This document shows, in pieces, positions 1-64,000 of a stretch of DNA of 64,000 nucleotides. Where the stretch lies: the NCBI GenBank assembly GCA_963725825.1, contig CAVSAI010000023.1, forward strand, positions 5,296 through 69,295, in the 5' to 3' direction. The translations under genes were made by a program, and so were the position numbers. The stretch is from Candidatus Aminicenantes bacterium (lineage in GTDB: Bacteria > Acidobacteriota > Aminicenantia > Aminicenantales > Saccharicenantaceae). Position 1 is the first letter of the stretch. Each line of letters begins with the position of its first letter. Below the pieces are notes generated by a model that saw only the letters and a program-made list of their open reading frames with translations, made no database searches and was not told where the DNA came from.

Positions 1-1002
1 GGCTGGAACGAGCGCCTCCGAAAAAGAGGCGACGCCGTCGTCGAAGTCGATCAGTGAAAACTCATCGCGGCGGTCGAGGTGGTTGAGGATGAAGCGGGCG
101 GCTTCCTTGGCCTGGCGGATCTTGGCGCCGCTCATGCTGCCGGAGCTGTCGAGGACGAGGACGACGTTCTTGTCGACGACCTTCTCCCCGGGAGCGGCGA
201 AGCGCGGCGAGGCCAGGAGCATGAAGTACCCCCCGTCCGGCCCGTCCCAGTTCATGAAGGACAAGCCGACCTCGTCCTTGGAGAGCGAGTAATAAAGGAG
301 GAAGTCCTTGTCCGGCCGGACATCCTTGTCTTCGTAGCCGACCCTGGCCAGCCCCTGCCCGTCCTTCCTCACGGAGACCCTGTGCGATGGGGAATAGATG
401 TTGACGATGGGCACCCGGCTCTCGACGCGGACGGAGATGCTGACATCGGCCAAGGGGTCGCGGGAGAAGCGCTCGGTGTTCAGGGGGTAGAGGTACTTGA
501 CCAGGCCGTTCTCGGCTTTGAGGACCTCGGTGTACGAGATCTGGACCCGCTTCTCGCCGTTGGCCGGGATGGGATAAACTCGGGCCCGGAAGAGGTTGCG
601 GCCCATGTATTCGAGCAGGCCCGGATCGCGCATGCGGCGGACGATGTCCTCGTAGATGCGCCGGGCCTCGCGGCTGTCGACGATCTCGCCCTGGACCCGT
701 TCGTTCCCGATGAACATGGCGAAATCGGAGACCGAGGCCCCCTCCGGCACGGGGAAGATGTAGGTCCCCTCGATATCGCGCCCGAAGTGGTTGATGAAGA
801 CCTGGTCGACCGACGTCTTGGCAACCTGGTCCACGATCTCGACCTTGACCCGGTGGTACTTGACACTTAGGGGCGGGACCTGCTCGCCCGGCCGGTGGTT
901 GGGGATGATGAAGCCGTCGGCCCGCAGCGCAGGCGCGGCGGCGGTCAGAGCGGCCAGCGCGGCTAAAAGAACCAGGCCTTTATGGCAGCGTCCTTGGATC
1001 AT
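1..1002 (-). CDS. Secreted VIT + von Willebrand factor A domain protein; 3' end runs off the window
   Basis: Manual minus-strand translation from ATG at 1002, with AAGGAGG just upstream. It gives signal peptide MIQGRCHKGLVLLAALAALTAAAPALRADG, a VIT-like N-domain, then the vWA MIDAS start VVLVLDSSGSMSG. The frame stays open to position 1. It is absent from the ORF track because there is no stop inside the window. Confidence 0.8.
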   Translation of the reverse strand, partial: MIQGRCHKGLVLLAALAALTAAAPALRADGFIIPNHRPGEQVPPLSVKYHRVKVEIVDQVAKTSVDQVFINHFGRDIEGTYIFPVPEGASVSDFAMFIGNERVQGEIVDSREARRIYEDIVRRMRDPGLLEYMGRNLFRARVYPIPANGEKRVQISYTEVLKAENGLVKYLYPLNTERFSRDPLADVSISVRVESRVPIVNIYSPSHRVSVRKDGQGLARVGYEDKDVRPDKDFLLYYSLSKDEVGLSFMNWDGPDGGYFMLLASPRFAAPGEKVVDKNVVLVLDSSGSMSGAKIRQAKEAARFILNHLDRRDEFSLIDFDDGVASFSEALVPA

Positions 1003-1129
1003 CGTATCCTCCTTGACCGTCCCTGTGATCGGCTTCCCATACCCTTAATACAACCGTCTCGGCTGTTTTGTTCCATCTGATCCCGGCCCCGCCGGGAGGA
1101 TGGGCGGGGGACGGCCCGTGAGAGTTTTC

Positions 1130-1708
1130 TCAGAGCAACCGCTCGAGGCGGCCCCGGAGGGCCTCGACCGCCGCAAAGACCTCGACAGGATAGCCCACGA
1201 ACCGCTCCGGGTCGCCGGTGAGCAGGAAGATCGAGTCGATCCCCGCGTCGAGGGCGGCCAGGACGTCGAAGTGAGTGTCCCCGATGACGGCGCACTCGCC
1301 TGGCCCGATGCCGAGCGTTCTGAGGACCTCGAGAAAGGGGGCGCCGGAAGGCTTCCACAGGCCCTTTTCGCGGGTGATAACGCAATCGAACTCGAGCCCG
1401 AACTTGCCCAACAGGAATTCGGTGTTCGGGCTCGAGTTGTTCGTCACGAGCGCGGCGGCGATGCGCCGGCGCCGGAGCATCCCGAGAAGCTCGAGGATGC
1501 CTTCACGCAGCACCGAGGCCTGGGTCTGCCGGGCCTCATGACATTCGAGGATGGCCCACTTCGCCGACCGCTCGGGCTCGACGAGCGAATCGAGATAACC
1601 CAGGATGGATGACGCCCCTGTTCCGAGCTCTTCCCGGATCCGGGACCAATCATAATCGTTTTCGACGACGGTGCCGTCGAGATCGAAGATGACGCCCCTG
1701 ATGCTCAT
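1130..1708 (-). CDS. HAD-superfamily hydrolase
   Basis: Internal ATG at 1708 of ORF 1130..1879. MSIRGVIFDLDGTVV carries the DxDGT motif I; VTNNS and GDTHFD motifs follow. The upstream 57 aa of the ORF are Arg/Ser-rich read-through. Confidence 0.85.
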   Translation of the reverse strand: MSIRGVIFDLDGTVVENDYDWSRIREELGTGASSILGYLDSLVEPERSAKWAILECHEARQTQASVLREGILELLGMLRRRRIAAALVTNNSSPNTEFLLGKFGLEFDCVITREKGLWKPSGAPFLEVLRTLGIGPGECAVIGDTHFDVLAALDAGIDSIFLLTGDPERFVGYPVEVFAAVEALRGRLERLL

Positions 1709-1715
1709 CGCCGGG

Positions 1716-2783
1716 TCATCTTTCTTTGACCCGGCCGACCTCGAAGAGCGGCTCGCCGTCATTGCACGGCGGTGTCCCGATGACGTAGAGGAGGATGCCG
1801 GTGAACGGGGCCCTGACGTCCTCCCTCTTGGCGCCGGCATAGTCGGTGACGGTGCCGACGACCTGGCCCTGCCTGACATAGTACCCCATGCCGACGCAGG
1901 GCGTGAAGAGGCCGTTCCATTTCGAATAAACGACCTCGTACTTGTCGATCCAGATCGGGTCGGTCGCCGGCTCCGGACGGCCGTCGATCATGCCGAGATG
2001 CCTCAGGACGCTGAAGGCACCCTTGACGTTGAGGCCCACGGACTCCTCGTCCGTGCGCCCGAGGAAGCCGGCCTCGGTCGTGATGGCCGGCTTGCCCCGG
2101 AGGATGGCGGTGTTGCCGAGGTATTTCGAGTTCTTGAGATCGTTGCCGCGCGTGTCGTCGATGATGATGTGGGGGAGGCCGAAGGCCAGGGCCAGGTCCC
2201 GCGTCCCCGCGTCGAAGCCCTTGTTCCCGCTGATCATCCAGTACGTGTAGGGAATGAGGGCCTCGTTGCCGTCCCCGCAATGCATGTCGATAAGGACGTC
2301 GGCGCGGCCGACGACCTCGTCGTTGAGCACGGCGGCGATCCTCTGGCTCATGGAGCCCTGCGGGTCGCCGGGGAAGACCCGGTTGAGGTTCTTCCAGTCG
2401 TCGGGGCCGTAGTAGATCGTCCGCTTCTTGAAGCTCGGCAGGTTGGCGATGTGGACCATGAGGAGGGTGCCGCGCAAGGCCTTGGGGTCGATCATCGTCT
2501 TCAGCCGGTAGAGGGCCAGGATGGGGGGATACTCGTAGGCGTGGAGGCCTGCGACGAGGGCCAGCACCTTGCCCTTCTTCGCCCCGTTGATGACGGTATA
2601 AGGGATCTCGGTCCCTGAGCCGTCCCGGCCCGCGGGGACGGGCAGCATGCCCGAGACGGTGGTTCCCGCCTTGATACGGGCCCCGCCGATGACAAGATCA
2701 TCGCCGGCCCAGGCCGCGGCTCCGGCGGCCGCGAGGAATAACAGGATCATCGCGCACGCAAGCTGTCTCGGGATCTTGGACAT
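1716..2783 (-). CDS. Succinylglutamate desuccinylase/aspartoacylase (AstE/AspA, M14-like) family protein, secreted
   Basis: 355-aa ORF with an N-terminal signal peptide and GGAGG SD. The LVAGLHAYEYP and DMHCGDGNE regions are typical of the AstE/AspA zinc hydrolase family. Confidence 0.75.
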   Translation of the reverse strand: MSKIPRQLACAMILLFLAAAGAAAWAGDDLVIGGARIKAGTTVSGMLPVPAGRDGSGTEIPYTVINGAKKGKVLALVAGLHAYEYPPILALYRLKTMIDPKALRGTLLMVHIANLPSFKKRTIYYGPDDWKNLNRVFPGDPQGSMSQRIAAVLNDEVVGRADVLIDMHCGDGNEALIPYTYWMISGNKGFDAGTRDLALAFGLPHIIIDDTRGNDLKNSKYLGNTAILRGKPAITTEAGFLGRTDEESVGLNVKGAFSVLRHLGMIDGRPEPATDPIWIDKYEVVYSKWNGLFTPCVGMGYYVRQGQVVGTVTDYAGAKREDVRAPFTGILLYVIGTPPCNDGEPLFEVGRVKER

Positions 2784-2917
2784 GATTGACCTCCAGGGCC
2801 GGAGTTTCCCGCCTATTCTAACGGAACCGCCTGATGATTTCCATCAAGGGTGGATATTGTCCGGAGACGATATCCGAGGCCCCCCAACGGCCGAAGGGGC
2901 CATGGGAAAAGCGTGCG

Positions 2918-2947
2918 TTGACGGAAGCTTGCGGGCTTTGTTATAAT
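2918..2947 (+). promoter_or_regulatory. sigma70-like promoter (TTGACG-N18-TATAAT)
   Basis: -35 TTGACG at 2918-2923 and perfect -10 TATAAT at 2942-2947, about 38 nt upstream of the 2985 start. Confidence 0.4.
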
Positions 2948-2984
2948 CCGCACCGGAACAACCAACCTTCAGGGAGGTCCGACA

Positions 2985-3218
2985 ATGGGCAAGTTCATCG
3001 CTGTGATCGGCGGTCTCGTCGCCATGGCCGGCGGCCTGGCTCTGGTGATCTTCTCCGCGACGTTCCGCTCCGCGTTCTTCCATGTCGTTCTGGGATTCAT
3101 CCCGCCGATCCTGTTCTTCGGCGGATTCATCGGCCTCATCGCCGGCATCAGCAGCATCAAGGACGCCAAGCGCACCAAGAAGCTTGAGCAGGAGTCCGAG
3201 CCCAAGAAGGCCGAATAA
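2985..3218 (+). CDS. Small membrane protein (two hydrophobic helices, Lys/Glu-rich tail)
   Basis: 77-aa ORF with an AGGGAGG SD 7 nt upstream. Hydrophobic segments are FIAVIGGLVAMAGGLALVIF and VLGFIPPILFFGGFIGLIAGI. Confidence 0.55.
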   Translation: MGKFIAVIGGLVAMAGGLALVIFSATFRSAFFHVVLGFIPPILFFGGFIGLIAGISSIKDAKRTKKLEQESEPKKAE

Positions 3219-3305
3219 CGCCGGCGCCTCCCCCGCGTTCCGCCCCCTGCGTAGCGTCATCCCTTGCCTGTCCGGAAAGGGCTGTGCTAAGATGGTGACG
3301 CTAAC

Positions 3306-3751
3306 GTGGTCACTCTTCAGTTGTTCGCCCTGAGTCTTTTCTTTTCCCTCCCCCTTCCCGTGGCCGCCCAGATCGAGACCGCTTTCCTCGAGAACTCCCC
3401 GGCCGTCCTGCGAGGGCTCTTGGCGACCGAAGGCACGATCCCCGTCTCCCTGCCGGAACCCCTGTCGCTCGCCGACGAGCTTTCTCCCGATCAAGCCTAC
3501 CTCGTGTTCCGCCGGTACTTCTCGATCTTCAAAACGACCGAGTTCACGACCAATCCCCAGGTGTTCTCCCTTCCCGGTTCGCCGGGCGGGATATTGAAAG
3601 CCCGCTGGTCGTTCCGCAACAAGAGGACGGGGAGACAATATCCCTTCGGTCTCTATTTCTTCATCGTCCCCGTCCGCCTGCCTCGGGCCCCGGGCGCCCT
3701 CGGGCCGCTCATCGCCTTCAAGATCGTCGAGATCAGGGCAGAGAGGCTTTG

Positions 3752-3752
<1 letters not shown>
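3306..3752 (+). CDS. Hypothetical secreted protein
   Basis: 148-aa ORF with GTG start and signal peptide LFALSLFFSLPLPVAAQ. Its stop TGA overlaps the ATG of the kinase gene (TGATG). Confidence 0.5.
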
Positions 3753-7621
<3,869 letters not shown>

Positions 7622-7688
7622 CCGATGGCAATTTGACCCGGATTCTGGCAGAATAGCCGGAGCGCTTCTCACCGAAAGGACGCCCGCG

Positions 7689-8204
7689 ATGGCCAAGACG
7701 CTCGTCACGTATTTCAGCCGGACAGGGAACACCAAAATCGTCGCCGAAGCCGTCTTCGACGCCCTGTCGGGGGACAAGGCGATCAGGCCGATGGCCGAGG
7801 CGGGCGACCTCGCGCCGTACTCTCTCATCTTCGCGGGGTTCCCTGTGCAGACCCACAGTGTTCCCTATCCGGTCGAGGTCTTCCTCAAGTCGGTCCCCGA
7901 GGGCAAGAAGGTCGCCCTCTTCTCCACCCACGGGTCGGTCACCGGCGGCAGCCTCTCACGGGAAGCCCTGGTGTACGCTTCGATCCTCGTGGCCAAGGCC
8001 CAGCTCGTCGGGACGTTCTCCTGCCGCGGCAAGGTGTCGATGAAAGCCCTCGAGGTCCTGATGCAGTCGCCCGAGCACGAGGCCTGGGCCGACATGGCCG
8101 CCTCGGCGGCGACCCATCCCGACGAGAGCGATCTCGAGGACGCCCGCGCCTTCGCCCGTTGGACCATGACCCTGAGCGCCCAGGAACGATACCGCGGGCT
8201 CTAG
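7689..8204 (+). CDS. Flavodoxin-family protein
   Basis: The MAKTLVTYFSRTGNTKIVAEAV N-terminus is the FMN phosphate-binding loop (T/S-x-T-G-x-T). Confidence 0.8.
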   Translation: MAKTLVTYFSRTGNTKIVAEAVFDALSGDKAIRPMAEAGDLAPYSLIFAGFPVQTHSVPYPVEVFLKSVPEGKKVALFSTHGSVTGGSLSREALVYASILVAKAQLVGTFSCRGKVSMKALEVLMQSPEHEAWADMAASAATHPDESDLEDARAFARWTMTLSAQERYRGL

Positions 8205-9169
8205 CGCTCCGAGGCCCTGATCCTCGAGAACCCAGAAACGCCGACGAACTCGATCCGCTCCTCGCGCTCGACTTCGTCGAAGAGCAGGTTCAGCCCCAGC
8301 GTGTCGCTCGAGATATGGCCGGCCAGAACGATGTTGAGGTGGGCCTTCTTGGCGTTCTCGAGGGCTTCCTCGCTGATGTGCATGCTGACGATCGTGCTCA
8401 CCCCCGAGGCGGCGTAGGACTCGTAGATCGTTTTGGCGCCCTCGGTCCCGCCCGTCATCTCGACCGAGATCCGGCCGCAGTGGGCGTTTTCGGCGCCGCT
8501 GACGATCTTCGGCCCGGCCGTCCGGCGGACGGCCGCCCGGTATTCCGGGATGGTCTTCAGGAGGTCGAGCAGGTCCTTGAGCCTGGCCGGCTTGGCCTGC
8601 TCGAAGAGCGTTTCGAGATAAGTGTTGACGCAGTTGTCCGCCGGCGTGTGGAGGCACATCATCGGCAGGCCCAGCAGGCGGGCCGCGTCCACGGCCCGGT
8701 TGTGATTCGCGGGAAGGACCCGGCGCTCGATCTCGCCCATCCGCGTGTCCAGGAGCTGTTCGGCGACGGCGATGTTGACCCCGTGGGCGGCCAGCATGTC
8801 CGATTGGACCCGCATGACCGCGGGGAGCTGGGCCATGGCGATGCCTTGGGGATGGTGGGCGATGACGACGTCGATCCCGGCGGCCCGGTCCCTGTTCAGG
8901 GTGTGGGCCAGGACGAGCTCGGCGGCGTCCATGTCGATCCCGACCATCGCCGTTTTCACCTCGACGGCCGGGTCGCCGGTGAGCAGGCGAGTATCGGCGT
9001 AAGGATTGAACAGCCGGTCCGGTTCCCAGGCTTGGCGCTCGTCGTCCTTGAGCGTTTCCGACTTGACCCGCTCATCATCAAGAATGCCCCGGACGGCTTC
9101 GAGTCCCCGGGGGTCCTTGGCGATGCCGGCAGCAACGGCTCTCCGGTAAAGGGTTTCGAGTTTCATCAC
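8201..9169 (-). CDS. NIF3 (NGG1p-interacting factor 3 / DUF34) family metal-binding protein
   Basis: 322 aa. The VVIAHHP and HTPADN motifs and the C-terminal LAGHISSD are typical of the NIF3/YbgI family. Confidence 0.8.
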   Translation of the reverse strand: MMKLETLYRRAVAAGIAKDPRGLEAVRGILDDERVKSETLKDDERQAWEPDRLFNPYADTRLLTGDPAVEVKTAMVGIDMDAAELVLAHTLNRDRAAGIDVVIAHHPQGIAMAQLPAVMRVQSDMLAAHGVNIAVAEQLLDTRMGEIERRVLPANHNRAVDAARLLGLPMMCLHTPADNCVNTYLETLFEQAKPARLKDLLDLLKTIPEYRAAVRRTAGPKIVSGAENAHCGRISVEMTGGTEGAKTIYESYAASGVSTIVSMHISEEALENAKKAHLNIVLAGHISSDTLGLNLLFDEVEREERIEFVGVSGFSRIRASER

Positions 9170-9810
9170 GGTATCCTTTCGTTGACGGTCGGGACCTCGT
9201 CCGAGGGAAGGCGGGCATCGACCCAGGAAGAACCGAGTAGGGAGCCGGCCACGGACCGGACCTCGGCCTCGAGCGCCGCGGCTCGGGCGCCAAGCGCTCC
9301 CGACTCGAGGGCGGCCCTCTCGGTCTCTCCCCTTTCGAGGAGGCGGCAGAGCCGGCAGGCTCCGAGGCGGGCCAGTGCGGCCCCCGAAAGGAGCCCGGCC
9401 AACCGCTCCTGGACCTCGCGGAAGGCCATGAGGCTGCTGGAGTAAAAACCCTGCTCTCGAGCGGCCAGGGCTCCGGCCGCGAGGACGTGGGCCGCGGCGC
9501 CGGCCGCCCGGCCCAGGCGGCAGGCGGTCTCCTCGACGGGATCGAGCGAAGCGCCGGCATGCCGGTCGAAGAGATCGCGTCCCAGCCTTGGATCGAGACG
9601 GGCGGCTTCCTCGAGGATCGTAATGCGCCGGCTCAGCGGGCCGCAGGCCGAGCCAGGCCCTTCGCCGCCGTGAGGCGAGCCATCGAGTTCGCGCCAGATC
9701 GCGTCGGGACCGGCACGTAGTCCGGCCGGGCCGGGATCCGGAATTCGGCGGAAATAGTCCGCGGCGGTCGTGCGGAAGGCCGCCTCGGCCCCGGTCCGGA
9801 ACTCATCCAC
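9166..9810 (-). CDS. Acyl-CoA dehydrogenase-like protein lacking the middle beta-barrel domain
   Basis: 214 aa. The N-terminal helical part (EFRTGAEAAFRTTAADYFRRI) and C-terminal helical bundle (FREVQERLAGLL...) resemble ACAD N- and C-domains. ATGA overlap with the NIF3 gene. Confidence 0.45.
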   Translation of the reverse strand: MDEFRTGAEAAFRTTAADYFRRIPDPGPAGLRAGPDAIWRELDGSPHGGEGPGSACGPLSRRITILEEAARLDPRLGRDLFDRHAGASLDPVEETACRLGRAAGAAAHVLAAGALAAREQGFYSSSLMAFREVQERLAGLLSGAALARLGACRLCRLLERGETERAALESGALGARAAALEAEVRSVAGSLLGSSWVDARLPSDEVPTVNERIP

Positions 9811-9821
9811 GGGTCGTCCCC

Positions 9822-10988
9822 TCAGCCGCCTCTGCGGATGACGCCGGCCGCTTCGAGCTCTTCCATCTTCGAAGCGGTGACGCCGAGCTCGGAGAGGATC
9901 TCGGCGGTGTGCTCGCCGTGACCCGGACAGGTGCCGGGCCGATCCTGTCTGTCCCGGAGCGGATGGCCGATCCGGATGACGGGCGGGCAGCCGGCCGGAG
10001 AAGAGATGACCAGGCCGCGGTCCCGGACCTGGGGATCGTCCAGCGCTTCACCGAGGGAGGGCACGACCTCGCAGCAGAAATCGGTCCCTTTGAGGAGCGC
10101 CTTCCATTCGTCGGCGGCGCGGCCGGCGAACAGGGCCTCGAACTTGGCGAAATCCTCGGGCCTCTCCGAGAACTGCAGCGGGAGAAGGTCCTCCCGGCCG
10201 ACCGTCCGGCAGAAAGCGCAGAAGAATTTCGATTCGAGCGCGGCCAGGGAAATGTCCCGGCCGTCGCGCGTCCGGTAGACGTTATAGCACGGATGCTTGC
10301 CGGTGAGAGGCAGCCGCCCCCGTCCGCCCCGCTCGCCCGCGGAATATTCGGCGACGGGCATGACCATCCAGGACATGGCGCTGTCGAGCATGCCGATGTC
10401 GAGGGCCCGGCCTTCGCCGGTCCGCTCGGCCTCCCGCAGGTAGGCCAGGATTCCGGCCGCGGCGTACATGGCCGAGCTCAGGTCGGCGATCTGGACGGGG
10501 GGGATCGATGGGAGGGCCTCGGGACGGCCGCACAGGCCGAGAAGGCCCGAGCGGGCGATAAAGTCGAGGTCGTGGCCGGCCCGGTCCCGGTCCGGCCCGT
10601 CCTGGCCGAAGCCGGAGATCGAGCAGTAGACGATGCGGGGATTGACCGCCTTCACCGCCGCGTAGCCGATGCCGAGCCGGTCGACCGTGCCCGGCCGAAA
10701 GCTTTCGACGACGACCCCGGCGGTGGCCGCCAGCTTCAGGAACAGGTCCTTGCCAGCCGGCGCCTTGAGATTGAGGGAAACGCTTTTCTTGCCCGGGTTG
10801 AGGGCCAGGAAATAGGCGCTCTGGCCGTCGATGAAGGGGGCCATACCCCTGATGTAGTCGCCGCCCTCGAGGTCCTCGACCTTGACGACCTCGGCCCCGA
10901 GGTCGGCCAGAAGAAGCGTGCAAAAGGGACCGGGAAGAAGACGTGAAAGGTCGAGGATGCGGACGCCCTCGAGCGGCTTGACGTTCAT
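9822..10988 (-). CDS. Family III CoA-transferase (CaiB/BaiF / alpha-methylacyl-CoA racemase-like)
   Basis: LEGVRILDLSRLLPGPFCTLLLADLGAEVVKVE is the canonical N-terminus of this family. Length is 388 aa. Confidence 0.9.
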   Translation of the reverse strand: MNVKPLEGVRILDLSRLLPGPFCTLLLADLGAEVVKVEDLEGGDYIRGMAPFIDGQSAYFLALNPGKKSVSLNLKAPAGKDLFLKLAATAGVVVESFRPGTVDRLGIGYAAVKAVNPRIVYCSISGFGQDGPDRDRAGHDLDFIARSGLLGLCGRPEALPSIPPVQIADLSSAMYAAAGILAYLREAERTGEGRALDIGMLDSAMSWMVMPVAEYSAGERGGRGRLPLTGKHPCYNVYRTRDGRDISLAALESKFFCAFCRTVGREDLLPLQFSERPEDFAKFEALFAGRAADEWKALLKGTDFCCEVVPSLGEALDDPQVRDRGLVISSPAGCPPVIRIGHPLRDRQDRPGTCPGHGEHTAEILSELGVTASKMEELEAAGVIRRGG

Positions 10989-11061
10989 GGTCGTCCCCTA
11001 TTTAGCAGAAAGCCGGGGCCCGGTCAATCGCCGAAAGAAAGGCCGCGGCCGCGGCTCTCAT

Positions 11062-11090
11062 TTGACATCGTTCCGCCGTCAGATAATAAT
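11062..11090 (+). promoter_or_regulatory. sigma70-like promoter for the KAS III gene
   Basis: TTGACA at 11062-11067 and an AT-rich -10 (GATAATAAT) at 11082-11090, about 30 nt upstream of the ATG at 11117. Confidence 0.35.
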
Positions 11091-11116
11091 ATCCAGACTA
11101 TGGAGAAAGCGCTGAC

Positions 11117-12220
11117 ATGCGAGTAAGGATCGCCGGCACCGGAAAATGCCTGCCGGGGACGGATGTCCCCGGGAGGACCGTCACCAACGAAGAGATCGTC
11201 CGCATCCTGCTGGCCCACGGCGCCATCAAGCCCGGCACCGACAGGCCTTGGGGGGCCGACGAGCTCGTTCCGCAGAAGATCGTCGACCTCGTCGGCATCC
11301 GCGAACGCCGCTGGGTGGACGACACGGTCAATACGTCGGACCTGGCCTTCTTCGCGGCCGAACGCGCCCTGGCCGAAGCCGGCATCGGCTGGCAGGACAT
11401 CGGCATCCTGGCCCTCGGCAGCTCGACCCCTGAGGCCATATTCCCTTCGACGGCCTGCATGGTCCTGAACAAGGCCATCAAGGGCGAGATCGCTTCCGGC
11501 CGGCTCGCGGAGAAGGACGCCCGTACGGCCCTTCGGATCCCGGCCTTCGACGTCCTGGCGGCCTGCACGAGCGGCCTGTACGCCGCCGACCTCGTCCGCA
11601 AGCACCTGCTCTTCAGCGAGACGGAGTGCCGCTACGGCCTGGCTCTCGGCGCCGAGGTCCTCAGCCGGCTCCTCGACTTCAGCGACACGAACGCCGACCT
11701 CTGGGGCGACGGCTCCGCGGCGGTCGTCCTCGAAAGGACGAACGGGCCCTCGGGCATCGTTTGCATGGAGACGGGGACCGACGCCCTCGGCGTCGACGCC
11801 GCCTTCAGCGTCGGCCACGACACGCGCCATCACGACGCGCTCGTTCCCCCGAACATCGCCATCAAGGGCCACGACATCCAGAAGTTCGTCCTGCGCATCA
11901 TCCCCGAGCTGATCGTCAGGACCATCGAGAAGGCCAACCGCACGCCGGGCCGGACCCGGGACTACAGGATCGAGGACGTCGATCTGTTCGTCTGCCACCA
12001 GGCCAACGCCCGCATCTTCGAGTTCCCGGCCAAGAAGCTCGGCATCCCCCTCGAAAAGTTCTACGTCAATGTGGACCGGCGCGGCAATTGCTCGTCCACG
12101 TCGGTCCTCCTGGCCCTGCGCGAGGCGGTCGAGGAAGGACGCCTCAAGAAAGGCGGCCTGGCGCTCCTGACGAGCTTCGGCGGCGGGCTGACCTGGGGCT
12201 CGATGCTGGTCGAATGGTAG
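11117..12220 (+). CDS. 3-oxoacyl-ACP synthase III (FabH-like KAS III)
   Basis: The Cys-His-Asn triad contexts are AACTSG, FVCHQAN and RRGNCSSTS. The C-terminal end is GGGLTWGS. Confidence 0.85.
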   Translation: MRVRIAGTGKCLPGTDVPGRTVTNEEIVRILLAHGAIKPGTDRPWGADELVPQKIVDLVGIRERRWVDDTVNTSDLAFFAAERALAEAGIGWQDIGILALGSSTPEAIFPSTACMVLNKAIKGEIASGRLAEKDARTALRIPAFDVLAACTSGLYAADLVRKHLLFSETECRYGLALGAEVLSRLLDFSDTNADLWGDGSAAVVLERTNGPSGIVCMETGTDALGVDAAFSVGHDTRHHDALVPPNIAIKGHDIQKFVLRIIPELIVRTIEKANRTPGRTRDYRIEDVDLFVCHQANARIFEFPAKKLGIPLEKFYVNVDRRGNCSSTSVLLALREAVEEGRLKKGGLALLTSFGGGLTWGSMLVEW

Positions 12221-12477
12221 CCGCGTTCCTCCGCTTCGTTCTGTTCGCCCTCGTCGCCTATGTCGCGTTCCTGATCTTGCGCATCTATCGCGGTCTGAAA
12301 CGAAGCCGGCCACAAACGCAAACGCAGGCGCCCCGCGACGAGGCCCAGGGAGTGATGGTCAGGGACGAGATCTGCGGCACCTATATCCCCCGCGACGAGG
12401 CCCTCAGGGAGGTCCGCGGCGGGGTGGAACATTTTTTCTGTTCCGAGGAATGCCGCCGCAAGCTCAAGGCCCGCTGA
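12214..12477 (+). CDS. Small membrane-anchored protein with C-terminal TRASH/YHS-like Cys motif (PP0621-like)
   Basis: ATG at 12214 overlaps the FabH-like stop (ATGGTAG). It has an N-terminal TM helix, then ICGTYIP...FFCSEECRRK. Confidence 0.6.
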   Translation: MVAAFLRFVLFALVAYVAFLILRIYRGLKRSRPQTQTQAPRDEAQGVMVRDEICGTYIPRDEALREVRGGVEHFFCSEECRRKLKAR

Positions 12478-12492
12478 CCGCGGAGGGGGCGT

Positions 12493-12786
12493 TCACTCGG
12501 AGAAGAAGGCGATCCGGAAATCCCGGAATTCCCCGGTGGGCGGCTCGCGGCGAACGTCGAACCGCTCGACGCGGGCGAGGCGCGGGCCCTCCTTGAGGCG
12601 GTCGAGAAAGGCGGCCACGTCCCCGGCCGATCCTTCGGCCAGGACTTCGACCCGGCCGTCCTCGAGGTTCCTGACCCAGCCGGTGATGCCGAGGCTCCCG
12701 GCGTACTTTTCGGCGAAGAAGCGATAGGCCACGCCCTGGACCCGGCCGTCGATGAAGACCCGCACTCGAACAAGTTCTTTGCCCAT
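12493..12786 (-). CDS. acyP: Acylphosphatase
   Basis: Internal ATG at 12786 of ORF 12493..13518. VFIDGRVQGVAYRFFAEKYAGSLGITGWVRNLEDGRVEV is the acylphosphatase signature. Confidence 0.85.
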   Translation of the reverse strand: MGKELVRVRVFIDGRVQGVAYRFFAEKYAGSLGITGWVRNLEDGRVEVLAEGSAGDVAAFLDRLKEGPRLARVERFDVRREPPTGEFRDFRIAFFSE

Positions 12787-12903
12787 GTCTGGCTGTCCCG
12801 CGCTCTCCTTCTCTGCTAATACTCCAGGGCCCGAAACAAAGTCAATGTCCCGACGGTGGAGATCCGTGGTAAAATCCGGACGGCCGCGGCGGACGGGAAG
12901 AGA

Positions 12904-13716
12904 ATGACGAAAAACCTTGTTACGATCGCCGGCTGGGACCCCTCGGCCGGCGCCGGCGTGTCGCTCGATCTGCAGGTCTTCGAGCGGCTCGGCCAGCGGG
13001 GTTTCGGGATCGTCACGGCGGTTACGGCCCAGAGCCCGGAGCGCGTGAGGGGCGTTTTCCCGGTGCCCGGCCGGGCCGTCGCGGGCCAGTTCGGGTCGCT
13101 CACGGCAGGGCTCGATGTCGGCGGCATCAAGGTCGGCATGCTGGCCACTGCTGCGAACCTCAAGGTCGTGGCCGGGATCCTGGCCAAGCACGACCGCCTG
13201 CCGCGTGTCGTCGACCCGGTGCTCCGCTCTAGCTCGGGCGCCTATCTTCTCGAAAGGAAAGCCTGGCCCCGTTTTCTCGAAACGGTCGAAGGGAAAGCCA
13301 GCCTCATCACGCCGAACCTCGTCGAAGCGGCGGTGCTCACCGGACGTCCCGTCCGGAACGTCGCCGAGATGAGAGCGGCCGCGGAAAAGATCCAGCGGCG
13401 GAGCGGCATCCCCTGCCTGGTCAAGGGCGGACACCTGGAAGGCCAGGCCGTGGACGTCCTTTTCGATGGGAACGAATTCTCCTGCTTCGCCCACGAGAAG
13501 CTGCCCCGCAGCGTCCACGGGACCGGCTGCTACCTGTCGTCGGCCATACTCTGCTATCTCGCTGAGGGAAGGCCGCTCAAGGAATCGTGCGGCCTGGGCA
13601 TCTTCCGGGTGGGCCGGGCCATCCGCGCCTCAGTGCCCGGAGGCAATGGCGTATGGGTTTTCGATTTCAATCGAGAACGGGGACGGGTGCCGTTGCCGCC
13701 CCGGGGAGCTGACTGA
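12904..13716 (+). CDS. thiD: Hydroxymethylpyrimidine/phosphomethylpyrimidine kinase
   Basis: LVTIAGWDPSAGAGVSLDLQVF, GIKVGML and VKGGHLEG motifs are present. ATG at 12904 is preferred over GTG at 12856. Confidence 0.8.
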   Translation: MTKNLVTIAGWDPSAGAGVSLDLQVFERLGQRGFGIVTAVTAQSPERVRGVFPVPGRAVAGQFGSLTAGLDVGGIKVGMLATAANLKVVAGILAKHDRLPRVVDPVLRSSSGAYLLERKAWPRFLETVEGKASLITPNLVEAAVLTGRPVRNVAEMRAAAEKIQRRSGIPCLVKGGHLEGQAVDVLFDGNEFSCFAHEKLPRSVHGTGCYLSSAILCYLAEGRPLKESCGLGIFRVGRAIRASVPGGNGVWVFDFNRERGRVPLPPRGAD

Positions 13717-14701
13717 CGATCCGGGCCGCCCGGTCGAGGACGCCCTTCGGGAAGACCACGCCCTGCCGGGCCGCGGCCGCGGTGTTGATGTAGAGCTTGA
13801 CCGCGTCCATGGACTCGATCGGCAGCCCACCGGGGTTCTCGCCGTTCTTGACCCGGACGGCCAGCCGGCCTGTCTTGAGGCCGAGGTCATAGAAATCGAA
13901 GCCAAGCGCCGCGCACGCGCCGAACTCCACGGACCGGAGAAAGCTCGCGAACAAGGGCGTCGCGCTCTCTTCGGCGGCCCGGCCGATGATATCGTACGAG
14001 CTGTTGAGGGTGTTGTCGGACATCGGGAAAAGGACATCGATCTTCTCGTTGAGGAGGCGCTGGAGGGAGCGGAGGACCTCGGTCGGGCCGGTGACCGGCA
14101 CGACGACGAGCTCGAGGCCGAGCCCGGACGCGGCCGCGCGCGCTTGTTCCAGATAATACTCCGAGTTGATCTCGGAGGATGTCCAGAGGGATCCGACCCG
14201 GCGGGCCCGAGGCAGGACCTCACGGATGAGGGCCATCGTCTGCCGGATGGGTCCCGTCGAGACGACGCCCGTGACGTTCGCGAGATGGTTCGCGGCCGAT
14301 TGGCCCGCCCCGACGAGATAGGGAACCGCCACCGCGCCGAAGACGATGGGCACTCGCCGCGAGGTCAGGATGGCCGCCTGGAGGGCCTGGGTCGACAAAG
14401 GGATGATCATATCGACCCGGCCGGCGAGCTCGCGGGCGATCGTCTGGACCTCGGCGATATCGTTGTTGGCGATGCGGATGGTGACGACGATCTCACGGCC
14501 GTCGCGGAGGCCGGCCTCGGCGAAGGCCTGGAGGATGCCGCGGCGAACCTCGTTGGCCGTCGGCGAGTCCACCGACTGGAAGATGCCGATGACGTAGGGA
14601 CCGGGGCCGCTCGAGGCGGGCGGAGGCGCTTCCTGCTTGCGGCATGCGGGAAGGAGCAGGCTGAGAGCCATCCCGACGATCGACAGGGTCTTGGATTTCA
14701 T
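13667..14701 (-). CDS. ABC transporter substrate-binding lipoprotein (ABC_sub_bind family)
   Basis: Lipobox LLLPAC, then a periplasmic-binding fold. The 50-nt convergent overlap with thiD suggests one of the two ends is over-called. Confidence 0.75.
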   Translation of the reverse strand: MKSKTLSIVGMALSLLLPACRKQEAPPPASSGPGPYVIGIFQSVDSPTANEVRRGILQAFAEAGLRDGREIVVTIRIANNDIAEVQTIARELAGRVDMIIPLSTQALQAAILTSRRVPIVFGAVAVPYLVGAGQSAANHLANVTGVVSTGPIRQTMALIREVLPRARRVGSLWTSSEINSEYYLEQARAAASGLGLELVVVPVTGPTEVLRSLQRLLNEKIDVLFPMSDNTLNSSYDIIGRAAEESATPLFASFLRSVEFGACAALGFDFYDLGLKTGRLAVRVKNGENPGGLPIESMDAVKLYINTAAAARQGVVFPKGVLDRAARIVSQLPGAATAPVPVLD

Positions 14702-14762
14702 GGCCGGCCGCGTTTATCTTAGAACAACTACCGGCAGGGGAGCAAGGCCCCGGATCAAGGGC

Positions 14763-15740
14763 TCAGGCGCGGAGGCCCGCGATCTCCCGGAAGCGCTCGA
14801 CGGCGATATTCCCGCCGCTCGCGACGGCGACCACGGTCCGGCCGGCGCGGCCGGCCGGCGATCGGAGCAGGGCCGCGAAGGGCAGGGCCCCGGCGCCCTC
14901 GATCATCCGGCCGTAGCGTTCGAAGACGACGGCCATGGCTCGAGCGATCGAGGCTTCGGGCACGACCTCGATCGCATCGACGAAGTCCCGGCAGAGGGGA
15001 AAGGTGATCGACCCGGGCTCGATGGCGCCGGCGACGGCATCGGCGATCGTCGGCCTCTCATCGACTTCGACCAGCCGGCCCGCGGCCAGGGACGCGGCCA
15101 TGAAAGCCGAGGTCTCGGGCTCGATGCCGATCATCCTGACGCCCGGCCGGACGGCCTTGAGAAAGGCCGCGATCCCAGCGATCAGGCCTCCCCCGCCGAC
15201 CGGAACGAGCACGTCGTCGAACCGGGCCAGGTCGGCGACGAGCTCGAGCCCGACCGTTCCGGCGCCGAAGACGATGTCCCAGTCATTATAGGGTGAGACG
15301 AAGACTCGGCCGGTTCGGGCGGCGAATTCGCGGGCGATCGCCTCGGCCTTGTCGCAGCTCGCGCCGCGGACCTCGACGTCGATGCCCATGTCTTCGATCC
15401 TCTGCTTCTTGATCGCAGCGACCGTTTCAGGGAGAAAGAGCTTGAGCCCGATCCCTTCGAGACGCGAAGCGTGGCTGATGGCCAGGCCGTGGTTGCCCGT
15501 CGAAGCCGAGACGACGCCTTTGGCCCGGTCCTCCGGCGAAAGGGACCGCAGCTTGTTGAGCGCTCCCCTCAGCTTGAAGGAGCCGGTCGTCTGGTCGCAC
15601 TCCCACTTGACGTAAACCTTCGCCCCGGTCTCCCGGCTGAGCGGCTCGGAGTACTCGACCGGCGTCCTCCGGATATCGTTCTTGATCCGCTCGTAGGCTT
15701 CCTTGATCTTCGCGGCGTAATCGACCGGCGTCTCGTTCAT
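14763..15740 (-). CDS. PLP-dependent threonine/serine dehydratase
   Basis: PLP-lysine motif TGSFKLRGA; SASTGNHG; glycine loop PVGGGGLIAG. Confidence 0.8.
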   Translation of the reverse strand: MNETPVDYAAKIKEAYERIKNDIRRTPVEYSEPLSRETGAKVYVKWECDQTTGSFKLRGALNKLRSLSPEDRAKGVVSASTGNHGLAISHASRLEGIGLKLFLPETVAAIKKQRIEDMGIDVEVRGASCDKAEAIAREFAARTGRVFVSPYNDWDIVFGAGTVGLELVADLARFDDVLVPVGGGGLIAGIAAFLKAVRPGVRMIGIEPETSAFMAASLAAGRLVEVDERPTIADAVAGAIEPGSITFPLCRDFVDAIEVVPEASIARAMAVVFERYGRMIEGAGALPFAALLRSPAGRAGRTVVAVASGGNIAVERFREIAGLRA

Positions 15741-15858
15741 TCTTGCCCTCTGTGAGATAGATTATCATGACCTGCAAGAAACGGAAAATTCCGCCTTCGC
15801 CCGGAACAGACGATGAGCGAATTGAGAATTCCCGAGGGCGAAGGTACAATAGGGACTC

Positions 15859-16791
15859 ATGGCCAAGTATTACGTCGGCACCGCCGGCTGGAGCTACGAG
15901 GACTGGGGAGGCATCGTCTATCCGGTCCGCAAGGGCCGCGGTTTCCATCCCCTCGCGTTTCTCGCCGACTTCATCAACATCGTCGAGGTCAACAGCACCT
16001 TCTACCGGCCCGCGCCGCCGGCCATGGTCCGCTCGTGGCTGAAGAGGATCGAGAGCCGCCCGGATTTCCTGCTGTCCCTCAAGCTCTATCAGGCCTTCAC
16101 CCACGCCCGGGAAGGGTTCACCGAGAAGGATGTCGACGAGATCCGCCTCGCGGCCGACCTCGTCCGTCTCCAGGGCCGCCTCGCGGCCCTTCTCGTCCAG
16201 TTCCCCTGGTCCTTCCGGAACTCTCCGGCGAATGCCGGATACCTCGAGCGTCTCCTCGAGCTCTTCGCCGGCTATCCCCTGGCCGTGGAAGTGCGCCACA
16301 CGAGCTGGGACACGCCGGATTTCTATGACCTTCTCCGCGCCAAAGGGGCCGCCTTCTGCAACATCGACCAGCCTCTCTTCGACGCCTCGATCAAGCCGTC
16401 CGCCGTCAGCACGACGCCGGACTTCGCCTATGTCCGCTTGCACGGCCGCAACTATGAGAACTGGTTCAGCGAGAGCGCCGGCCGCGACGACCGCTACGAC
16501 TATCTCTATGCCGCGGACGAGCTCGAGGGCTGGATCACGCGCATCAAGGATCTCGGCACCAGGAGCAGCAAGATCTACGTCATCACGAACAACCACTACC
16601 GGGGACAGGCCCTGGCCAACGCCCTCCAGATCCGGAACATGATCACCGGCGACAAGGTGGACGTCCCCGACCTCCTGCTCGAAAAGTACCCCGTCCTGCG
16701 GGAGATCGTCCGGGCCATCCAGGCCGGCCAGATGGACCTCTTCGACAGGAAAGGCCGGGGCGGGAACGACGACAAGGGAGAACCGACATGA
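15859..16791 (+). CDS. DUF72 (YecE-like) family protein
   Basis: The YVGTAGWSYEDW start and EVNSTFYR motif are typical of DUF72. Confidence 0.85.
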   Translation: MAKYYVGTAGWSYEDWGGIVYPVRKGRGFHPLAFLADFINIVEVNSTFYRPAPPAMVRSWLKRIESRPDFLLSLKLYQAFTHAREGFTEKDVDEIRLAADLVRLQGRLAALLVQFPWSFRNSPANAGYLERLLELFAGYPLAVEVRHTSWDTPDFYDLLRAKGAAFCNIDQPLFDASIKPSAVSTTPDFAYVRLHGRNYENWFSESAGRDDRYDYLYAADELEGWITRIKDLGTRSSKIYVITNNHYRGQALANALQIRNMITGDKVDVPDLLLEKYPVLREIVRAIQAGQMDLFDRKGRGGNDDKGEPT

Positions 16792-18029
16792 ACTGGTGGG
16801 AAACGGATTTCGTCTCTGTCCGCGGCAACCGGCTTCAGATCGCGGGTCGCGAAGCGGCCGAATTGGCCGAGCACTATGGGACTCCGCTCTATGTCTACGG
16901 CAAGGACCGCATCCTCGAGCTCTACGCGCGCCTCGACGACGCCTTCGCCCGGCACTCGGCGCTGCCGGCCCGCATCTGCTATGCCATGAAGGCTAACCCC
17001 CACCGGGGCATCATGCGCCTGCTCCGGAAGCGGGGCGCCTGGATCGACGCCGTGTCCCCCTGCGAGGTCGAGACCGCCCTCAAGGCCGGGTTCCCCGCGG
17101 AGCGCATCCTGTTCACCGGGACGAGCGTCAGCCGGGCCGACCTCCGCTCGGTCTTCGCCGTCGACGGACTGACGGTCAACATCGACGCCGCCGAACAGCT
17201 CGACCTCATGAGCGAGATCAAGCGCGAATTCCCGGGCAAGACCCTGCGTGTGTCCGTCCGCTGGAACCCGGGCATCGGCCGGGGCTTCAACGCCAAGGCC
17301 ATTACGGCGGGCAAGCGCTCCTCCGACGGGACGCCCATCAAGTTCGGGGTCGAGGCGAAGAAGGTCATCGGCGTCTTCGAGCGGGCCCGCAAGCTCGGCT
17401 TCCGCCCCGTCGGCATCCACCAGCACCTCGGCTCGGGCTGGGTCCGCGAAGATTTCGGCATGGTCCGGACCGCGGTCGACCGCATGGTCCGCAAGGCCAA
17501 GGAAGTCGAAAAAGCCGGATTCCCCCTCGAGTTCATCGACTTCGGCGGCGGGTTCGGACCGCGCTATCTCAAAGGCCGGGGCGTCTTCCCGGTCGAAGAC
17601 TACATCGCCTATCTGTCCAGCGCCGTGGCCAAGGCGGGACTCTCCGTAAAGGCCCTGGCCATCGAGCCGGGGAAATACCTGGTCGGCGACGCCGGAGTGC
17701 TGCTCCTCGGCGTCGAGTACGTCAAGGAAAGCTACGGCAACATCTTCGCCTGCGTCGACGGCGGTACGTTCAACACGGTGCCCCGCCCGGCGATCTATCT
17801 CTCGGCCCACCACGAGATCGTCAACGCCGGCCGCATCGACGGGCAGAGCAAGGCCCGGATCACCGTGGCCGGGAACCTCTGCGAGACCGGCGACGTCTTC
17901 GGCCGGGAGCGGTCCATGCCCCTGCCCGAGAGCGGCAGCATCCTGGCGGTCCTGTGCGCCGGGGCCTACTGCCGAAGCATGGCCTCGAACTTCAACCTGC
18001 GCGAGATCCCGCGCGAGATCCTCGTTTGA
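16788..18029 (+). CDS. lysA: Diaminopimelate decarboxylase (group IV PLP decarboxylase)
   Basis: YGTPLYVY, the PLP-lysine context YAMKAN, HQHLGSG, and GAYCRSMASNFN at the C-terminus. ATGA overlap with the DUF72 gene. Confidence 0.8.
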   Translation: MNWWETDFVSVRGNRLQIAGREAAELAEHYGTPLYVYGKDRILELYARLDDAFARHSALPARICYAMKANPHRGIMRLLRKRGAWIDAVSPCEVETALKAGFPAERILFTGTSVSRADLRSVFAVDGLTVNIDAAEQLDLMSEIKREFPGKTLRVSVRWNPGIGRGFNAKAITAGKRSSDGTPIKFGVEAKKVIGVFERARKLGFRPVGIHQHLGSGWVREDFGMVRTAVDRMVRKAKEVEKAGFPLEFIDFGGGFGPRYLKGRGVFPVEDYIAYLSSAVAKAGLSVKALAIEPGKYLVGDAGVLLLGVEYVKESYGNIFACVDGGTFNTVPRPAIYLSAHHEIVNAGRIDGQSKARITVAGNLCETGDVFGRERSMPLPESGSILAVLCAGAYCRSMASNFNLREIPREILV

Positions 18030-18945
18030 CCAGGGCCGCCACGGCCGCGGCGGCGTCGGCACAGCGGAACTCGAATCCCGCGGCCCCGAGCCGGCGCGGA
18101 AGAACGCGCTGACCCACGAGGAGCGTCTCGCCGGCCTTCTGGCCGAACAGGAGCCTGAGGAGGACGGCGGGCACGGGCACCCAACAGGGCCTCCGGAGAC
18201 CCTCCCCGATGAGCCGGCAGAGCTCACCCTCCCGAAGCGGCCGGGGCGCCGTAAGGTTGAAGGCCCCGGCGAGGCCTTCGTGCTCGATGAGGAAGCGAAC
18301 GGCCCGGGCCTCGTCCTCCAGCGTGATCCAGGAGAACCATTGCCGGCCGTTGCCGAGCGGGCCGCCCGCGAAGAATCGGAAGGGCCGGACAAGGCTCGGC
18401 CAGACCCCTCCCTCTCGGCCCAGGACGAGTCCCGACCGGATGACGACGCGACGGACCCCGAGATCCTCGACCTCCCGCGTCGATGCTTCCCACGCTTTGA
18501 CGACCCCGGCAAGGAAACCCGGCCCGGGAGGCGAGCCTTCGTCGACCTCGGCCTCGCCGGAGTTCCCGTAGAAGCCGACCGCGGACGACTGGACGAAGAC
18601 GCGGGGTCTCGCCCGGGCTTGGCGGACCGCTTCGACGAGGGCGGCCCCCGGAAGCGTCCGGCTAAGGAGGATGCGTTCCTTTTTTGCCCTGGTCCAACGA
18701 CCCTTGGCGAGACTGTCCCCGGTGAGGTTGACGACGGCGAGTGACCCTTCCGCATAGCGCGCCCACCCGGCGATCGTCCGTCCGTCCCACGGCACGATCT
18801 CGACGCCGTCAGGAAAGCGGCCCCGGCCCGCGCCGGCGTTCCGGCTCAGGGCGACGACCCGGTAACCATTGTCAGCGAGCTCACGGACGAGAGCCCGCCC
18901 GATGAAACCCGTGGCGCCCGCGACGAGGACGCGATCAGGCGTCAT
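17992..18945 (-). CDS. TIGR01777/YfcH-like NAD-dependent epimerase family protein (SDR + DUF1731)
   Basis: Rossmann motif VAGATGFIGRAL. The C-terminal RVLPRRLGAAGFEFR is typical of DUF1731. Confidence 0.8.
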   Translation of the reverse strand: MTPDRVLVAGATGFIGRALVRELADNGYRVVALSRNAGAGRGRFPDGVEIVPWDGRTIAGWARYAEGSLAVVNLTGDSLAKGRWTRAKKERILLSRTLPGAALVEAVRQARARPRVFVQSSAVGFYGNSGEAEVDEGSPPGPGFLAGVVKAWEASTREVEDLGVRRVVIRSGLVLGREGGVWPSLVRPFRFFAGGPLGNGRQWFSWITLEDEARAVRFLIEHEGLAGAFNLTAPRPLREGELCRLIGEGLRRPCWVPVPAVLLRLLFGQKAGETLLVGQRVLPRRLGAAGFEFRCADAAAAVAALVKRGSRAGSRAG

Positions 18946-18951
18946 GGCGGA

Positions 18952-19419
18952 TCATTTCTTGAGGAAGGCGAAGATCTCCTCGAGGTCGGGAAGCTGGGGG
19001 ATCTCGTAGTCCTTGATGAGCGCCAGGCGGCCGCTTTCGTCGACGAGGAGGTTGGCCCGGCTGGAGAAGCCGTCCTCCTCGCGGAAAAGGCCCATGGCAT
19101 GGGCCACGGCGCCGTGAGGCCAGAAATCGCAAAGGAGCCTTGTCTCCTTGATACCCAGCTCCTTGGCCCAGGCATGCTTGCACGGGAACGAATCGACGCT
19201 GACGCCGACCGCGACCGTCCGCAGGGAATCGAACATGGCCTTGTGGGCTTCGAGCGCCTTCATCTGTTCGGAACAGACAGGCGTCCAGGCCAGCGGATGG
19301 AACGCCAGGAGCACCCGCCTCCCGGCGAAATCCGAAAGCCTGAAATCGCGGTTGTGCTGGTCCTTGAGGGTGAAGTCCGGCGCGATGTCCCCTTCCCAAA
19401 CAGTTCTGGTATTGCCCAT
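18952..19419 (-). CDS. Peroxiredoxin (AhpC/TSA, Bcp-like)
   Basis: Only the last 155 aa of the 859-aa ORF 18952..21531 are plausible. ATG at 19419 has a GGAGG SD. The peroxidatic Cys context is WTPVCSEQ. Confidence 0.85.
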   Translation of the reverse strand: MGNTRTVWEGDIAPDFTLKDQHNRDFRLSDFAGRRVLLAFHPLAWTPVCSEQMKALEAHKAMFDSLRTVAVGVSVDSFPCKHAWAKELGIKETRLLCDFWPHGAVAHAMGLFREEDGFSSRANLLVDESGRLALIKDYEIPQLPDLEEIFAFLKK

Positions 19420-19541
19420 CTCGAGACCTCCCCGGAAATGACGCCGGGACGGCCCGTTCGTCCGGCCCATTATGGCACAGGCCGGCCCGTCGTGACAAGA
19501 CGGGCGAAGCCATTTATTTTGGGTCCCGAGGGGGGCCGGGA

Positions 19542-21158
19542 TCAGCCGAAAACGGCATAAAGGCCGGCCATCAGCAGGAACAGGACCAGAGAGACGAGCC
19601 GGTAGTCCAGAAGCCCCGGTCCCCAGGGCCCGGCGAGGGCGGCGGACGGCCTCGCCCAGACGAGCTTCGCGCTCTCCTCGGTGTGCACATGGGGACGGAG
19701 GAGCGAGACAACGACCAGGATGGCCGAGCAGACGACGAAGAGATAGAACGTCGCCATCATCGACGGAACGTTCCAACCCGTCGTCCCCTTGAACCAGTCG
19801 AGAAGGAAGACGGTGAGCCCCAGGGCCGAACCGGCCATGAGCGTCACCCGGGCCGCGGCCGCGGACGCCTTCTTCCACAGGACGCCCCAGATGAAGACCG
19901 CGGTGATCGGCGGCGCGATGTAGCAGATGACAGCCGTGATCCCCTGGAACAGGCTCTGGAAATGGCTGATCATCGGCGACCAGAGGATGGCCACGGCCAT
20001 CCCGACGAACGTAACGAGGCGTCCGACAAGGGTCAGGCGCTTTTCCGAGGCTTGCGGGCTGAAGCGCCGGTAGATGTCCAAGGTAAAGAGCGTGGCGATG
20101 GAATTGAGCGCCCCCGAGACGGTGCTCATCAGGGCCGCGAGCAGCGCCGCGGCAACGACCCCCTTGAGGCCCGCCGGCAGGAGATTGTTGACGAGGAGGG
20201 AATAGACATCGGCCGAGCTCTCGGGGGCCGGGAGCGCTCCTTGCTTGACGAGGCCGTAGGCGATGAGCCCGGGCAGAACGAACAGGAATACGGGCAGGAT
20301 CTTGATGAAGCCGGCGAACAGCGGGCCCAGCCGGGCGTTCCGTTCGTCCTTGGCCCCGAGCACGCGCTGGACGATGGTCTGGTCGGCACACCAATACCAG
20401 AGGCCGATGACCGGGTAGCCCAGGAGGACCGCGTACCAGGGCAGGCTCGGCGTCTCGGCGGCCGTCCGCAGCACGGTCAGCTTGACGGGTTCGACCGCGG
20501 CGACAAGCCCCTCCCAACCGCCGATCCGGACCAGTCCGAAGCCGAGGACGCAGGCCGAACCCGCGATGAGGACGACGGTCTGGACCGATTCCGTGACGAC
20601 CACGGCCAGGAGGCCGCCGACGATGGTATAGAGACCGGTGAGGAGGGCCGTGACGAGGATACTGGTATTGATGTCGATCCCGAACAATCCGCGCAGGACG
20701 ACGGCCCCCGTGTAGAGGGAGAAGCCGATATGGATGAAGACGGCCGAGATGATGGACAGCACCGCCAGCCAGTCGCGGCTGGCCCGCGAATAGCGCTTCT
20801 CCAGGAAGTCCGGCAGCGTGGCCACCCGCGCCCGGATGTAGAACGGGGCAAAAAAGAGGGCCAGGACGATGAGCAGGAAGGCGGCCATCCACTCGAAATT
20901 CCCGTAGGCCAGACCGTTGACATAGCCCTCCTGGGCCAGGCTGACCAGGTGGATGGTCGAGATGTTGGTCGAGAAGAGCGCCAGGCCGATGACCGGCCAG
21001 CGCAGCGAGCTGCCGGCGAGGAAGTACTGGGAGCTCGAGGCCTGCTTGGTCCTGCGCCGCCGCCAAGCCCAGAGCCCGAGGCCGACGATGCCGAGGAGAT
21101 AGGCGGCGACAAGGGCGACGTCCAGGCCGGACATGGACAGACGCGAGGCCCCGTTCAT
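19542..21158 (-). CDS. Sodium:solute symporter (SSF, SGLT-like)
   Basis: About 13 hydrophobic segments. YFLAGSSLRWPVIGLALFSTNIST is typical of SSF. ATG at 21158 is preferred over TTG at 21170. Confidence 0.85.
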   Translation of the reverse strand: MNGASRLSMSGLDVALVAAYLLGIVGLGLWAWRRRRTKQASSSQYFLAGSSLRWPVIGLALFSTNISTIHLVSLAQEGYVNGLAYGNFEWMAAFLLIVLALFFAPFYIRARVATLPDFLEKRYSRASRDWLAVLSIISAVFIHIGFSLYTGAVVLRGLFGIDINTSILVTALLTGLYTIVGGLLAVVVTESVQTVVLIAGSACVLGFGLVRIGGWEGLVAAVEPVKLTVLRTAAETPSLPWYAVLLGYPVIGLWYWCADQTIVQRVLGAKDERNARLGPLFAGFIKILPVFLFVLPGLIAYGLVKQGALPAPESSADVYSLLVNNLLPAGLKGVVAAALLAALMSTVSGALNSIATLFTLDIYRRFSPQASEKRLTLVGRLVTFVGMAVAILWSPMISHFQSLFQGITAVICYIAPPITAVFIWGVLWKKASAAAARVTLMAGSALGLTVFLLDWFKGTTGWNVPSMMATFYLFVVCSAILVVVSLLRPHVHTEESAKLVWARPSAALAGPWGPGLLDYRLVSLVLFLLMAGLYAVFG

Positions 21159-21166
21159 GACCGTCC

Positions 21167-21613
21167 TCAATCCAGGTGGAAGACTTCTTCCATCCGGCTC
21201 CAGAACTCCTTATCGCCGCGCGTCGCGATCGGGATCTGGCAGGGGTCGGTCTCCTTCCACCATCGCTGGGTTTCCGGGTCGGCGGCCATCCGGGCCATGT
21301 CGGCCTCGAAATCGCCGCCCGTGTACTCGAAATAGGAGAACAGGAGGTACTGGCCCTTTTCGATCTCGCGGAGATAGATCGAATAGTCGCGGATGTGGCA
21401 TTCCTTGAGCTTGGCCAGGACGCCGGGCCAGGCCGCGGCGTGGAGCCGCTTGTAGTATTCGATCTTATCCGGCTTGAGGCCGATGACCATGCCGTAACGT
21501 TCGACGCGATCCGGGGCGGTCCCGGACCCATTCAGGACGATGGCCGCCGCGGCGAAGGCGATGGCCAACGGAACGGTGATCAGGACGGCCAGGAAGGCGG
21601 TCTTATGTCTCAC
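21167..21613 (-). CDS. L-rhamnose mutarotase (RhaM) family protein with N-terminal hydrophobic anchor/signal
   Basis: YKRLHAAAWPGVLAKLKECHIRDYSIYL...FSYFEY is the RhaM fold signature. GTG start overlaps the fucosidase stop (GTGA). Confidence 0.7.
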   Translation of the reverse strand: MRHKTAFLAVLITVPLAIAFAAAAIVLNGSGTAPDRVERYGMVIGLKPDKIEYYKRLHAAAWPGVLAKLKECHIRDYSIYLREIEKGQYLLFSYFEYTGGDFEADMARMAADPETQRWWKETDPCQIPIATRGDKEFWSRMEEVFHLD

Positions 21614-23067
21614 TTCGCCGCTCCCTGCCCCGCGCCGGCTGCAGGAACGGCGGCGGTGATCTTGACGGCCACGGGCGCTTCGAGCCCCCAGGTCAGCCGC
21701 TGGATGTCGCTCGTCTCAGACTGGCCCCCCGGGGCCGGCTTGGCCTTGATCAGGCGGATGGTCTGCTTGCGGGTGACCGTGATCTTCAGGCCCGCCGGCG
21801 TCTGCTCCCAGGGCAGCTCCCCTTCCTGGCTGAGGAGGGTCACCTTGGTCCCGGGCGTCGCGGAGACGGACTTGAGGAGGAGGGTCCTGGTATTGTCCTG
21901 GAGCACGGCCAGGGCATACAGCGTGCCTTCGGCCCGCTTCTGCGTGAACCAGACGTCGCCCTCGTTCGTGATGCCCCACGGGCGAACGCCGCGCACGGCC
22001 TCGCCGTAGAGCATCATCCACAGGCCGAGGTCGCGGAGGACGTCCTCGTCGGCCGGGGCGATACGACCGTCGGGGCGGGGCCCGATGTTCAGGAGCATGT
22101 TGCCGCCCCGGGCCCGGATGTGGATGAGGTTCTCGATGATCTCGGACGACGGACGGACGACGGCCCCGGGGAGGTAGGACCACTGATAGCTCGTCGTCAG
22201 GCAGCTCTCCCAGGCCCGATCGTCGGCCTTGCCGGGGATCTCCTGCTCCGGGGTCGGGATCTCGCCGCGGCTGATGAAAACATCCTGGCGGACGCGCCAG
22301 GCGTGCTTCTTGAGCGGCTCGCACTTTCCGTCGAACCAGAGCATGAAGACGTCGCCGTAGCGGGTCAGGAGCTCTTCGATCTGGCCGCGCTCGTAATCGA
22401 GAAAGTTCTTCTGCTTCGGGCCGAAGAGGGCGGTGCTCGCGAAGCCGGGCTCATAGATGTGGCCGGTGCGCTGGCCGGTCACCCATTGGTAGCGGAAATC
22501 GCCAGGCGAGTAATAAAACCCGATGAGAATCCCTTCCTTGCGGAAGGCGTCGGCGATCATGGCCGCGATGTCCTTTTCATAGGGCGTCCGGGTGATCTTG
22601 AAGTCGCTGTACCCGGTATCGAAGTTGCAGAAGCCGTCATGGTGCTTGGCCGTAAAGACGACGTATTCCATACCGGCGAGCTTGGCCAGCCGGGCCCAGG
22701 CAGCGGGGTCGAACTCCGTCGGGTTGAAGGTCTCCGCCAAGCCGTAGTATTTTCTGATGTAATCTTCCGAAGCGTTGAAGAGCGGCCAGGAGATCTCGGT
22801 GCCCACCTGGCTGTTCGGGCCCCAGTGGATGAAGAGGCCGAGCCCGGCGTCCCGGAAGATCTCCGTCTTGGCCGGGTCGTTCGAAAGACGGACGGCGTTC
22901 TCGGCAAGAAGGGGCACCGTCGGCTTTTCTGCGGCGGCCGACCCGGTCATCGCGGACGGCGCGGGCGCTGGCGCCTTTCCGGAACATGCGATCGAAGCGG
23001 CGACGGCCGCCATCATCATCACGGCGAGGGCGCATCTGAGGGCACGAGGGGACTTCGCGAGCGTCAT
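21610..23067 (-). CDS. Alpha-L-fucosidase (GH29), lipoprotein
   Basis: GLFIHWGP and YVVFTAKHHDGFCNFDT motifs. Lipobox SIACSG. Confidence 0.85.
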   Translation of the reverse strand: MTLAKSPRALRCALAVMMMAAVAASIACSGKAPAPAPSAMTGSAAAEKPTVPLLAENAVRLSNDPAKTEIFRDAGLGLFIHWGPNSQVGTEISWPLFNASEDYIRKYYGLAETFNPTEFDPAAWARLAKLAGMEYVVFTAKHHDGFCNFDTGYSDFKITRTPYEKDIAAMIADAFRKEGILIGFYYSPGDFRYQWVTGQRTGHIYEPGFASTALFGPKQKNFLDYERGQIEELLTRYGDVFMLWFDGKCEPLKKHAWRVRQDVFISRGEIPTPEQEIPGKADDRAWESCLTTSYQWSYLPGAVVRPSSEIIENLIHIRARGGNMLLNIGPRPDGRIAPADEDVLRDLGLWMMLYGEAVRGVRPWGITNEGDVWFTQKRAEGTLYALAVLQDNTRTLLLKSVSATPGTKVTLLSQEGELPWEQTPAGLKITVTRKQTIRLIKAKPAPGGQSETSDIQRLTWGLEAPVAVKITAAVPAAGAGQGAAK

Positions 23068-23180
23068 GGGGGCCTCCTTCGTCCCTTTCTTTTAATGGAA
23101 CGCGTTCTAAAAAGCAAATCGCGGCGGGCGCCAACGGGCGCCGCGTTGACCCGCTGTCACGGGGGGCCTATAATCCGGGC

Positions 23181-24296
23181 GTGATCTCCAAAGAACGCAT
23201 GCTCCGCGCCCTGGCCAGGGGGAAACCCGACCGGCTGCCGGTGACCGTCCACCAGTGGCAAAAGTATCATCTCGACACTTTCCTCGGAGGCGCGAGCGAT
23301 CTCGAAGCGTTCCGGAAGTTCGGACTCGACGCGTCGATCCAGTACTTCCAGGACATGGGCCAGTTCTGGCTCGCCGACGCCGACTTCACGAAGTACTCGA
23401 CGCCCGATTGGCGGGACGAAGCGAAGGTCCTGAGCGCCGACCCCGATCATCGGCTGTCCAAGCACACGATTACGACGCCGGGCGGGACCCTCAGCTATGA
23501 GATCGAAGGCAACCGGATGACGACATGGGTCTCGGAATACCTGATCAAGCACGACGACGACATCCGGCTCATCGAGAAATACATGCCCGTGCCGCGGCTC
23601 GACCCCGCCCCCGTCAGCCGGGCTTATGATGCGGTCGGTGAGGACGGCATCCTGCGCGGCTTCGTCTGGGGCGACCAGGCCGGCTGCTGGCAGCATGCGG
23701 CCTGCCTTATCGACGTCCAAGAGCTCATCCTCCGGACATTCGACGATCCCGCGTGGGTCCACGAGCTGTTGCGCATTCTTCTTGACAAGAAGCTGCGCTT
23801 TATCGAGTCCATGAAAGGGGCCCGCTTCGACCTCATCGAGACGGGCGGCGGGGCGGCCTCCTCGACCCTCATCTCCCCCGCTCTGCACGCCGAGTACTGC
23901 CTCCCCTACGACCGGAAGATGCACGACGCCTTGCATGCCCTCGGATTCTCGGTCGTTTATCACACTTGCGGCGGGACGAAGGGCATCGAGGAGCACATCG
24001 TCGCCAACGGCTGCGACGTCTCCGAGACCCTGGCCCCGCCGTCGATCGGCGGAAACCAGGAGCCGTGGGAGTTCAAGGCCAAGATCGGGGGCCGCTTGGC
24101 GCTCATCGGCGGGCTCGATCAGCACAACGTCCTGACGGAGGGCTCGCCGGAGACGATTCGGGCCAAGGTCCGGGAGCTCTTCGACAAGGTCGGCGGCGAC
24201 GGAGGATATATCCTTTCGTGCTGCGACCACTTCTTCGAGACGCCGCCCGGGAACATCCGCATCTACGCCGAGGCGGCCCGCGCCTGCGTCTACTGA
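23181..24296 (+). CDS. Uroporphyrinogen decarboxylase (URO-D) family protein
   Basis: 371 aa. KERMLRALARGKPDRLPV N-terminus, YHTCGG and GGYILS motifs, as in URO-D/MtaA-like TIM barrels. Confidence 0.7.
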   Translation: MISKERMLRALARGKPDRLPVTVHQWQKYHLDTFLGGASDLEAFRKFGLDASIQYFQDMGQFWLADADFTKYSTPDWRDEAKVLSADPDHRLSKHTITTPGGTLSYEIEGNRMTTWVSEYLIKHDDDIRLIEKYMPVPRLDPAPVSRAYDAVGEDGILRGFVWGDQAGCWQHAACLIDVQELILRTFDDPAWVHELLRILLDKKLRFIESMKGARFDLIETGGGAASSTLISPALHAEYCLPYDRKMHDALHALGFSVVYHTCGGTKGIEEHIVANGCDVSETLAPPSIGGNQEPWEFKAKIGGRLALIGGLDQHNVLTEGSPETIRAKVRELFDKVGGDGGYILSCCDHFFETPPGNIRIYAEAARACVY

Positions 24297-24300
24297 GCCG

Positions 24301-25365
24301 TCAGTATCTCCCGAACTCCCGGACCGCCTCGTAGAGCGCGAAGACGTTCTCGACCTTCGTCTCCGGTAGTATGTAGTCGTGGCTCGGCGAGGCGATGTAG
24401 CCGCCGCCCGGCTTCATGATCCCGAGGACTTCGCGCGTCTTCGCCCGGACGAGGTCCGGCGCGCCCTCGATGAGCCAATGGTGCGTGTCGATGCACCCGT
24501 TGAGCACGATGCGTCCGCCGAATGCGGCCTTGAGCTTGGCCGGGGCCATGTCCCGGGCGTCGGGCTGCAAAGCCTGGAGCGCGTCGACCCCCGCCTCGAT
24601 CATGGCCGGGATGAGGGGGACGAAGCCGCCGCAGCAGTGGAGCATCACCTTGAGCCCGAAGTCGTGTCCCAGGGCGGCCAGGCGGGCCAGGTGCGGCTGG
24701 AAATAACGGCGGAAGAGGGCTTCGCCGACGACGGGGCCGTTCTGCGTGCCGAAATCGTTGCCGATGAAGAAGATGTCGATCGCATCGGAGGCAGCCTCGA
24801 AGATACGCAGGCTCGTCTGGAAGTAATAGTCGACGATGCGGCGGAGCAGGATGTCGACCAGGGCCGGGTTCTCGACCATGGCGACCATGAAGCTTTCCAT
24901 CCCCAGGAGATCGATGGCATCGTGGTAGAACGGCGACCAGTCGCCGCCGAGGACGGCGAACCGGCCGCCCCAGGCCAGGGCTTCGTCCCGGATATGGGAG
25001 ACGTCCATCCAGGCAGGGTCGGGCCAGGGGTGGCTCTCGATATCGGCGACGGTCTGGGCCCCTTCGAGGGGATGGCTCACAGGCTGGCCGTAGCCGTAGC
25101 CCGTTCGCTCCACTCCGAATGGAGTTCGCGACGTCGCCGCGGGATGGGTGAATGCCGAGTCCGGGCTGAAAGCGGGAGGCCCGGAATACTTGGCGTGAAC
25201 GCGGCGAAAGTCGTCGCCGATGAAGAGGGCGAGGTCCTCGTCGGTCGCGAGGCCCGCCCGGACCCTGGCCATGGCTTTCCATTCGGGGGAAGCGCCGAGC
25301 CAGGCGGGCACGCGATCGGGGATCCCGCCGGCGAAAACGGTTTTGACGCGCTCGCGGGAGGTCAT
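24301..25365 (-). CDS. Uroporphyrinogen decarboxylase (URO-D) family protein (paralogue)
   Basis: 354 aa. SRERVKTVFAGGIPDRVPAW, HCCGG and GGGYIASPSH motifs. Confidence 0.7.
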   Translation of the reverse strand: MTSRERVKTVFAGGIPDRVPAWLGASPEWKAMARVRAGLATDEDLALFIGDDFRRVHAKYSGPPAFSPDSAFTHPAATSRTPFGVERTGYGYGQPVSHPLEGAQTVADIESHPWPDPAWMDVSHIRDEALAWGGRFAVLGGDWSPFYHDAIDLLGMESFMVAMVENPALVDILLRRIVDYYFQTSLRIFEAASDAIDIFFIGNDFGTQNGPVVGEALFRRYFQPHLARLAALGHDFGLKVMLHCCGGFVPLIPAMIEAGVDALQALQPDARDMAPAKLKAAFGGRIVLNGCIDTHHWLIEGAPDLVRAKTREVLGIMKPGGGYIASPSHDYILPETKVENVFALYEAVREFGRY

Positions 25366-25443
25366 GTCGCGGATTCTACCACAATGGCAGATGACGGTCT
25401 CGCGCCTGGGCCGACCCCGGGAGGCCCGGTTCCGGGCAGCGGC

Positions 25444-25794
25444 CTATGCCAGTTTCAGGAAATCGCCGTCAACGATCAGAAGCGTCGCCCCGTGCTCCGT
25501 CCGGGAGCGGTGCGAGCTCCGATCATCGGAGACGACATAAGTCATCCCCTCGGTCATGACGGTCCTTTCGCCGTTCTCCTGCTCGTTGACGAATTCCCCT
25601 TCGAGGCAGTGAACGACATGACCCTTCTGGCACCAATGGTCGGCCAGATAGCCCTTGGAATACTCGACGATGCGGATCCTCAGCCCGGCGAACTCCTGCG
25701 TCCGCCAGAACGACGTTCCCGTCTCCCCCTTGTGTTCCGTCCTCGGGACCAAGCCCCAATCGATGGCGTGGTACGGGATGCCCTGAGTGTTCAT
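25444..25794 (-). CDS. Cupin-fold protein (DHCW-motif type)
   Basis: ADHWCQKGHVVHCLEGEF core. ATG at 25794 (MNTQGIPY) is preferred over 25815. Confidence 0.65.
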   Translation of the reverse strand: MNTQGIPYHAIDWGLVPRTEHKGETGTSFWRTQEFAGLRIRIVEYSKGYLADHWCQKGHVVHCLEGEFVNEQENGERTVMTEGMTYVVSDDRSSHRSRTEHGATLLIVDGDFLKLA

Positions 25795-25916
25795 CGGTCC
25801 TCCTTCCAGGTCCAATCGTCGTCTTTGTCCATGACGAGCTGAGTGGGGCCGAGATCCTCAAGTTCCATGCGGCCCCAGGTCTCATGATACGACTTTCGGG
25901 CCTGCCCGGCATCCAA
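25791..25916 (-). CDS. Possible unannotated 41-codon ORF coupled to the cupin gene
   Basis: TTG at 25916 lies 5 nt after AGGGGA. It reads LDAGQARKSYHETWGRMELEDLGPTQLVMDKDDDWTWKEDR. Its TGA overlaps the cupin ATG (ATGA). It is below the ORF-track size cut-off. Confidence 0.25.
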   Translation of the reverse strand: MDAGQARKSYHETWGRMELEDLGPTQLVMDKDDDWTWKEDR

Positions 25917-25987
25917 AATCGTTCCCCTCGCGTCCTTCTTTTGGACTAGAATAGTGTCTTGCGCATCCGCCCGGAAAGGAGCCCCTC

Positions 25988-28900
25988 ATGAAAAAAGCCC
26001 TCGTTCTCCTCGGCGTCATTCTGTGCGTCCTCAGCCTTGTCCTGCCCGGCGCGGCCGCAGGCCGGAACGGCTATTATCGCTTTCCGGCCATCCACGGCGG
26101 CACGATCGTCTTCACCTCCGAGGGCGACCTCTGGACTGTCGACGTGAGCGGCGGGACGGCCCGCCGCCTTACCTCCCATGAGGGGATGGAAACCAACCCG
26201 GCCATCTCCCCGGACGGCCTGACCCTGGCTTTCTCGGCCCAATACGAGGGCCCGACCGAAGTCTATACGATGCCGATCGCAGGCGGGCTGCCCTCGCGGC
26301 GGACCTTCTCCGGCCAAGGCGCCACGGTCGTCGGCTGGACGCCGGACGGCAAGGTCCTCTTTGCCACCCGGGAATACTCGACGCTGCCGAACACTCAGCT
26401 CGTCGTCCTCGACTTGGCCACGAACGCCGGGACCTTGCTGCCGCTCAGCCAGGCTGCCGACGGCGCCTTCGACGGCTCGGGCAAAACGCTCTACTTCACT
26501 CGGCTTCCTTTCCAAGGCAGCTACACCAAACGATACAAGGGCGGCACGGCCCAGAACCTCTGGTCTTACACGCTCGGCGCCGACGAGGCCTCGCCCTTGA
26601 CGGCCGACTACGCCGGCACGAGCAAGAACCCCATGGTCTGGCAGGGACGGATCTATTTTCTGAGCGATCGGGACGGCTCCATGAACATATGGTCGATGGA
26701 CCTCAAGGGCGCCGGCCTCAAGCAGCACACCTTCCACAAGGGGTTCGACGCGAGTTCCCCCAGCCTCGACGCGGGGCGGATCGCCTACCAGCTCGTGGCC
26801 GACCTCCGGGTCTTCGACATCGGCTCCGGAAATGACTCCGCGCTGGCTGTGACCCTCCCTTCGGACTTCGATCAGATGCGCGAGCGGTGGGTGACGAAGC
26901 CGCTCGATCTCCTGACATCCGGGCACGTCTCGCCCAATGGCGACCGCGTCGTCCTCGTCTCCCGCGGTCACGTCTTCGTCGCCCCGGTCGGCGACGGCCG
27001 CTGGGTCCGGGTCGACCGCAAGGAGGGCGTCCGGGCCCGCGCGGCGCGTTTCCTCGGTGACGGCAAAAGCCTGATGGTGCTCAACGACGCGACCGGCGAA
27101 TGGGAATTCGCCCGCTACGGCGCGGACGGCCTCGGCCCGGCCGAACAGCTGACGACGGGCGCCAAGGTCATCCGCTTCGACGGCGTCCCGTCCCCCGACG
27201 GCCAATGGATCGCCTTCGCCGACAAGGACTACCAGCTCTGGCTCTTCAATGTCGCAAAGAAGGCCTTGAACCGGGCCGGCGTCTCCGACATCGGCATGTT
27301 CGGCGATCTGTCCTGGTCCCCGGACAGCCGCTGGCTGGCCTACGTCCAGGGCGCCTCGAACCAGTTCAGCCGAATCGTCCTCCTCGAGGCCGCGACAGGC
27401 CGGACGGTCGAGCTCACGAACGACCGCGTCGATTCCTACAATCCCGCCTGGAGCCCGGACGGCCAGTGGCTCTATTTCCTGTCCGACCGTTATTTTCAGA
27501 GCGCCGTAGGCAGCCCTTGGGGGGCGCGACAGCCCGAACCTTACTTCGACAAGACGACCAAGATCTATGCCGCCGCTCTGACGGCCAAAGAAACGTTCCC
27601 CTTCTCCCCGGCGACGGAGCTCCAGGCCGAAAAGAAGGACGCCAGCGAAGAGAAGGCGGCCGAGGTCAAGCCGGGCGCGCCGGCCGCCAAGCCCGCCAAG
27701 GAGGCAGTCAAGCCGGCGCCGAAGGTCGTCATCGACCTCGCCGGCCTTCAAGACCGCGTCTTCGAGGTGCCGCTTCCGGCCGGCGTCTACTCCGGGCTCG
27801 CGGTCGGCGAGAAGATCCTGTTCTTCGTCGATGAGGGGTCGAACGCCGCCGGCCAGGCCAAGCTCCAGGCCGTCGAGATCAAGAACCGCAACATCCAAGC
27901 GAAGACCCTCGTCGAGGATGTTCGGAATTTCGAGCTCTCGGCCGACGGGAAGAAGCTTCTCGTCCGCAAGGGCAGTGATATCTACGTCATCGACGCCGGG
28001 ACGGCCCAGCCGAACCCGCAGACACTGGCGGAGCGGCGGGTCGACCTGTCCAAGTGGACTTTCTCCGTCGATCCCCGCGAGGAGTGGCGCCAGATGTTCG
28101 TCGATGCCTGGCGGATGGAGCGCGACTACTTCTACGACCGCAATCTCCACAACGTCGATTACCAGGGCCTGCTCGAGCGCCACCGCCCCTTCGTGGAACG
28201 GGTCAGCGACCGGTCCGAGCTCAACGATCTCCTGGCCCACCTTGTCGGCGAGCTCTCGGCCCTGCACACGTTCGTCCGCGGGGGCGACCTGAGACAGCCG
28301 GCCGACAACGTCACCCCGGGCGCCCTGGGGGCCCGCCTCGTCCGCGACGAAGCCAAGGGCGGCTATCGCATCGATCACATCTACCGGTCCGATCCCGAAT
28401 ACAAGGACAACCTGTCGCCATTGGGCAAGCCGATGTCGGCCATCCGCGAAGGCGAGATCATCACGGCCATCAACGGCGCACCGACGCTCGGCGTCCCGGA
28501 TCCCTCGCTTCTGCTGCGAAACACGGCCGGCCAGCAAGTCCTCCTCGAGGTCAAGCCGGCGGCCGGCGGGGCGGTCCGCAAGGAGATCGTCGTGCCCATC
28601 ACGCCCTACGCCGATTCCGATCTCCGCTACGCCGAGTGGGAATACACCCGCCGTCTCGAGGTCGAGAAGTCCGGGCAGGGCGACATCGGCTATGTCCACC
28701 TGCGGGCCATGGGCAACGCCAATTACACGGAATGGGTCAAGAACTTCTATCCCGTCTTCGACCGCAAGGGCCTCATCATCGACGTCCGCCACAACAACGG
28801 CGGCAACATCGATTCCTGGATCCTCGAGAAGCTCATGCGCAAGGCCTGGTTCTACTGGCAGAACCGGGTCGGGAAGCCGACCTGGAACATGCAGTACGCC

Positions 28901-29284
28901 TTCCGCGGGCACATGGTCGTCCTGTGCGACGAGCGCACGGCTTCGGACGGCGAGGCCTTCAGCGAAGGCTTCCGGCGCCTCGGCCTGGGCAAGGTCATCG
29001 GGACGCGAACCTGGGGCGGCGAGATCTGGCTCAGCTCGTCCAACGTCCTCGTCGACCGCGGCATCGCCTCGGCGGCGGAAACGGGCGTTTACGGCCCCGA
29101 AGGCGAATGGCTCATCGAGGGGCACGGCGTCGACCCGGACATCGTCGTCGACAATCTGCCGCACGCCGCCTTCAACGGCAAGGACGCCCAGCTCGAGGCG
29201 GCCGTCAAGCACCTCCGGGAGCTCATCGCCAAGGAACCGGTCGAGGTGCCCAAGCACCCGCCCTACCCTGACAAAAAGAAGTGA
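25988..29284 (+). CDS. Tricorn protease homologue (S41 peptidase with beta-propellers and PDZ)
   Basis: 1098 aa with a signal peptide. YYRFPAIHGGTIVFTSEGDLW start, repeated TolB-like propeller motifs (SPDG), and C-terminal S41 core DERTASDGEAF. Confidence 0.85.
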   Translation: MKKALVLLGVILCVLSLVLPGAAAGRNGYYRFPAIHGGTIVFTSEGDLWTVDVSGGTARRLTSHEGMETNPAISPDGLTLAFSAQYEGPTEVYTMPIAGGLPSRRTFSGQGATVVGWTPDGKVLFATREYSTLPNTQLVVLDLATNAGTLLPLSQAADGAFDGSGKTLYFTRLPFQGSYTKRYKGGTAQNLWSYTLGADEASPLTADYAGTSKNPMVWQGRIYFLSDRDGSMNIWSMDLKGAGLKQHTFHKGFDASSPSLDAGRIAYQLVADLRVFDIGSGNDSALAVTLPSDFDQMRERWVTKPLDLLTSGHVSPNGDRVVLVSRGHVFVAPVGDGRWVRVDRKEGVRARAARFLGDGKSLMVLNDATGEWEFARYGADGLGPAEQLTTGAKVIRFDGVPSPDGQWIAFADKDYQLWLFNVAKKALNRAGVSDIGMFGDLSWSPDSRWLAYVQGASNQFSRIVLLEAATGRTVELTNDRVDSYNPAWSPDGQWLYFLSDRYFQSAVGSPWGARQPEPYFDKTTKIYAAALTAKETFPFSPATELQAEKKDASEEKAAEVKPGAPAAKPAKEAVKPAPKVVIDLAGLQDRVFEVPLPAGVYSGLAVGEKILFFVDEGSNAAGQAKLQAVEIKNRNIQAKTLVEDVRNFELSADGKKLLVRKGSDIYVIDAGTAQPNPQTLAERRVDLSKWTFSVDPREEWRQMFVDAWRMERDYFYDRNLHNVDYQGLLERHRPFVERVSDRSELNDLLAHLVGELSALHTFVRGGDLRQPADNVTPGALGARLVRDEAKGGYRIDHIYRSDPEYKDNLSPLGKPMSAIREGEIITAINGAPTLGVPDPSLLLRNTAGQQVLLEVKPAAGGAVRKEIVVPITPYADSDLRYAEWEYTRRLEVEKSGQGDIGYVHLRAMGNANYTEWVKNFYPVFDRKGLIIDVRHNNGGNIDSWILEKLMRKAWFYWQNRVGKPTWNMQYAFRGHMVVLCDERTASDGEAFSEGFRRLGLGKVIGTRTWGGEIWLSSSNVLVDRGIASAAETGVYGPEGEWLIEGHGVDPDIVVDNLPHAAFNGKDAQLEAAVKHLRELIAKEPVEVPKHPPYPDKKK

Positions 29285-29297
29285 AGAAGGGAGTGCC

Positions 29298-30089
29298 ATG
29301 CCGATCATCCCCTTGTCCCCGGAACATGAGCCTCTGTATTGCGTTTGCCTCGAGGAATGGTCGGACGAGCTCAAGGAGGGCGGCGACCACAAGGCCAGGT
29401 GGCTGGCCAAGATGGCGGCCAGAGGCTTGCGGGTCAAGCTCGCCCTCGACGACAAGGGCCAGGTCGGGGGGATGATCCAGTACGTCCCGATCGAGGAGTC
29501 GTTCGTCGACGGCCAGGGCCTTTACTTCATTCCCTGCATCTGGGTCCACGGCTATAAGCAGGGCCGGGGGAATTTCCAGAAAAAGGGCATGGGGACGGCG
29601 CTGCTCGAAGCCGCCGAGGCCGATGCCCGCGAGCTCGGGGCCAAGGGAATGGCCGCTTGGGGCATGGCCCTGCCCGTATTCATGCGGGCATCATGGTTCC
29701 GAAAGCGCGGATACACGAAGGCCGATGCGCTGGGCCTGCAGATCCTCCTCTGGAAGCCTTTCACCGAGGATGCCGTGCCGCCGCGCTGGATCCGGGACAA
29801 GAAGAAGCCCGAGCCGGTGGCGGGCCGTGTGACCGTCACCGCCCTCGTCAACGGCTGGTGCCCGGGCATGAACACGGCGTTCGAGCGGGCGAAACGCGCC
29901 GCCGCGGAGTTCGGCGATAAGGTCGAGTTTCGAGCCGTCGATACGTTCGACCGCGAGGTTTTCAGGGAATGGGGCGAACCCGATGCCATCTTCGTCGACG
30001 GCAAGGGGATCCGTATGGGACCGCCTCCCTCGTACGACAAGATCAGGAAGGCCATCGCCCGGCGGGTCAAGAAGCTGGGCAGACGGTAA
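29298..30089 (+). CDS. GNAT-like N-acetyltransferase fused to a thioredoxin-fold domain
   Basis: ATG at 29298 lies inside ORF 28692..30089. The acetyl-CoA loop is QGRGNFQKKGMGTALL. The C-terminal half VTALVNGWCPGMN...VDGK looks like a single-Cys Trx fold. Confidence 0.6.
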   Translation: MPIIPLSPEHEPLYCVCLEEWSDELKEGGDHKARWLAKMAARGLRVKLALDDKGQVGGMIQYVPIEESFVDGQGLYFIPCIWVHGYKQGRGNFQKKGMGTALLEAAEADARELGAKGMAAWGMALPVFMRASWFRKRGYTKADALGLQILLWKPFTEDAVPPRWIRDKKKPEPVAGRVTVTALVNGWCPGMNTAFERAKRAAAEFGDKVEFRAVDTFDREVFREWGEPDAIFVDGKGIRMGPPPSYDKIRKAIARRVKKLGRR

Positions 30090-30144
30090 TGACAAAGCCC
30101 CGCAGACGCGGAAGAGTTGGAACCCGGCCGAGCGGACAGATCCC

Positions 30145-31398
30145 CTAGCGCCCTCGTTCCTTGGCGAATCCCGCCAGGATCTTGACGGCGTCCGCACCGC
30201 CGACGTCTCCGATCGCCGCCACGGCCTCCTTGCGGACCGCCTCATCGGGGTGCGTCCTGACAAGCTTGACGAGAAGGGGAAGCCCGCTCCGTTTAGGCAG
30301 TTCCGCAATGGCGCGGATCGCCTCCTTCTGGATCTTCGGGTCCCTGTCTCCGGCCGAGATCTTCTCCAGCATCTTGACGGTCGCGTCGGTGGCTTTTTCC
30401 GCCAGGCCCTGGACCGCTTTGCTGCGAACGGAGCCTTCTGCGCTGTTGACGGCGAACGAGATCAACGCCTCGGTGGCGGCCGGAAGGTCCATTTCGACCA
30501 ACCCCTCAACGGCTCGCTCCCGGACCTCGTGGGACGGGTCGGCCTTGATCGTCTTCAGCAGGAGGTCAAGGGCTTTAGGATCGTTCTGCTCGCCCAAGCA
30601 CGCCGCGGCCTCGGCCCGGATCTCGTCAGTCTCCTTGCCGGCCAAGATCCGCTCGACGAACGGCACCACGAGCGCAGGGTGCCGGTGAAGCCCGATGGCC
30701 CAGAGGATCGAGCGCTTGTCTTCCTCGGCGGAGGCCCGGGCGTAGAGAGGGATCAGGAAAGCCAGGCTCTCGGGATCAGTCGCCATTCCCACCCAGACGA
30801 GCGGCAGCTCCTCGAGATCAAAGGGAAGGTCCAGATTGCTGACCCGGATGTCGGCCGGAAAACTCTCGGGCCTCGACGTCAGACGGAGCAGGATGCCGAT
30901 CTCCCTCATCGCGGGACGCTCCGGCTCGTCCCCTCTTCGCGCGGCCTCGAAGGAGCGTACCAGCCCCGGCATGGACGCCGCCGTCCCGCGGGCGGCCTGG
31001 TCGTTGGCCACCTTTCTCTCGAGGGGCGTCTTCCGCCCGTTTATCATATCGTCCAGCGTGATATGCGTTCCGGCGTCACCCCAAGGATGCCAGCCCATCG
31101 ACGAGTGTTCTCCCATCAGGCGGCGGACCCCGAAGCCGAGCCAGAATCCTTTCTCCCACCGGTTGGCCTTCGCTTCGCCGCGGGCCCACGCCACCCGTTC
31201 CGCGATCGGCCCGGACGGAGAGGGCTGGAGAAGCGTCTGAGCGGCGGCCTGATCGGAGATCCGCTCAGGCGGATCGGACACCGTCGCCGCGGCTGCGGCT
31301 TTCGTCGCGTTCGTCTTCCCCGGCGGCGCCGCTCCGGCGATGAGACAGAGACAGAGGAGCGCCAGGCCGATCTTCCCGGACAACCTCTTATCGTCCAT
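30145..31398 (-). CDS. HEAT-repeat protein, secreted/lipoprotein-like
   Basis: Signal peptide, then repeated D/E-x-VR-x-xA-xxALG HEAT-like units (HEVRERAVEGL, DEAVRKEAVAAIG). Confidence 0.7.
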   Translation of the reverse strand: MDDKRLSGKIGLALLCLCLIAGAAPPGKTNATKAAAAATVSDPPERISDQAAAQTLLQPSPSGPIAERVAWARGEAKANRWEKGFWLGFGVRRLMGEHSSMGWHPWGDAGTHITLDDMINGRKTPLERKVANDQAARGTAASMPGLVRSFEAARRGDEPERPAMREIGILLRLTSRPESFPADIRVSNLDLPFDLEELPLVWVGMATDPESLAFLIPLYARASAEEDKRSILWAIGLHRHPALVVPFVERILAGKETDEIRAEAAACLGEQNDPKALDLLLKTIKADPSHEVRERAVEGLVEMDLPAATEALISFAVNSAEGSVRSKAVQGLAEKATDATVKMLEKISAGDRDPKIQKEAIRAIAELPKRSGLPLLVKLVRTHPDEAVRKEAVAAIGDVGGADAVKILAGFAKERGR

Positions 31399-33043
31399 GT
31401 TCGTCCCGGTCCGCGGACGCGCGCCCGGCCGCGACCTTTCTTCCCTTGAGCAATTCGAGCAGGGCCTGGCGGGCCTTGGGCGTCTTGATGTCGCCGAGGG
31501 CCGAGACCGCCGCGGTCCTCACCTCGACCTCGGGATCGGTCCTGGCCGCGTCGATCAGAATAGGCACCGCCTCGTCACTCTCGGAGCTCCCGAGCGCCTC
31601 GACCATCTTTTTCCGCCACTCGCGGTCCTTTTCACCTTTGAGAAGTCCGCCGAGCGCCTTGATCGCGGCCGGGTCGCGCTCGTCCGCCATGGCCTCGAGC
31701 GCCGCCTCCTTGGCCTCGGGGGACTTGGCTCGCCGGTAAACGTCGCCGAGGACCGCGGCCTTGTCGAGATCCTCGATCTCCGCCAAAGCCTGGGCGGCTT
31801 CCCGGGCGAGCTCCGCATTCGTCCCGGCCACGGCCACCGTCACCAGCGCGGCTTGGGCTTCCGCCCCGCCGACCCTGGAAATCGCCTGGAGGACCTCCTG
31901 CTGGACTTCGGCGTCCTTGGCCGCCGACAGGATCTCCTTCAGGCGGGTCAGGCTCTCCGGCGTCCGGTTCTCGGCGATCATCATCGTCGCCGTGCTGCGG
32001 ATCTCCTGGTCGGGGTCTTTCAGGGCCAGCTCTTGCAGGAGCTGTCCGGTCAGGCCGGCCGCGGGCTCATCTTGATCGGCCAGGGAATTGAGTGCCCGGC
32101 GCCTGATCTCGTTGTCCTTGGCCTCTTTGAGGACTTGGATGAGGGCCTCGTCACGGCCGGGCCGGCTCCCCTGAGCGAGGCCTTCCACGGCCAGGCGGGC
32201 GAGCTCGGGGCTCGTGCCGGACAGGGCCACCTGTCTGAAGAAGGCGACGAGGCTCGGGTCCTCGAAATCCGCCAAGGCCTTGAGCGCCGTGCGGCGCAGG
32301 GTGAGCTCGGAGGCGTTCTGGGAGGTATCTTTGAGGACCGGGACCGCCTCGGCATGGCCGGTTTCTCCGAGGGCCGCCAGGGCGCGTCGACGGAGCTCGG
32401 GCGAAGCGTCGGTCCGGGCGATCTCGATGAGCTTTTGCAAAGCCCTGGGATTATCGAACTCGCCCAAGACGTGGATGATCCGCGAGCGGAGCTTGCCCTC
32501 TTCGCTCTGGCTATAAAGGTCGAAAAGGCTCTGGAGGGCGTTGTCGTCGCCGACGTCGCGCAAGGCCTCGAGGGCGGCGATGGCGACGTCTTCGTCGGTC
32601 GTCTTGTCCATGGCCTTGACGATGGCCATATACTCGGGCTTGCCCCGGCTGGCCAATTCCTCGGCGATCTCGATCATCCTCGTCCGGGCGTCGTCGGCCC
32701 ATTCGCTCGTGGGATAGGCGGCGATGAAGTCCTGATAGCACTTGAACACCGAAGCCCGGGGATGATCGTTCTCCTCGAAGACATAGCATTTCCAAAAGCG
32801 GGCGTCGTCGGTCCAGGGGCTCTTGGGAAAGGCGGTGAGGAACTCGTCGAGGGCCTTGGCCGCCCCTTCCCACTCCTCGTCCATGATCAGGCTGTAGACA
32901 GCCTGGAACTTACGGGCATCCTCCGTCTGGGGATCGGCCGGCGAGGGCGACGGGGGCATGGCCGCCAGGCCCAGCGCCAAGACGATGGCAAAGACGACCG
33001 TCAGTACCGTGCTCATCCCGACATGTCCGGCTGTTTTTCTCAT
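31388..33043 (-). CDS. HEAT-repeat protein with TPR/YfiO-like N-terminal domain
   Basis: TM/signal segment, W-rich TPR-like N-domain, then at least 10 HEAT-like units (PELRRRALAALG, QEIRSTATMMI, VEVRTAAVSALG). Confidence 0.7.
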   Translation of the reverse strand: MRKTAGHVGMSTVLTVVFAIVLALGLAAMPPSPSPADPQTEDARKFQAVYSLIMDEEWEGAAKALDEFLTAFPKSPWTDDARFWKCYVFEENDHPRASVFKCYQDFIAAYPTSEWADDARTRMIEIAEELASRGKPEYMAIVKAMDKTTDEDVAIAALEALRDVGDDNALQSLFDLYSQSEEGKLRSRIIHVLGEFDNPRALQKLIEIARTDASPELRRRALAALGETGHAEAVPVLKDTSQNASELTLRRTALKALADFEDPSLVAFFRQVALSGTSPELARLAVEGLAQGSRPGRDEALIQVLKEAKDNEIRRRALNSLADQDEPAAGLTGQLLQELALKDPDQEIRSTATMMIAENRTPESLTRLKEILSAAKDAEVQQEVLQAISRVGGAEAQAALVTVAVAGTNAELAREAAQALAEIEDLDKAAVLGDVYRRAKSPEAKEAALEAMADERDPAAIKALGGLLKGEKDREWRKKMVEALGSSESDEAVPILIDAARTDPEVEVRTAAVSALGDIKTPKARQALLELLKGRKVAAGRASADRDEHGR

Positions 33044-33073
33044 ATTCTTTCTCCTTGATCCGAGGGTTTTATC

Positions 33074-33988
33074 TCAAGCCTCCGCGGCGGTCTCGATTTT
33101 GGCCGGTTTGCGGTCATCGCCCCAGGAGCCCGGCGACGGCCCGGCGCCGGGCTTGCCCTTGGGGCGGCGGACCTCGTTCAGATCGATCTTGAAAAGGATG
33201 TCCCGGCCCTCGACCCCGGCCCTGATGAGCTCGATGTCCGAATCGGACGAATCCGAGGCGAGATTGGAGATCTGGCGAAGGATCATTTCTAGGTCGGATA
33301 TCAATCTCTCGAGACGCCGGTCCGAGCTTCGGAGTTCCTTCTTCAGAACCACGGCTTCCTGCAACAGCTCTCCCGAGGTCTTCTTCTGGAGCGGCAGGTT
33401 GAGTCTGAAGGGGTCCTCGTCCCGGGTGTCCGAGTTGACGACCGCGAGGAGGAGCACCCTTGACCGCTTGAGGTAGCGGGAGGCGCGAAGGGCGATCGAC
33501 GGCGCGGCCGGGCCGGATGCAGGCGCCAGGTGTCCGCCCGGAGCGGTTTCGGACGAAGTCGTTCGGACCAGGGCGAGATGCCCGGCCGCCGGACGGAAAA
33601 GGACACGCCCGATGAAGATCCCGATGACGATAAAGAGCAATGCCCCTGCCGTGCCGTAGGCCCAAACCGGGAGCGCGAGCGGACTCCGCGATTGTCCTGG
33701 TCCCGAGGCCGAACGGGCCCCTCTTTCTGCCGCGGCGCCGTCGGAAGCTTCCGGATCGCGCGCCATCCGCGACTCGAGCCGCTGCCAATAGCTCTGCCAG
33801 AACTCGGGGGCGCGATCAGGGGCCGGCCTGGCCTCCATCTTCCGGACCGCCGCGGCCATACCTTCATAAAGCCGGGCACATCCGCCGCAGGCCGCAAGGT
33901 GGCTCTCCATCTTCTCGCGAGTTTTCGCGTCCAGCTCCTTGTAGATGGCCTCGGGGATCCTGTTTCGCCAGTATCGACATCTCTTCAT
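33074..33988 (-). CDS. Anti-sigma factor (zf-HC2) with one TM helix
   Basis: N-terminal H-x3-C-x2-C motif (HLAACGGC), a central TM segment (AGALLFIVIGIFIG), and ATGA overlap with the sigma gene. Confidence 0.7.
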   Translation of the reverse strand: MKRCRYWRNRIPEAIYKELDAKTREKMESHLAACGGCARLYEGMAAAVRKMEARPAPDRAPEFWQSYWQRLESRMARDPEASDGAAAERGARSASGPGQSRSPLALPVWAYGTAGALLFIVIGIFIGRVLFRPAAGHLALVRTTSSETAPGGHLAPASGPAAPSIALRASRYLKRSRVLLLAVVNSDTRDEDPFRLNLPLQKKTSGELLQEAVVLKKELRSSDRRLERLISDLEMILRQISNLASDSSDSDIELIRAGVEGRDILFKIDLNEVRRPKGKPGAGPSPGSWGDDRKPAKIETAAEA

Positions 33989-34572
33989 GGACGGTCTCCA
34001 TGGTCTGAACAGGGCTCGGCGTCATCGAGCTCCTTCTGGAGCTTTTGGATCGAGCGAAAGAGATAGCTCTTCACTGAGCCCAGGCTGACGCCTAGGGTTT
34101 GGGCGATCTCCTTGATCTTCAGGTCGTGATAGTGGCGGAGGATAAAGACCGCCCGCTCCCGCTCCGAGAATGTGGCCAGGGCTTCGTCGATCCGGCGGCG
34201 CAGGCAGGCGACCTCGACGGCCAGTTCGGGCCCCGGCGCGGTATCGAAGGGCTCATTGAAGGGTCGCGCGGAAGAAGGTGAGACCGCTTCTTTGGGATAG
34301 AAGGACCTCTTCCGGAGGTGGTCGAGTGCTGTGTTATGGGTGATCTGGTAGATCCATGTGTTCAGCCCGTGGCCCGGTTTGATCGTCCCGATCGCTTTGT
34401 GGATCTTCATGAACGTGATCTGAGAGATATCTTCCGCGTCGGCGTTATTTCGCGTCATCTCAAAAGCCAGCCCGTAGACCTTCCTCTTATAGGTTTCGAC
34501 GAGCTCGCGAAAGGCAGAGGGGTCGCCGGCGATCAGGCGGTCCGCCCAGCGGGCCTCGTCCTCACGGCTCAT
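33985..34572 (-). CDS. ECF (sigma-70 group IV) sigma factor
   Basis: ATG at 34572 inside ORF 33985..34788. Region 2 is DAEDISQITFMKIH...WIYQITHN. The region 4 HTH is IKEIAQTLGVSLGSVKSYLFR. Confidence 0.85.
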   Translation of the reverse strand: MSREDEARWADRLIAGDPSAFRELVETYKRKVYGLAFEMTRNNADAEDISQITFMKIHKAIGTIKPGHGLNTWIYQITHNTALDHLRKRSFYPKEAVSPSSARPFNEPFDTAPGPELAVEVACLRRRIDEALATFSERERAVFILRHYHDLKIKEIAQTLGVSLGSVKSYLFRSIQKLQKELDDAEPCSDHGDRP

Positions 34573-34663
34573 CTCATCTCCGGAGTAGAGACGCGCGGGG
34601 AGGGGCAAAGGATGGCAAGCGCGCGACGGCTGCGGGTCGGGCTCATGGGGCTCCAGTCTAGCA

Positions 34664-34692
34664 TTGACGCTCCGGTCCCGGAAACATAGAAT
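34664..34692 (+). promoter_or_regulatory. sigma70-like promoter (TTGACG-N17-TAGAAT)
   Basis: Hexamers at 34664-34669 and 34687-34692, 50 nt upstream of the ATG at 34743. Confidence 0.45.
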
Positions 34693-34742
34693 GGGCCCGA
34701 ATGCGCCGGGGCGCAGGACCCACAGCCCCCTGGGAGGTTCCC

Positions 34743-37040
34743 ATGCGTCAGCCGTATCATACTCTGGCCAAGGCCGTCCTGATCTCAACGGTGTTCGGCC
34801 TGATTCTCATTTTTCCCGACCGCGTGGCCGCCGGCCCTCCGGGCTACGGCTATCTCGTCCAGGCCGGCCCGCGCTGCGCCGTGTGGTGGGCCGAAGGCGC
34901 CCACAAGGTCATGAGAGACGACCCCGTCCCCGCGGCCGTCCAGGGCGTTGTCCGCATCGCCGCGGCCCGGAACGAATACGAGCCGTTCCTGATCGTCCTC
35001 AACCCGGAGACGCGGCTCGACGGCGTCAGGATCGCGGTCTCCCCTCTCGCCAACGAAGAGGGAGGGACGATCGGACCCGCCGGGGTGACCGTCTGCCACG
35101 TCGGCTACGTCGAGGTGACCACGCCGACGGACGCGCTCGGCCAAGCGGGCTGGTGGCCCGATCCGCTTCCGCCCTATGACGGGCCTTTTGCGGCGGCCGC
35201 GGGCGAGAACCATCCCCTCTGGATCACGGTCCGGGTCCCGAAAGAGTCGGCTCCCGGGATCTACAAGGGCGAAGTCCGGCTCGGCGCGGAGGGCTGGTCC
35301 TGCCGCGTGCCGGTCGAGCTCCGGGTCTGGGGGTTCACGCTCCCCGAACGATCGTCCGTGCGATCGTCCTTCGGCCTTCCGACGGGCGATATCAAAGCCT
35401 ATCACAACCTCGAGACGCGCGAGGAGCTCGAAAAGGTCGTGGACCTCTATTATCAGGACATGCGCGAGCACCGCGTCGCCCCCACCGCGCCCTTCGAGCT
35501 CTATCCTATGACTGTCGCGACGAGCGGCGTCTTCTGGAAAGGCGGCGAATTCGTCACGGATGGAGTGCATGCCGGGCGCCGGGCTCTTAAGGTCACGGAT
35601 GATACGGTGGAGAAAAACATCGCCGCCGATTACGACGCGCCGATCCTGCTCGACGATCACTCCCCCGTAAAACTGACATTCTGGGCCCGGACGGCCGAAG
35701 CCGGCCAAAAGTACACGGTCCTCTCCGAGTTCTTCACCCCCGAAAAGACGTGGATCGCAGGCGCGAACCTGCTCCAGGTCTTCGAAGGCGCGACGGAATG
35801 GAAACAGCAGTCGGTCGAATTCCCGCCCCTCCCCGGCGACGCATCGAGCCTCAGGCTGAGTCTCTTTCCCGCTTTCCGCGACAACGCCGGCACGACGAAG
35901 GGAACGGCTTGGTTCGACGACATCGTCCTTCAGGCGGCGGCGAAAGGACCGGAGGCGCGAACCGAGAATATCCTGCCGGGCGGCGATTTCGAGATGCCGC
36001 TCGAGGGCATGACGGTGGCCGTTGACTTTTCCGAATTCGACCGGGGCGCCCGCCGCTTCCTCGACGAGCTCGGCTTCAATTCCTATGACCTTCCCCTCGC
36101 CGGCCTCGGGACGGGGTCGTTCTACAGCCGGCAGGAAGGGACCTTCTGCGGCTTCCGCCAGGGCACGCCCGAGTACGACGCCCTGATCAGCCAATATCTC
36201 AAACAGGTCGAGGACCACCTGGCCCGGAACGGCTGGCTCGGCCGCGAGTACATCTATTGGTTCGACGAGCCCGATCCGAAGGACTATCCCTTCGTCCGCG
36301 AGGGCATGCTCAACATCCGGAAGAACGCCCCGCGCCTGACCCGTTTCATCACCGAGCACCGCCCCGGCCCGGAGATCATGGATGTTTCCGAGATCGGCTG
36401 CACCATCTTCGACCGGGTCGATCCCAAGGCCGTGGCCGAGCTCGCCCCGAAGGGCCGCGAGTTCTGGTCCTACCTCTGCACCGGACCCAAATCCCCCTGG
36501 GTAACATTGTTCATCGACCATCCTGCGGTCAACATGCGCATGTGGCTATGGATGACCTACAAGTGGGGGCTCAAGGGCATCCTCGTCTGGCGGGCCGACT
36601 ACTGGAACAGCCCGACGCTATTCCCCCCGGACATGCTGCAGAACCCTTGGCAGGACCCGATGTCCTACACGGTCGGCTACGGCGTTCCGTTCGGCCAAGT
36701 CAATCACTGGGGCAACGGAGACGGCCGCTTCCTTTATCCGCCGAACCGCGACCCCGGCAAGGACAAAGCGAAGTACCTCTGCGGCCCGGTCGATTCGGTC
36801 CGCTGGGAGATCCTCCGCGAGGGCATCGAGGACTACGAGTATTTCGTGCTTCTTGAAAAGGCCATTGCGGCCGCCAAGGGCAAGACCAAGCTCAAGGCCG
36901 CGGCCGCCGAGGCCGCGAAACTCCTCGATTTCCCGGCGACGCTCTTTACGACCGGCAAGGACTACACCAAGGACCCGCTGGTCCTGCTCGACCTCCGGGC
37001 GAGGGTCGCCGCCGCCATCGAAAAGCTTGCGGCACGCTGA
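34743..37040 (+). CDS. DUF4091-type putative glycoside hydrolase with an inserted CBM-like module, secreted
   Basis: ATG at 34743 with a GGAGG SD and a signal peptide. The ARNEYEPF, HPLWITVRVP, VWGFTLP and C-terminal WEILREGIEDYEY motifs resemble DUF4091/GH123-like proteins. The middle segment ends in GTAWFDDIVL (CBM-like). Confidence 0.65.
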   Translation: MRQPYHTLAKAVLISTVFGLILIFPDRVAAGPPGYGYLVQAGPRCAVWWAEGAHKVMRDDPVPAAVQGVVRIAAARNEYEPFLIVLNPETRLDGVRIAVSPLANEEGGTIGPAGVTVCHVGYVEVTTPTDALGQAGWWPDPLPPYDGPFAAAAGENHPLWITVRVPKESAPGIYKGEVRLGAEGWSCRVPVELRVWGFTLPERSSVRSSFGLPTGDIKAYHNLETREELEKVVDLYYQDMREHRVAPTAPFELYPMTVATSGVFWKGGEFVTDGVHAGRRALKVTDDTVEKNIAADYDAPILLDDHSPVKLTFWARTAEAGQKYTVLSEFFTPEKTWIAGANLLQVFEGATEWKQQSVEFPPLPGDASSLRLSLFPAFRDNAGTTKGTAWFDDIVLQAAAKGPEARTENILPGGDFEMPLEGMTVAVDFSEFDRGARRFLDELGFNSYDLPLAGLGTGSFYSRQEGTFCGFRQGTPEYDALISQYLKQVEDHLARNGWLGREYIYWFDEPDPKDYPFVREGMLNIRKNAPRLTRFITEHRPGPEIMDVSEIGCTIFDRVDPKAVAELAPKGREFWSYLCTGPKSPWVTLFIDHPAVNMRMWLWMTYKWGLKGILVWRADYWNSPTLFPPDMLQNPWQDPMSYTVGYGVPFGQVNHWGNGDGRFLYPPNRDPGKDKAKYLCGPVDSVRWEILREGIEDYEYFVLLEKAIAAAKGKTKLKAAAAEAAKLLDFPATLFTTGKDYTKDPLVLLDLRARVAAAIEKLAAR

Positions 37041-37063
37041 CTCCGAGCCTGGCCGACGCCGGC

Positions 37064-37561
37064 TCAGAAAGCGGCGACCGCCTTCTCGACAAGGGGTCTG
37101 AGCGCGGCGACGTCCTGGCTCGTCCCCTGGCTCCCCGTCCAGTACTGAAGCTGCAACAGCCGCCCCTGCTTGAGCACCACGAAGATCGCCCCGAAAGAGA
37201 CCTGGCCGGAAAAAGCCCGGTCTCCGACGCCGGCCTCATCGCTCACTTTTGCATCGTCCATCGCCTGCGCGCCGTTGCGTGCCCCCATGAAAGCGGCGTC
37301 ACCCGGCACCCCCGGGATGCTCTTGTAGGTGAGCAGGATCAGCTTTTTCCCCGAGTTGGCCCAAGTGCACACCTGCCCCTGAGGACTGGACGTGTGCGTC
37401 GGTGTTCCGCCGAGAAGGGAGGCCACGTCCTCGGCCTTCAGGAGCGCGCACGCGTCGGTTTGCGCCGGGAGAAGTCCGGGTCGCAGCAGCAAGACAACGA
37501 GGGCGAGAGCTCCGATAGAGAAAGCGCGAGGCCTGAAGATCTCTGGAGTACGCGAGTCCAT
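37064..37561 (-). CDS. Hypothetical secreted protein
   Basis: 165-aa ORF with a signal peptide. No family recognised. Confidence 0.5.
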   Translation of the reverse strand: MDSRTPEIFRPRAFSIGALALVVLLLRPGLLPAQTDACALLKAEDVASLLGGTPTHTSSPQGQVCTWANSGKKLILLTYKSIPGVPGDAAFMGARNGAQAMDDAKVSDEAGVGDRAFSGQVSFGAIFVVLKQGRLLQLQYWTGSQGTSQDVAALRPLVEKAVAAF

Positions 37562-37597
37562 GAGTCTTATCCTCCGAGTCTGATCGATAAGAACCGA

Positions 37598-38014
37598 CTA
37601 GTCCACGACTTCGAGCGTGCCCGTCATCCCATGGTCCTTATGGCTCTTCGAAGACAACGGCGCGCGTTTGGTGCACCAGAAGGGGTATGTCCCGGTTTTG
37701 GTGGGCGTGAACTTGATCGTTTTCGGCTCCTTGCCCAGGGTGACATTGAAGTCGATCCCGGCTTCGGGGGCCTTGAGGAAGATGCTATGAGGGGTCGACC
37801 CTCCCTCCTTTTTGACGATGAGCTCGACCGGGACGTTGACCTTGACCACGATATCGTTCGGGTCGAAATAGTAGCTCCCGCCTGTTATCTCCACTTTCTG
37901 GACGCCGTCCGCGCCGACGACCGCGACGAATTTGTTCTTTGCTGTCTCCTGGCCGAAGCCTACCGATCCCAGGAGGAGGATAAGAACCGCCGCCGATACT
38001 TGTGGAATTCTCAT
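37598..38014 (-). CDS. Cupredoxin-like copper-binding protein, secreted
   Basis: Signal peptide. Candidate type-1 Cu ligands are H (STPHS), C (YPFWC) and H/M (DHGMTG). Confidence 0.65.
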   Translation of the reverse strand: MRIPQVSAAVLILLLGSVGFGQETAKNKFVAVVGADGVQKVEITGGSYYFDPNDIVVKVNVPVELIVKKEGGSTPHSIFLKAPEAGIDFNVTLGKEPKTIKFTPTKTGTYPFWCTKRAPLSSKSHKDHGMTGTLEVVD

Positions 38015-38123
38015 TTTTCCCTCCTTTGGAGCGCCGTTCTATCGCACATCCATCCGCTCAGGATAGTATCCAAGATTCGTGCCAGGACGGCCCGTCCCCG
38101 GTACGGGGGGTCAGGAGTCGCCG

Positions 38124-39050
38124 TCAAGGCCGGGAGACGGACCGAGACGAAGGACTCTGCGTCAAGGGGTGGTAATGCACGTGAACACGCCGCAGCAGAT
38201 CGATGTCCCGATGGAGCGCTCGTTCCAGGCGGCTGGATATGGCGTCCCCCTCGGCGACGGTCATGGCCCCGTCCACGGCGATGGTCAGGTTGATGACGAT
38301 ATACGGACCGAAGCGATGGGCCTGAATCTCCTCCAAGGCGAGGACCCCGGACATTCCGGCGACCGACGCGTCGACCTTCTTTCTGAGCTCCGCCGTGGGA
38401 ACGGTATCCATCAGGTCCCCCGAGGATTCGCGCAGGATCCCGAGTCCCGTCCGCAGGATCACCAGGGCCACCAGCGCCCCGGCCAGAGGGTCGAACCACG
38501 GGTAGCCATGGCGGGCCAGGAAGATGCCGATGCTGGCGGCCGCGGCGGAAAAGATGTCGTTGCGGTGGTCGAGGGCGATGGCGTGAACGACGGGGCTGCC
38601 CGTCTGCCGGCCGATCCGTCTGGTCTTCCAGGTCAGATACATCTTCAGACCCACGGTGAACAACGCCGCGAGTTGGGCCCCCTCGGTGGCCCCGGCCGAG
38701 GCCGCCCCCGAAGACAGAAGGTCGTACACCCGGTTGATCGCGTCCCAAAAGATGGCCACCGCCGTCGTCAAAACGAAGGCGCCGACGATCAGGGCCGCGA
38801 TGCTCTCGAGCTGCCGGTGTCCGTAAGGGTGCTCGTCGTCGGCCGGCTTGCGGGCCCTCCGGATGAAGACCTTGACGATGATCCCGTAGGCGACATCGGA
38901 CGTGGAGTTGATCCCGTCGGCCAGAAGGGCGGGGCTGTGTCCCAGAACGCCAACGACGGTCTTGAGCGCCGCCAGGCCGGCGTTCGCGAGCAGGGCGAGG
39001 TTGACCGCCTGCAGGTTCCGTTTGTCGGAATGCTCCGATTCCCTCTCCAT
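38124..39050 (-). CDS. Cation diffusion facilitator (CDF) metal efflux transporter
   Basis: ATG at 39050 inside ORF 38124..39323. SPALLADGINSTSDV, ADDEHPYGHRQLE and HAIALDHRNDI motifs, plus a C-terminal cytoplasmic domain. Confidence 0.85.
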   Translation of the reverse strand: MERESEHSDKRNLQAVNLALLANAGLAALKTVVGVLGHSPALLADGINSTSDVAYGIIVKVFIRRARKPADDEHPYGHRQLESIAALIVGAFVLTTAVAIFWDAINRVYDLLSSGAASAGATEGAQLAALFTVGLKMYLTWKTRRIGRQTGSPVVHAIALDHRNDIFSAAAASIGIFLARHGYPWFDPLAGALVALVILRTGLGILRESSGDLMDTVPTAELRKKVDASVAGMSGVLALEEIQAHRFGPYIVINLTIAVDGAMTVAEGDAISSRLERALHRDIDLLRRVHVHYHPLTQSPSSRSVSRP

Positions 39051-39061
39051 TCGTCCTCTCG

Positions 39062-41125
39062 TCAGCTCACTGCCCGCTTCAGGAATCTTCCATACCAGGC
39101 GAGATACCGCTCGTATCTGTCGCGGACGTAGCTGGGCATCGAAATGCCATGGTACTGCCCCGGGTACACGACGAGCTCGGTCTCGATGCCGAGGCTCTTC
39201 AGGGCCTGATACATCTGCTCGCCGCCGATGATCGGGACGTTGAAGTCCTTCTCCCCGCCCATGAAGAGCGTCGGCGTCTTGATGCGATCGGCCTTGAAGA
39301 AGGGATACGAGATCCTGACCCATGCGTCGGCGGCCTTCCAGGGCGCGCCGATCTCCTGCTCATATTGCCGGATATACTGGTCGCTCCCATACATCGACAG
39401 CTGCAAGGCGCTGCCCGCTCCGCTGATGGCGGCCCGGAAGCGAGGGTCCGTCGCGATCGTGTAGTCCGTCAGGATCCCGCCGTAGCTCCAGCCTCCGATG
39501 CCGAGCCTCGCGGGGTCCGCGACCTTCATGGCCACGGCCCGGTCCACGGCGCCGAGGAGGTCCATGACTTCCCTGCGGCCCCAATCCGCGAAGATGGCTT
39601 TCTGGAACGCGCTGCCGCGGCCCGAGCTGCCACGGTAGTTGACGGCCAGAACGACGTACCCGTTAGCGGCGAAAATCTCGCGCTCGAAGCTGAAGCCCCA
39701 TTCATCCTGGCCGTTGGGCCCCCCATGGATGCGAAGGAGCATCGGATAAAGCGTCCCCGGGGAATAGGAGGCCGGCTTGGTGATGAGTCCGTTGACGACG
39801 GTGCCGTCCTTGCTCTTCGAGGTGAAGTCCTCCGTCGTCCCGAGCTCGAGCCCGGCCAGCAGGGCGTCGTTCTGGTGGGTCAGCCGCCGCAGCCGGCCGT
39901 CCTCGAGGGCCGTCACTTCGGCGGTCTCTGTCGCCGTGCCGTCGAGCAAGGTGATCGCTCCGTCCGGGCCGAGCGAGATGTTCGAGACCGTGCGGCGGCC
40001 CGCCGTCAGCTTTTCGACGGAGCCTCCGCCGGCGGGCATCCGGCCGACGTAGACCGCCCGGTCGTCCTCGAGGAGAAAGGTCAGGCTCTTGCCGTCGGCC
40101 GACCAGCAGATCGGGTCCGAAACTGCCCGGTCGAGCTTTTCCGTGAGGATCCTCGCGGGGCCGCCCGCCGCCGCCGCCACGATGGCCAGCTTGCCGAGGT
40201 TGTAGCCCGAGAACCGAGGCTCGTCGCCGCGCAGGAACGCGATCCATTGGCCGTCGGGGCTCCAAGATGGGCGGCCATCGTCGGGACCCGGGAAGTCCGT
40301 AAGCTGGATGGCGGCCGCACCGGCCTTGGCCTCGATGACAAAGAGATCGGAGTCAGGATCACGGTCGATATCGGGGCCGCGCTCGCTGAGGAAGGCGATT
40401 CGGCTGCCGTCGGGCGACCACGCAGGCGACGTATCGTTGGACGCTCCCGAAGTCAGCGGCTCGGCCTTGCGGGACGCCACATCGAAGAGCCACAGGTGCT
40501 CATAGAGCCTCTTGAGATAGCCCGACCGGTCCTGTTTGAAGAGATAGCGGTCGACGACGATGGGAGGCGGGGTCTTCCGCTTCCAGCCCTCCATCTTCTC
40601 GGGCTCGTCGGCCGGGTCCCGGTCACTCGAGACGATCACAAGGCGCCTCCCGTCCGGCGACCAGGCGTAGTCGCTGACCCCACCCTGGATCTCCGTGAGC
40701 TTCTGGGCCTCGCCGCCCCTCCGGTCGAGAAGCCAGACCTGGGCGCCGAGCTTCTTCTCCTCCTCCGTGCCCCGGGAAGCGAGGAAAGCCAGGAAGCGCC
40801 CGTCCGGGCTCCAGCGGGGGGTCGATTCGCCGTCGGGGCTCGAAGTGAGGCGGATGTGTTCCGTGCCGTCCCAGCTGACCATCCAGAGATCGGTGTCCCG
40901 CTTGTCCTTTTCGGCATCCGTCGTACCGACGGTATAGGCGACCCACTTGCCGTCCGGCGAACGCTGGGGGTCGCTGACGCTCTTGATCTTGAAGAGATCG
41001 TCGAGCGCGATGGGGCGCTTGGCCGTCTGCCCGGCCGCCGATAACGCGACCACCGCAGCCGCCAGGGCGGAGACGATGACAACTAGACGGAGTCCGATTG
41101 AGGTCTTGATTCTGTGGGGTGACAT
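39062..41125 (-). CDS. S9 family serine peptidase (beta-propeller + alpha/beta hydrolase)
   Basis: Signal peptide from the ATG at 41125. Repeated SPDG propeller motifs, nucleophile elbow GGWSYGG, and C-terminal Asp/His region. Confidence 0.85.
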   Translation of the reverse strand: MSPHRIKTSIGLRLVVIVSALAAAVVALSAAGQTAKRPIALDDLFKIKSVSDPQRSPDGKWVAYTVGTTDAEKDKRDTDLWMVSWDGTEHIRLTSSPDGESTPRWSPDGRFLAFLASRGTEEEKKLGAQVWLLDRRGGEAQKLTEIQGGVSDYAWSPDGRRLVIVSSDRDPADEPEKMEGWKRKTPPPIVVDRYLFKQDRSGYLKRLYEHLWLFDVASRKAEPLTSGASNDTSPAWSPDGSRIAFLSERGPDIDRDPDSDLFVIEAKAGAAAIQLTDFPGPDDGRPSWSPDGQWIAFLRGDEPRFSGYNLGKLAIVAAAAGGPARILTEKLDRAVSDPICWSADGKSLTFLLEDDRAVYVGRMPAGGGSVEKLTAGRRTVSNISLGPDGAITLLDGTATETAEVTALEDGRLRRLTHQNDALLAGLELGTTEDFTSKSKDGTVVNGLITKPASYSPGTLYPMLLRIHGGPNGQDEWGFSFEREIFAANGYVVLAVNYRGSSGRGSAFQKAIFADWGRREVMDLLGAVDRAVAMKVADPARLGIGGWSYGGILTDYTIATDPRFRAAISGAGSALQLSMYGSDQYIRQYEQEIGAPWKAADAWVRISYPFFKADRIKTPTLFMGGEKDFNVPIIGGEQMYQALKSLGIETELVVYPGQYHGISMPSYVRDRYERYLAWYGRFLKRAVS

Positions 41126-41196
41126 GAAACGACTTATACCGCCCGGTCCGCAGGCTGTCAAGACGGCGAATTTGGGCCCGCCAGCGGACCCGGGCG

Positions 41197-41415
41197 TCAG
41201 AGGCTCAGGGACGTGAAGGACAGCTCGCTGTGCTGGGGCGGCGCTTCGTCGTCGCCGAGTCCGTCCTCAACGAAGATCTGGATGACGTCGCGCAGGTTGT
41301 TCAGCGCCAGCTCGTACGTGGCGCCGCGGGCCCGGCAGTCCGGGAACTCAGGACAATGGGCCGCCCATCCCTCGCTATCGCGGATCACATAGGCTGAGAA
41401 TCGGTAACCGCTCAT
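41197..41415 (-). CDS. HicB-like (UPF0150) small protein
   Basis: ATG at 41415 (MSGYRFSAYVIRDSEGWAAHCPEFPDCRARGATYELALNNLRDVI). The upstream 63 aa of ORF 41197..41604 are a read-through of intergenic palindromes. Confidence 0.55.
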   Translation of the reverse strand: MSGYRFSAYVIRDSEGWAAHCPEFPDCRARGATYELALNNLRDVIQIFVEDGLGDDEAPPQHSELSFTSLSL

Positions 41416-41481
41416 GTCGGCCTCCGTTATGCTCGGTTCGGGGGTTCGCTCGGCTTGTTCGGTTTCATTTAACCTTGATAA

Positions 41482-41499
41482 TTGCCAGATTTGTGCCAA
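41482..41499 (-). promoter_or_regulatory. sigma54-like -24/-12 element (TTGGCACAAATCTGGCAA)
   Basis: GG and GC dinucleotides have canonical spacing. TGGCAC is exact at -24, and -12 is TGGCA against the consensus TTGCA. It lies 67 nt upstream of the HicB-like ATG. Confidence 0.3.
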
Positions 41500-41518
41500 T
41501 TGTTCACACTGCCCAAGA

Positions 41519-41578
41519 GGGACAGTCCCCTCCGGGGACAGTCCCTTTTCAGAACTCGTACCCAAGGGACATGTCCCC
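41519..41578. repeat. Cluster of three GGGAC..GTCCC palindromes immediately 3' of dnaE2
   Basis: GGGACAGTCCCC at 41519-41530, GGGGACAGTCCC at 41534-41545 and GGGACATGTCCCC at 41566-41578. The first two together can fold into a 27-nt hairpin. Confidence 0.7.
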
Positions 41579-41579
41579 A

Positions 41580-44500
41580 TCAGAACGACCTCAGGAAAGT
41601 ACACTTGGTGATCTTGGGGACTCCCTCCCCGTCAACCCGGACCTCGCCGCGCAGGAAACAGACGGGCGGCATCCCGTAGGTCGTGCAGTGCGTCTCGCCG
41701 ACACCCTCGAGGAGGCCCGTTTCGTCCTCGAAGATGTAAAAATACTTTGCGCCGCCGTTCCCATTCCCGTTCCCGCCGTATCCCCCGGGGCCCCCGTCCG
41801 CCTTCTCCGGCTCCTCGTCGTCACCGCCGCCGGCCCCTCCGCCATACCCGCCATACCCGCCGCGGCCCTTGCCTTCCTGCACGGTGTTATAGGTCACCCT
41901 CTGACGGGCGTCGACGACCCGGACGACGAGCTCGACCATGGTCCCGGCGCAATCCTTGAGGTCCTTCACCCGCAGCTCCGGCCGCTTCCCCTCGTAGAGA
42001 TCGAGGTCGTCCCCGTCCGGAAGGAACCCGAGGGCCTCGAAGATCATGCGTCGCTTCTCGTCCGAGGCGATGTCGGCCACCTCCTCCATGTTCTCGAGGC
42101 CCTGGAAGTAGCGCAGCACCTGGCGCGTCCGCCGCGGCTCGAGGGAGTCGAAGACGCCGGCCTTGATGAGGGTCAGGAGCTCGGCCTTGCCGGGCTTCGT
42201 CCGGGCCAGGAAGTCCTCGACCGACAGATACTCGCCGCCCGCCGCCCGCTCGTCGAGGAGGCGCTCGATCGTCTTCAGGCCGAGGCCCTTGATCGAGGTC
42301 AGGCCGACGCGGATCGCCCCGCCCCCCGCCGCCGCCTCGACCTCGAAGCCGGACCCGCTGCGGTTGGCGTCCGGCCCCAGGATGCGGATGCCGTTCCTCT
42401 TCGCTTCGGCGACGTACTCCGGCAGATCGTAGTAGCCGCCGCCGGCGTTGAGCACGGCCGCGAAATACGTCACCGGTTGGTGGACCTTGAGATAGACGGC
42501 CTGGTAGGCCATGTGGGCGTAGGAGGCGCTGTGGGCCTTGTTGAAGGAGTAGGAGGAGAACTTCTCCATGGTCTTCCACAGCCGCTCGACCTCCGGCGCC
42601 CCGTAGCCGCGCTCGCCGGCCTCGCGGGCGAACTTGGCCCGGAGCGCCGCATCGCCGCCCCGCCCCTGCTTCAGGCTCCGCCGCAGGAGGTCCCCCTCCT
42701 CCGGGGGCATGCCGGCCACGCGCTCGGCGACCTGCATGACCTGCTCCTCGTAGAGAAGGATGCCGCCGGTCTCGGGCAGGATGCGGGCGAGAAAGGCGTC
42801 GTCGCTTGGGGACATGTACCTCTGGTACGTGTCCCCGTTTTTCGCCGGCCCTCGCCGGCCGCTGCGCCGCCGCAGGAGCGCCTCCTTCATGCCGCTCTCG
42901 GTCGGCCCGGGCCGGACCAGGGCCAGGGCCTGGGTGATCTCGTGGATGTCCACGGGCTTCATCCGCCGCAGGAGGTTCATCATGGCCGGGCTCTCGACCT
43001 GGAAGCAGCCGACCGTCCGGGCGGCCCGCAGCGCCGCGTACGTCGCCGCGTCCCCGGGCGGCAGGGCCCGCAGCTGGAGCTTCTCTTTCGTCTCCGAGAT
43101 GGCCGCCAGGCCCCGCACCGAGAGGAGGTCGAGCTTGATCAGCCGCAGGTCCTCGACCGCGTCCTTGTCGAAGTGGGTCATGCGCAGGCCCTTGGCCGAG
43201 GTCTCGAGGGGCAGATACCGCTCGACCGGCCCCGGGGTCAGGATGACGCCGCCGACGTGGAGGGAGATCTCGTGATAGACGTCCTGGAGCTCGGCGGCGA
43301 GCTTCCAGACGTCGAGGCGGCCCGGCGCCGGGGCGGCCAGTCGGAGGCTCGACGGCTCGGCGAAATACGGCACGCGCTTCGACAGGCTCCGCGCCTCCTC
43401 GGGCGGGGCGCCGAACGCGCGGAGCGTTTCGTAGAGGGCCGAGCGGCCGCCGAAGCTCTTGAGGCTGCAGACGTAGGCCGCGCCGGTCTTGCCCGCGCCG
43501 TAGCGCTCGAGGACGTACTTCAGGACCTCGTCGCGGCGCCGGGAGTCGAAATCGATGTCGATGTCGGGCGGGTCGGGCCGGCCGCGGTTGAGGAAGCGCT
43601 CGAAATAGAGATCGAACTCCATCGGGCTGACGTGGGAGATGCCGAGGAGCCAGGCCAGGAAGGACGAGGCCCCCGATCCCCGCAGGTTGTGGAGGATGCC
43701 GCGGCCGCGGGCGAACTCGACGATGTCGTGGACGGCGAGGAAGTAGGGGCCGAAGCCCGACTGCTCGACCGCCGTGAGCTCGCGGCGGGCCCGCTGGCGC
43801 TCCTTCCAGGTCAGGTTCTTCGCCGCCGTGAGCCGCTCCATGACGACCTCGCGGAGGGTCCGGGGGAAGAGGTCGGCCGGGAGGCCGGGGATGACGTTCT
43901 CGAAGACGAACTCGCACTTTTCGGCGACCTCGGCCGTCCGGGCCAGGGCGTCCCGGGCCGCGTCGCCGAAGCGGCGCAGGGCCAGCGCCTCCTGGTCAGG
44001 CCCGAAGAGTCTCATCTTGCCCAGGAGCCGGTCGCGCTCCGGCGGGTAGGGGATCTTTTGCTCGATGGCATGGAGGAGGACGAGGCGCTCCGGGCTCGTC
44101 AGGTACTTGAGGGGGTTGGCCCAGACGACGGGCAAGGCGACTGGGGGACATGTTCCAATTTCGAAGAAATTGGTACGTGTCCCCCATTCCGTCTTCCAAT
44201 GATCCGCCTGAAGTTCCCGAAATCCGCCCCGAGGTAGAGGTCGCCCGGCGCGACTTTCCCCCGGAGCTCGGCCAGCATCGCGGCTTCGCTCGCCCAGCCG
44301 TGTCCCCTTTCTTGTCCCCTTTCGCGCCCCCGGCCATGCCCTCGTCCTCTCCTTTCGGGGACAGTCCCCCGGGGATGTAGATCGCGATGAGCCCGGAGGC
44401 GTCGCGGATGTCCCTGCGGTTGAAGATCTCCATGAGGTTCGAGTAGCCCTCCCGCGTCTTGACCAGGAAGACGAACCGCCGGCCCCCGCACTCGAGCTCG

Positions 44501-44690
44501 CAGCCGAAGATGGGCTTGAACCCGCCCGCCGGCGCGATGCGCTTCCACTTGCCCCAGCCGTAGATGTTGCCGATGTCCGCCAGGGCCGCGGCCGGAAGCC
44601 TTTTCCCCCGGTCCAGCCGGCCGCCTCTTCGAGCGTGACGCTCCCTCTCCCCCGGCTGTACACCGAATGGATGCGCAGCGGCACGAACAT
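41580..44690 (-). CDS. dnaE2: Error-prone DNA polymerase III alpha (DnaE2/ImuC-like). The 5' 600 nt are frame-disrupted at three points
   Basis: From about 44127 downward the ORF is a clean DnaE core (GYFLAVHDIV-type region, PDIDIDF, FQVESP, LVRPGP, FNKAHSASYA). The first 24 aa (MFVPLRIHSVYSRGRGSVTLEEAA) are PHP-like. Homology then continues in the frames of ORFs 43996..46125 and 44099..44548 before returning. Confidence 0.75.
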   Translation of the reverse strand: MFVPLRIHSVYSRGRGSVTLEEAAGWTGGKGFRPRPWRTSATSTAGASGSASRRRAGSSPSSAASSSAGAGGSSSWSRRGRATRTSWRSSTAGTSATPPGSSRSTSPGDCPRKERTRAWPGARKGTRKGTRLGERSRDAGRAPGESRAGRPLPRGGFRELQADHWKTEWGTRTNFFEIGTCPPVALPVVWANPLKYLTSPERLVLLHAIEQKIPYPPERDRLLGKMRLFGPDQEALALRRFGDAARDALARTAEVAEKCEFVFENVIPGLPADLFPRTLREVVMERLTAAKNLTWKERQRARRELTAVEQSGFGPYFLAVHDIVEFARGRGILHNLRGSGASSFLAWLLGISHVSPMEFDLYFERFLNRGRPDPPDIDIDFDSRRRDEVLKYVLERYGAGKTGAAYVCSLKSFGGRSALYETLRAFGAPPEEARSLSKRVPYFAEPSSLRLAAPAPGRLDVWKLAAELQDVYHEISLHVGGVILTPGPVERYLPLETSAKGLRMTHFDKDAVEDLRLIKLDLLSVRGLAAISETKEKLQLRALPPGDAATYAALRAARTVGCFQVESPAMMNLLRRMKPVDIHEITQALALVRPGPTESGMKEALLRRRSGRRGPAKNGDTYQRYMSPSDDAFLARILPETGGILLYEEQVMQVAERVAGMPPEEGDLLRRSLKQGRGGDAALRAKFAREAGERGYGAPEVERLWKTMEKFSSYSFNKAHSASYAHMAYQAVYLKVHQPVTYFAAVLNAGGGYYDLPEYVAEAKRNGIRILGPDANRSGSGFEVEAAAGGGAIRVGLTSIKGLGLKTIERLLDERAAGGEYLSVEDFLARTKPGKAELLTLIKAGVFDSLEPRRTRQVLRYFQGLENMEEVADIASDEKRRMIFEALGFLPDGDDLDLYEGKRPELRVKDLKDCAGTMVELVVRVVDARQRVTYNTVQEGKGRGGYGGYGGGAGGGDDEEPEKADGGPGGYGGNGNGNGGAKYFYIFEDETGLLEGVGETHCTTYGMPPVCFLRGEVRVDGEGVPKITKCTFLRSF
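44143..44185. repeat. 43-nt near-perfect palindrome inside dnaE2 (insert E2)
   Basis: Minus strand reads GGGGGACACGTACCAATTT-cttcg-AAATTGGAACATGTCCCCC, with 17 of 19 stem pairs. It coincides with the third frame change. Confidence 0.8.
44300..44370. repeat. GGGGAC-motif insert inside dnaE2 (insert E1)
   Basis: Minus strand reads GGGGGACTGTCCCC...GAAAGGGGACAAGAAAGGGGACAC. It coincides with the second frame change, and this stretch has no counterpart in the DnaE2/ImuC layout I recall. Confidence 0.7.
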
Positions 44691-44708
44691 GGCGCTTCTC
44701 TTCTCCCT

Positions 44709-45947
44709 TCATTTCGTCAGGGACGCCGTCTTGAGGACGTAGCCCCGCCGCGGCTCGAAGGCGTAGACGGCGTCGAGCATCTTTTCCCGGATCGTCAGGA
44801 CCGAGCCGAAGCCGTACTTGCCGCGGACCTGGTCGATGGCCCCGCCGAGCCGCTCCGGCCGGTCCGAGTAGGGCTCGAAGAGCGCCAGGGGCCGGACGCG
44901 GACGAGGTCCGAGGCCTTGACCCCGACCAGGCGCAGGGCCAGCCGCGAGCCGGCGGTGAGCTCGAGGAAGAGCTCCTCGGCGATCTTGTAGATCTTGCTC
45001 ATCTCCTGGAGCGGCGAGAGCACGAGACGGCGCTTGATCTCGGTCTTGAAGTCGGCGTAGCGGGCCTTGACCTCGATGACGTGGGCGTAGAGCCGGTCCT
45101 CGCGCAGGGCCAGGGTCAGCCGGTCGCAGAGGTAGGCCAGGTGGGCCAGGAGCAGGCGCTTGTCCCAGAGGTCCTCGAGGAAGGTCGTCTCGCGCGAGAC
45201 GGACTTGGGCAGCGTCCGCGTGACCAGCGGCCGGCAGTCGATGCCGCGCGACTGGAGATAGATGTCGTCGCCGCCCTCGCCGAAGAGCGTGTGCAGGGTC
45301 CCCCGCGGCAGATCCCACAGCTCGCCGATCTTGTGGATGTTCATCAGCCGCAGGACGACCTGGGCCTTGGGGCCGATGCCGGGCAGGGCCTCGATGCCGA
45401 GGTCGCGGAGATAGGTCTGCTCCTCGCCCTCGCGGATCTCGAAGAAGCCGGCCGGCTTGGCCCGGCGCGTGGCCAGCTTGGCCAGGATCTTGTTCGGCGC
45501 GGCCCCGACCGAGACCGTGACCCCGATCTCGCGCTCGACCTGCCGCTTGAGCTCGCGGGCCGCCTCCGTGAACGAGGGATAGATGTGGCCGCAGCGGGTG
45601 AGATCCAGGTAGGCCTCGTCGAGCGAGGCCTCCTCGACGTCCGGGGTCGCGGTGTGGAGGACGCGGAAGAAGCGCTCGGAGAAGGCCTGGTAGACCTGGA
45701 AGTTGCCGCGGACGAAGACGCCCTGGGGGCAGAGCTTGTAGCACTCGCGGAGCGGCATGCCCGAGTGGACGCCGAACTTGCGGGCCTCGTAGGAGCAGGT
45801 CGAGGCCACGCCGCGCTCGTGGGGGAGGCCGCCGACGATGACCGGCTTGCCCGCGAGCGAGGGGTCGAGCAGGACCTCGACGGCGGCGAAGAAGGCGTCG
45901 ATGTCGACGTGGACGATGTACCGACGCCCTTTTTTCGACAAAGACAC
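44709..45947 (-). CDS. dinB: Y-family DNA polymerase IV (catalytic-type DinB, in the imuB position of the cassette)
   Basis: VHVDIDAFFAAVE and SLDEAYLDLT catalytic acidic motifs are retained. GTG start with an AAGGAGG SD. It lies 18 nt upstream of the dnaE2 ATG. Confidence 0.85.
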   Translation of the reverse strand: MSLSKKGRRYIVHVDIDAFFAAVEVLLDPSLAGKPVIVGGLPHERGVASTCSYEARKFGVHSGMPLRECYKLCPQGVFVRGNFQVYQAFSERFFRVLHTATPDVEEASLDEAYLDLTRCGHIYPSFTEAARELKRQVEREIGVTVSVGAAPNKILAKLATRRAKPAGFFEIREGEEQTYLRDLGIEALPGIGPKAQVVLRLMNIHKIGELWDLPRGTLHTLFGEGGDDIYLQSRGIDCRPLVTRTLPKSVSRETTFLEDLWDKRLLLAHLAYLCDRLTLALREDRLYAHVIEVKARYADFKTEIKRRLVLSPLQEMSKIYKIAEELFLELTAGSRLALRLVGVKASDLVRVRPLALFEPYSDRPERLGGAIDQVRGKYGFGSVLTIREKMLDAVYAFEPRRGYVLKTASLTK

Positions 45948-46027
45948 CTGTCCTCCTTTTTCCGTGCGATCCGATTTGCCTTTTTCTCCCCTTCACGAAG
46001 GGGATGACCATCAGGGGTCCGCCCCGT

Positions 46028-46645
46028 TCAGTACTTGCGCATGATGCCGATGACCCGCCCCAGGATCTTGGCCGACGGGGCCTCGATCGGCTGGAAGGCC
46101 GGGTTCTCCGGGACGAGAAAGACATGACCGTTGTCGCGGCGCAGGCGCTTGAGCGTGACCGAGCCGTCGTCGAGCATGGCCACGACCATCTCGCCCGAGT
46201 TGGCCAGGTTGGTCCGCTCGAGCAGGACGTGGTCGCCGTCGTCGATGTAGGCGTCGATCATGCTCTTGCCGTCGACCCGGATGCAGAAGACGTTGCCCCG
46301 GCGGCGGCCGACCATCCAGCCCGGGACGTCCATGGCCTCGCCGGTCGCGTCGAACGACTCGCGCGGCCCGCCGGCCGGGACGAGGCCGGCCACCGGCACC
46401 CGGACCTGGCTCTCGACGAGGGCCGCGAGGCCGGCCACCCGGATCTCGCCGTCGGCGCGGCTGATGTAGCCCTTGCGCTCCAGGCTCTGGAGGTGCTTGA
46501 GGACGGCCGAGGGGCTGGGGATCTTGAGGGCCGAGCCCAGCTGGCGGATGGTCGGGGCGTAGCCGTGCTCGAGGACATAATCCTCGACGGCCTTGAGGAC
46601 CTTGGCCTGCCGGAGGGTCAGTTCCCGTCTCAATGTGTTTACCAT
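46028..46645 (-). CDS. lexA: LexA repressor
   Basis: Winged HTH (PTIRQLGSALKIPSPSAVLKHLQSLERKGYI), cleavage-site region VAG, and S24 peptidase Ser/Lys motifs (VDGKSM ... TLKRL). ATG at 46645 with an AAGGTG SD is preferred over GTG at 46654. Confidence 0.9.
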   Translation of the reverse strand: MVNTLRRELTLRQAKVLKAVEDYVLEHGYAPTIRQLGSALKIPSPSAVLKHLQSLERKGYISRADGEIRVAGLAALVESQVRVPVAGLVPAGGPRESFDATGEAMDVPGWMVGRRRGNVFCIRVDGKSMIDAYIDDGDHVLLERTNLANSGEMVVAMLDDGSVTLKRLRRDNGHVFLVPENPAFQPIEAPSAKILGRVIGIMRKY

Positions 46646-46661
46646 TTTGTTCACCTTTTAT

Positions 46662-46690
46662 AAGATAAGGCCGCCGTGGGCGTTTGTCAA
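46662..46690 (-). promoter_or_regulatory. lexA promoter (TTGACA-N17-TATCTT)
   Basis: -35 is the complement of 46685-46690 and -10 is the complement of 46662-46667. The -35 lies inside the three-copy 40-nt motif. Confidence 0.5.
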
Positions 46691-46732
46691 GTGGAAAATC
46701 GATGTGAGATTATTTCGTCAGCAGTCTCGTTA

Positions 46733-46860
46733 TTTGATAGGAAATTCCTTGTAAATTTACGCGCCTATCGACACTCCTCGACGATCTTCAGGCGGGAACC
46801 CCGTTCGCCCGGCCTTGCGGACCCTGCCTCGGTGGGCATTGGCGTAGCTCGTTCTCGCTC
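46733..46860 (-). mobile_element. Diverged, truncated copy (A) of the repeat-R terminus
   Basis: Minus strand reads ...TCGTCGAG..GCGCGTAAATTTACAAGGAATTTCCTATCAAA, which aligns with the last ~50 nt of R1 and R2. The inner boundary is approximate. Confidence 0.5.
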
Positions 46861-46993
46861 TCAGCGCCCTTGATAGAAAAACAAGAAAGCCAACATCCTG
46901 CGCGCCATAATGGCCTTGACACAAAAGTCCCTTTTCGATAAGTTCAATTTGCCCCAGAACAAGTTCTTATCCATCAGTGGAAGGGGGACGATT

Positions 46994-48385
46994 GTGCGCG
47001 GAAATAAGCCATTTTGCGTTTCCTTGGCTCTCTGGCTAGGCTTGATCGGGTGCCTTGCATCCGTATCGGGTGCCCAAACACCGCTGAAAACCATTGACAA
47101 TCCCCAGGGTGGAAAAATCGTGTACGGAGTGGTGGACGGGGCGACGAGCTCGGCGGCGGCCATGAGCGCCGTGCTGCGTATCGTGCACAACAACTGCGGA
47201 GAAAAGCCGCAGGTTGGCAGCGTGTTCAGGGTGCGCGGCACGAATTCCGATGCGGTCTTCTTCACGGTGGTCAACCACCCGCAAGGAAACAAGCAGGTTG
47301 CGGGCCTGCTCATCGCCTCTCCATCGGGCTCCAACAAGATGGAAGCGGCCCTCGTGAGCGACGATGCGACGCGTTTTGGCTCGACTGTAAACCCCATGCT
47401 GAACAGGCTATTCAGCGAGTGGCATCCTGGTAGCGGAAGGCCAGCTTCCGGCCCCGCGACGGGCAGCCGGCCGGCCCCGCCGGAGCCGCTGCACCGGGTT
47501 ATGACCCAAGACGGTTCGGCCAGCCTTGCTATCCCCAACGGCTGGAGATTTCAAGGCAACGGGGGCACCGTCATGGTCGTCGACCCCAACTACAACGTAA
47601 TAATCAACATCAACTTGGTACGGGGGGCGACCAACCCTTCTTATAGCCAGCCATACGGTAGGGCCACCGGCATGGGCGCCAAAATGGTCTACCCGTCCTA
47701 CGAGGATCCGGTCAAGGGGTTTCCAGGTCTTATCAAGGAGTTCTATCGCGTGAACAACCAACTCATTGACTTTCGGATCGACCACGCCGAGCAGGTGGCC
47801 GGTTCCCCCGGCCAACTCTGCGTCCATGCCATCGGGCACGGGATGCTTTTATCGGTAGGCCAGGCGCATCCTAACATACAGGAGAAAGACTACTGGGAGA
47901 TGGAGATGCTGGCGTGTTGCACTGCCCCTGATAGGATGGGCAACTACATGTTTACGCTTTCTATAAGCCAGATCGCCCCAAAGTTCGCTGACAAGGAGCG
48001 CGCCACCGTGGGCGCTATCCTCTCCAGTTTTGAGGTCAACCAAGCGGTGGTCGCGCGGCAAGCCAATGCCATCGCTGCGCCCGCCATCGCCGCCATTCAC
48101 AAAATCGGCGCGGATGCCACGGCGCGGATGAAGGCCATCGAACGAGCCAACGACGCCCAACACGCTGACTATTATGCCCGGCAGGACGCCAACGCCAGAA
48201 GCATTCAAGGCTTCAGCAACTACCTTCTCGATCAAACCGTCATCCAGGATAACAATGTGCACGGCAATGGCACGATCGGCCATGGCACCGTCTGGAACTC
48301 GACCGCTGATGCGTTGGTGAAAGCTTTTCCCAATCGCTATGAAATCGTCAATAATCCTAATTTCTGGAAGGGCTGGGATTACTGA
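46994..48385 (+). CDS. Hypothetical secreted protein (two-domain, lower-GC orphan)
   Basis: GTG at 46994 follows GGAAGGGGGA. Signal peptide FCVSLALWLGLIGCLASVSGAQ. A Pro/Gly/Ser linker separates two domains. No family recognised. Confidence 0.6.
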   Translation: MRGNKPFCVSLALWLGLIGCLASVSGAQTPLKTIDNPQGGKIVYGVVDGATSSAAAMSAVLRIVHNNCGEKPQVGSVFRVRGTNSDAVFFTVVNHPQGNKQVAGLLIASPSGSNKMEAALVSDDATRFGSTVNPMLNRLFSEWHPGSGRPASGPATGSRPAPPEPLHRVMTQDGSASLAIPNGWRFQGNGGTVMVVDPNYNVIININLVRGATNPSYSQPYGRATGMGAKMVYPSYEDPVKGFPGLIKEFYRVNNQLIDFRIDHAEQVAGSPGQLCVHAIGHGMLLSVGQAHPNIQEKDYWEMEMLACCTAPDRMGNYMFTLSISQIAPKFADKERATVGAILSSFEVNQAVVARQANAIAAPAIAAIHKIGADATARMKAIERANDAQHADYYARQDANARSIQGFSNYLLDQTVIQDNNVHGNGTIGHGTVWNSTADALVKAFPNRYEIVNNPNFWKGWDY

Positions 48386-48415
48386 AGGTACCGCGTATTT
48401 AAGAATCCCTGGGGA

Positions 48416-49597
48416 TCAGTCAACCGTCCACTGGAGCGAGTAGACCAGGACCTCAGGGAAGCCGCTGGGCTTCTCCCGGACGCAATAGAGGCGGTCGTTC
48501 TTGATAATGACGTCCCGCAGGGGTGGCCCGAGTTGGAGCCTCTGATAGCCCAGGGCCGTTCTGAGGACGCGAACGCCGCCCGGCGAGAACATGTCGCAGA
48601 CGCCGGCGCCTGTCGCCTGGTTTTGCCCATATCCGACGGCATAGAGCCGGTCATGATCGTCTGTGAGGAGGGCCAGGAACGGCGGGAATGTTCTTGGAAA
48701 GACTAGGTTCTTCCAGAACGGGTGGTTCGGGGGGAGCGAATGGAGGATCTCCTCACGGAATCCGTGAGGGACGTCGACCGCCGGATAGTCCGCCAATATC
48801 TTACGGATCAGGCGGCCACTCAAGTCATAGACCTCGATCTCGCGACTCGAGGCCATAGTCGTCAAGAAAAAGGAGGTTCGCGAAACCGCGACGAGGGGGA
48901 AATCGATGAAGATGGTCTTGAGCTCGTCCTCGACCGGAACGGGATACGCCTTCAGCTCTCGCCGCCTGGAAAAATCCGGGCCGAACAAGCCGACGCCGTA
49001 TGAAGAGAATTCGAGAGTCTCCGGTTTCACTCGGATATAGGCAATGACATAATCCCCGTTGGCGAGCGGCAAGAAGCCGTGCGGAAAGGGAAAAAGGAGG
49101 TCCGGCAGAGCGACCGTGCGAACCGCCGTCCCCTCCGCGTTGAAGAACAGGACCTTCCGGCCGCCCAGGCTGACCACAGGGATCTCTCCCCTGGCATTCA
49201 GCCGCATGAACCGGGGATTCTGCACCTCTCCGGGCCCCTGGCCGATAGGGCAAAATGACCGCACGAACCGGCCGCGGTCGTCGAACACGAAAACGGCATT
49301 CCCCGAGGTCGCGCTGCGCCGGAACAAGAGGATGCGCCGTTGCGAATCGACGTCGAGGTTCTCGATATCCGTCAGTCCAGTCGCCGCGACGGCGTCCTCC
49401 TCTATGTCGATCCTGAACTCTTCCCTCAGGGACAAGGCCCGCGGCTCTCCCTTGACCGAGTAGATGCCGGCGCCGTTCTCCACGATCTCAACGCCGTCCT
49501 GGAGTGTCCTCGTGGGGCCCTCATGATCGCCGCCGCAAGCGCAGAGGATCGCCGTTGCCGCAATTACGAAGGATCTTGATCTCAGCCGTTCCCACAT
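48416..49597 (-). CDS. 6-bladed beta-propeller lipoprotein (BF3164-like family)
   Basis: Lipobox AILCACGG. Repeated hydrophobic-Asp-x-x-Gly blade pattern (VFDDRGRF, FFNAEGT, VYDLSGRLI). Confidence 0.7.
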   Translation of the reverse strand: MWERLRSRSFVIAATAILCACGGDHEGPTRTLQDGVEIVENGAGIYSVKGEPRALSLREEFRIDIEEDAVAATGLTDIENLDVDSQRRILLFRRSATSGNAVFVFDDRGRFVRSFCPIGQGPGEVQNPRFMRLNARGEIPVVSLGGRKVLFFNAEGTAVRTVALPDLLFPFPHGFLPLANGDYVIAYIRVKPETLEFSSYGVGLFGPDFSRRRELKAYPVPVEDELKTIFIDFPLVAVSRTSFFLTTMASSREIEVYDLSGRLIRKILADYPAVDVPHGFREEILHSLPPNHPFWKNLVFPRTFPPFLALLTDDHDRLYAVGYGQNQATGAGVCDMFSPGGVRVLRTALGYQRLQLGPPLRDVIIKNDRLYCVREKPSGFPEVLVYSLQWTVD

Positions 49598-49609
49598 TGC
49601 CCTGAGCCG

Positions 49610-49638
49610 ATTCTAGCCATCGCCCGGCCGGATAGCAA
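49610..49638 (-). promoter_or_regulatory. Promoter TTGCTA-N17-TAGAAT (near-leaderless) for the beta-propeller gene
   Basis: -10 is the complement of 49610-49615 and -35 is the complement of 49633-49638. The ATG is 12 nt after the -10. Confidence 0.45.
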
Positions 49639-49746
49639 GTTCATATCGTGATGCGAAAGTCCGGTTTTGACAATGTTCGCCATCCGGGCCTGGCCAGCTC
49701 TTTTCTGCTCGACCCGACGCGGGCGTTTGTCAAGAGGAAAATGGAA

Positions 49747-49890
49747 TCAGGCCTTCCGAACGACCACGACCTGTAACTTGCGGCGCTCTTTGCGGAGATC
49801 CAAGCCGAGCTGATCTCGGACAGCCCCGCGGAGGCTTTCGTAGTCCTTCTCGACAGCCTTCAGGTCGTAGGTGTAGTTCTCCTGCCGAAG
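49747..49890 (-). pseudogene. Start-less 47-codon gene fragment
   Basis: Reads ..RQENYTYDLKAVEKDYESLRGAVRDQLGLDLRKERRKLQVVVVRKA*. There is no start codon. It is bracketed by copies B and C of the 40-nt motif. Confidence 0.4.
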
Positions 49891-49920
49891 GCATTTGTCA
49901 AGAGGAAAATCGATGGGAGA

Positions 49921-50412
49921 TTATTTCGTCAGTTTCTTGGCCGCGGCCCGGAGATACTTGAGATCCTCCAGGTCCTTGGGCCGCCCGACGGCCTTCTTGT
50001 TCTTGATCAAGGCAGCCAGGCCTATGTAGCGAACATCGACTTTTTTCCCCCGGATCAGCAATTGTTCAGTGATCCGGTCCTTCCAGGCCTCGTCGAATCC
50101 GACGCCGGAGATCGTGTTGTGCAGGTCGATCCGATTCGGGGGAAATCCAAACTGAACGATCTGCCCTCTTCGGGCCAGGTCGCCCGCGGATCCTATCCCG
50201 GGCACGTCTCCTGACCAGAATTCCCGGAGAGCGGCATACAGGGCCCGGCAATTCTTGAGGGACGGCTCATAGAACAGGTCGATGTCGCCCGTCAGCCGGG
50301 CAAAGCCGTGGTAGATGACCGCTTCCGCCCCGACGATGAGAAGACGGACCCCGTGCTTTTGGAGATGGACGAGCAGATCCAGAACATCCCGGGAGAAATG
50401 AGAGGGAGTCAT
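49921..50412 (-). CDS. Nucleotidyltransferase-fold protein (MNT/AbiEii-like)
   Basis: IVGAEAVIYHG...GDIDLFY carries the G-x-x-A ... DxD pattern. Length is 163 aa. Confidence 0.65.
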   Translation of the reverse strand: MTPSHFSRDVLDLLVHLQKHGVRLLIVGAEAVIYHGFARLTGDIDLFYEPSLKNCRALYAALREFWSGDVPGIGSAGDLARRGQIVQFGFPPNRIDLHNTISGVGFDEAWKDRITEQLLIRGKKVDVRYIGLAALIKNKKAVGRPKDLEDLKYLRAAAKKLTK

Positions 50413-50567
50413 TTAGCTGCCTCGGCGCTCCGGATCCGGGGAGAATTCTTACCATAAAATCTCTTGCGCAGCACCCGAGCGATGCGCTGGCGCGCTTCGG
50501 GGCTTAGGCCGATATAATATTGGATGTCCGAAGCTTCCTGGTCCTCGAAGCTACTGAATACTTTGAT
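50409..50567 (-). CDS. Small partner protein of the nucleotidyltransferase. The native start appears replaced by the repeat R1 terminus
   Basis: KVFSSFEDQEASDIQYYIGLSPEARQRIARVL.., with ATGA overlap to the NTase gene. Upstream in-frame codons belong to repeat R1, and there is no canonical start after the junction. Confidence 0.4.
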   Translation of the reverse strand: MKVFSSFEDQEASDIQYYIGLSPEARQRIARVLRKRFYGKNSPRIRSAEAAK

Positions 50568-50966
50568 TGATAGGAAATTCCTTTTCGCGCTCGACGAGAA
50601 ATCTCGGGTCAGGGACTTCCGATTAACCTTTCCCATCTCGACAAGGAGGGTATCACCGCCCCGAGCCGATGTCAATTTCTTGCGATTGAGCCGATCCGGC
50701 TGCCAGCGGGCGGATGAGCGGGGGGTCATCCTGAAACGGGGCCAATTAGGGCCAGACCATCTCCCTCTCCCGAGGTGCCTCTATTCATATTCCCCGCTCT
50801 CCTCGGCCGCCATCAGGACGACCTGCTCGAACGCATGGGCGGGCGGCGGCTTTGCGGCCGCGAACGTCAACTCCAGGTGACGAATGATCCGGTCGACGAC
50901 CGCGTACTCGGTCAGGAACGCAACGACTCTCATCCTCCCACCGCACCGGGGGCAGATCAGCGGGTC
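50565..50966 (-). mobile_element. Repeat R1: IS91-family-like transposase C-terminal remnant (~60 codons) plus ~216-bp terminus
   Basis: DPLICPRCGGRMRVVAFLTEYAVVDRIIRHLELTFAAAKPPP..EYE* at 50781-50966, then a non-coding end finishing in AAGGAATTTCCTATCAATC. Positions 50565-50796 are nearly identical to 57921-58152. Confidence 0.6.
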
Positions 50967-51358
50967 CACTCCCCGCTCAGGACTTGGACCAGGGTCGGAT
51001 CGCCCGCGCCGTCTTTCTGCGGAAAATTCGTGGCCGGCAGGCCCGCCTGATGTGTCAGCAACAAACGAAGGGTGACCTTCTGCCGCCGCGTCAAGTCGCT
51101 GTCCGGCAGCTTCCAGGACTTGAGATAGGCATTGATATCCTCGTCCAGGCTCAGGATCCCCTTTTCGACAAAGTGGAGGACGATCGCGGCCGTCACGAAT
51201 TTCGACGTCGAAGCCGCCTCGAAGCAGGAGTCCGCGGCCACGGGCCTGTCGCCGCCTGCTCTGAGGACGCCATAGGCCTTGGCCCATTCGATCCTAAAAG
51301 CCGTCGGATCGACTGAGAAGATCCGCGCCCTTGGGACGTCCCTTAGAAAGAAAGGAGA
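50957..51358 (-). pseudogene. Beta-lactamase-family serine hydrolase fragment (both ends missing)
   Basis: AYGVLRAGGDRPVAADSCFEAASTSKFVTAAIVLHFVEKGILSLDEDINAYL contains the S-x-x-K motif. There is an in-frame stop upstream and no N-terminus. The 3' side runs into the R1 transposase remnant. Confidence 0.55.
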
Positions 51359-51363
51359 CTCTC

Positions 51364-51702
51364 ATGAGCCAGTCCTCCCCTTTTTCCGATCCTCCCTTGC
51401 CCTTTCCGATCAAGGTCGTGCCCTCGGCGACCGGGCCGGTCCGGATCTATGAGATCCCGGACGACCAAAAGAAAACGATCCTCGAGCAGCTCTATATCTT
51501 CAGGCCGGTCCCATCTCTCGACGACGTCATGCAGGACATCCACGCCGAAAAGCGGTTCAGGGTCCGCGAGTTCCTGGTGGCCAGGGAAGGCGGGATGAAC
51601 GTTCTCGCGAGCCCCTACTATCTCGAGTCCGGGGGGACGGTCATCGACTGGGAGCTGGTCCGGAGGGCCCGGAAACGAGCTTCGAAGGTCGCATCTGGCT
51701 AA
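51364..51702 (+). CDS. Hypothetical protein
   Basis: ATG at 51364 follows AAAGGAGA. 112 aa; no family recognised. Confidence 0.45.
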   Translation: MSQSSPFSDPPLPFPIKVVPSATGPVRIYEIPDDQKKTILEQLYIFRPVPSLDDVMQDIHAEKRFRVREFLVAREGGMNVLASPYYLESGGTVIDWELVRRARKRASKVASG

Positions 51703-51860
51703 ATCGGCCAGACTTTTCGGCGGGAGTCCTCACGGATCCCGGCAGCCGCCTTTTGGAGCTCGACGACGATCTCGATCTTCTTCTCGAACGGCAGCTTGGC
51801 CAATTGGCGCCGGCGATCTCGCTTCTGCCGAAAGATACGCTCTGCGGCCTTATTCTTCAC
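51699..51860 (-). CDS. Possible 53-aa basic protein overlapping the 3' end of the second nucleotidyltransferase gene
   Basis: GTG at 51860 lies in the +1 frame of the NTase stop (GTGAAGAATAA). It reads VKNKAAERIFRQKRDRRRQLAKLPFEKKIEIVVELQKAAAGIREDSRRKVWPI. It is below the ORF-track cut-off. Confidence 0.35.
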   Translation of the reverse strand: MKNKAAERIFRQKRDRRRQLAKLPFEKKIEIVVELQKAAAGIREDSRRKVWPI

Positions 51861-52356
51861 GGAAACCCTTCTCGATCCTCCTCAGCTTGTCGGCCAGTCC
51901 GTGCTCTTCGAGGATCTTGTCGAGGACGGCCCTGTCGATGGCCGCTTCTTCCAAGAGCCGGACGACGCGCTCCCTATCCTTCGCGCGTCCGGTCTGCAGG
52001 GCGATGGCAGCCAGATATTCCGCTTTGACGACCTTGGCCTCGGTATCGCGGTATTTCAGCGTCGTGGCGCGGGTGACGGCCTCCCGGACGAGGGCATTGT
52101 AGGCCGGGATGAACTGGACGGGAAAGCCCTCAATGAGGAGGGCTTCGGCCTGTTCGGCATAGGCGCGGCTGCGGGCAAACTCATAAATGGGAGCGAGCTC
52201 GTCCAGCCCCTCCTTGACGGGGAGGAAAAAGACGTCCAGATCATAGGTTAGGACGGGTTCTATGTAATAGGTCGCCGCGATGCCGCCGCCGATGGCGTAA
52301 GCCTTGATGATCCCCAGGCGGGTCATCTCTTCGATGACTTGAAGGGTCTTTTCCAT
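51850..52356 (-). CDS. Nucleotidyltransferase-fold protein (second copy, diverged)
   Basis: ATG at 52356 inside ORF 51850..52485. The core is AYAIGGGIAATYY...YDLDVFF. A TATAAT (complement of 52375-52380) lies 18 nt upstream. Confidence 0.6.
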   Translation of the reverse strand: MEKTLQVIEEMTRLGIIKAYAIGGGIAATYYIEPVLTYDLDVFFLPVKEGLDELAPIYEFARSRAYAEQAEALLIEGFPVQFIPAYNALVREAVTRATTLKYRDTEAKVVKAEYLAAIALQTGRAKDRERVVRLLEEAAIDRAVLDKILEEHGLADKLRRIEKGFREE

Positions 52357-52395
52357 GGGGAGCTCTCGGGATCGATTATAATTGAAATCCCCCTG

Positions 52396-52436
52396 AAAAC
52401 AAAAAAGGGCGGATGCCCCTTTCGGGAAATCCGCCT
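52396..52436 (-). terminator. Rho-independent terminator after the NmrA-like gene
   Basis: Minus strand reads GGCGGATTTCCCGAAAGGGGCATCCGCC followed by CTTTTTTGTTTT. Confidence 0.7.
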
Positions 52437-52450
52437 TCACACCTGTCTGT

Positions 52451-53308
52451 CTATCGCGCAAGCATCCTGGCGATAAATCCCGCAACGTCAGTCGGCGGGC
52501 GCTTGAGCAACATGGTCAGGACATGCGGATTGCCAGTGAGCCCGTGCTGTTCATAGTAGCGGAACATCGTCGCCAGCGTTTGCACGCCGTGATCCGGCAT
52601 GCCGTGGTTGCGCATCCGCTGCGCCCATTTGTCGATATCGAGGTTCTCAGCAGTAACCGGGCGACCCAACGTCTGGCTGAGAGTACCGGCGATCTCTGCG
52701 GCAATGAGCACTGCCGGGCCGCTCAATTCATAGGTGGCAAAAAGGTGGCCGTCTTCCGTGAGCACGCGCACGGCCACTTCCGCCACGTCATCCAGATCCA
52801 CCAGCGACATACCGGCATGCAGTCCAAAGAAGCTGGCGAAAATCCCCTGTTCGACGATCCGCGACCATATCTCCCGCAGGTTCTGCATGAAGGCGGCCGG
52901 CTGGAGGATCGTGAAGGGGAGATTCGATTGGATCAGCGCCATTTCCACACGAAGCTTCTGCGCATGATGGGGCATGGCCTCGATCTGCGGATGTAGCACC
53001 GAGTGGTAGACAAAGCGGGCCACGTGTGCTTCACTGGCCAGCGCGATCATCCGCTGCCCGATAGCCGCTTCATCTGGCTGCACGGGCGGGCAGATATGAT
53101 AAACGGCGTCGATGCCCTGCAAAGCCTCTCTGAGCGATTGGTCATCACGCAGGTCACCGACCACCACATCCGTGGCGCCAAGTTCCTGCAATGGCGCCAC
53201 CTGTTCCTGCCGATGAACCAGAGCCCGCGTCGCTACGCCTGCCTGTGCGAGGGCACGCACGACGGCTTGTCCGGTCTTCCCGCTCGCACCCGTAACAAGG
53301 ATCAACAT
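52451..53308 (-). CDS. NmrA-like / atypical SDR NAD(P)-binding protein
   Basis: MLILVTGASGKTGQAVVRAL Rossmann start. 285 aa. GC is visibly lower than in the flanks. Confidence 0.8.
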   Translation of the reverse strand: MLILVTGASGKTGQAVVRALAQAGVATRALVHRQEQVAPLQELGATDVVVGDLRDDQSLREALQGIDAVYHICPPVQPDEAAIGQRMIALASEAHVARFVYHSVLHPQIEAMPHHAQKLRVEMALIQSNLPFTILQPAAFMQNLREIWSRIVEQGIFASFFGLHAGMSLVDLDDVAEVAVRVLTEDGHLFATYELSGPAVLIAAEIAGTLSQTLGRPVTAENLDIDKWAQRMRNHGMPDHGVQTLATMFRYYEQHGLTGNPHVLTMLLKRPPTDVAGFIARMLAR

Positions 53309-53342
53309 CTATTCCCTCCATCATCCGAACCAAACACAATTT

Positions 53343-53685
53343 ATAGGTAATCCCTTTTGCGCTTGGTTTGAGATCGCCCGTCTCGGGCTCGGAATCAACC
53401 CTTCCCTTCACAGAAAGAGGATATCCCGGCCCCCGACAGAAGTCAACATCTCGACATTGCGCTTACCTGGCAGATTGGCGGGCAACGGATCGGGTGGGTG
53501 ATCCTGAAATCGGGTCAAATGAGGCCAGGCCACTCCCCTCTCCCAGACGCCGGCTATTCGTATTCCTTGCTCTCCTCGCCCGCCATCAGGGCGGCCTGTT
53601 CGAGGACACGAAGCGGCGGCGGCTTCTCGGCCGCGAACGTCAACTCCAGGTGACGGATGAACTCGGTCGAATATGCCGACTCAAA
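53343..53685 (-). mobile_element. Repeat R3: diverged copy (43-codon transposase tail plus ~210-bp terminus)
   Basis: SAYSTEFIRHLELTFAAEKPPPLRVLEQAALMAGEESKEYE* at 53554-53685. The non-coding part is roughly three-quarters identical by eye to R1 and ends in ..GGGATTACCTATAA. Confidence 0.55.
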
Positions 53686-53693
53686 TCAAGAAT

Positions 53694-53720
53694 GGGGACA
53701 CGTACCAGGTACATGTCCCC
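53694..53720. repeat. 27-nt palindrome GGGGACACGTACC-A-GGTACATGTCCCC
   Basis: It has the same ATGGGGACACGTACC left arm as dnaE2 insert E2. It sits between the R3 remnant and a terminator module. Confidence 0.75.
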
Positions 53721-53740
53721 GAGATGAAATCCCCTTGGAA

Positions 53741-53780
53741 AATAAAAAAGGGCGGATGCCCCTTCCGGGATATCCGCCCT
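53741..53780 (-). terminator. Rho-independent terminator after the RRM remnant
   Basis: Minus strand reads GGGCGGATATCCCGGAAGGGGCATCCGCCC followed by TTTTTTATTTT. It is about 90% identical by eye to the 52396-52436 module. Confidence 0.7.
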
Positions 53781-53814
53781 TTGGCGTTCGAATAAAGTCA
53801 GCTAGAAGCTGAGA

Positions 53815-53993
53815 TCAGTACCGGCCGCCGCCGCCGCCTCTGCCGCCGCCGCCGCCCGTGCGGGGCCGGTCGGTGCGGGGCCGGGCTTCATTGACCGTCA
53901 GGGGACGGCCCTTGAGGTCCTTGCCGTTAAGGCCCGAGATGGCCTTGTCGGCCTCTTCCTTGTTCGGCATCTCGACGAAGCCGAAACCGCCCG
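53815..53993 (-). pseudogene. 3' half of an RRM-type RNA-binding protein gene (N-terminal RNP2 half missing)
   Basis: GFGFVEMPNKEEADKAISGLNGKDLKGRPLTVNEARPRTDRPRTGGGGGRGGGGGRY* parallels residues 43 onward of the intact gene at 63564. Confidence 0.65.
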
Positions 53994-54521
53994 GCCCCAG
54001 CCGCCGAAGAGACATGTCACATAGACGGCGTCGTTGGCCCCGGCGTCGAATTCGGCTTCGACCCGCGTCCAGTCCTGAGTGCCCGTGACCGGCGGCGTCC
54101 GCCAGTCCCCTTCTCCGTCGATATTGATCTGGGCGCCCCGGCTCTTCCCGGGAACCAGGTTCTCGGTCTTGATCCATCCGCTCAGCCTGTAGCGCGAATA
54201 GGGCCGGATGGGGACGGTGGCGACCCACGAGGCGTCGGCGCCCTTCTCGGAGGAGATCATGACGCTCCGGCTCCCCGCATGTCCGGCTGGCTCGACGGCG
54301 AAGACAGCGTCGCTTCCACGCTGCCAGTTGCGGGAAGTCCATCCCTTGGGCTTCTCGCCGGCCATCTCTTCGAAGGAGCCGTTGGCGACGAATTGCGTGA
54401 CGCCGGCCAGCTCCTCATCGGTGCGGGGCGCCTTTGTCTTGCACGTTACGAGCGAAAACAGCATCCCGCAAGCGGCCAGGACCGTAAGGGCTTGTGCGAT
54501 AGGATAACGGGGGGTGTTCAT
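53898..54521 (-). CDS. CBM/galactose-binding-like lipoprotein with its 3' end replaced by out-of-frame RRM gene sequence (chimera)
   Basis: ATG at 54521 follows GGAAGGAGGA. Lipobox-like LAACGM. The GSFEE...GWTSRNW...YRLSGWIKTENL fold ends abruptly at CLFGGWG, then 31 Arg/Ser/Thr-rich codons follow. Confidence 0.5.
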   Translation of the reverse strand: MNTPRYPIAQALTVLAACGMLFSLVTCKTKAPRTDEELAGVTQFVANGSFEEMAGEKPKGWTSRNWQRGSDAVFAVEPAGHAGSRSVMISSEKGADASWVATVPIRPYSRYRLSGWIKTENLVPGKSRGAQINIDGEGDWRTPPVTGTQDWTRVEAEFDAGANDAVYVTCLFGGWGRAVSASSRCRTRKRPTRPSRALTARTSRAVP

Positions 54522-54680
54522 CATTCCTCCTTCCGGTCCGGACGGCCCTCGGCTGGGGGTGGAACCTGGCGTTATGGATCCCCGACAGGCCGCGGACGGC
54601 AAGGGAGAATGTATCTTGGCTTCCGCCGCGTGTCAACGCCGCGCTTGACAGGGGACCCGAGTCCGGGTAACCCTTATCTC

Positions 54681-55265
54681 ATGTTCCTGTTCTTCGATTG
54701 CGAGACGACGGGGCTTCCTCGGATCCGCTATTTCTCGCCCGAGGTTGCCGACGAGTGGCCCCGCATCGTCCAGCTCGCTTGGGCCCGTTACGACGCCCAG
54801 GGACGCCCGGGCCCGGTCCAAAGCCATATCGTCCGGCCCGAGGGCTTCACCATCCCCGCCGACTCGACGCGCATCCACGGCATCTCCGACGCCCAGGCCC
54901 GGAAGGTCGGGCGCGAGCTTTCCGATGTCCTCGACGAGTTCGTCGCCGAGGTCGAGCGGCCGGCGACGACGCTGGTCGCCCACAACTTCGATTACGACCG
55001 CGGCGTCGTCGGGGGCGAGCTCGTCCGGACGCGCAAGTCCCTCCGCTTCCTGGAGCTGCCGTCGGTGTGCACGATGAAGCGGACGACCGACATCGTCGGC
55101 CTGCCGAGGCCGGGCGGCCCCGGATATAAATGGCCGACGCTCGAGGAGCTCCACACCTACGTCTTCGGCTTCTCCTACGAGGGGGCCCACGACGCCGCGA
55201 GCGACCTCGAGGCCTGCGCCCGGTCCTTCTTCAAGCTCCGCGCCGTCGGCCACTTCCGGATCTAG
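54681..55265 (+). CDS. DEDDh 3'-5' exonuclease (DnaQ/epsilon-like)
   Basis: ATG at 54681 inside ORF 54279..55265. Exo I is FFDCETTG, Exo II is LVAHNFDYD, and Exo III is GAHDAASDLEA. Confidence 0.8.
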   Translation: MFLFFDCETTGLPRIRYFSPEVADEWPRIVQLAWARYDAQGRPGPVQSHIVRPEGFTIPADSTRIHGISDAQARKVGRELSDVLDEFVAEVERPATTLVAHNFDYDRGVVGGELVRTRKSLRFLELPSVCTMKRTTDIVGLPRPGGPGYKWPTLEELHTYVFGFSYEGAHDAASDLEACARSFFKLRAVGHFRI

Positions 55266-55272
55266 ACGAGAC

Positions 55273-55363
55273 TTTTTTTTATGGGAATTCCCTTATCGCG
55301 CTCGGCGTGAGATCGCTGGCCGCGGAATCCAAAGCAACCCGTCCCTCACCTCTCCCAGGCGCC
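55273..55363 (-). mobile_element. Repeat R5: ~90-bp miniature derivative of repeat R
   Basis: The minus strand starts directly after the AKR stop with GGCGCCTGGGAGAGG (R1 has AGGCACCTCGGGAGAGG) and ends in ..GAGCGCGATAAGGGAATTCCCATAA (R1 has ..GAGCGCGAAAAGGAATTTCCTATCAA). Confidence 0.5.
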
Positions 55364-56870
<1,507 letters not shown>

Positions 56871-56904
56871 CACGCGACTCTCCTTTCTTTCTATCCCGGC
56901 GACT

Positions 56905-57110
56905 CTACGTGCGAAGCAGCGTCTTGATCGCGTGGCGCTCGTCCATCGCTCGATAGCCCTCGGCTGGTTGCTCGAGCGGCAGCTCGAGATCGAAGACCTT
57001 GCCGGGATTGCTGGTCCCGGTCTGCACCAGCTGAATGAGTGTCGGAAGGTATCGGCGCACCGGCGCTGGACCATCATGCGGATGCGGTGCGTGTAGAACA
57101 GCTTCGCGCC
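56905..57110 (-). pseudogene. C-terminal relic of a Zn-dependent alcohol/formaldehyde dehydrogenase
   Basis: ..VRRYLPTLIQLVQTGTSNPGKVFDLELPLEQPAEGYRAMDERHAIKTLLRT*. The preceding ..LFYTHRIRM is in another frame. There is no N-terminal part. Confidence 0.45.
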
Positions 57111-57157
57111 ACGACCTTTATCCTCCCGCCGTATCGGGGGTCTACGACCGGCTACGC

Positions 57158-57529
57158 TCATTTTACTCCGGAGTCTCCCGTTCCTTTTGTGGCCTGATCA
57201 TGATGATCCGGTCTCTTCAGAGGAACCGACCGATTCAGAGCCGGCCGGGCGGTATAAAGATTTCCCGGCCGTTCTTCACGGCCGTTCTTCAGCTCTTCCC
57301 TGATGATGCGGCGGAGGAACGTCCCAAGGTCCTCCCCGCCTCGCTGGACGTATTCCCTGAGTGCGCTATTGATCATCGTTTGATAACTGCCGCCGCCCTT
57401 GGCGTCAACTTGGTCACGAAACCAATCAAGGATCTCATTATCCAACCTTATCGTGATCCTGGTTTTCCCGGGAGGCGCAGGGAACAGGGCGCCTCTCTTG
57501 CCTTTGCTGAAGTCATAGAATTTTTTCAT
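57158..57529 (-). CDS. brnA: BrnA-family antitoxin (RHH)
   Basis: MKKFYDFSKGKRG...KTRITIRLDNEILDWFRDQV..GGGSYQTMINSALREYV is the BrnA signature. Confidence 0.75.
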   Translation of the reverse strand: MKKFYDFSKGKRGALFPAPPGKTRITIRLDNEILDWFRDQVDAKGGGSYQTMINSALREYVQRGGEDLGTFLRRIIREELKNGREERPGNLYTARPALNRSVPLKRPDHHDQATKGTGDSGVK

Positions 57530-57531
57530 GG

Positions 57532-57627
57532 TCATTCCCAATAGCGTTGACTCTCAATGCGGCCGGCCTTTCGAGCCGAGATGATCCTGACCTTGTTCGC
57601 TTTTTTCGCGTCCCATGTCAGCTTCAT
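57532..57627 (-). pseudogene. brnT: BrnT toxin gene with in-frame internal deletion (31 codons remain)
   Basis: MKLTWDAKKAN|KVRIISARKAGRIESQRYWE* keeps only the N- and C-terminal BrnT signatures. The stop is 2 nt before the brnA ATG. Confidence 0.55.
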
Positions 57628-57632
57628 CGTCA

Positions 57633-57660
57633 TTGTATGCACACTTGTGCATCCTATCAA
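57633..57660 (-). promoter_or_regulatory. brnTA promoter TTGATA-N17-TACAAT with palindromic operator ATGCACAAGTGTGCAT
   Basis: -10 is the complement of 57633-57638 and -35 is the complement of 57655-57660. A 16-nt palindrome lies at 57637-57652. The ATG is 4 nt after the -10 (leaderless). Confidence 0.5.
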
Positions 57661-57760
57661 GCGGATTCTTTCACCTCTTGACCGCGAAAAACTTCGGCCC
57701 CGGCTCCTCATTCCGAAGAGAGACGGACCTGTTTAGAGAGACGCGGGGGAGAGATATTAG

Positions 57761-57920
57761 GATAGGAAATTCCTTTTTTCGCCCGGCTCGAAAATGCCGG
57801 CTTCGCGCTCAAAATCACCCCGTCCCCTCACAAAATAAGGATATCCCGGTCCCGGACAGGTGTCAAGAACACCAAATTCATCGGTACGGAGCGCTGGCGG
57901 GCGGAATGTCGGGCCGGACA
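57761..57920 (-). mobile_element. Repeat R4: older diverged terminus copy, cut off by R2
   Basis: The minus strand ends in ..AAAAAAGGAATTTCCTATCC. The interior aligns with R3 (CCCCTCACAAAATAAGGATATCCCGG against CCCTTCACAGAAAGAGGATATCCCGG). Its inner part stops exactly where R2 begins. Confidence 0.5.
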
Positions 57921-58187
57921 GATTGATAGGAAATTCCTTTTCGCGCTCGACGAGAAATCTCGGGTCAGGGACTTCCGATTAACCTTTCCCATCTCGACAA
58001 GGAGGGTATCACCGCCCCGAGCCGATATCAATTTCTTGCGATTGAGCCGATCCGGCTGCCAGCGGGCGGATGAGCGGGGGGTCATCCTGAAACGGGGCCA
58101 ATTAGGGCCAGACCATCTCCCTCTCCCGAGGTGCCTCTATTCATATTCCCCGCACTCCTCGGCCGAGGCGTCTGCCATCAGGACGAC
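57921..58187 (-). mobile_element. Repeat R2: near-identical copy of the R1 terminus with only ~17 transposase-tail codons
   Basis: One mismatch was noticed against R1 over the ~216-bp non-coding part. The tail reads ..VVVLMADASAEECGEYE*. Confidence 0.6.
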
Positions 58188-58222
58188 TACGCAAGGGTCG
58201 CGCACGCACCTGGCGAAAGGCC

Positions 58223-58852
58223 TTAATCTCCCAAGGCGATCTTCAATCGCCTCAGCGGGCTCCAAAACTTGATCTTCGCGGGATCGAAACGGTCCGGCCT
58301 CCAGCGGCCCAGCCAGTCCAGCATGCCTTCGGAGTTGTCCCGATTCTTCAGGGCCTCGATGCAATCATAATAACCCGGAATCCCGCCACAATCCTCAGGC
58401 GGTCCGGCCAGCTCGCCGGCCAGGCAGGCCGGATACTTCTTTCCCGGCTCCTTGGGATAGGTCCCCTCGAACAGGACTTCATGCCGCCAGTCGTCGCCGT
58501 AATCGTAGGTATAAAGCGCCCGGTCCCCCGGCTCTTGAATGAAATCCGCCACCGCGGCTTCGGTCGTGAGGAGATGGGCCGCCTCTTCGAGGTCGTCGAG
58601 CGCGAACGGGGATTCTATCCGAATGTCCAGGCAAGCCCGACGCAGAGGCTGGATCTTGAAATCGTGCAAGTGAGAGTCCAGCCAGCCCATCGCGTCCTGG
58701 AGCGCGACATGCAGGTCGTAAAACGTATAATAGTCCGGTACCTGGATCATCCTCCAAACCGGAGGATCGGTCTCGAGAAGGGTGATCTTGAACTGCAGGA
58801 CGAACTGATAAGGTCTTCTCCGAGGCCAAGTGATGGTGATCTCTCTGACCAT
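58223..58852 (-). CDS. pRiA4b ORF-3-like (PF07929-type) protein
   Basis: YQFVLQFKITLLETDPPVWRMIQVP and GDDWRHEV motifs. ATG at 58852, with an alternative TTG at 58861. Confidence 0.75.
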   Translation of the reverse strand: MVREITITWPRRRPYQFVLQFKITLLETDPPVWRMIQVPDYYTFYDLHVALQDAMGWLDSHLHDFKIQPLRRACLDIRIESPFALDDLEEAAHLLTTEAAVADFIQEPGDRALYTYDYGDDWRHEVLFEGTYPKEPGKKYPACLAGELAGPPEDCGGIPGYYDCIEALKNRDNSEGMLDWLGRWRPDRFDPAKIKFWSPLRRLKIALGD

Positions 58853-58870
58853 AGCGGCCAACCTGAGCCG

Positions 58871-58899
58871 ATTCTAGTCAAAGGGCCTTTGGCTGGCAA
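58871..58899 (-). promoter_or_regulatory. Promoter TTGCCA-N17-TAGAAT
   Basis: -10 is the complement of 58871-58876 and -35 is the complement of 58894-58899. It shares the 16-mer CTAGAATCGGCTCAGG with the promoter at 49610. Confidence 0.45.
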
Positions 58900-59020
58900 G
58901 CATCGTTTTCATGCTCGGCACAGATCGCGGGCGTTCATTTCCTTGACAGAATGAGCGCGTGTGGAATAGTGTTTCGTTCGCCGCGGCCGCTTTGGCCGCC
59001 ACAAGGAGAGCACAGGTCCG

Positions 59021-60319
59021 ATGAAGAAATTCCTGAAGAAGGCCCGTTGGATCCTGATCCCGGCCGCCCTGGCCACGATCGTCACCCTCTGGGTTGTCAA
59101 ATTCGAAACCCAAAAACCCGAAATCCGTACGGACGGCGACAGCCCGTTCCTGGGCCGCGAGCTCACGTTTCGGGCCAGCGACCGGAAAAGCGGTCTGGCC
59201 GAAGTCCGCGTGGAAGCCATGCAGGCCGGTCGGACCATCGAGGTCTTTGCCGAAAGATTCCCCGCGGCGCTGCCAACTTACGTCAAAACGCTGACCCTGC
59301 GGCCGCTTCCCGCCGGACTGGCCGACGGCGAGATCCTCCTTCGGATCTCGGCCAAGGACCGCTCCTGGAACGGCGGGAACACCGCCGTCGTGGAAAAAAA
59401 GATGATCCTCGACACCCGCCCACCCCGGATGAACATCGTCGGCGGGCCGCACTATATCAACACGGGAGGCGCAGGCGTCGTCTCCTGCACAGTGGACGAA
59501 GAAACCCCGGTCGTCGGGATCCAGGTCGGGGAGCGCTTTTTCCCTGGATTTCCGACCGGAGGAAACCGGTTCCTGGTCTTTTTCGCGCTTTCTCCGGACG
59601 CGTCCCGCGACGTTCGTTTCTCCGGCGTGGCCGAGGATCCGTCCGGCAACCGGACGAGTATCGTTTTCCGGCCGGTGATCAAGACGGTCGCCTTCAAGCA
59701 GGACACCCTGAACCTGTCCGACAAGTTCCTCGGAGATGTCGTCTCCTATTTTAAGAACATCGACCCGGGGCTCCGGGGAACGGACCTGGAAGCCTTCCTG
59801 ACAGTCAACCGGACGCAGCGGGAGAAGGATTATGATCGGTTGGCGATCCTCTGCCAAAAAACAGAATCCCGGATGCTCTGGTCCGGGGCATTTCTCCGGC
59901 TCCCGAACTCAAAGCCCATGGCCTCGTTCGGGGATCGGCGGACCTATACGTACAACCGCAAGGTCGTCGACCAACAGGTCCATCTCGGCGTGGACCTGGC
60001 CTCCACGGCCCAGTGTCTCATCCCCGCGGCCAACTCCGGCCGGGTGGTGTTCGCCGGCCCGCTGGGTATCCACGGCCTGGCGGTCGTCCTGGATCACGGC
60101 CTGGGATTGTTCAGCATGTATTGCCATTTGAGCCAGATCGACGTCGCGTTGTCCCAGGGCGTGACGCGCGGCGAAACCCTCGGGCTTTCGGGATCCACGG
60201 GCCTGGCCGGCGGTGATCATCTCCATTTCGCCATGCTCGTTCACGGGGTATTCGTCAATCCCGTGGAATGGTGGGACGCCCACTGGATCCGCGACAACGT
60301 CGAGCTCAAGACACGGTGA
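59021..60319 (+). CDS. M23 (LytM-type) metallopeptidase, membrane-anchored
   Basis: N-terminal TM segment. HLGVD (HxxxD) and GDHLHF (HxH) motifs in the C-terminal domain. Confidence 0.85.
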   Translation: MKKFLKKARWILIPAALATIVTLWVVKFETQKPEIRTDGDSPFLGRELTFRASDRKSGLAEVRVEAMQAGRTIEVFAERFPAALPTYVKTLTLRPLPAGLADGEILLRISAKDRSWNGGNTAVVEKKMILDTRPPRMNIVGGPHYINTGGAGVVSCTVDEETPVVGIQVGERFFPGFPTGGNRFLVFFALSPDASRDVRFSGVAEDPSGNRTSIVFRPVIKTVAFKQDTLNLSDKFLGDVVSYFKNIDPGLRGTDLEAFLTVNRTQREKDYDRLAILCQKTESRMLWSGAFLRLPNSKPMASFGDRRTYTYNRKVVDQQVHLGVDLASTAQCLIPAANSGRVVFAGPLGIHGLAVVLDHGLGLFSMYCHLSQIDVALSQGVTRGETLGLSGSTGLAGGDHLHFAMLVHGVFVNPVEWWDAHWIRDNVELKTR

Positions 60320-60338
60320 AGAACCCTCGTGAATGGAG

Positions 60339-60689
60339 CTATCCATCGGTCCCAGTTGCCCGACCGCGCGCCTTCCGCCGATAGCGTCCGCGCGTTTCCG
60401 AGATCCGCCTCAGGCGCTTGTCGCTGTCCTTGCGATTCATGACGGCCAGGATGACGACCTCGCCGCCGCAGATCCGGTAGTACGCCCGGAAATCGCCGCT
60501 CCGCATCCTGTAGAGCGGCGGCTCGAATCCGGTGAGCTTCTTGATCCGCGATTTCCCGATCGGGACCGGACGCGTTTCGAGATAGGCCTGGATATCTTTG
60601 ACCAAGGTGACGGCGACGGCCGCGTCGAGGCCTTCGACGTCCCGGACAGCCGCCGGGCTGAAAACGACCTTAAGCCGCGTTTCGCGCAT
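60339..60689 (-). CDS. RelE/ParE-family toxin
   Basis: ATG at 60689 inside ORF 60339..60737. IKKLTGFEPPLYRMRSGDFRAYYRICGGEVVILAVMNRKD is the RelE/ParE core. It overlaps the antitoxin 3' end by 20 nt. Confidence 0.75.
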   Translation of the reverse strand: MRETRLKVVFSPAAVRDVEGLDAAVAVTLVKDIQAYLETRPVPIGKSRIKKLTGFEPPLYRMRSGDFRAYYRICGGEVVILAVMNRKDSDKRLRRISETRGRYRRKARGRATGTDG

Positions 60690-60945
60690 GGCGCTTTTCG
60701 AGCTTCTTGACGAGCAAGCTCGCCTCGATGCCGCCAAGGCTCAAGTACTCCGCATAGGCCTCCTCGATCTTCGCCTTGAACTCCGGATCGTTCTCGATGA
60801 GATAATCCGCGAGGTCCTCATCGGTGACGTGATGGAGGATCGCTGCCGGCTTGCCGTAAGCCGTGATGATGATATCGCTCTTCTCGGATTCCTTGAGAAG
60901 CTCCATCGTCTTCTGCTTGAGCTCCTTGACACCGGCATATCGCAT
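60670..60945 (-). CDS. Phd/YefM-family antitoxin
   Basis: VKELKQKTMELLKESEKSDIIITAYGKPAAIL is the Phd/YefM N-domain. GGGAGG SD. Confidence 0.75.
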   Translation of the reverse strand: MRYAGVKELKQKTMELLKESEKSDIIITAYGKPAAILHHVTDEDLADYLIENDPEFKAKIEEAYAEYLSLGGIEASLLVKKLEKRHARNAA

Positions 60946-60964
60946 CGGCCGCCTCCCATTTTAT

Positions 60965-60982
60965 GTTACACTATAGTATAAC
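60965..60982. promoter_or_regulatory. 18-nt palindrome GTTACACTATAGTATAAC (putative antitoxin operator)
   Basis: Near-perfect inverted repeat 20 nt upstream of the antitoxin ATG, adjacent to a TAAAAT -10-like hexamer. Confidence 0.45.
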
Positions 60983-61029
60983 TTCTCCGGATGCCCGAGT
61001 CAATCGGGCCGCAGGCGACGAGACGCGGC

Positions 61030-61058
61030 TTGACACCGGAGCCCGCCCGCACTAATTT
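61030..61058 (+). promoter_or_regulatory. sigma70-like promoter TTGACA-N17-TAATTT
   Basis: Hexamers at 61030-61035 and 61053-61058, 20 nt upstream of the ATG at 61078. Confidence 0.45.
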
Positions 61059-61077
61059 TGGGACCGTCGTCTGGCGT

Positions 61078-61797
61078 ATGATCATGGCGATCCTGAAAAT
61101 GGCGGCGGCGGTTCTCTTGCCGGCCGTATTCTGGATCGGCTATTTTCACTACAAGGACCGCCTTCGTCCGGAGCCGGCGTTCAACCTCTTGCTCTCCTAC
61201 CTATTGGGCTTCGCGTCGGGGCTGGCCTGCTTCGCGCTCTACGCCGGACTGGCCAAGGCGGGGATCGGCGTGGACTTCCAGGCCCTGTTGGTCCGGACGA
61301 CACCGATGCAGTTCTTCTCTTACTCGGTCGTCTTTATCGGCCTCATCGAAGAGCTCTTCAAGTTCCTCCCGTTCATCCTGGCCGTTAGCCGATTCAAGGC
61401 GTTTGATGAGCCGATCGACGGGATCGTCTATGCCGCGGCCCTGGCGGTCGGCTTCGCCAGCTTCGAGAACCTGGGCTATCTCCGGCACCTCGGGGGACTG
61501 GCTTTTTGGGGCCGGGCCGTCGCCTCTCCGCTCACACACACGGTATTCTCCTCCATTTGGGGATACGCCGTGGCCCGGGCCGTGCTCCTCAAAGGATCGG
61601 TCGTCTTCGCTTCGGTCGCGGGCATCGCGCTGGCCGGTCTGGCCCACGGGCTCTTCGATTATCTGACCTATTCCCCGAGCCTGAGGATCCTATCGGCGGT
61701 CCTCATCCTCGTCATTTGGGCTTGGGGAATCGTCAAACTGGAGAGGAAGCCGGGAGCGGCCGGGACGGCCACCTCGTCGCCTCGGATCCGGCAATAG
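61078..61797 (+). CDS. PrsW-family intramembrane metalloprotease
   Basis: IEELFKFLP (EExxK), FASFEN and HTVFSSIWGY motifs with multiple TM helices. ATG at 61078 inside ORF 60991..61797. Confidence 0.8.
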   Translation: MIMAILKMAAAVLLPAVFWIGYFHYKDRLRPEPAFNLLLSYLLGFASGLACFALYAGLAKAGIGVDFQALLVRTTPMQFFSYSVVFIGLIEELFKFLPFILAVSRFKAFDEPIDGIVYAAALAVGFASFENLGYLRHLGGLAFWGRAVASPLTHTVFSSIWGYAVARAVLLKGSVVFASVAGIALAGLAHGLFDYLTYSPSLRILSAVLILVIWAWGIVKLERKPGAAGTATSSPRIRQ

Positions 61798-61895
61798 GAT
61801 CGGAAGTCGCCGCTGCGCCCTGTCCTTGACTTCGCCGCCGGCTATCGGCTAGCATTCCCGACATCTTCAATCCCCGCCGCAGGAGGCTCGAAACC

Positions 61896-62462
61896 ATGGA
61901 CATCAAGGACGCCATATACACCCGTCGCTCCATCCGGGCTTATGAGAACAGGTCCGTCGACCGCGGCTTGATCCAGCAATTGCTCGAGGCCGCCGTGCAG
62001 GCGCCGTGCGGCATGGGCATCGAGCCCTGGAAGTTCGCCGTCATCCAGGACCGCGAGATCCTGGCCGACCTTTCCAGCCGGACGAAAGCTCACACTCTCG
62101 GAATGATCGACCAGATCCCGCCGCTCGCACAATACCGCGCGACGTTTGAAGACCCCAACTTCAATGTCCTCTACGGCGCGCCGGTGCTGGTCCTCATCTG
62201 CCGTTCAACGCAGAATCCGGGTCCGACGGCCGATATCGATTGCACTCTGTCCGCCGAAAACCTGATGCTCGCCGCCCGCAGCCTCGGTCTGGGCACATGC
62301 TGGATGGGCTTCGTGGGGACATACCTCGAGACGGATGAAGGAAAGAAACGCTTCGGCATCCCGGAAGACCACCGGGTCGTGGCACCGATCGCCGCCGGCT
62401 ATCCGGCCGTCGAGTTCACGGCCAAGGAAAGGAACCCCCCGGTGATGCTCTTTTGGAAATAG
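61896..62462 (+). CDS. Nitroreductase-family protein
   Basis: [10 protein letters not shown] start, [13 protein letters not shown], and C-terminal GLGTCWMG. Confidence 0.85.
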
Positions 62463-62525
62463 CCGGCTGTTCGGCTACGTTGGCCGCCCTGCTATAATAT
62501 CGATACCCGTCCTAGAGGGGATATC

Positions 62526-63314
62526 ATGGCCGAGTTTGTCGGGAAGATCCGCGGACTGTACAGAAGCTTCAAGGACAAGAATGTCGTCACGCTGGCGGCG
62601 TCGGTCTCCTTTTTCGGCTTTCTGTCGCTTTTCCCCTTTCTCGTCCTTCTGACCTCGGTCGCCTCTTTCTTCATGCAAAAGAAGCTGGCCGTCGTCCGGA
62701 TCGAGGAGCTGCTCAGTTCGTTTCCTCCGGCCGTGGCCGACACCGTGCTTCAGACCCTCCGCAAGGCCGTCGCCTCGGGCAAGGCGGCCTCGGCCGTCAG
62801 CTTCGTGCTGCTCGTCTTTTCGTCCCTCGCGGCCTTCGGCCAGCTCCGGCTCGCCCTGAACAGGGTCATGGGCATGCCGAGGAAGCTCGAGGGCCGGAAG
62901 GCCACGCTTAAGACCTTCGGCTTCTGCGCGGCGACAGCTCTCGTAGCCCTTCTCCTGATGCTCGGCGGCGGGATGTTCTTCGTCCTGGCGGCCAAACTGG
63001 CGCGGGTGTCGTTCGTCAGCCGGTTCTGGACGATCGAGGCGGGCCTCATTGTCGTCCAGGTTCTCATTTTCGCAGTCTCTTACCGCTACCTGGCAGCCAA
63101 GCTCCTCCCCTGGAAGAACGTCCTCATCGGAGGGGCGGCCACGGCGCTATTGTGGGAGGTCCTGAAATACCTTTTCGGCCTGTACGTCGGCTCGATCGGC
63201 GGCTTCACCATGCTCTTCGGGTTCGTCAGCTCGCTGTTCTTCCTGATGCTCTGGCTGTTCTATTCCGTGCTCATCTATTTCTGGGGGGCGCACATCAGCG
63301 TGGAACTCGGATGA
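62526..63314 (+). CDS. YihY/BrkB-family membrane protein
   Basis: LAASVSFFGFLSLFPFLVLL and the C-terminal LFFLMLWLFYSVLIYFWGA are typical of YihY. Confidence 0.8.
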   Translation: MAEFVGKIRGLYRSFKDKNVVTLAASVSFFGFLSLFPFLVLLTSVASFFMQKKLAVVRIEELLSSFPPAVADTVLQTLRKAVASGKAASAVSFVLLVFSSLAAFGQLRLALNRVMGMPRKLEGRKATLKTFGFCAATALVALLLMLGGGMFFVLAAKLARVSFVSRFWTIEAGLIVVQVLIFAVSYRYLAAKLLPWKNVLIGGAATALLWEVLKYLFGLYVGSIGGFTMLFGFVSSLFFLMLWLFYSVLIYFWGAHISVELG

Positions 63315-63353
63315 CCGCCGTATTCATTATTGTAATCAGCCGCTTATAAAGAG

Positions 63354-63386
63354 AAAACCGGCCAATCCGGCGGGGCGGCCGGTTTT
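63354..63386 (+). terminator. Hairpin terminator after the YihY gene
   Basis: AAAACCGGCC-13 nt-GGCCGGTTTT: a 10-bp stem followed by a T-run. Confidence 0.55.
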
Positions 63387-63387
63387 G

Positions 63388-63396
63388 TGGTATAAT
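63388..63396 (+). promoter_or_regulatory. Extended -10 promoter TGgTATAAT for the RRM gene
   Basis: TG at 63388-63389 and TATAAT at 63391-63396. This implies a ~160-nt 5' leader before the ATG at 63564. Confidence 0.4.
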
Positions 63397-63563
63397 GACG
63401 CTGTTCATAGGCAAAGGGAAACCTCAGCTATCAACACCTGAATGACTAAAGGAAGGGGCCAGAGGCCCTGATCGGTTTCATACTCCTCTCCTTTATGGCG
63501 TTCAAACATCTTTAAGAACGGGAAGGCTCGGGAGAGTCTTTCCATCGTCGAAAGGAGACGAGA

Positions 63564-63851
63564 ATGAATATCTACGTGGGCAACCTACCCAACTCCGTCA
63601 ACGAGGGCGACCTGAGAGAAGTTTTCCAGGCGTTCGGCGAAGTGTCGACGGCCGCCGTCATCAAGGACAAGTTCAGCGGCGAATCCCGCGGGTTCGGCTT
63701 CGTCGAGATGCCGAAAAAGGAAGAGGCCGAAAAGGCCATTTCCATGACCAACGGCAGGGACCTGAAGGGCCGGACGGCCAAGGTCAACGAAGCCAAACCG
63801 CGCACGGCCTCCTCGGGGTCCGGCGGTTTCGGCGCCAACCGGCAGTACTAA
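63564..63851 (+). CDS. RRM-type RNA-binding protein
   Basis: RNP2 is IYVGNL and RNP1 is RGFGFVEM. AAAGGAGA SD. 95 aa with a Gly/Ser tail. Confidence 0.9.
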   Translation: MNIYVGNLPNSVNEGDLREVFQAFGEVSTAAVIKDKFSGESRGFGFVEMPKKEEAEKAISMTNGRDLKGRTAKVNEAKPRTASSGSGGFGANRQY

Positions 63852-63891
63852 GACCTCCGGACAGCCGGGGTCCGTCAGCACGGTTCCCCAA

Positions 63892-63930
63892 GGGGAGCGG
63901 CCGATACCGGCCGCTCCCTTTTTTTTTGTT
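63892..63930 (+). terminator. Rho-independent terminator
   Basis: GGGGAGCGGCC-gatac-CGGCCGCTCCC followed by T10. Confidence 0.75.
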
Positions 63931-64000
63931 CATCTCCATCCGGGAAATCCATCTCGAGGCGGCGATGGATGTCGCCATGAAGTCCCCGTGAGGGAAGGGG

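Follow-up and report, generated by a model that had tools for sequence, protein, structure and literature searches.

The window, i.e., the whole 64-kb stretch of Candidatus Aminicenantes DNA analyzed in this work and to which all positions refer, harbors an operon in which lexA and a Y-family polymerase gene adjoin, on the upstream side, a dnaE2-type polymerase gene. The genes and the three frame breaks of dnaE2 are as follows:

46031..46654, minus strand: lexA, first gene of the operon, single frame
44712..45947, minus strand: Y-family polymerase gene, dinB-like, single frame, DxD and SLDEAYLD intact
41580..44690, minus strand: dnaE2-type (C-family, Pol III alpha-like) polymerase gene, one open 1036-codon ORF
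44594..44609, minus strand: break 1, one C missing (GGGGGA[C]AAAGG), between 44604 and 44603
44296..44303, minus strand: break 2, one base missing (GGGGACAC-GGCTGG against GGGGATACCGGCTGG in orthologue L002), frame shift of -1
44130..44149, minus strand: break 3, net -1 directly 3' of the site-3 palindrome (junction GTCCCCCAG/TCGCCTTGCCC), site-3 anchors 77 nt apart (2 mod 3)

The dnaE2 operon and its reading frame

The Pfam domains DNA_pol3_alpha, finger, and HHH_6 were recognized in dnaE2, and the models NF004225 and NF004226 (error-prone polymerase and DnaE) gave 436 and 447, respectively, both below the cut-off, with an N-truncated dnaE2 query. The locus resembles the DnaE2/ImuC cassette (imuA-imuB-dnaE2) in that a second C-family polymerase of ~1040 residues comes after lexA and a Y-family gene. 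However, no imuA is present in the operon; the Y-family protein scores as DNA polymerase IV and has intact catalytic motifs, whereas ImuB is inactive; and the DnaE and error-prone models score the polymerase of the window equally (on a partial query). Rfam gave no match anywhere in the 64-kb window.

The proper reading of dnaE2 occupies three frames within the first ~180 codons. At break 1 the anchor-to-anchor distance is 130 nt in the window against exactly 131 nt in ~40 cleanly aligned orthologues, and at site 2 the anchors are separated by 92 nt (2 mod 3), whereas the distance is 0 mod 3 in 33 orthologues; compared with L002, L001, and L027, the window is one nucleotide short. The three single-base losses lie within 500 nt and are private to the window sequence: no relative has them, and a search with the out-of-frame translation for an independent assembly with the same frameshifts retrieved none, P0048 being a different broken allele. 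Break 1 falls outside the repeat-bearing loops. Together, the three -1 shifts amount to -3, which keeps the 850-codon catalytic body in frame with the start codon, and the out-of-frame segments, read in their proper frames, retain 79-92% protein identity to the orthologues. No frame switch was detected in lexA, in the Y-family polymerase gene, in the other 850 codons of dnaE2, or in the downstream peptidase gene. Segmentation of the 64 kb by codon usage (Viterbi, with a stop-codon check, a GC3 frame plot being too coarse) revealed no other unexplained switch except one junction near 53985.

Repeat sequences at site 2 and in the window

The second break adjoins a stretch whose minus strand, from 44382 to 44287, reads ATCTACATCCCCGGGGGACTGTCCCCGAAAGGAGAGGACGAGGGCATGGCCGGGGGCGCGAAAGGGGACAAGAAAGGGGACACGGCTGGGCGAGCG. 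The first-pass annotation had noticed here extra nucleotides with GGGGAC repeats between conserved DnaE2 segments, and this is confirmed for 44300-44372: on the minus strand GGGGAC occurs three times (44369-44364, 44319-44314, and 44307-44302) and GTCCCC once (44362-44357), i.e., four motifs in 73 nt against ~0.09 expected (79 in 64 kb), a cluster that exceeds chance. The flanking segments are in different frames, ..GLIAIYIPGG in one and GWASEAAMLAEL.. in another, with a -1 relationship, and the starts of the first and the last GGGGAC are 62 nt apart, the deletion of this span giving ...IYIPGG-HGWASEAAM; on this last point, too, the earlier description was accurate. The GGGGAC motifs are indeed genuine repeat-element sequence, and the repeat features of the window are listed below:

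44300..44372, minus strand: site-2 variable loop, decayed repeat material; its upstream frame codes LSPKGEDEGMAGGAKGDKKGDT
44352..44370, minus strand: REP-B 5' arm and loop, GGGGGACTGTCCCCGAAAG, 3' arm lost
44301..44324, minus strand: 12-nt tandem duplication GAAAGGGGACAA / GAAAGGGGACAC (KGDK-KGDT), with two GGGGAC half-sites
44144..44184, unstranded: 41-nt REP-A palindrome, GGGGACAYGTWCCAATTTC-N3-GAAATTGGWACRTGTCCCC, in the site-3 loop, codes GHVPISSKLEHVP
42808..42836, unstranded: 29-nt REP-A palindrome, in frame in the site-4 loop, codes NGDTYQRYMSPS; fold z = -6.0
41519..41578, unstranded: REP-B and decayed REP-A cluster, directly 3' of the dnaE2 stop codon; fold z = -3.7
53694..53720, unstranded: 27-nt REP-A copy, in an apparently intergenic stretch

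The unit of the tandem duplication, GAAAGGGGACA, occurs twice at 44324-44301, and its counterpart in L002, the closest in-frame orthologue (93% identical), is GACAAGAGAGGGGATACC. The remaining arm belongs to REP-B (consensus GAGGGACWGTCCCS-GAAG-SGGGACWGTCCCTC), full copies of which occupy the same position, directly after IYVPEG, in L014, L030, L033, L043, L045, and L002. The 73-nt stretch consists of a decayed half-element and a 12-nt duplication rather than a new mobile insert. It folds no better than shuffles (80 nt, z = +0.75); since it is a half-element with no hairpin, the label "REP-derived" rests on its position and on its homology to L002 and other orthologues. The AAGGAG..ATG pair pointed out previously does exist, with AAGGAG at 44354-44349 and the ATG within GGCATGGCC at 44340-44332. 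As an internal start it was ruled out, since it is not a conserved feature of L002 and its frame is the wrong one, running into out-of-frame sequence; the pair looks fortuitous.

Repeats with GGGGAC...GTCCCC termini come in several forms, namely REP-A of 29 and 41 nt, REP-B of ~32 nt, and cores of 13-14 nt. The RNA of the 41-nt REP-A has a predicted folding energy of -28.3 kcal/mol (z = -6.5) for the mRNA strand and of -32.3 kcal/mol for the opposite one. The window contains nine GGGGAC-N(0-45)-GTCCCC pairs, against 1.2 in shuffles, and seven occurrences of GGGGACAYGT, against 0.2 expected. At least five copies were counted in the window and 61 in 49 dnaE2 loci, and the family was found on more than 120 metagenome contigs; in this respect the 29-, 32-, and 41-nt palindromes correspond to a REP family, whose members are short (20-40 nt) imperfect palindromes dispersed in many copies per genome. 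The T..G / C..A asymmetry of the stem is kept in 105 of 112 29-nt copies, and a T-rich tail trails those in the T..G orientation. No terminal GTAG or CGTC tag was found, the flank profile of 103 oriented copies having no conserved tetranucleotide outside GGGG/CCCC.

About 80% of 150 metagenomic copies lie outside any convincing long ORF, the intergenic ones often at gene ends. Orthologous dnaE2 genes likewise have elements just past their stop codon. In-frame copies were found inside other proteins, namely in the MutL linker, in a GH38 mannosidase (three sites), and in Wzy_C, the element being flanked on either side by Pfam domains. Of 120 metagenome contigs bearing the palindrome, none carries dnaE2; this and the presence of the palindrome in unrelated proteins rule out dnaE2-specific sequences such as regulatory sites or LexA boxes. 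A CRISPR-like array was also discarded, given the irregular spacing and the mixed orientations. Near-identical cores are shared by contigs of 43-72% GC. On metagenome contigs, no enrichment of the mini-palindromes was observed (6, versus at most 5 for control palindromes), their enrichment being restricted to the dnaE2 loci (16 versus 0); they are better explained as REP-B dimers than by the decay of REP-A in situ.

Concerning the agents of dispersal, no transposase is encoded in the 64-kb window. One palindrome-bearing contig (L134) codes for a full-length REP-associated tyrosine transposase (RAYT; NF047646, 83.7 bits with a cut-off of 80; PF01797), whose relatives are Caulobacter-like and which has copies on both sides in opposite orientations (324-358, 1056-1091, and 1175-1209), that is, the REPtron arrangement of a RAYT gene flanked by inverted repeat copies. 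A second contig (L061), from Aminicenantes, with two proteins that match those of Candidatus Aminicenantes bacterium RBG_13_62_12 exactly, carries a truncated RAYT-like gene (48 bits against the cut-off of 80) followed by two copies. On the basis of this adjacency, the elements are probably spread by RAYTs.

Variable loops in orthologues and the origin of the breaks

The comparison with 49 orthologous Candidatus Aminicenantes dnaE2 loci revealed that site 2 is a loop of variable length, 24-213 nt, which is in frame (a multiple of 3) in 33 of them; the loops at site 3 (21-126 nt) and site 4 (12-78 nt) behave similarly, and the lengths at all three sites are multiples of 3 except in assemblies with "contig_N"-type names. 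Seven loci (L005, L006, L009, L011, L013, L026, and L027) have a nearly empty site 2, with 24-36 nt between the anchors versus 92 nt in the window. Recognizable palindromes occupy sites 2-4 in more than 25 loci, and since they occur in both orientations and in all three reading frames, they point to independent insertions. The elements at sites 2, 3, and 4 of dnaE2, in frame in at least 33 loci, are palindromic insertions within a conserved ORF having empty-site homologues. In the AlphaFold model of one orthologue (P0005), which is of only moderate quality overall (mean pLDDT 62), the site-2 loop (residues 110-155, pLDDT ~29, no secondary structure) is placed between a strand (101-106) and a helix (159-169), so that the insertion is predicted to lie at a structurally permissive position of the protein surface.

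These data bear directly on the interpretation originally advanced, according to which a ~62-nt element bounded by GGGGAC direct repeats interrupts the gene and its precise excision restores IYIPGG-HGWASEAAM. The part of it concerning the extra sequence and the repeat motifs stands, the arithmetic of the frame restoration is correct, and empty or near-empty alleles do exist in other lineages. However, the in-frame loop in orthologues that the first-pass annotation had itself named as counter-evidence was found in 33 loci; the loop of L002 shares both its 5' end (GGGGGACYGTCCCCGAA) and its 3' end (GACAAGARAGGGGAYAC) with the window, differs by one base at the 3' edge, and is read through as ...GDKRGDT-GWASEAAMLA. 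The predicted IYIPGG-HGWASE junction was found in none of 50 related loci, the presumed direct repeats belong, as half-sites, to a dispersed palindrome family, and the stretch has no fold of its own. A discrete insert whose removal mends the gene is thus very improbable. The loop being homologous to that of L002 and differing from it there by one missing base, the break is a 1-nt deficiency at the 3' edge, and it is this single nucleotide, beside the loop, that breaks the frame of the window.

How the three bases were lost is a different issue. Frame switches (counted by ungapped per-frame mapping, since gapped tblastn chaining was too insensitive and bridged the window's own breaks) abound in "contig_N"-named assemblies, with 29 in L049, 16 in L048, 11 in L046, 7 in L041, 4 in L170, 3 each in L042 and L034, and 2 in L001, and are essentially absent from ~30 k127/k141/NODE assemblies. 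The former are apparently long-read assemblies, and since the breaks occur almost only there and not in short-read ones, consensus error is the likeliest cause and recent real mutation the second; we therefore lean towards consensus indel errors of long-read metagenome assembly for the missing bases. On the other hand, the rest of the window is clean, so that three errors in 0.5 kb need a local cause. Uniform homopolymer error is insufficient as the sole cause of the cluster, the region containing 9 of the 182 runs of at least 5 nt in the window. Repeat-bearing loops amount to ~8% of the gene, and about half of the switches seen in lightly affected assemblies are located there.

Alternatively, the three losses may be real and due to slippage at G/C runs in or near the repeat-bearing loops, dnaE2 being recently inactivated or its first ~150 residues scrambled, i.e., a young pseudogene or an on/off switch. 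This is in agreement with the virtual lack of frameshifts in the remainder of the window, with the non-random position of three indels in 0.5 kb with respect to the homopolymer distribution, with all three being deletions that lie at or next to G/C runs, in two cases at GGGGAC-type motifs, and with the preserved frame of the catalytic body. However, none of the losses is shared with any relative, the identity retained in the proper frames would make the inactivation very recent, comparable breaks track the type of assembly over ~50 loci, and the return to frame after three +/-1 events has a chance of ~1 in 4, which is not improbable. Runs of 4-5 bases are, moreover, short for high-frequency phase variation. 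Real losses are accordingly rather unlikely, and the idea that loops derived from REPs and prone to indels serve as mutational switches for the SOS mutagenesis polymerase is more doubtful still. If it were true, the REP colonization of dnaE2 (and mutL) would give hypermutable tracts toggling error-prone repair genes in Aminicenantes populations, and the clustering of indels at repeat loops over many assemblies would reflect population heterogeneity and not sequencing error. A full-length protein could also be obtained by programmed -1 frameshifting on the ribosome, or by slippage during transcription, at each break: break 1 lies on a canonical X_XXY_YYZ heptamer in the correct phase (G_GGA_AAA), where a -1 slip gives ...GWTGGKRLPAAALAD, matching the orthologues, and a strong hairpin is found just upstream of break 3. 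Nevertheless, the heptamer is due only to the private deletion, with ~40 orthologues uninterrupted, break 2 has no slippery heptamer in phase, three consecutive shifts would lower the yield to a negligible level, and no conservation of any kind was found; this explanation has virtually no probability.

Hence, we consider it probable that the site-2 stretch is a hypervariable loop of the PHP domain built from REP-type remnants, the break being one missing base most likely due to consensus error. According to this scenario, three surface loops of dnaE2 and its 3' flank would have been repeatedly colonized in this lineage by short palindromic REP-type repeats, probably spread by RAYTs. Since the palindromes are free of stop codons in the observed readings and the loops structurally permissive, copies would stay in frame and be translated, giving peptides such as GLSPKRDCPS, GDTYQxYMSPS, GHVPISSKLEHVP, and GTCxxFEExGTCP. 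Their presumed decay by internal deletions and small duplications would make loop length hypervariable; the 73 nt of the window would represent one REP-B arm and its loop, some filler, and the 12-nt duplication with its two GGGGAC half-sites. With the base missing at or beside a G/C run at the 3' edge restored, the real gene would read ...IYIPGGLSPKGEDEGMAGGAKGDKKGDTGWASEAAML...

Relation to known palindromic repeats and implications

Intragenic REPs in replication and repair genes, DnaE2 being named among them, have been reported by Di Nocera, De Gregorio and Rocco (2013, BMC Genomics 14:522, PMC3733652). Those REPs are stem-loops, mostly intergenic, a fraction of which lies in frame inside known proteins, often as dimers or groups coding for 20-30 or more residues and enriched in genes of DNA synthesis and repair; their stems contain G-T pairs, and RAYT genes are flanked by some of the families. 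They carry a GTAG or CGTC terminal tag, whereas the family of the window has no tag at either end, unconserved flanks, stems of 13-19 bp, and GGGG/CCCC termini; its host phylum (Aminicenantes/Acidobacteriota) and its consensus are absent from that paper. Intragenic REPs, DnaE2 included, are therefore already known; what is new is their occurrence in Aminicenantes and the untagged GGGGAC...GTCCCC family with RAYT-like genes nearby.

The likeness to REP/RAYT systems (REPtrons, REPINs) concerns the Y1 HUH transposase gene flanked by inverted copies, the RAYT-like gene followed by two copies on an Aminicenantes contig, and the gene-end copies with a T-rich tail. The differences, besides the missing GTAG tag, are that mobilization is here presumed from gene adjacency and that near-identical cores occur over the whole GC range given above and beside a Caulobacter-like RAYT, a distribution broader than that of the usual species-specific families. 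Other palindromes are known to reside in genes: RPE-1, one of the Rickettsia palindromic elements (RPEs), measures ~100-150 bp and is hosted by AT-rich obligate intracellular bacteria, and no transposase is known to be linked to RPEs; the elements of the window family differ in their length of 13-41 nt, their GC richness, and their adjacency to RAYT genes. According to Ogata et al. (2000, as cited in PMC3733652), RPEs are in-frame insertions in functional genes, located at permissive surface positions and translated; to that extent, they resemble the family of the window, whose palindromes are likewise in frame, at permissive surface positions, and presumably translated as extra peptide segments.

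From the viewpoint of annotation, read support would be required before the "broken" dnaE2 is labeled a pseudogene or an interrupted gene, and ~150 residues of the 1036-aa ORF that a gene caller would propose are out-of-frame junk. In "contig_N"-type assemblies the loops seem to be indel hot spots, a practical warning for the curation of long-read MAGs. More generally, the still short list of repeats known to lodge in protein-coding genes without disturbing the frame gains a family from the uncultured phylum Aminicenantes, and the bias of such repeats towards repair and replication genes, published but unexplained, is seen again in dnaE2 and mutL.

The dnaE2 gene and its hypervariable loop

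The stretch at 44300-44372 (minus strand) lies in dnaE2, which encodes a C-family (Pol III alpha-like) polymerase and belongs to an operon (44712-46654 plus dnaE2) with the order lexA, Y-family polymerase gene, dnaE2, from which imuA is absent.

Genes of the operon
46031-46654, minus: lexA, upstream of dnaE2
44712-45947, minus: Y-family polymerase gene, upstream of dnaE2
41580-44690, minus: dnaE2, open for 1036 codons

With its catalytic motifs (DxD, HVDIDAFFAAVE; SLDEAYLDLT) intact and a score of 302 bits against the DNA polymerase IV model NF002677 (cut-off 256), the Y-family protein is dinB-like rather than an inactive ImuB. A Gly/Tyr/Asn-rich low-complexity insert (GKGRGGYGGYGGGAGGGDDEEPEKADGGPGGYGGNGNGNGG; 41700-41860, minus strand), located in the C-terminal domain of DnaE2 near the C-terminus, is present with varying length in all orthologues examined (107-145 residues from LYEGKRPELRVKDL to the stop) and is unrelated to the palindromes described below.

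The minus strand of 44382-44287 reads ATCTACATCCCCGGGGGACTGTCCCCGAAAGGAGAGGACGAGGGCATGGCCGGGGGCGCGAAAGGGGACAAGAAAGGGGACACGGCTGGGCGAGCG. The first-pass annotation regarded this region as an insert of about 62 nt bounded by GGGGAC, the removal of which restores the frame. A GGGGAC-bearing stretch between out-of-frame DnaE2 segments is indeed confirmed: ..GLIAIYIPGG and GWASEAAMLAEL.. lie in two frames, not one, the 73 nt hold four GGGGAC/GTCCCC hexamers against about 0.09 expected, and 62 nt separate the start of the first GGGGAC from that of the last.

Elements of the stretch
44369-44364, minus: GGGGAC
44362-44357, minus: GTCCCC
44319-44314, minus: GGGGAC
44307-44302, minus: GGGGAC
44370-44352, minus: single arm and loop of the palindromic repeat REP-B, GGGGGACTGTCCCCGAAAG

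The discrete insert, on the other hand, is not borne out, since orthologues read a loop of 24-213 nt through this position in frame. A genome scan yielded 49 orthologous loci, labelled nearly all as Candidatus Aminicenantes, the nearest being L001 (96%), L041 (95%), L002 (93%) and L027 (92%); in most of them the dnaE2 N-terminus stays in a single frame throughout.

Variable dnaE2 loops in the orthologues
Site 2 (the stretch at 44300-44372), anchors GLIAIYIP / MLAELRGK: 24-213 nt
Site 3, anchors GADFGNF / PVVWANPLK: 21-126 nt
Site 4, anchors EALLRRR / FLARILPE: 12-78 nt

These lengths are multiples of three except in the window and in L001, L034, L041, L042 and L170, all five with 'contig_N'-style record names. 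Near-empty site-2 alleles occur in seven loci (L005, L006, L009, L011, L013, L026 and L027), and in five others (L014, L030, L033, L043 and L045) a complete REP-B copy stands at the very same place, immediately behind IYVPEG. At both its 5' and its 3' end the loop of L002 matches that of the window; it contains one more copy internally. The stretch itself consists of one REP-B arm with its loop, filler, and a tandem duplication of 12-nt period (unit GAAAGGGGACA) with two GGGGAC half-sites, and its 80 nt fold no better than shuffled sequences (z = +0.75). It is what remains of a decayed REP-type element, and the hypervariable loop that it forms is a genuine though ordinary feature of the gene. 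In the AlphaFold model of an in-frame orthologue (P0005; mean pLDDT 62), the predicted site-2 loop (residues 110-155, pLDDT about 29, without secondary structure) is flanked in the PHP domain by strand 101-106 and helix 159-169, which fits a permissive surface loop.

The frame breaks and their possible causes

The true reading of dnaE2 requires three switches in the first ~180 codons, each of -1, after which it is back in its starting frame. At break 1 (44594-44609) the window lacks one C (GGGGGA[C]AAAGG), its anchors being 130 nt apart as against exactly 131 nt in about 40 cleanly aligning orthologues; at break 2, one base is missing from GGGGACAC-GGCTGG in comparison with GGGGATACCGGCTGG of L002 (GDT-GWASE); break 3, a net -1, immediately follows the 3' end of the site-3 palindrome. 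L001, L041, L002, L027 and L170 share none of these breaks, and the out-of-frame translation matches no protein of a large database.

Ungapped per-frame mapping over lexA, the Y-family gene and dnaE2 revealed frame switches in 'contig_N'-named assemblies and essentially none in about 30 k127/k141/NODE assemblies.

Frame switches in 'contig_N'-named assemblies
L049: 29
L048: 16
L046: 11
L041: 7
L170: 4
L042: 3
L034: 3
L001: 2

To judge from the contig naming, the former would be of long-read origin. In the lightly affected ones the three repeat loops (about 8% of dnaE2) account for about half of the switches. Multiple breaks in these three genes are found in many public Aminicenantes assemblies of this type (L170, i.e. 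ERZ25039461 contig_56309, L041, L046, L048 and L049), and the gene calls deposited for them stop short or run into out-of-frame sequence at the end (e.g. P0008, P0018 and P0023).

We lean towards an assembly artefact as the origin of the window breaks, and the single-base deficiency beside the site-2 loop is probably an assembly error. Real recent mutations appear a rather unlikely explanation. Against a simple error model, the rest of the window is clean (the genes next to dnaE2 read in a single frame, and codon-usage segmentation of all 64 kb found only one other unexplained switch, near 53985) and the region of the breaks holds only 9 of the window's 182 homopolymer runs of at least 5 nt, so the breaks call for some local explanation. 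This could be difficulty in building the consensus through hypervariable, palindromic loops rich in G/C runs, perhaps combined with a mixture of strains, or it could be genuine slippage mutations. Programmed -1 frameshifting might be invoked at break 1, where a canonical slippery heptamer (G_GGA_AAA) stands in the correct phase and a -1 slip leads to the orthologue-like GWTGGKRLPAAALAD; however, this heptamer, probably a coincidence, arises only from the private 1-nt deletion, break 2 has none and no frameshift signal is conserved, so that this mechanism is effectively excluded.

As for the switch near 53985, the ORF at 53815-54602 (minus strand) carries a CBM-like sequence (…AVYVTCLFGGWG) up to a junction at about 53985-54000, past which another frame encodes an RRM RNA-binding protein that lacks its N-terminal half; what is left is the C-terminal half (GFGFVEMPNKEEADKAISGLNGKDLKGRPLTVNEARPR…), including a Gly/Arg tail. 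Rather than a simple frameshift, the junction suggests a deletion, a rearrangement or a chimeric join.

The palindromic repeat family

Peptides found repeatedly in the dnaE2 loops (GHVPISSKLEHVP, GTCxxFEExGTCP, GDTYQxYMSPS, QFLRNWDVSPS, EGLSPKRDCPS and EGQSRFGDSPS) are translations of a few palindromes, read in various frames and orientations.

Palindrome forms and intact window copies
REP-A, 29 nt: GGGGACAYGTACC-N3-GGTACRTGTCCCC
REP-A, 41 nt: the 29-nt form with an AATTTC...GAAATT extension
REP-B, ~32 nt: GAGGGACWGTCCCS-GAAG-SGGGACWGTCCCTC
Short cores of the family: 13-14 nt
44144-44184: intact copy, dnaE2 site 3
42808-42836: intact copy, dnaE2 site 4
41519-41578: cluster of copies, just 3' of the dnaE2 stop codon
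53694-53720: intact REP-A family copy, 27 nt, GGGGACACGTACCAGGTACATGTCCCC

Those at site 3, at site 4 and just after the stop codon fold far better than shuffled sequences (z = -6.5, -6.0 and -3.7, respectively). The copy at 53694-53720 has an NmrA-like ORF (52451-53308, minus strand) on one side and the truncated RRM gene on the other, and codon-usage segmentation classes its stretch as non-coding.

A pattern scan of metagenome contigs found the palindrome in at least 120; among the matches listed, GC ranges from 43 to 72%, none of the 120 contigs encodes dnaE2, roughly one copy in five falls within a long ORF, and 105 of 112 29-nt copies retain an asymmetry (T..G / C..A), seen as a G-U pair in one strand and as a C-A mismatch in its complement. 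A T-rich tail follows the 29-nt copies in T..G orientation. According to Pfam, in-frame copies are harbored by MutL orthologues (L053, whose cluster includes an Aminicenantes member, and L141; one each, in the interdomain linker, with domains on both sides), by GH38 alpha-mannosidase orthologues (L101, minus, and L112, plus; the same three positions) and by an O-antigen ligase-like protein (L128; beyond its Wzy_C domain, a tandem array of three that reads GDTYLRYMSPKQ twice and then RGHVPEVHVP).

Contig L134 (1-1576) encodes a REP-associated tyrosine transposase (RAYT; NF047646, 83.7 bits against a cut-off of 80; PF01797), with Caulobacter as nearest named relatives, flanked by three palindrome copies in opposite orientations. 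On L061 (1-660), two copies follow an N-terminally truncated homologue, 43% identical to that of L134 (48 bits, NF047646 cut-off 80), and two other proteins are identical to those of Candidatus Aminicenantes bacterium RBG_13_62_12. The palindromes near both RAYT genes, one on a Caulobacter-related and the other on an Aminicenantes contig, are the same (GGGGACAYGT...ACRTGTCCCC). More than one phylum thus seems to share nearly the same core, an uncommon situation among REP families.

REPs inside genes, many of them replication and repair genes, were described by Di Nocera et al. 2013 (PMC3733652), together with REP-tagged proteins including DnaE2, G-T pairs in the stems and REPs that flank RAYT genes. 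GTAG or CGTC tags mark the families of that study and are absent from the GGGGAC...GTCCCC family, the consensus of which is not in that paper; no literature on palindromic repeats in Aminicenantes was found, the titles and abstracts retrieved being on other topics. On these grounds, the intragenic REP phenomenon is already known, and the GGGGAC...GTCCCC family and the phylum are new.

Follow-up and report, generated by a model that had tools for sequence, protein, structure and literature searches.

The closest described recoding system to the locus studied here is dnaX of E. coli, in which the slippery heptamer A-AAA-AAG is accompanied by an upstream Shine-Dalgarno-like element and a downstream hairpin. 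A partly similar arrangement is found in a 64,000-nucleotide stretch of a Candidatus Aminicenantes genome (hereafter the window), where a polymerase-related gene carries a zero-frame X-XXY-YYZ heptamer at a −1 frame change. However, the dnaX site and its stimulators are conserved, whereas the heptamer at a frame change is here private to one assembly and has no stimulators. Moreover, the shifted frame of dnaX stops at once and gives a shorter product, whereas a shift in the window would be needed for the full-length protein and yet would be insufficient to produce it.

The gene itself is best compared with dnaE2/imuC of the lexA-imuA-imuB-dnaE2 cassettes. It has the same PHP, DNA_pol3_alpha, finger and HhH architecture and is likewise a second alpha-subunit paralogue located directly behind lexA and a Y-family polymerase. 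Unlike these cassettes, the locus lacks an imuA-like gene; its Y-family partner matches IMS at full strength, and translated REP-type palindromes occur in the PHP loops and in one core loop. A third point of comparison is provided by the indel errors of Nanopore-only metagenome-assembled genomes (MAGs) generated with Flye and Medaka, such as those of Microflora Danica, for which one Medaka polishing round against indel errors was applied (PMC12313526). As in such genomes, an otherwise conserved gene in the window is split by an indel of one base that lies in a short run and is private. The elements of the locus, in window coordinates, are the following.

46028 to 46654, minus strand: lexA, which opens the lexA / Y-family polymerase / dnaE2 cassette.
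44709 to 45947, minus strand: Y-family polymerase gene (IMS, IMS_C), directly upstream of dnaE2.
44601 to 44690, minus strand: piece A, dnaE2 codons 1-30 in the ATG frame (MFVPLRIHSVYSRGRGSVTLEEAAGWTGGK), 93-97% identical to the relatives G009 and G004, where it is contiguous and in frame with piece B.
44601 to 44609, minus strand: break 1, the G5A4 tract with the heptamer, one base fewer than in every orthologue.
44365 to 44601, minus strand: piece B, PHP-domain core (RLPAAALADIGNIYGW...LIAIYIPGG), visible in translation only when read −1 to the ATG; the Pfam PHP match spans A and B.
44298 to 44307, minus strand: break 2, GGGGACA-CGG versus GGGGATACCGG in L032 and G004, one base fewer, no heptamer.
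44201 to 44293, minus strand: piece C, ASEAAMLAELRGKVAPGDLYLGADFGNFRRI, in the third frame (three-frame translation and orthologue placement).
44186 to 44205, minus strand: break 3, GGATCATTGGAAGACGGAAT versus GGAT-ATTGGAAGAC-GAAT in L032, two additional bases, separated by 11 nt (net +2).
44139 to 44189, no strand assigned: REP-type hairpin GGGGGACACGTACCAATTTC ttc GAAATTGGAACATGTCCCCC, located in PHP-domain variable loop 2.
41580 to 44132, minus strand: piece D, polymerase core, fingers, HhH, C-terminal region and stop, 850 unbroken codons with the ATG frame regained.

The dnaE2-like open reading frame runs on the minus strand from the ATG at 44690 to the stop at 41580 and comprises 1036 codons. 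Pfam detects in it DNA_pol3_alpha (1e-58), the finger domain (1e-34) and HHH_6 (about 1e-21), but the uncorrected 1036-aa product gives no PHP match. Relatives also carry a replicative DnaE of ~1,160-1,190 aa, 38% identical to the dnaE2-like protein; no copy of this replicative gene was found in the 70%-complete MAG to which the window belongs. Given this separate replicative DnaE and the linkage to lexA and the Y-family polymerase, an order also found in the contigs L032, L053 and L054, the gene is predicted from its sequence to encode a dnaE2/imuC-type SOS error-prone polymerase.

At break 1, the minus strand reads ACC GGG GGA AAA GGC (44612-44598), ACC being codon 27 of the reading frame that opens at ATG 44690. 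The five G occupy 44609-44605 and the four A 44604-44601, so that the tract is GGGGGAAAAGG. The heptamer G-GGA-AAA (44607-44601) lies in X-XXY-YYZ register with the start codon and coincides with the −1 frame change, and its identification in the earlier note as a canonical slippery heptamer at the first frame change of dnaE2 was thus borne out. Three-frame translation gives 30 sensible codons in the ATG frame, followed by low-complexity nonsense, and from break 1 onwards a PHP-domain homology in the −1 frame, RLPAAALADIGNIYGWGKWKRIAPAGGFKPIFGCELECGG...LIAIYIPGG. When pieces A and B are joined, a Pfam PHP match (residues 5-92, E = 3e-10) extends over the junction. The product of a −1 slip had also been said to keep the usual PHP-domain spacing, and this is correct, since in the orthologues GG and RLP are separated by a single residue (Q, K or R). 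On the other hand, heptamers of the XXXYYYZ type occur about four times per kb per strand in the window, seven of them in register within the dnaE2 reading frame, and GGGAAAA is counted 435 times in the genome. By itself, the heptamer is unremarkable.

To compare the site between relatives, the four protein pieces were placed on 20 orthologous loci. Pieces A and B are contiguous and in one frame in all 13 complete orthologues from genome relatives, and in most complete orthologues all four pieces share a single frame. The sister genome G009 reads ACC GGG GGA CAA AGG (GGGGGACAAAGG), with Gln at the critical position and in frame; G004 reads GCC GGA GGG CAA AGG (GGAGGGCAAAGG), and the ENA contig L032 reads GCC GGC GGG CAA AGG (GGCGGGCAAAGG). 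In L053, the tract is GCC GGG GGA AAA AGG (GGGGGAAAAAGG), i.e., G5A5, and its in-frame Lys is the residue expected from the proposed slip. In more distant relatives, unrelated Arg or Lys codons occupy this place. An apparent frame change in G013 was discarded, as it corresponds to a masked run of N and not to a frameshift.

The relatives being in frame here, the window lacks one base of a G5-A-(C/A)-A3 tract, either the C of CAA, as present in G009, G004 and L032, or one A of the A5 run, as present in L053. The canonical-looking heptamer is a by-product of this loss, because removal of such a base automatically yields G5A4. The earlier note had itself offered, as an alternative to the slip, that one A or G of the run is missing from the assembly. 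A missing base fits all the comparative evidence, including an A5 to A4 change relative to L053, and the comparison adds the C of CAA as a further candidate.

The slip itself is not supported. Orthologues without a slippery sequence, which the earlier note had named as grounds for rejecting it, are what the comparison shows: of the 16 examined at the site, 15 lack the sequence, and in the remaining one, L053, G-GGA-AAA is read without any shift. A downstream stimulatory structure was not recovered either: the 101 nt following break 1 fold with a minimum free energy of −43.4 kcal/mol versus a mean of −44.1 for shuffled sequences (z = 0.19), and an Rfam search gave no match. By inspection, no Shine-Dalgarno-like element is seen at a dnaX-like distance, the nearest GAGG being ~17 nt upstream. 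After break 1, the zero frame remains open as far as the gene end and never terminates, whereas the −1 frame reached by the slip loses homology again at 44300 and meets a stop near 44010. As further, heptamer-free breaks follow downstream, the protein would not be restored by slipping at break 1.

These later breaks were located with the help of L032, which has the same loop architecture as the window genome. Within 470 nt, break 1 is followed by a −1 change and then by a net +2 change, neither of them at a heptamer. Break 2 (GDT|GWASE, ACCGG to ACGG) lies 60 nt downstream of IPGG and 60 nt from any GGG-GGA. At break 3, the extra bases are at about 44201 and 44190; its division into two events is tentative, because L032 alone has this linker in common with the window. 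The ATG frame is then regained at LPVVWANPLKYL, as seen by three-frame translation, and piece D is 85-96% identical within the genus. Altogether, the four indels (−1, −1, +1, +1) sum to zero and the 1036-aa reading frame stays open. An earlier, wider suggestion that every frame switch occurs at an in-frame GGG-GGA was rejected on the position of break 2. The GGGGGA motifs belong to one arm of the REP-type palindrome (GGGGGAC) and to the IPGG codons, and intact orthologues read through both.

Programmed −1 ribosomal frameshifting, by a single slip on G-GGA-AAA or by three −1 slips in series at GGG-GGA motifs beginning there, with full-length DnaE2 as the product, would account for the zero-frame register of the heptamer, for the slip product TGGK-RLPAAA with its orthologue-like spacing, and for the fact that all three frame changes are formally −1. 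In view of the missing conservation and stimulators, the never-terminating zero frame and a second break away from any heptamer, it is nevertheless extremely unlikely. Three serial shifts would also give a very low yield, and a literature search gave no paper that links dnaE2 with programmed frameshifting. A related explanation, slippage of RNA polymerase on the G5A4 tract, would add a base in part of the mRNAs. Homopolymer-dependent slippage of this kind occurs in dnaX of Thermus and in IS elements. The tracts known for it, however, have at least 7 identical bases, whereas the runs here have 5 and 4; in addition, the tract is not conserved and the later breaks would persist, so that the probability of this explanation is practically negligible. 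The heptamer at break 1 is incidental and not a recoding signal, and the finding is an ordinary one.

Two explanations of break 1 concern the base itself, missing either from the assembly or from the organism. We favour the first explanation, with a probability of roughly 60%: break 1 would be an indel error of the assembly consensus rather than a real mutation. A single base would have been lost from a tract that relatives read as GGG GGA CAA AGG (Gln) or GGG GGA AAA AGG (Lys), most likely during consensus building in a long-read metagenome assembly, and break 1 would be one of about four single-base errors clustered in 470 nt. The real gene would then be an ordinary, intact dnaE2/imuC-type polymerase of an SOS cassette.

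Several properties of the window genome (G000) agree with such an origin. It is a 2.9-Mb MAG of 60 contigs, with a normal genome size but a CheckM completeness of 70%; its N50 is 76 kb, no contig is shorter than 5 kb, and a 16S-23S operon lies inside a 108-kb contig. To estimate the frameshift rate, continuous open reading frames from 400 kb of the relative G005 were compared with the whole genome. Five internal single-base frameshifts were found in 48,404 aa, versus one or two in the reverse comparison, which corresponds to ~1 per 29 kb of coding sequence (~5 genes per 145 kb). Two further candidates from this comparison were non-coding artefacts and were rejected. The five frameshifted genes encode a Gfo/Idh/MocA-type oxidoreductase, an RND pump, a FAD oxidoreductase, an outer-membrane receptor-like protein and an eRF1-like protein (positions C22:43823, C13:13562, C45:50500, C32:10910 and C32:16000). 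When these other frameshifted genes were checked for essential ones, they proved to be of accessory type. With its long contigs, binned rRNA operon, lowered completeness and raised frameshift rate, G000 looks like a long-read MAG and resembles the Nanopore-only genomes mentioned above. Its sister G009 is a Candidatus Aminicenantes MAG from Microflora Danica.

The comparison with other assemblies points in the same direction. In all Flye-style contig_N assemblies inspected, dnaE2 is out of frame, each time at a different and private place. In G009 (L003), it is broken twice, in PHP loops; L032 (ERZ25039554 contig_7591) contains one additional A in piece B, and its C-terminus is shifted; L053/P0008 (ERZ25039489 contig_96708) is shifted after ANRSG; and in L054/P0003 (ERZ25039554 contig_31354) the shift affects the Gly-rich tail. 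The neighbouring lexA, Y-family polymerase and peptidase genes are whole in these contigs. On the other hand, more than 100 of the homologues listed (JGI, NCBI and other sources) are full-length with all four Pfam domains. None of the four indels of the window occurs in any other assembly. The garbled 150 aa are shared by none of 140 matches from 5.8 billion proteins; high identity in this search is restricted to the first 30 aa, and full-length alignments reach only 30-36%. Exact scans with the deleted and the undeleted tract gave no match in metagenome contigs, and in genome contigs only the in-frame G009 copy.

The substitution pattern provides a further argument. Pieces A-C contain 3 synonymous and 1 non-synonymous G000-specific substitutions in 405 nt, and the intact core 18 and 5, respectively, in 2.5 kb. 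The four indels are thus not accompanied by any excess of substitutions, and the equal density and preserved synonymous bias fit a long-read consensus error and not the decay of a gene.

Some observations nonetheless stand against a simple error. The neighbouring genes, ~8,000 aa in total, show no frame break relative to G004 or G009, and four indels in 470 nt are far above the background of ~1 per 29 kb, much denser than in the rest of G000, so that the cluster in dnaE2 needs a local cause. In addition, loss of the C from GACAAAG is not a classic homopolymer error, whereas A5 to A4 would be. As a possible local cause, we postulate that the two REP-containing loops, which vary in length between related and possibly co-occurring lineages, could disturb the assembly through strain mixture or through their hairpins; mixed reads from co-occurring lineages would degrade the consensus. 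In line with such co-occurrence, L032 and L054 share the assembly ERZ25039554.

The rival explanation is that the base is truly missing, the frameshifts in the PHP domain of dnaE2 being real. The gene would then be a pseudogene of recent origin or carry a compensated series (−1, −1, +1, +1, net 0). In the latter form, the native start would be kept and ~150 PHP residues scrambled, while the polymerase core would still be made. The unbroken neighbours suit this explanation, as the cluster is then not simply background error, and a sum of zero with an open 1036-aa reading frame is also what a real compensated series would give. Besides, SOS mutasome genes are dispensable, and G019, a relative whose genome is one contig, carries a +1 insertion of its own in the PHP region. 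However, four indels would have had to accumulate in a time too short for neutral substitutions, with no substitution excess and with the changes in pieces A-C still biased to synonymous ones. Chance alone would bring 37.5% of sets of four ±1 events to a net of zero, and at 65% GC the off-frames of this genome are frequently open. The private breaks found in each long-read assembly, but not in the full-length homologues, also disagree with a real mutation. Taken together, we regard a truly missing base as possible, though doubtful. It is very unlikely that the four changes are real and the gene is also expressed, be it through serial −1 recoding at GGGGGA motifs or as a compensated series with ~150 out-of-frame PHP residues.

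Were the deletion real, it would show no more than that dnaE2 is inactivated, or scrambled at its N-terminus, in a single Aminicenantes lineage; were the compensated series true, the PHP fold would be dispensable for this polymerase. The biological weight of the result is small. With a consensus error as the preferred reading, it prevents a chance heptamer in an SOS polymerase gene from being listed as a recoding site, and it flags G000 and its sister long-read MAGs for gene-splitting frameshift errors, in dnaE2 in particular.

In the long-read-style assemblies, dnaE2 shows roughly 10 events in 15 kb, compared with ~1 per 29 kb of coding sequence in G000. The gene seems to be specifically susceptible to indels, whether these are consensus errors or real. 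The insertion of G019 (L017, 1040-1520) consists of one base, CTGGTCGAAGAG versus CTGGTT-AAGAG in G027; it breaks the PHP region of dnaE2, leads to a stop and is independent of the breaks in the window.

The REP-type hairpin is a dispersed element of ~27 nt, GGGACAYGTACC-N3-GGTACRTGTCCC, with ~20 canonical copies in G000 (28 with looser matches) and dozens in relatives. Copies in the window are located at 44139-44189, 42805-42838, 44351-44368, 41519-41579 and 53694-53720. The hairpin is mostly intergenic, yet it lies in frame in three dnaE2 loops, and the orthologues translate the copy of the PHP loop in frame. Different species translate it in all three frames, as GHVPISSKLEHVP, GTCSNFxEIGTCP and GDTYQxYMSP. 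In the Gly/Tyr-rich C-terminal tract (41751-41873) and in the loop KNGDTYQRYMSPSDD (42805-42838), species differ by in-frame indels of 3-24 nt.

In the relative G001, one contig (C5:95181-99504) carries lexA, the Y-family polymerase gene and the first ~240 nt of dnaE2 twice in tandem. The rest of its dnaE2 starts another contig (C1:1-3114), with the junction near window positions 44447-44459; this tandem may be an assembly artefact or a duplication. Finally, the stretches 19487-23142 and 30078-34845 of the window are absent from the syntenic contigs of G004, indicating that gene content differs between close relatives.

Follow-up and report, generated by a model that had tools for sequence, protein, structure and literature searches.

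We propose that the repeats of family R, found in a 64,000-nucleotide stretch of Candidatus Aminicenantes DNA (the window), are probably the debris of several separate insertions of an IS91-family element and were shaped mainly by later events. Their source would be an unnamed insertion sequence (IS) of the IS91 family (HUH, two-tyrosine, rolling-circle type) that measures about 1.6 kb, codes for a transposase of 428 aa, and occurs widely in Candidatus Aminicenantes. The terminus common to the copies, ...AAAAGGAATTTCCTAT(C), would be the origin end (oriIS) of this element. Differences in how far the copies reach inward from it would stem mainly from internal deletions and from deletions running out of the element, and also from replacement by other DNA in a hypervariable accessory region of 12.2 kb. 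A minority of copies, with R3 as the clear case, may have been truncated before they inserted, having arrived as one-ended products or as fragments mobilized in trans. All copies would now be immobile, as the genome holds no transposase.

A first-pass annotation had reported at least six co-oriented copies within 12 kb. Six were found, together with a seventh, decayed piece (Table 1), and the reading direction of all of them is the minus strand. In a repeat search, R1 (50565-50809) and R2 (57921-58165) were 99% identical across 245 nt, R3 matched R1 at 77-83% in longer blocks, and a 56-nt terminal block was common to five copies. R1, R3, R2, R4, and R5 aligned to the right end of a full-length relative with E values of 1e-105 to 9e-8, and the similarity within family R is far above chance expectation. 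The common terminus is present in six copies as ...GGAATTTCCTAT(C). Its start on the plus strand ('ATAGG') was used for the refined coordinates, and element positions were taken from the full-length relative (1588 nt) as aligned to the window. Codon counts of the coding tails changed little, from 60 to 61 in R1, from 43 to 41-43 in R3, and from 17 to 16 in R2. The R1 tail translates on the minus strand as DPLICPRCGGRMRVVAFL...IIRHLELTFAAAKPPP...GEYE* and is 84-85% identical at the amino acid level to full-length relatives; the R3 version is shorter. The terminus of R2 adjoins the inner end of R4.

Nested 5' truncation, which had been suggested for the family, does not describe the whole series: R1 to R4 are uninterrupted, but the junctions in A and R5 are internal deletions. 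In copy A the deletion spans about 400 nt, as judged from tblastn and direct reading. R4, R5, and A had been described as codon-free, which does not apply to A: it encodes YANAHRGRVRKAGRTGF and, past one frameshift, RLKIVEE, equivalent to transposase aa 324-347, and it retains the codons of the YANAHRG Y-motif. In tblastn it had 94% amino acid identity to residues 133-149 of protein P0001. The seventh piece (tblastn E 0.09-0.55) is the same as the tail of a relative at 34 of 44 nt (77%) and is probably the other part of the element that included R5. Two further copies of the terminus lie elsewhere in the same genome (C31:94352-94439 and C33:27955-28046).

Table 1. Copies of family R and outward promoter-like elements in the window, with the DNA that follows the terminus
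Feature	Window position	Strand	Element position	Content	Coding-strand flank after terminus
R1	50567/50570-50969	-	1181-1587	terminus, 216-nt 3' non-coding region, and last 61 tnpA codons (aa 367-427)	CAATC
R3	53343-~53693	-	1256-1568	terminus, 3' non-coding region, and 41-43 tail codons	AAATT
R2	57923/57926-58187	-	1341-1584	16 tail codons, 9-nt insertion	CAATC
R4	57762-57925	-	1476-1582; diverged continuation to ~160 nt	terminus and ~160 nt of 3' non-coding region	CCTAA
R5	55281-55363	-	1512-1585	terminal ~65 nt fused to first ~17 nt after tnpA stop codon	AAAAA
A	46737-46846	-	1051-1086 (region of A; unexpected piece)	last 25-30 nt of terminus fused to tnpA codons 324-347 (Y2 catalytic-motif region)	CAAAT
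Seventh piece, decayed tail	57107-57151	-		aa ~369-383, PVVDPRYGGRIKVVA	
R1 promoter-like element	50647-50675	-		TTGACA-17-TACCCT, -10 weaker than in R3 and R4	
R3 outward promoter (predicted)	53446-53418	-		35 nt upstream of NmrA-like gene start	
R4 outward promoter (predicted)	57866-57838	-		R4 lies 50 nt upstream of truncated brnT-brnA pair	
G019 copy					CAAAC
Other family members					CTTT, GAAG, AGAG, AAAT; further examples AAT, AAA, TTT

Identification of the coding tail as a genuine IS91-family transposase C-terminus, already suspected in the first-pass annotation, is well supported. G019, a Candidatus Aminicenantes MAG of the same genus, has an intact 428-aa transposase whose residues 367-427 are 84% identical to the R1 tail. 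This transposase scores 194.8 bits on NF033538, the NCBIfam equivalog for IS91 family transposases (cut-off 125), 79.6 bits on PF04986 (Y2_Tnp), and 76.5 bits on PF14319 (Zn_Tnp_IS91). Y2_Tnp and Zn_Tnp_IS91, the models named for checking the tail, thus both recognize the full-length relative, but the 61-aa tail alone had no transposase match in Pfam or NCBIfam models because these models end at aa 377. Searching the tail with phmmer against 1.8 billion representatives gave 1908 matches (267 at E<=1e-10), mostly to short ORFs; the longer ones fit PF04986 and PF14319 and bear an HPHLH HUH motif, a Y2 motif (RYYGLYANAHRGK), and an N-terminal zinc finger. IS91-like ISPps1-family transposases were recovered by tblastn against plasmids at E~1e-4. 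A 2839-aa predicted protein in the public library (P0016) has five separate matches to the transposase tail and is probably the read-through of a remnant array or a mis-called gene. That the window lacks an intact transposase was confirmed, and the same holds for the window's own genome, in which Y2_Tnp (PF04986) had no match; in this 70%-complete bin of 60 contigs a transposase gene could be unassembled.

Equally well supported is that the terminus is a real end of the element, on the oriIS side, with about 205-220 nt between it and the transposase stop codon. The comparison of two copies, the pile-ups of copy ends in relatives, and empty sites all lead to this conclusion, which upholds the earlier claim of a fixed end. 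Full-length copies, for which a search had been proposed as a check, are present in the same-genus genome G019, and the terminus is an end there too: the two G019 copies are 99.8% identical through ...GAAATTCCTATCAAACAT and divergent right after ...CCTATCAAACAT. In G068, G081, and related genomes, which carry a 75%-diverged subfamily, 24 copies share one end point and 9 begin at the left end. About 20 diverse family members have the motif ...AAAAGGAAATTCCTAT 196-210 nt past the stop codon. The empty site of R1 is seen in G014, where the DUF6036 toxin-antitoxin module occurs without R1 and homology to the window ends at 50566, the terminus start; that of R3 lies on contig C9 of G031, where NmrA-like and RRM modules are joined without R3. 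In IS91, transposition starts at oriIS, which lies downstream of tnpA, and 1-10% of events fail to stop at terIS on the upstream side (PMC13181058; PMC3189936). Family members have a conserved palindrome, GTCAAC-N4-GTTGAC, near the left end, and the alignments leave the exact terIS cleavage site unfixed. RNAalifold found no consensus structure for 19 diverse origin ends, in which individual copies have short palindromes only, and Rfam had no match over 46000-59500, which sets the 3' non-coding region apart from known RNAs.

The DNA beside the terminus was examined for the GTTC/CTTG target preference that had been put forward as a further check. No such consensus emerged in about 35 flanks read, which are A/T-rich. 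NTTG occurs on the other strand in 7 of 13 flanks within the genus, several of them not independent, and this pattern is absent from the wider family. CTTG is present in the native site of R1, but the boundary there is ambiguous. At neither R3 nor the G019 copy is a target duplication seen; at the R3 site, however, 4-10 nt differ from the empty site.

Two cases point to one-ended events in this family. The flanks of R3 are contiguous on contig C9 of G031, with 10 nt in place of the ~355 nt of the window, and by this comparison R3 is a simple insertion of a copy that had been truncated beforehand. Directly adjoining the inner end of R3 is a 27-nt REP-type palindrome (53694-53720), GGGGACACGTACC-A-GGTACATGTCCCC, whose counterpart in the G031 empty site is only 16 nt long. 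The two copies in G019 (G019:C2 3166-5041 and G019:C6 3327-5020) have a precise common right end and also share 347 bp beyond the left end. These 347 bp are part of an aspartate/glutamate-racemase-like gene, which lies upstream of the left end and is intact only at the first locus; the second copy has a 183-bp deletion, by which the first ~53 codons are lost. From these alignments we infer a natural one-ended transposition by terIS read-through, followed by decay. The racemase DNA comes from beyond the left end, which fits an oriIS-to-terIS polarity.

Aborted or one-ended copying, the mechanism suggested at first, accordingly finds support in R3 and the G019 pair, but it is not supported as a general cause and would account for some copies, not most. 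In its strict form, every copy is a primary product of rolling-circle transposition that began at the fixed origin end, stopped early at different points inside the element, and inserted truncated. Such events do have a precedent, as IS801 yields right-end copies of 229, 360, and 679 nt at high frequency (PMC3189936), and in R4 the last four letters before the next terminus are ATTG. We nevertheless consider this explanation unlikely. The internal deletions of A and R5 cannot arise by such a mechanism, R1 lies between two unrelated truncated genes and has no contiguous target, the inner ends of ten copies vary in position over ~50 nt and have no tetranucleotide in common, orthologous copies differ by deletions, and most fragments in the genus are without the ori end.

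Comparison of individual loci with related genomes illustrates the later events. In a DUF6036 nucleotidyltransferase pair, the R1 terminus stands in place of the first ~7 antitoxin codons. Beyond the inner end of R1 lies a hydrolase relic and not the lost start and promoter of the antitoxin gene, and the inner junction of R1 is therefore secondary. The antitoxin frame (50409-50729) begins inside R1 in the window (MGKVNRKSLTRDFSSSAKRNFLSIKVFSS...), in G014 with MKRRRTQVKVFSS..., which gives the window frame a chimeric N-terminus. In G021, an R1-type copy occupies practically the same site; it lacks 41 nt internally, and its inner end is not that of R1. In G033 a copy of another subfamily, with its own internal deletion, lies 10 nt upstream of the antitoxin start. 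Around the DUF6036 pair, R ends occur at three different positions in three genomes. An orthologue of R5 follows the exonuclease gene in G036; it has lost the terminal ~190 nt, including the terminus, and has kept tail codons. In G012 and G041 the exonuclease gene is directly followed by brnA, which identifies the 1.9-kb block from R5 to ~57202 as an insertion. This block contains an AKR gene, a lipocalin-like gene, and an ADH relic; R5 forms its left edge, and the 57107-57151 piece lies close to the right one.

A common truncation point near element position 1181 was considered and rejected: ten aligned copies stop at scattered points from ~1166 to ~1215, and no tetranucleotide is common to their inner ends. 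The inner ends in the window (…GTCCAC, …GACGAC, …GGTCGA…, and …GATTG) have none in common either. An apparent recurrent 93-nt terminal module (starts at 1489-1495) proved to be an alignment break caused by subfamily divergence, as the copies continue through the promoter.

Fragments of the element are present in 36 of 42 genomes of the genus, with full-length copies only in G019; order-wide, fragments occur in 75 of 101 genomes. Among ~148 listed fragments of the genus, ~37 have the ori end, ~17 the left end, and ~90 neither. Many are internal-deletion derivatives, such as a junction of element positions 83-401 to 1423-1582 that occurs twice in G019. In G085, a 27-kb stretch of contig C9 (27000-54000) has six co-oriented copies of this IS family; three of them are ~1-kb internal-deletion derivatives with both ends, are 86-91% identical, and seem to be non-autonomous copies that multiplied. 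The breadth of this distribution also bears on whether the repeats could have arisen through faulty assembly of a long-read metagenome bin, or be similar by chance. As related copies occur in 36 of 42 genomes, the copies differ among themselves by 1-30%, and independent genomes show 88-98% conservation of their flanks, the probability of such an origin is negligible.

Decay of separate insertions, our preferred explanation, faces difficulties. The ori end is about twice as common as the left end (37 versus 17 in the genus, 24 versus 9 in the G068/G081 group), an excess that random deletion alone does not predict and that a mechanism starting at oriIS would favor. The co-orientation of all six or seven copies in the window suggests a directional process. 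Furthermore, R1 and the 57107-57151 piece stop within a few nucleotides of each other (~1181), which could reflect a preferred stop site. The ori-end excess and the co-orientation are only partly explained.

The copies reside in an accessory region between lexA and an M23-peptidase gene. Because the promoters of these two genes are 8 bp apart in G001 and G036, the window has a 12,233-bp insert (46703-58935), which sits exactly between the two divergent -35 boxes. At least eight other genomes of the genus hold different gene sets at this site, some without an R copy. Within the insert of the window, the segment 53988-57711 carries a CBM-lipoprotein/exonuclease pair followed by brnA; it is conserved elsewhere on the chromosome in G012, G041, and G036 and seems to be a core segment relocated in this genome. 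A 49-nt direct repeat (46673-46721 and 49884-49932, also 49714-49745), 90% identical, flanks a 3.16-kb block beginning with copy A. It consists of the lexA -35 region and the last DUF6036 codons, lexA and DUF6036 are adjacent in G021, and the arrangement looks like the integration of a circle by homologous recombination. On contig C4 of G031, at the equivalent of window positions 55212-55322, a 1-kb insert with part of a beta-propeller-like gene lies between copies of a 103-bp duplication, which is made up of the exonuclease gene end and the first 42 nt of the R5 terminus. This locus is 98% identical to the window on the AKR side, only 88% on the exonuclease side.

An alternative hypothesis gives the R termini a working role in recombination or capture, ISCR-like or cassette-like; they would have built the lexA-adjacent island, and modules between them would move as units, either from one origin to the next or by integration of circles through homologous recombination. 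The position of R copies at module boundaries, the three R end positions around the DUF6036 pair, the direct repeats around the block of copy A, the duplication in G031 that contains the R5 terminus, and the co-oriented array in G085 are in accordance with such activity. Yet R-free module boundaries are common, no R-to-R module was found at two places, and neither a transposase in the genome nor a tyrosine recombinase on the contig was found. In addition, the lexA-M23 site of G041 and G007 is variable and carries different inserts without any R copy, which also disposes of the notion that R elements alone built the island. We regard working capture sites as very improbable and the R elements as residents of a variable region rather than its sole builders. 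An integron cassette array was likewise rejected, as there was no PF00589 match on the contig of the window and the repeats are transposase remnants.

R3 and R4 contain TTGAC(T/A)-17-TATCCT on the transposase strand, directed outward across the terminus. Of 23 family members from diverse MAGs, 15 have this element at a start distance of 101-110 nt from the terminus; in shuffled controls the mean is 0.19 and the maximum 2. These sequence patterns point to an outward promoter of sigma-70 type, conserved at ~100 nt from the terminus, whose activity is predicted. R1, R3, and R4 place it directly upstream of the co-oriented antitoxin/DUF6036 pair, the NmrA-like gene, and brnT-brnA, respectively, and R1 is fused into the antitoxin ORF. 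One may speculate that in a circular intermediate transcription from this promoter would also cross the junction and enter tnpA. It is tempting, if improbable, to see in the origin-end fragments of Aminicenantes portable promoter-plus-recombination modules of ISCR type. If this were so, the fragments, helped by a transposase acting in trans or by homologous recombination, would capture, shuffle, and switch on small accessory genes, and gene shuffling at the lexA-M23 site could be tied to the SOS region.

Family R shares several features with the IS91 family (IS91, IS801, and IS1294). These are the Zn_Tnp_IS91 and Y2_Tnp domains, with the full-length relative above the NCBIfam IS91 equivalog cut-off; functionally different ends that lack terminal inverted repeats; a conserved origin end downstream of tnpA; a palindrome near the left end (here GTCAAC-N4-GTTGAC); and read-through at the left end that takes flanking DNA along. 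The lack of a visible target duplication at R3 and the G019 copy may be a further similarity. It differs in the A/T-rich DNA by the origin end, which is without a GTTC/CTTG consensus, in its host Candidatus Aminicenantes, in having no orf121, and in being represented by remnants only in the window. The right-end miniatures of IS801 (229, 360, and 679 nt) from Pseudomonas syringae pv. phaseolicola (Bardaji et al. 2011, PMC3189936) also retain the right (origin) end and vary in their inward reach, and R3 resembles such a product. However, the miniatures come in few discrete sizes, each ending at a left-end-like tetranucleotide, whereas the inner ends of family R are scattered and two window copies (A and R5) are internally deleted. 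ISCR1 has outward POUT promoters at oriIS (PMC6218425). ISCR elements are similar to family R in the outward-facing promoter near the origin end, which for family R is predicted from sequence, in the co-oriented genes just past this end, and in the mosaic accessory region. Family R differs in having no integron context and no resistance genes, and the ISCR transposase clade Ia model (NF052416) gave 144.7 bits, far below its cut-off of 925.

The kind of mobile-DNA debris described here is thus already known from IS801 right-end miniatures and ISCR. Our results agree with the IS801 study, in which most genomic IS801 fragments stem from reorganisations (PMC3189936): one-ended products exist, and most fragments derive from later deletion and rearrangement. 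They add an uncharacterised and very widespread IS91-family element to the mobile DNA of uncultivated Candidatus Aminicenantes, and its defined origin end and predicted outward promoter should aid the annotation of many short orphan ORFs in metagenomes that are transposase tails.
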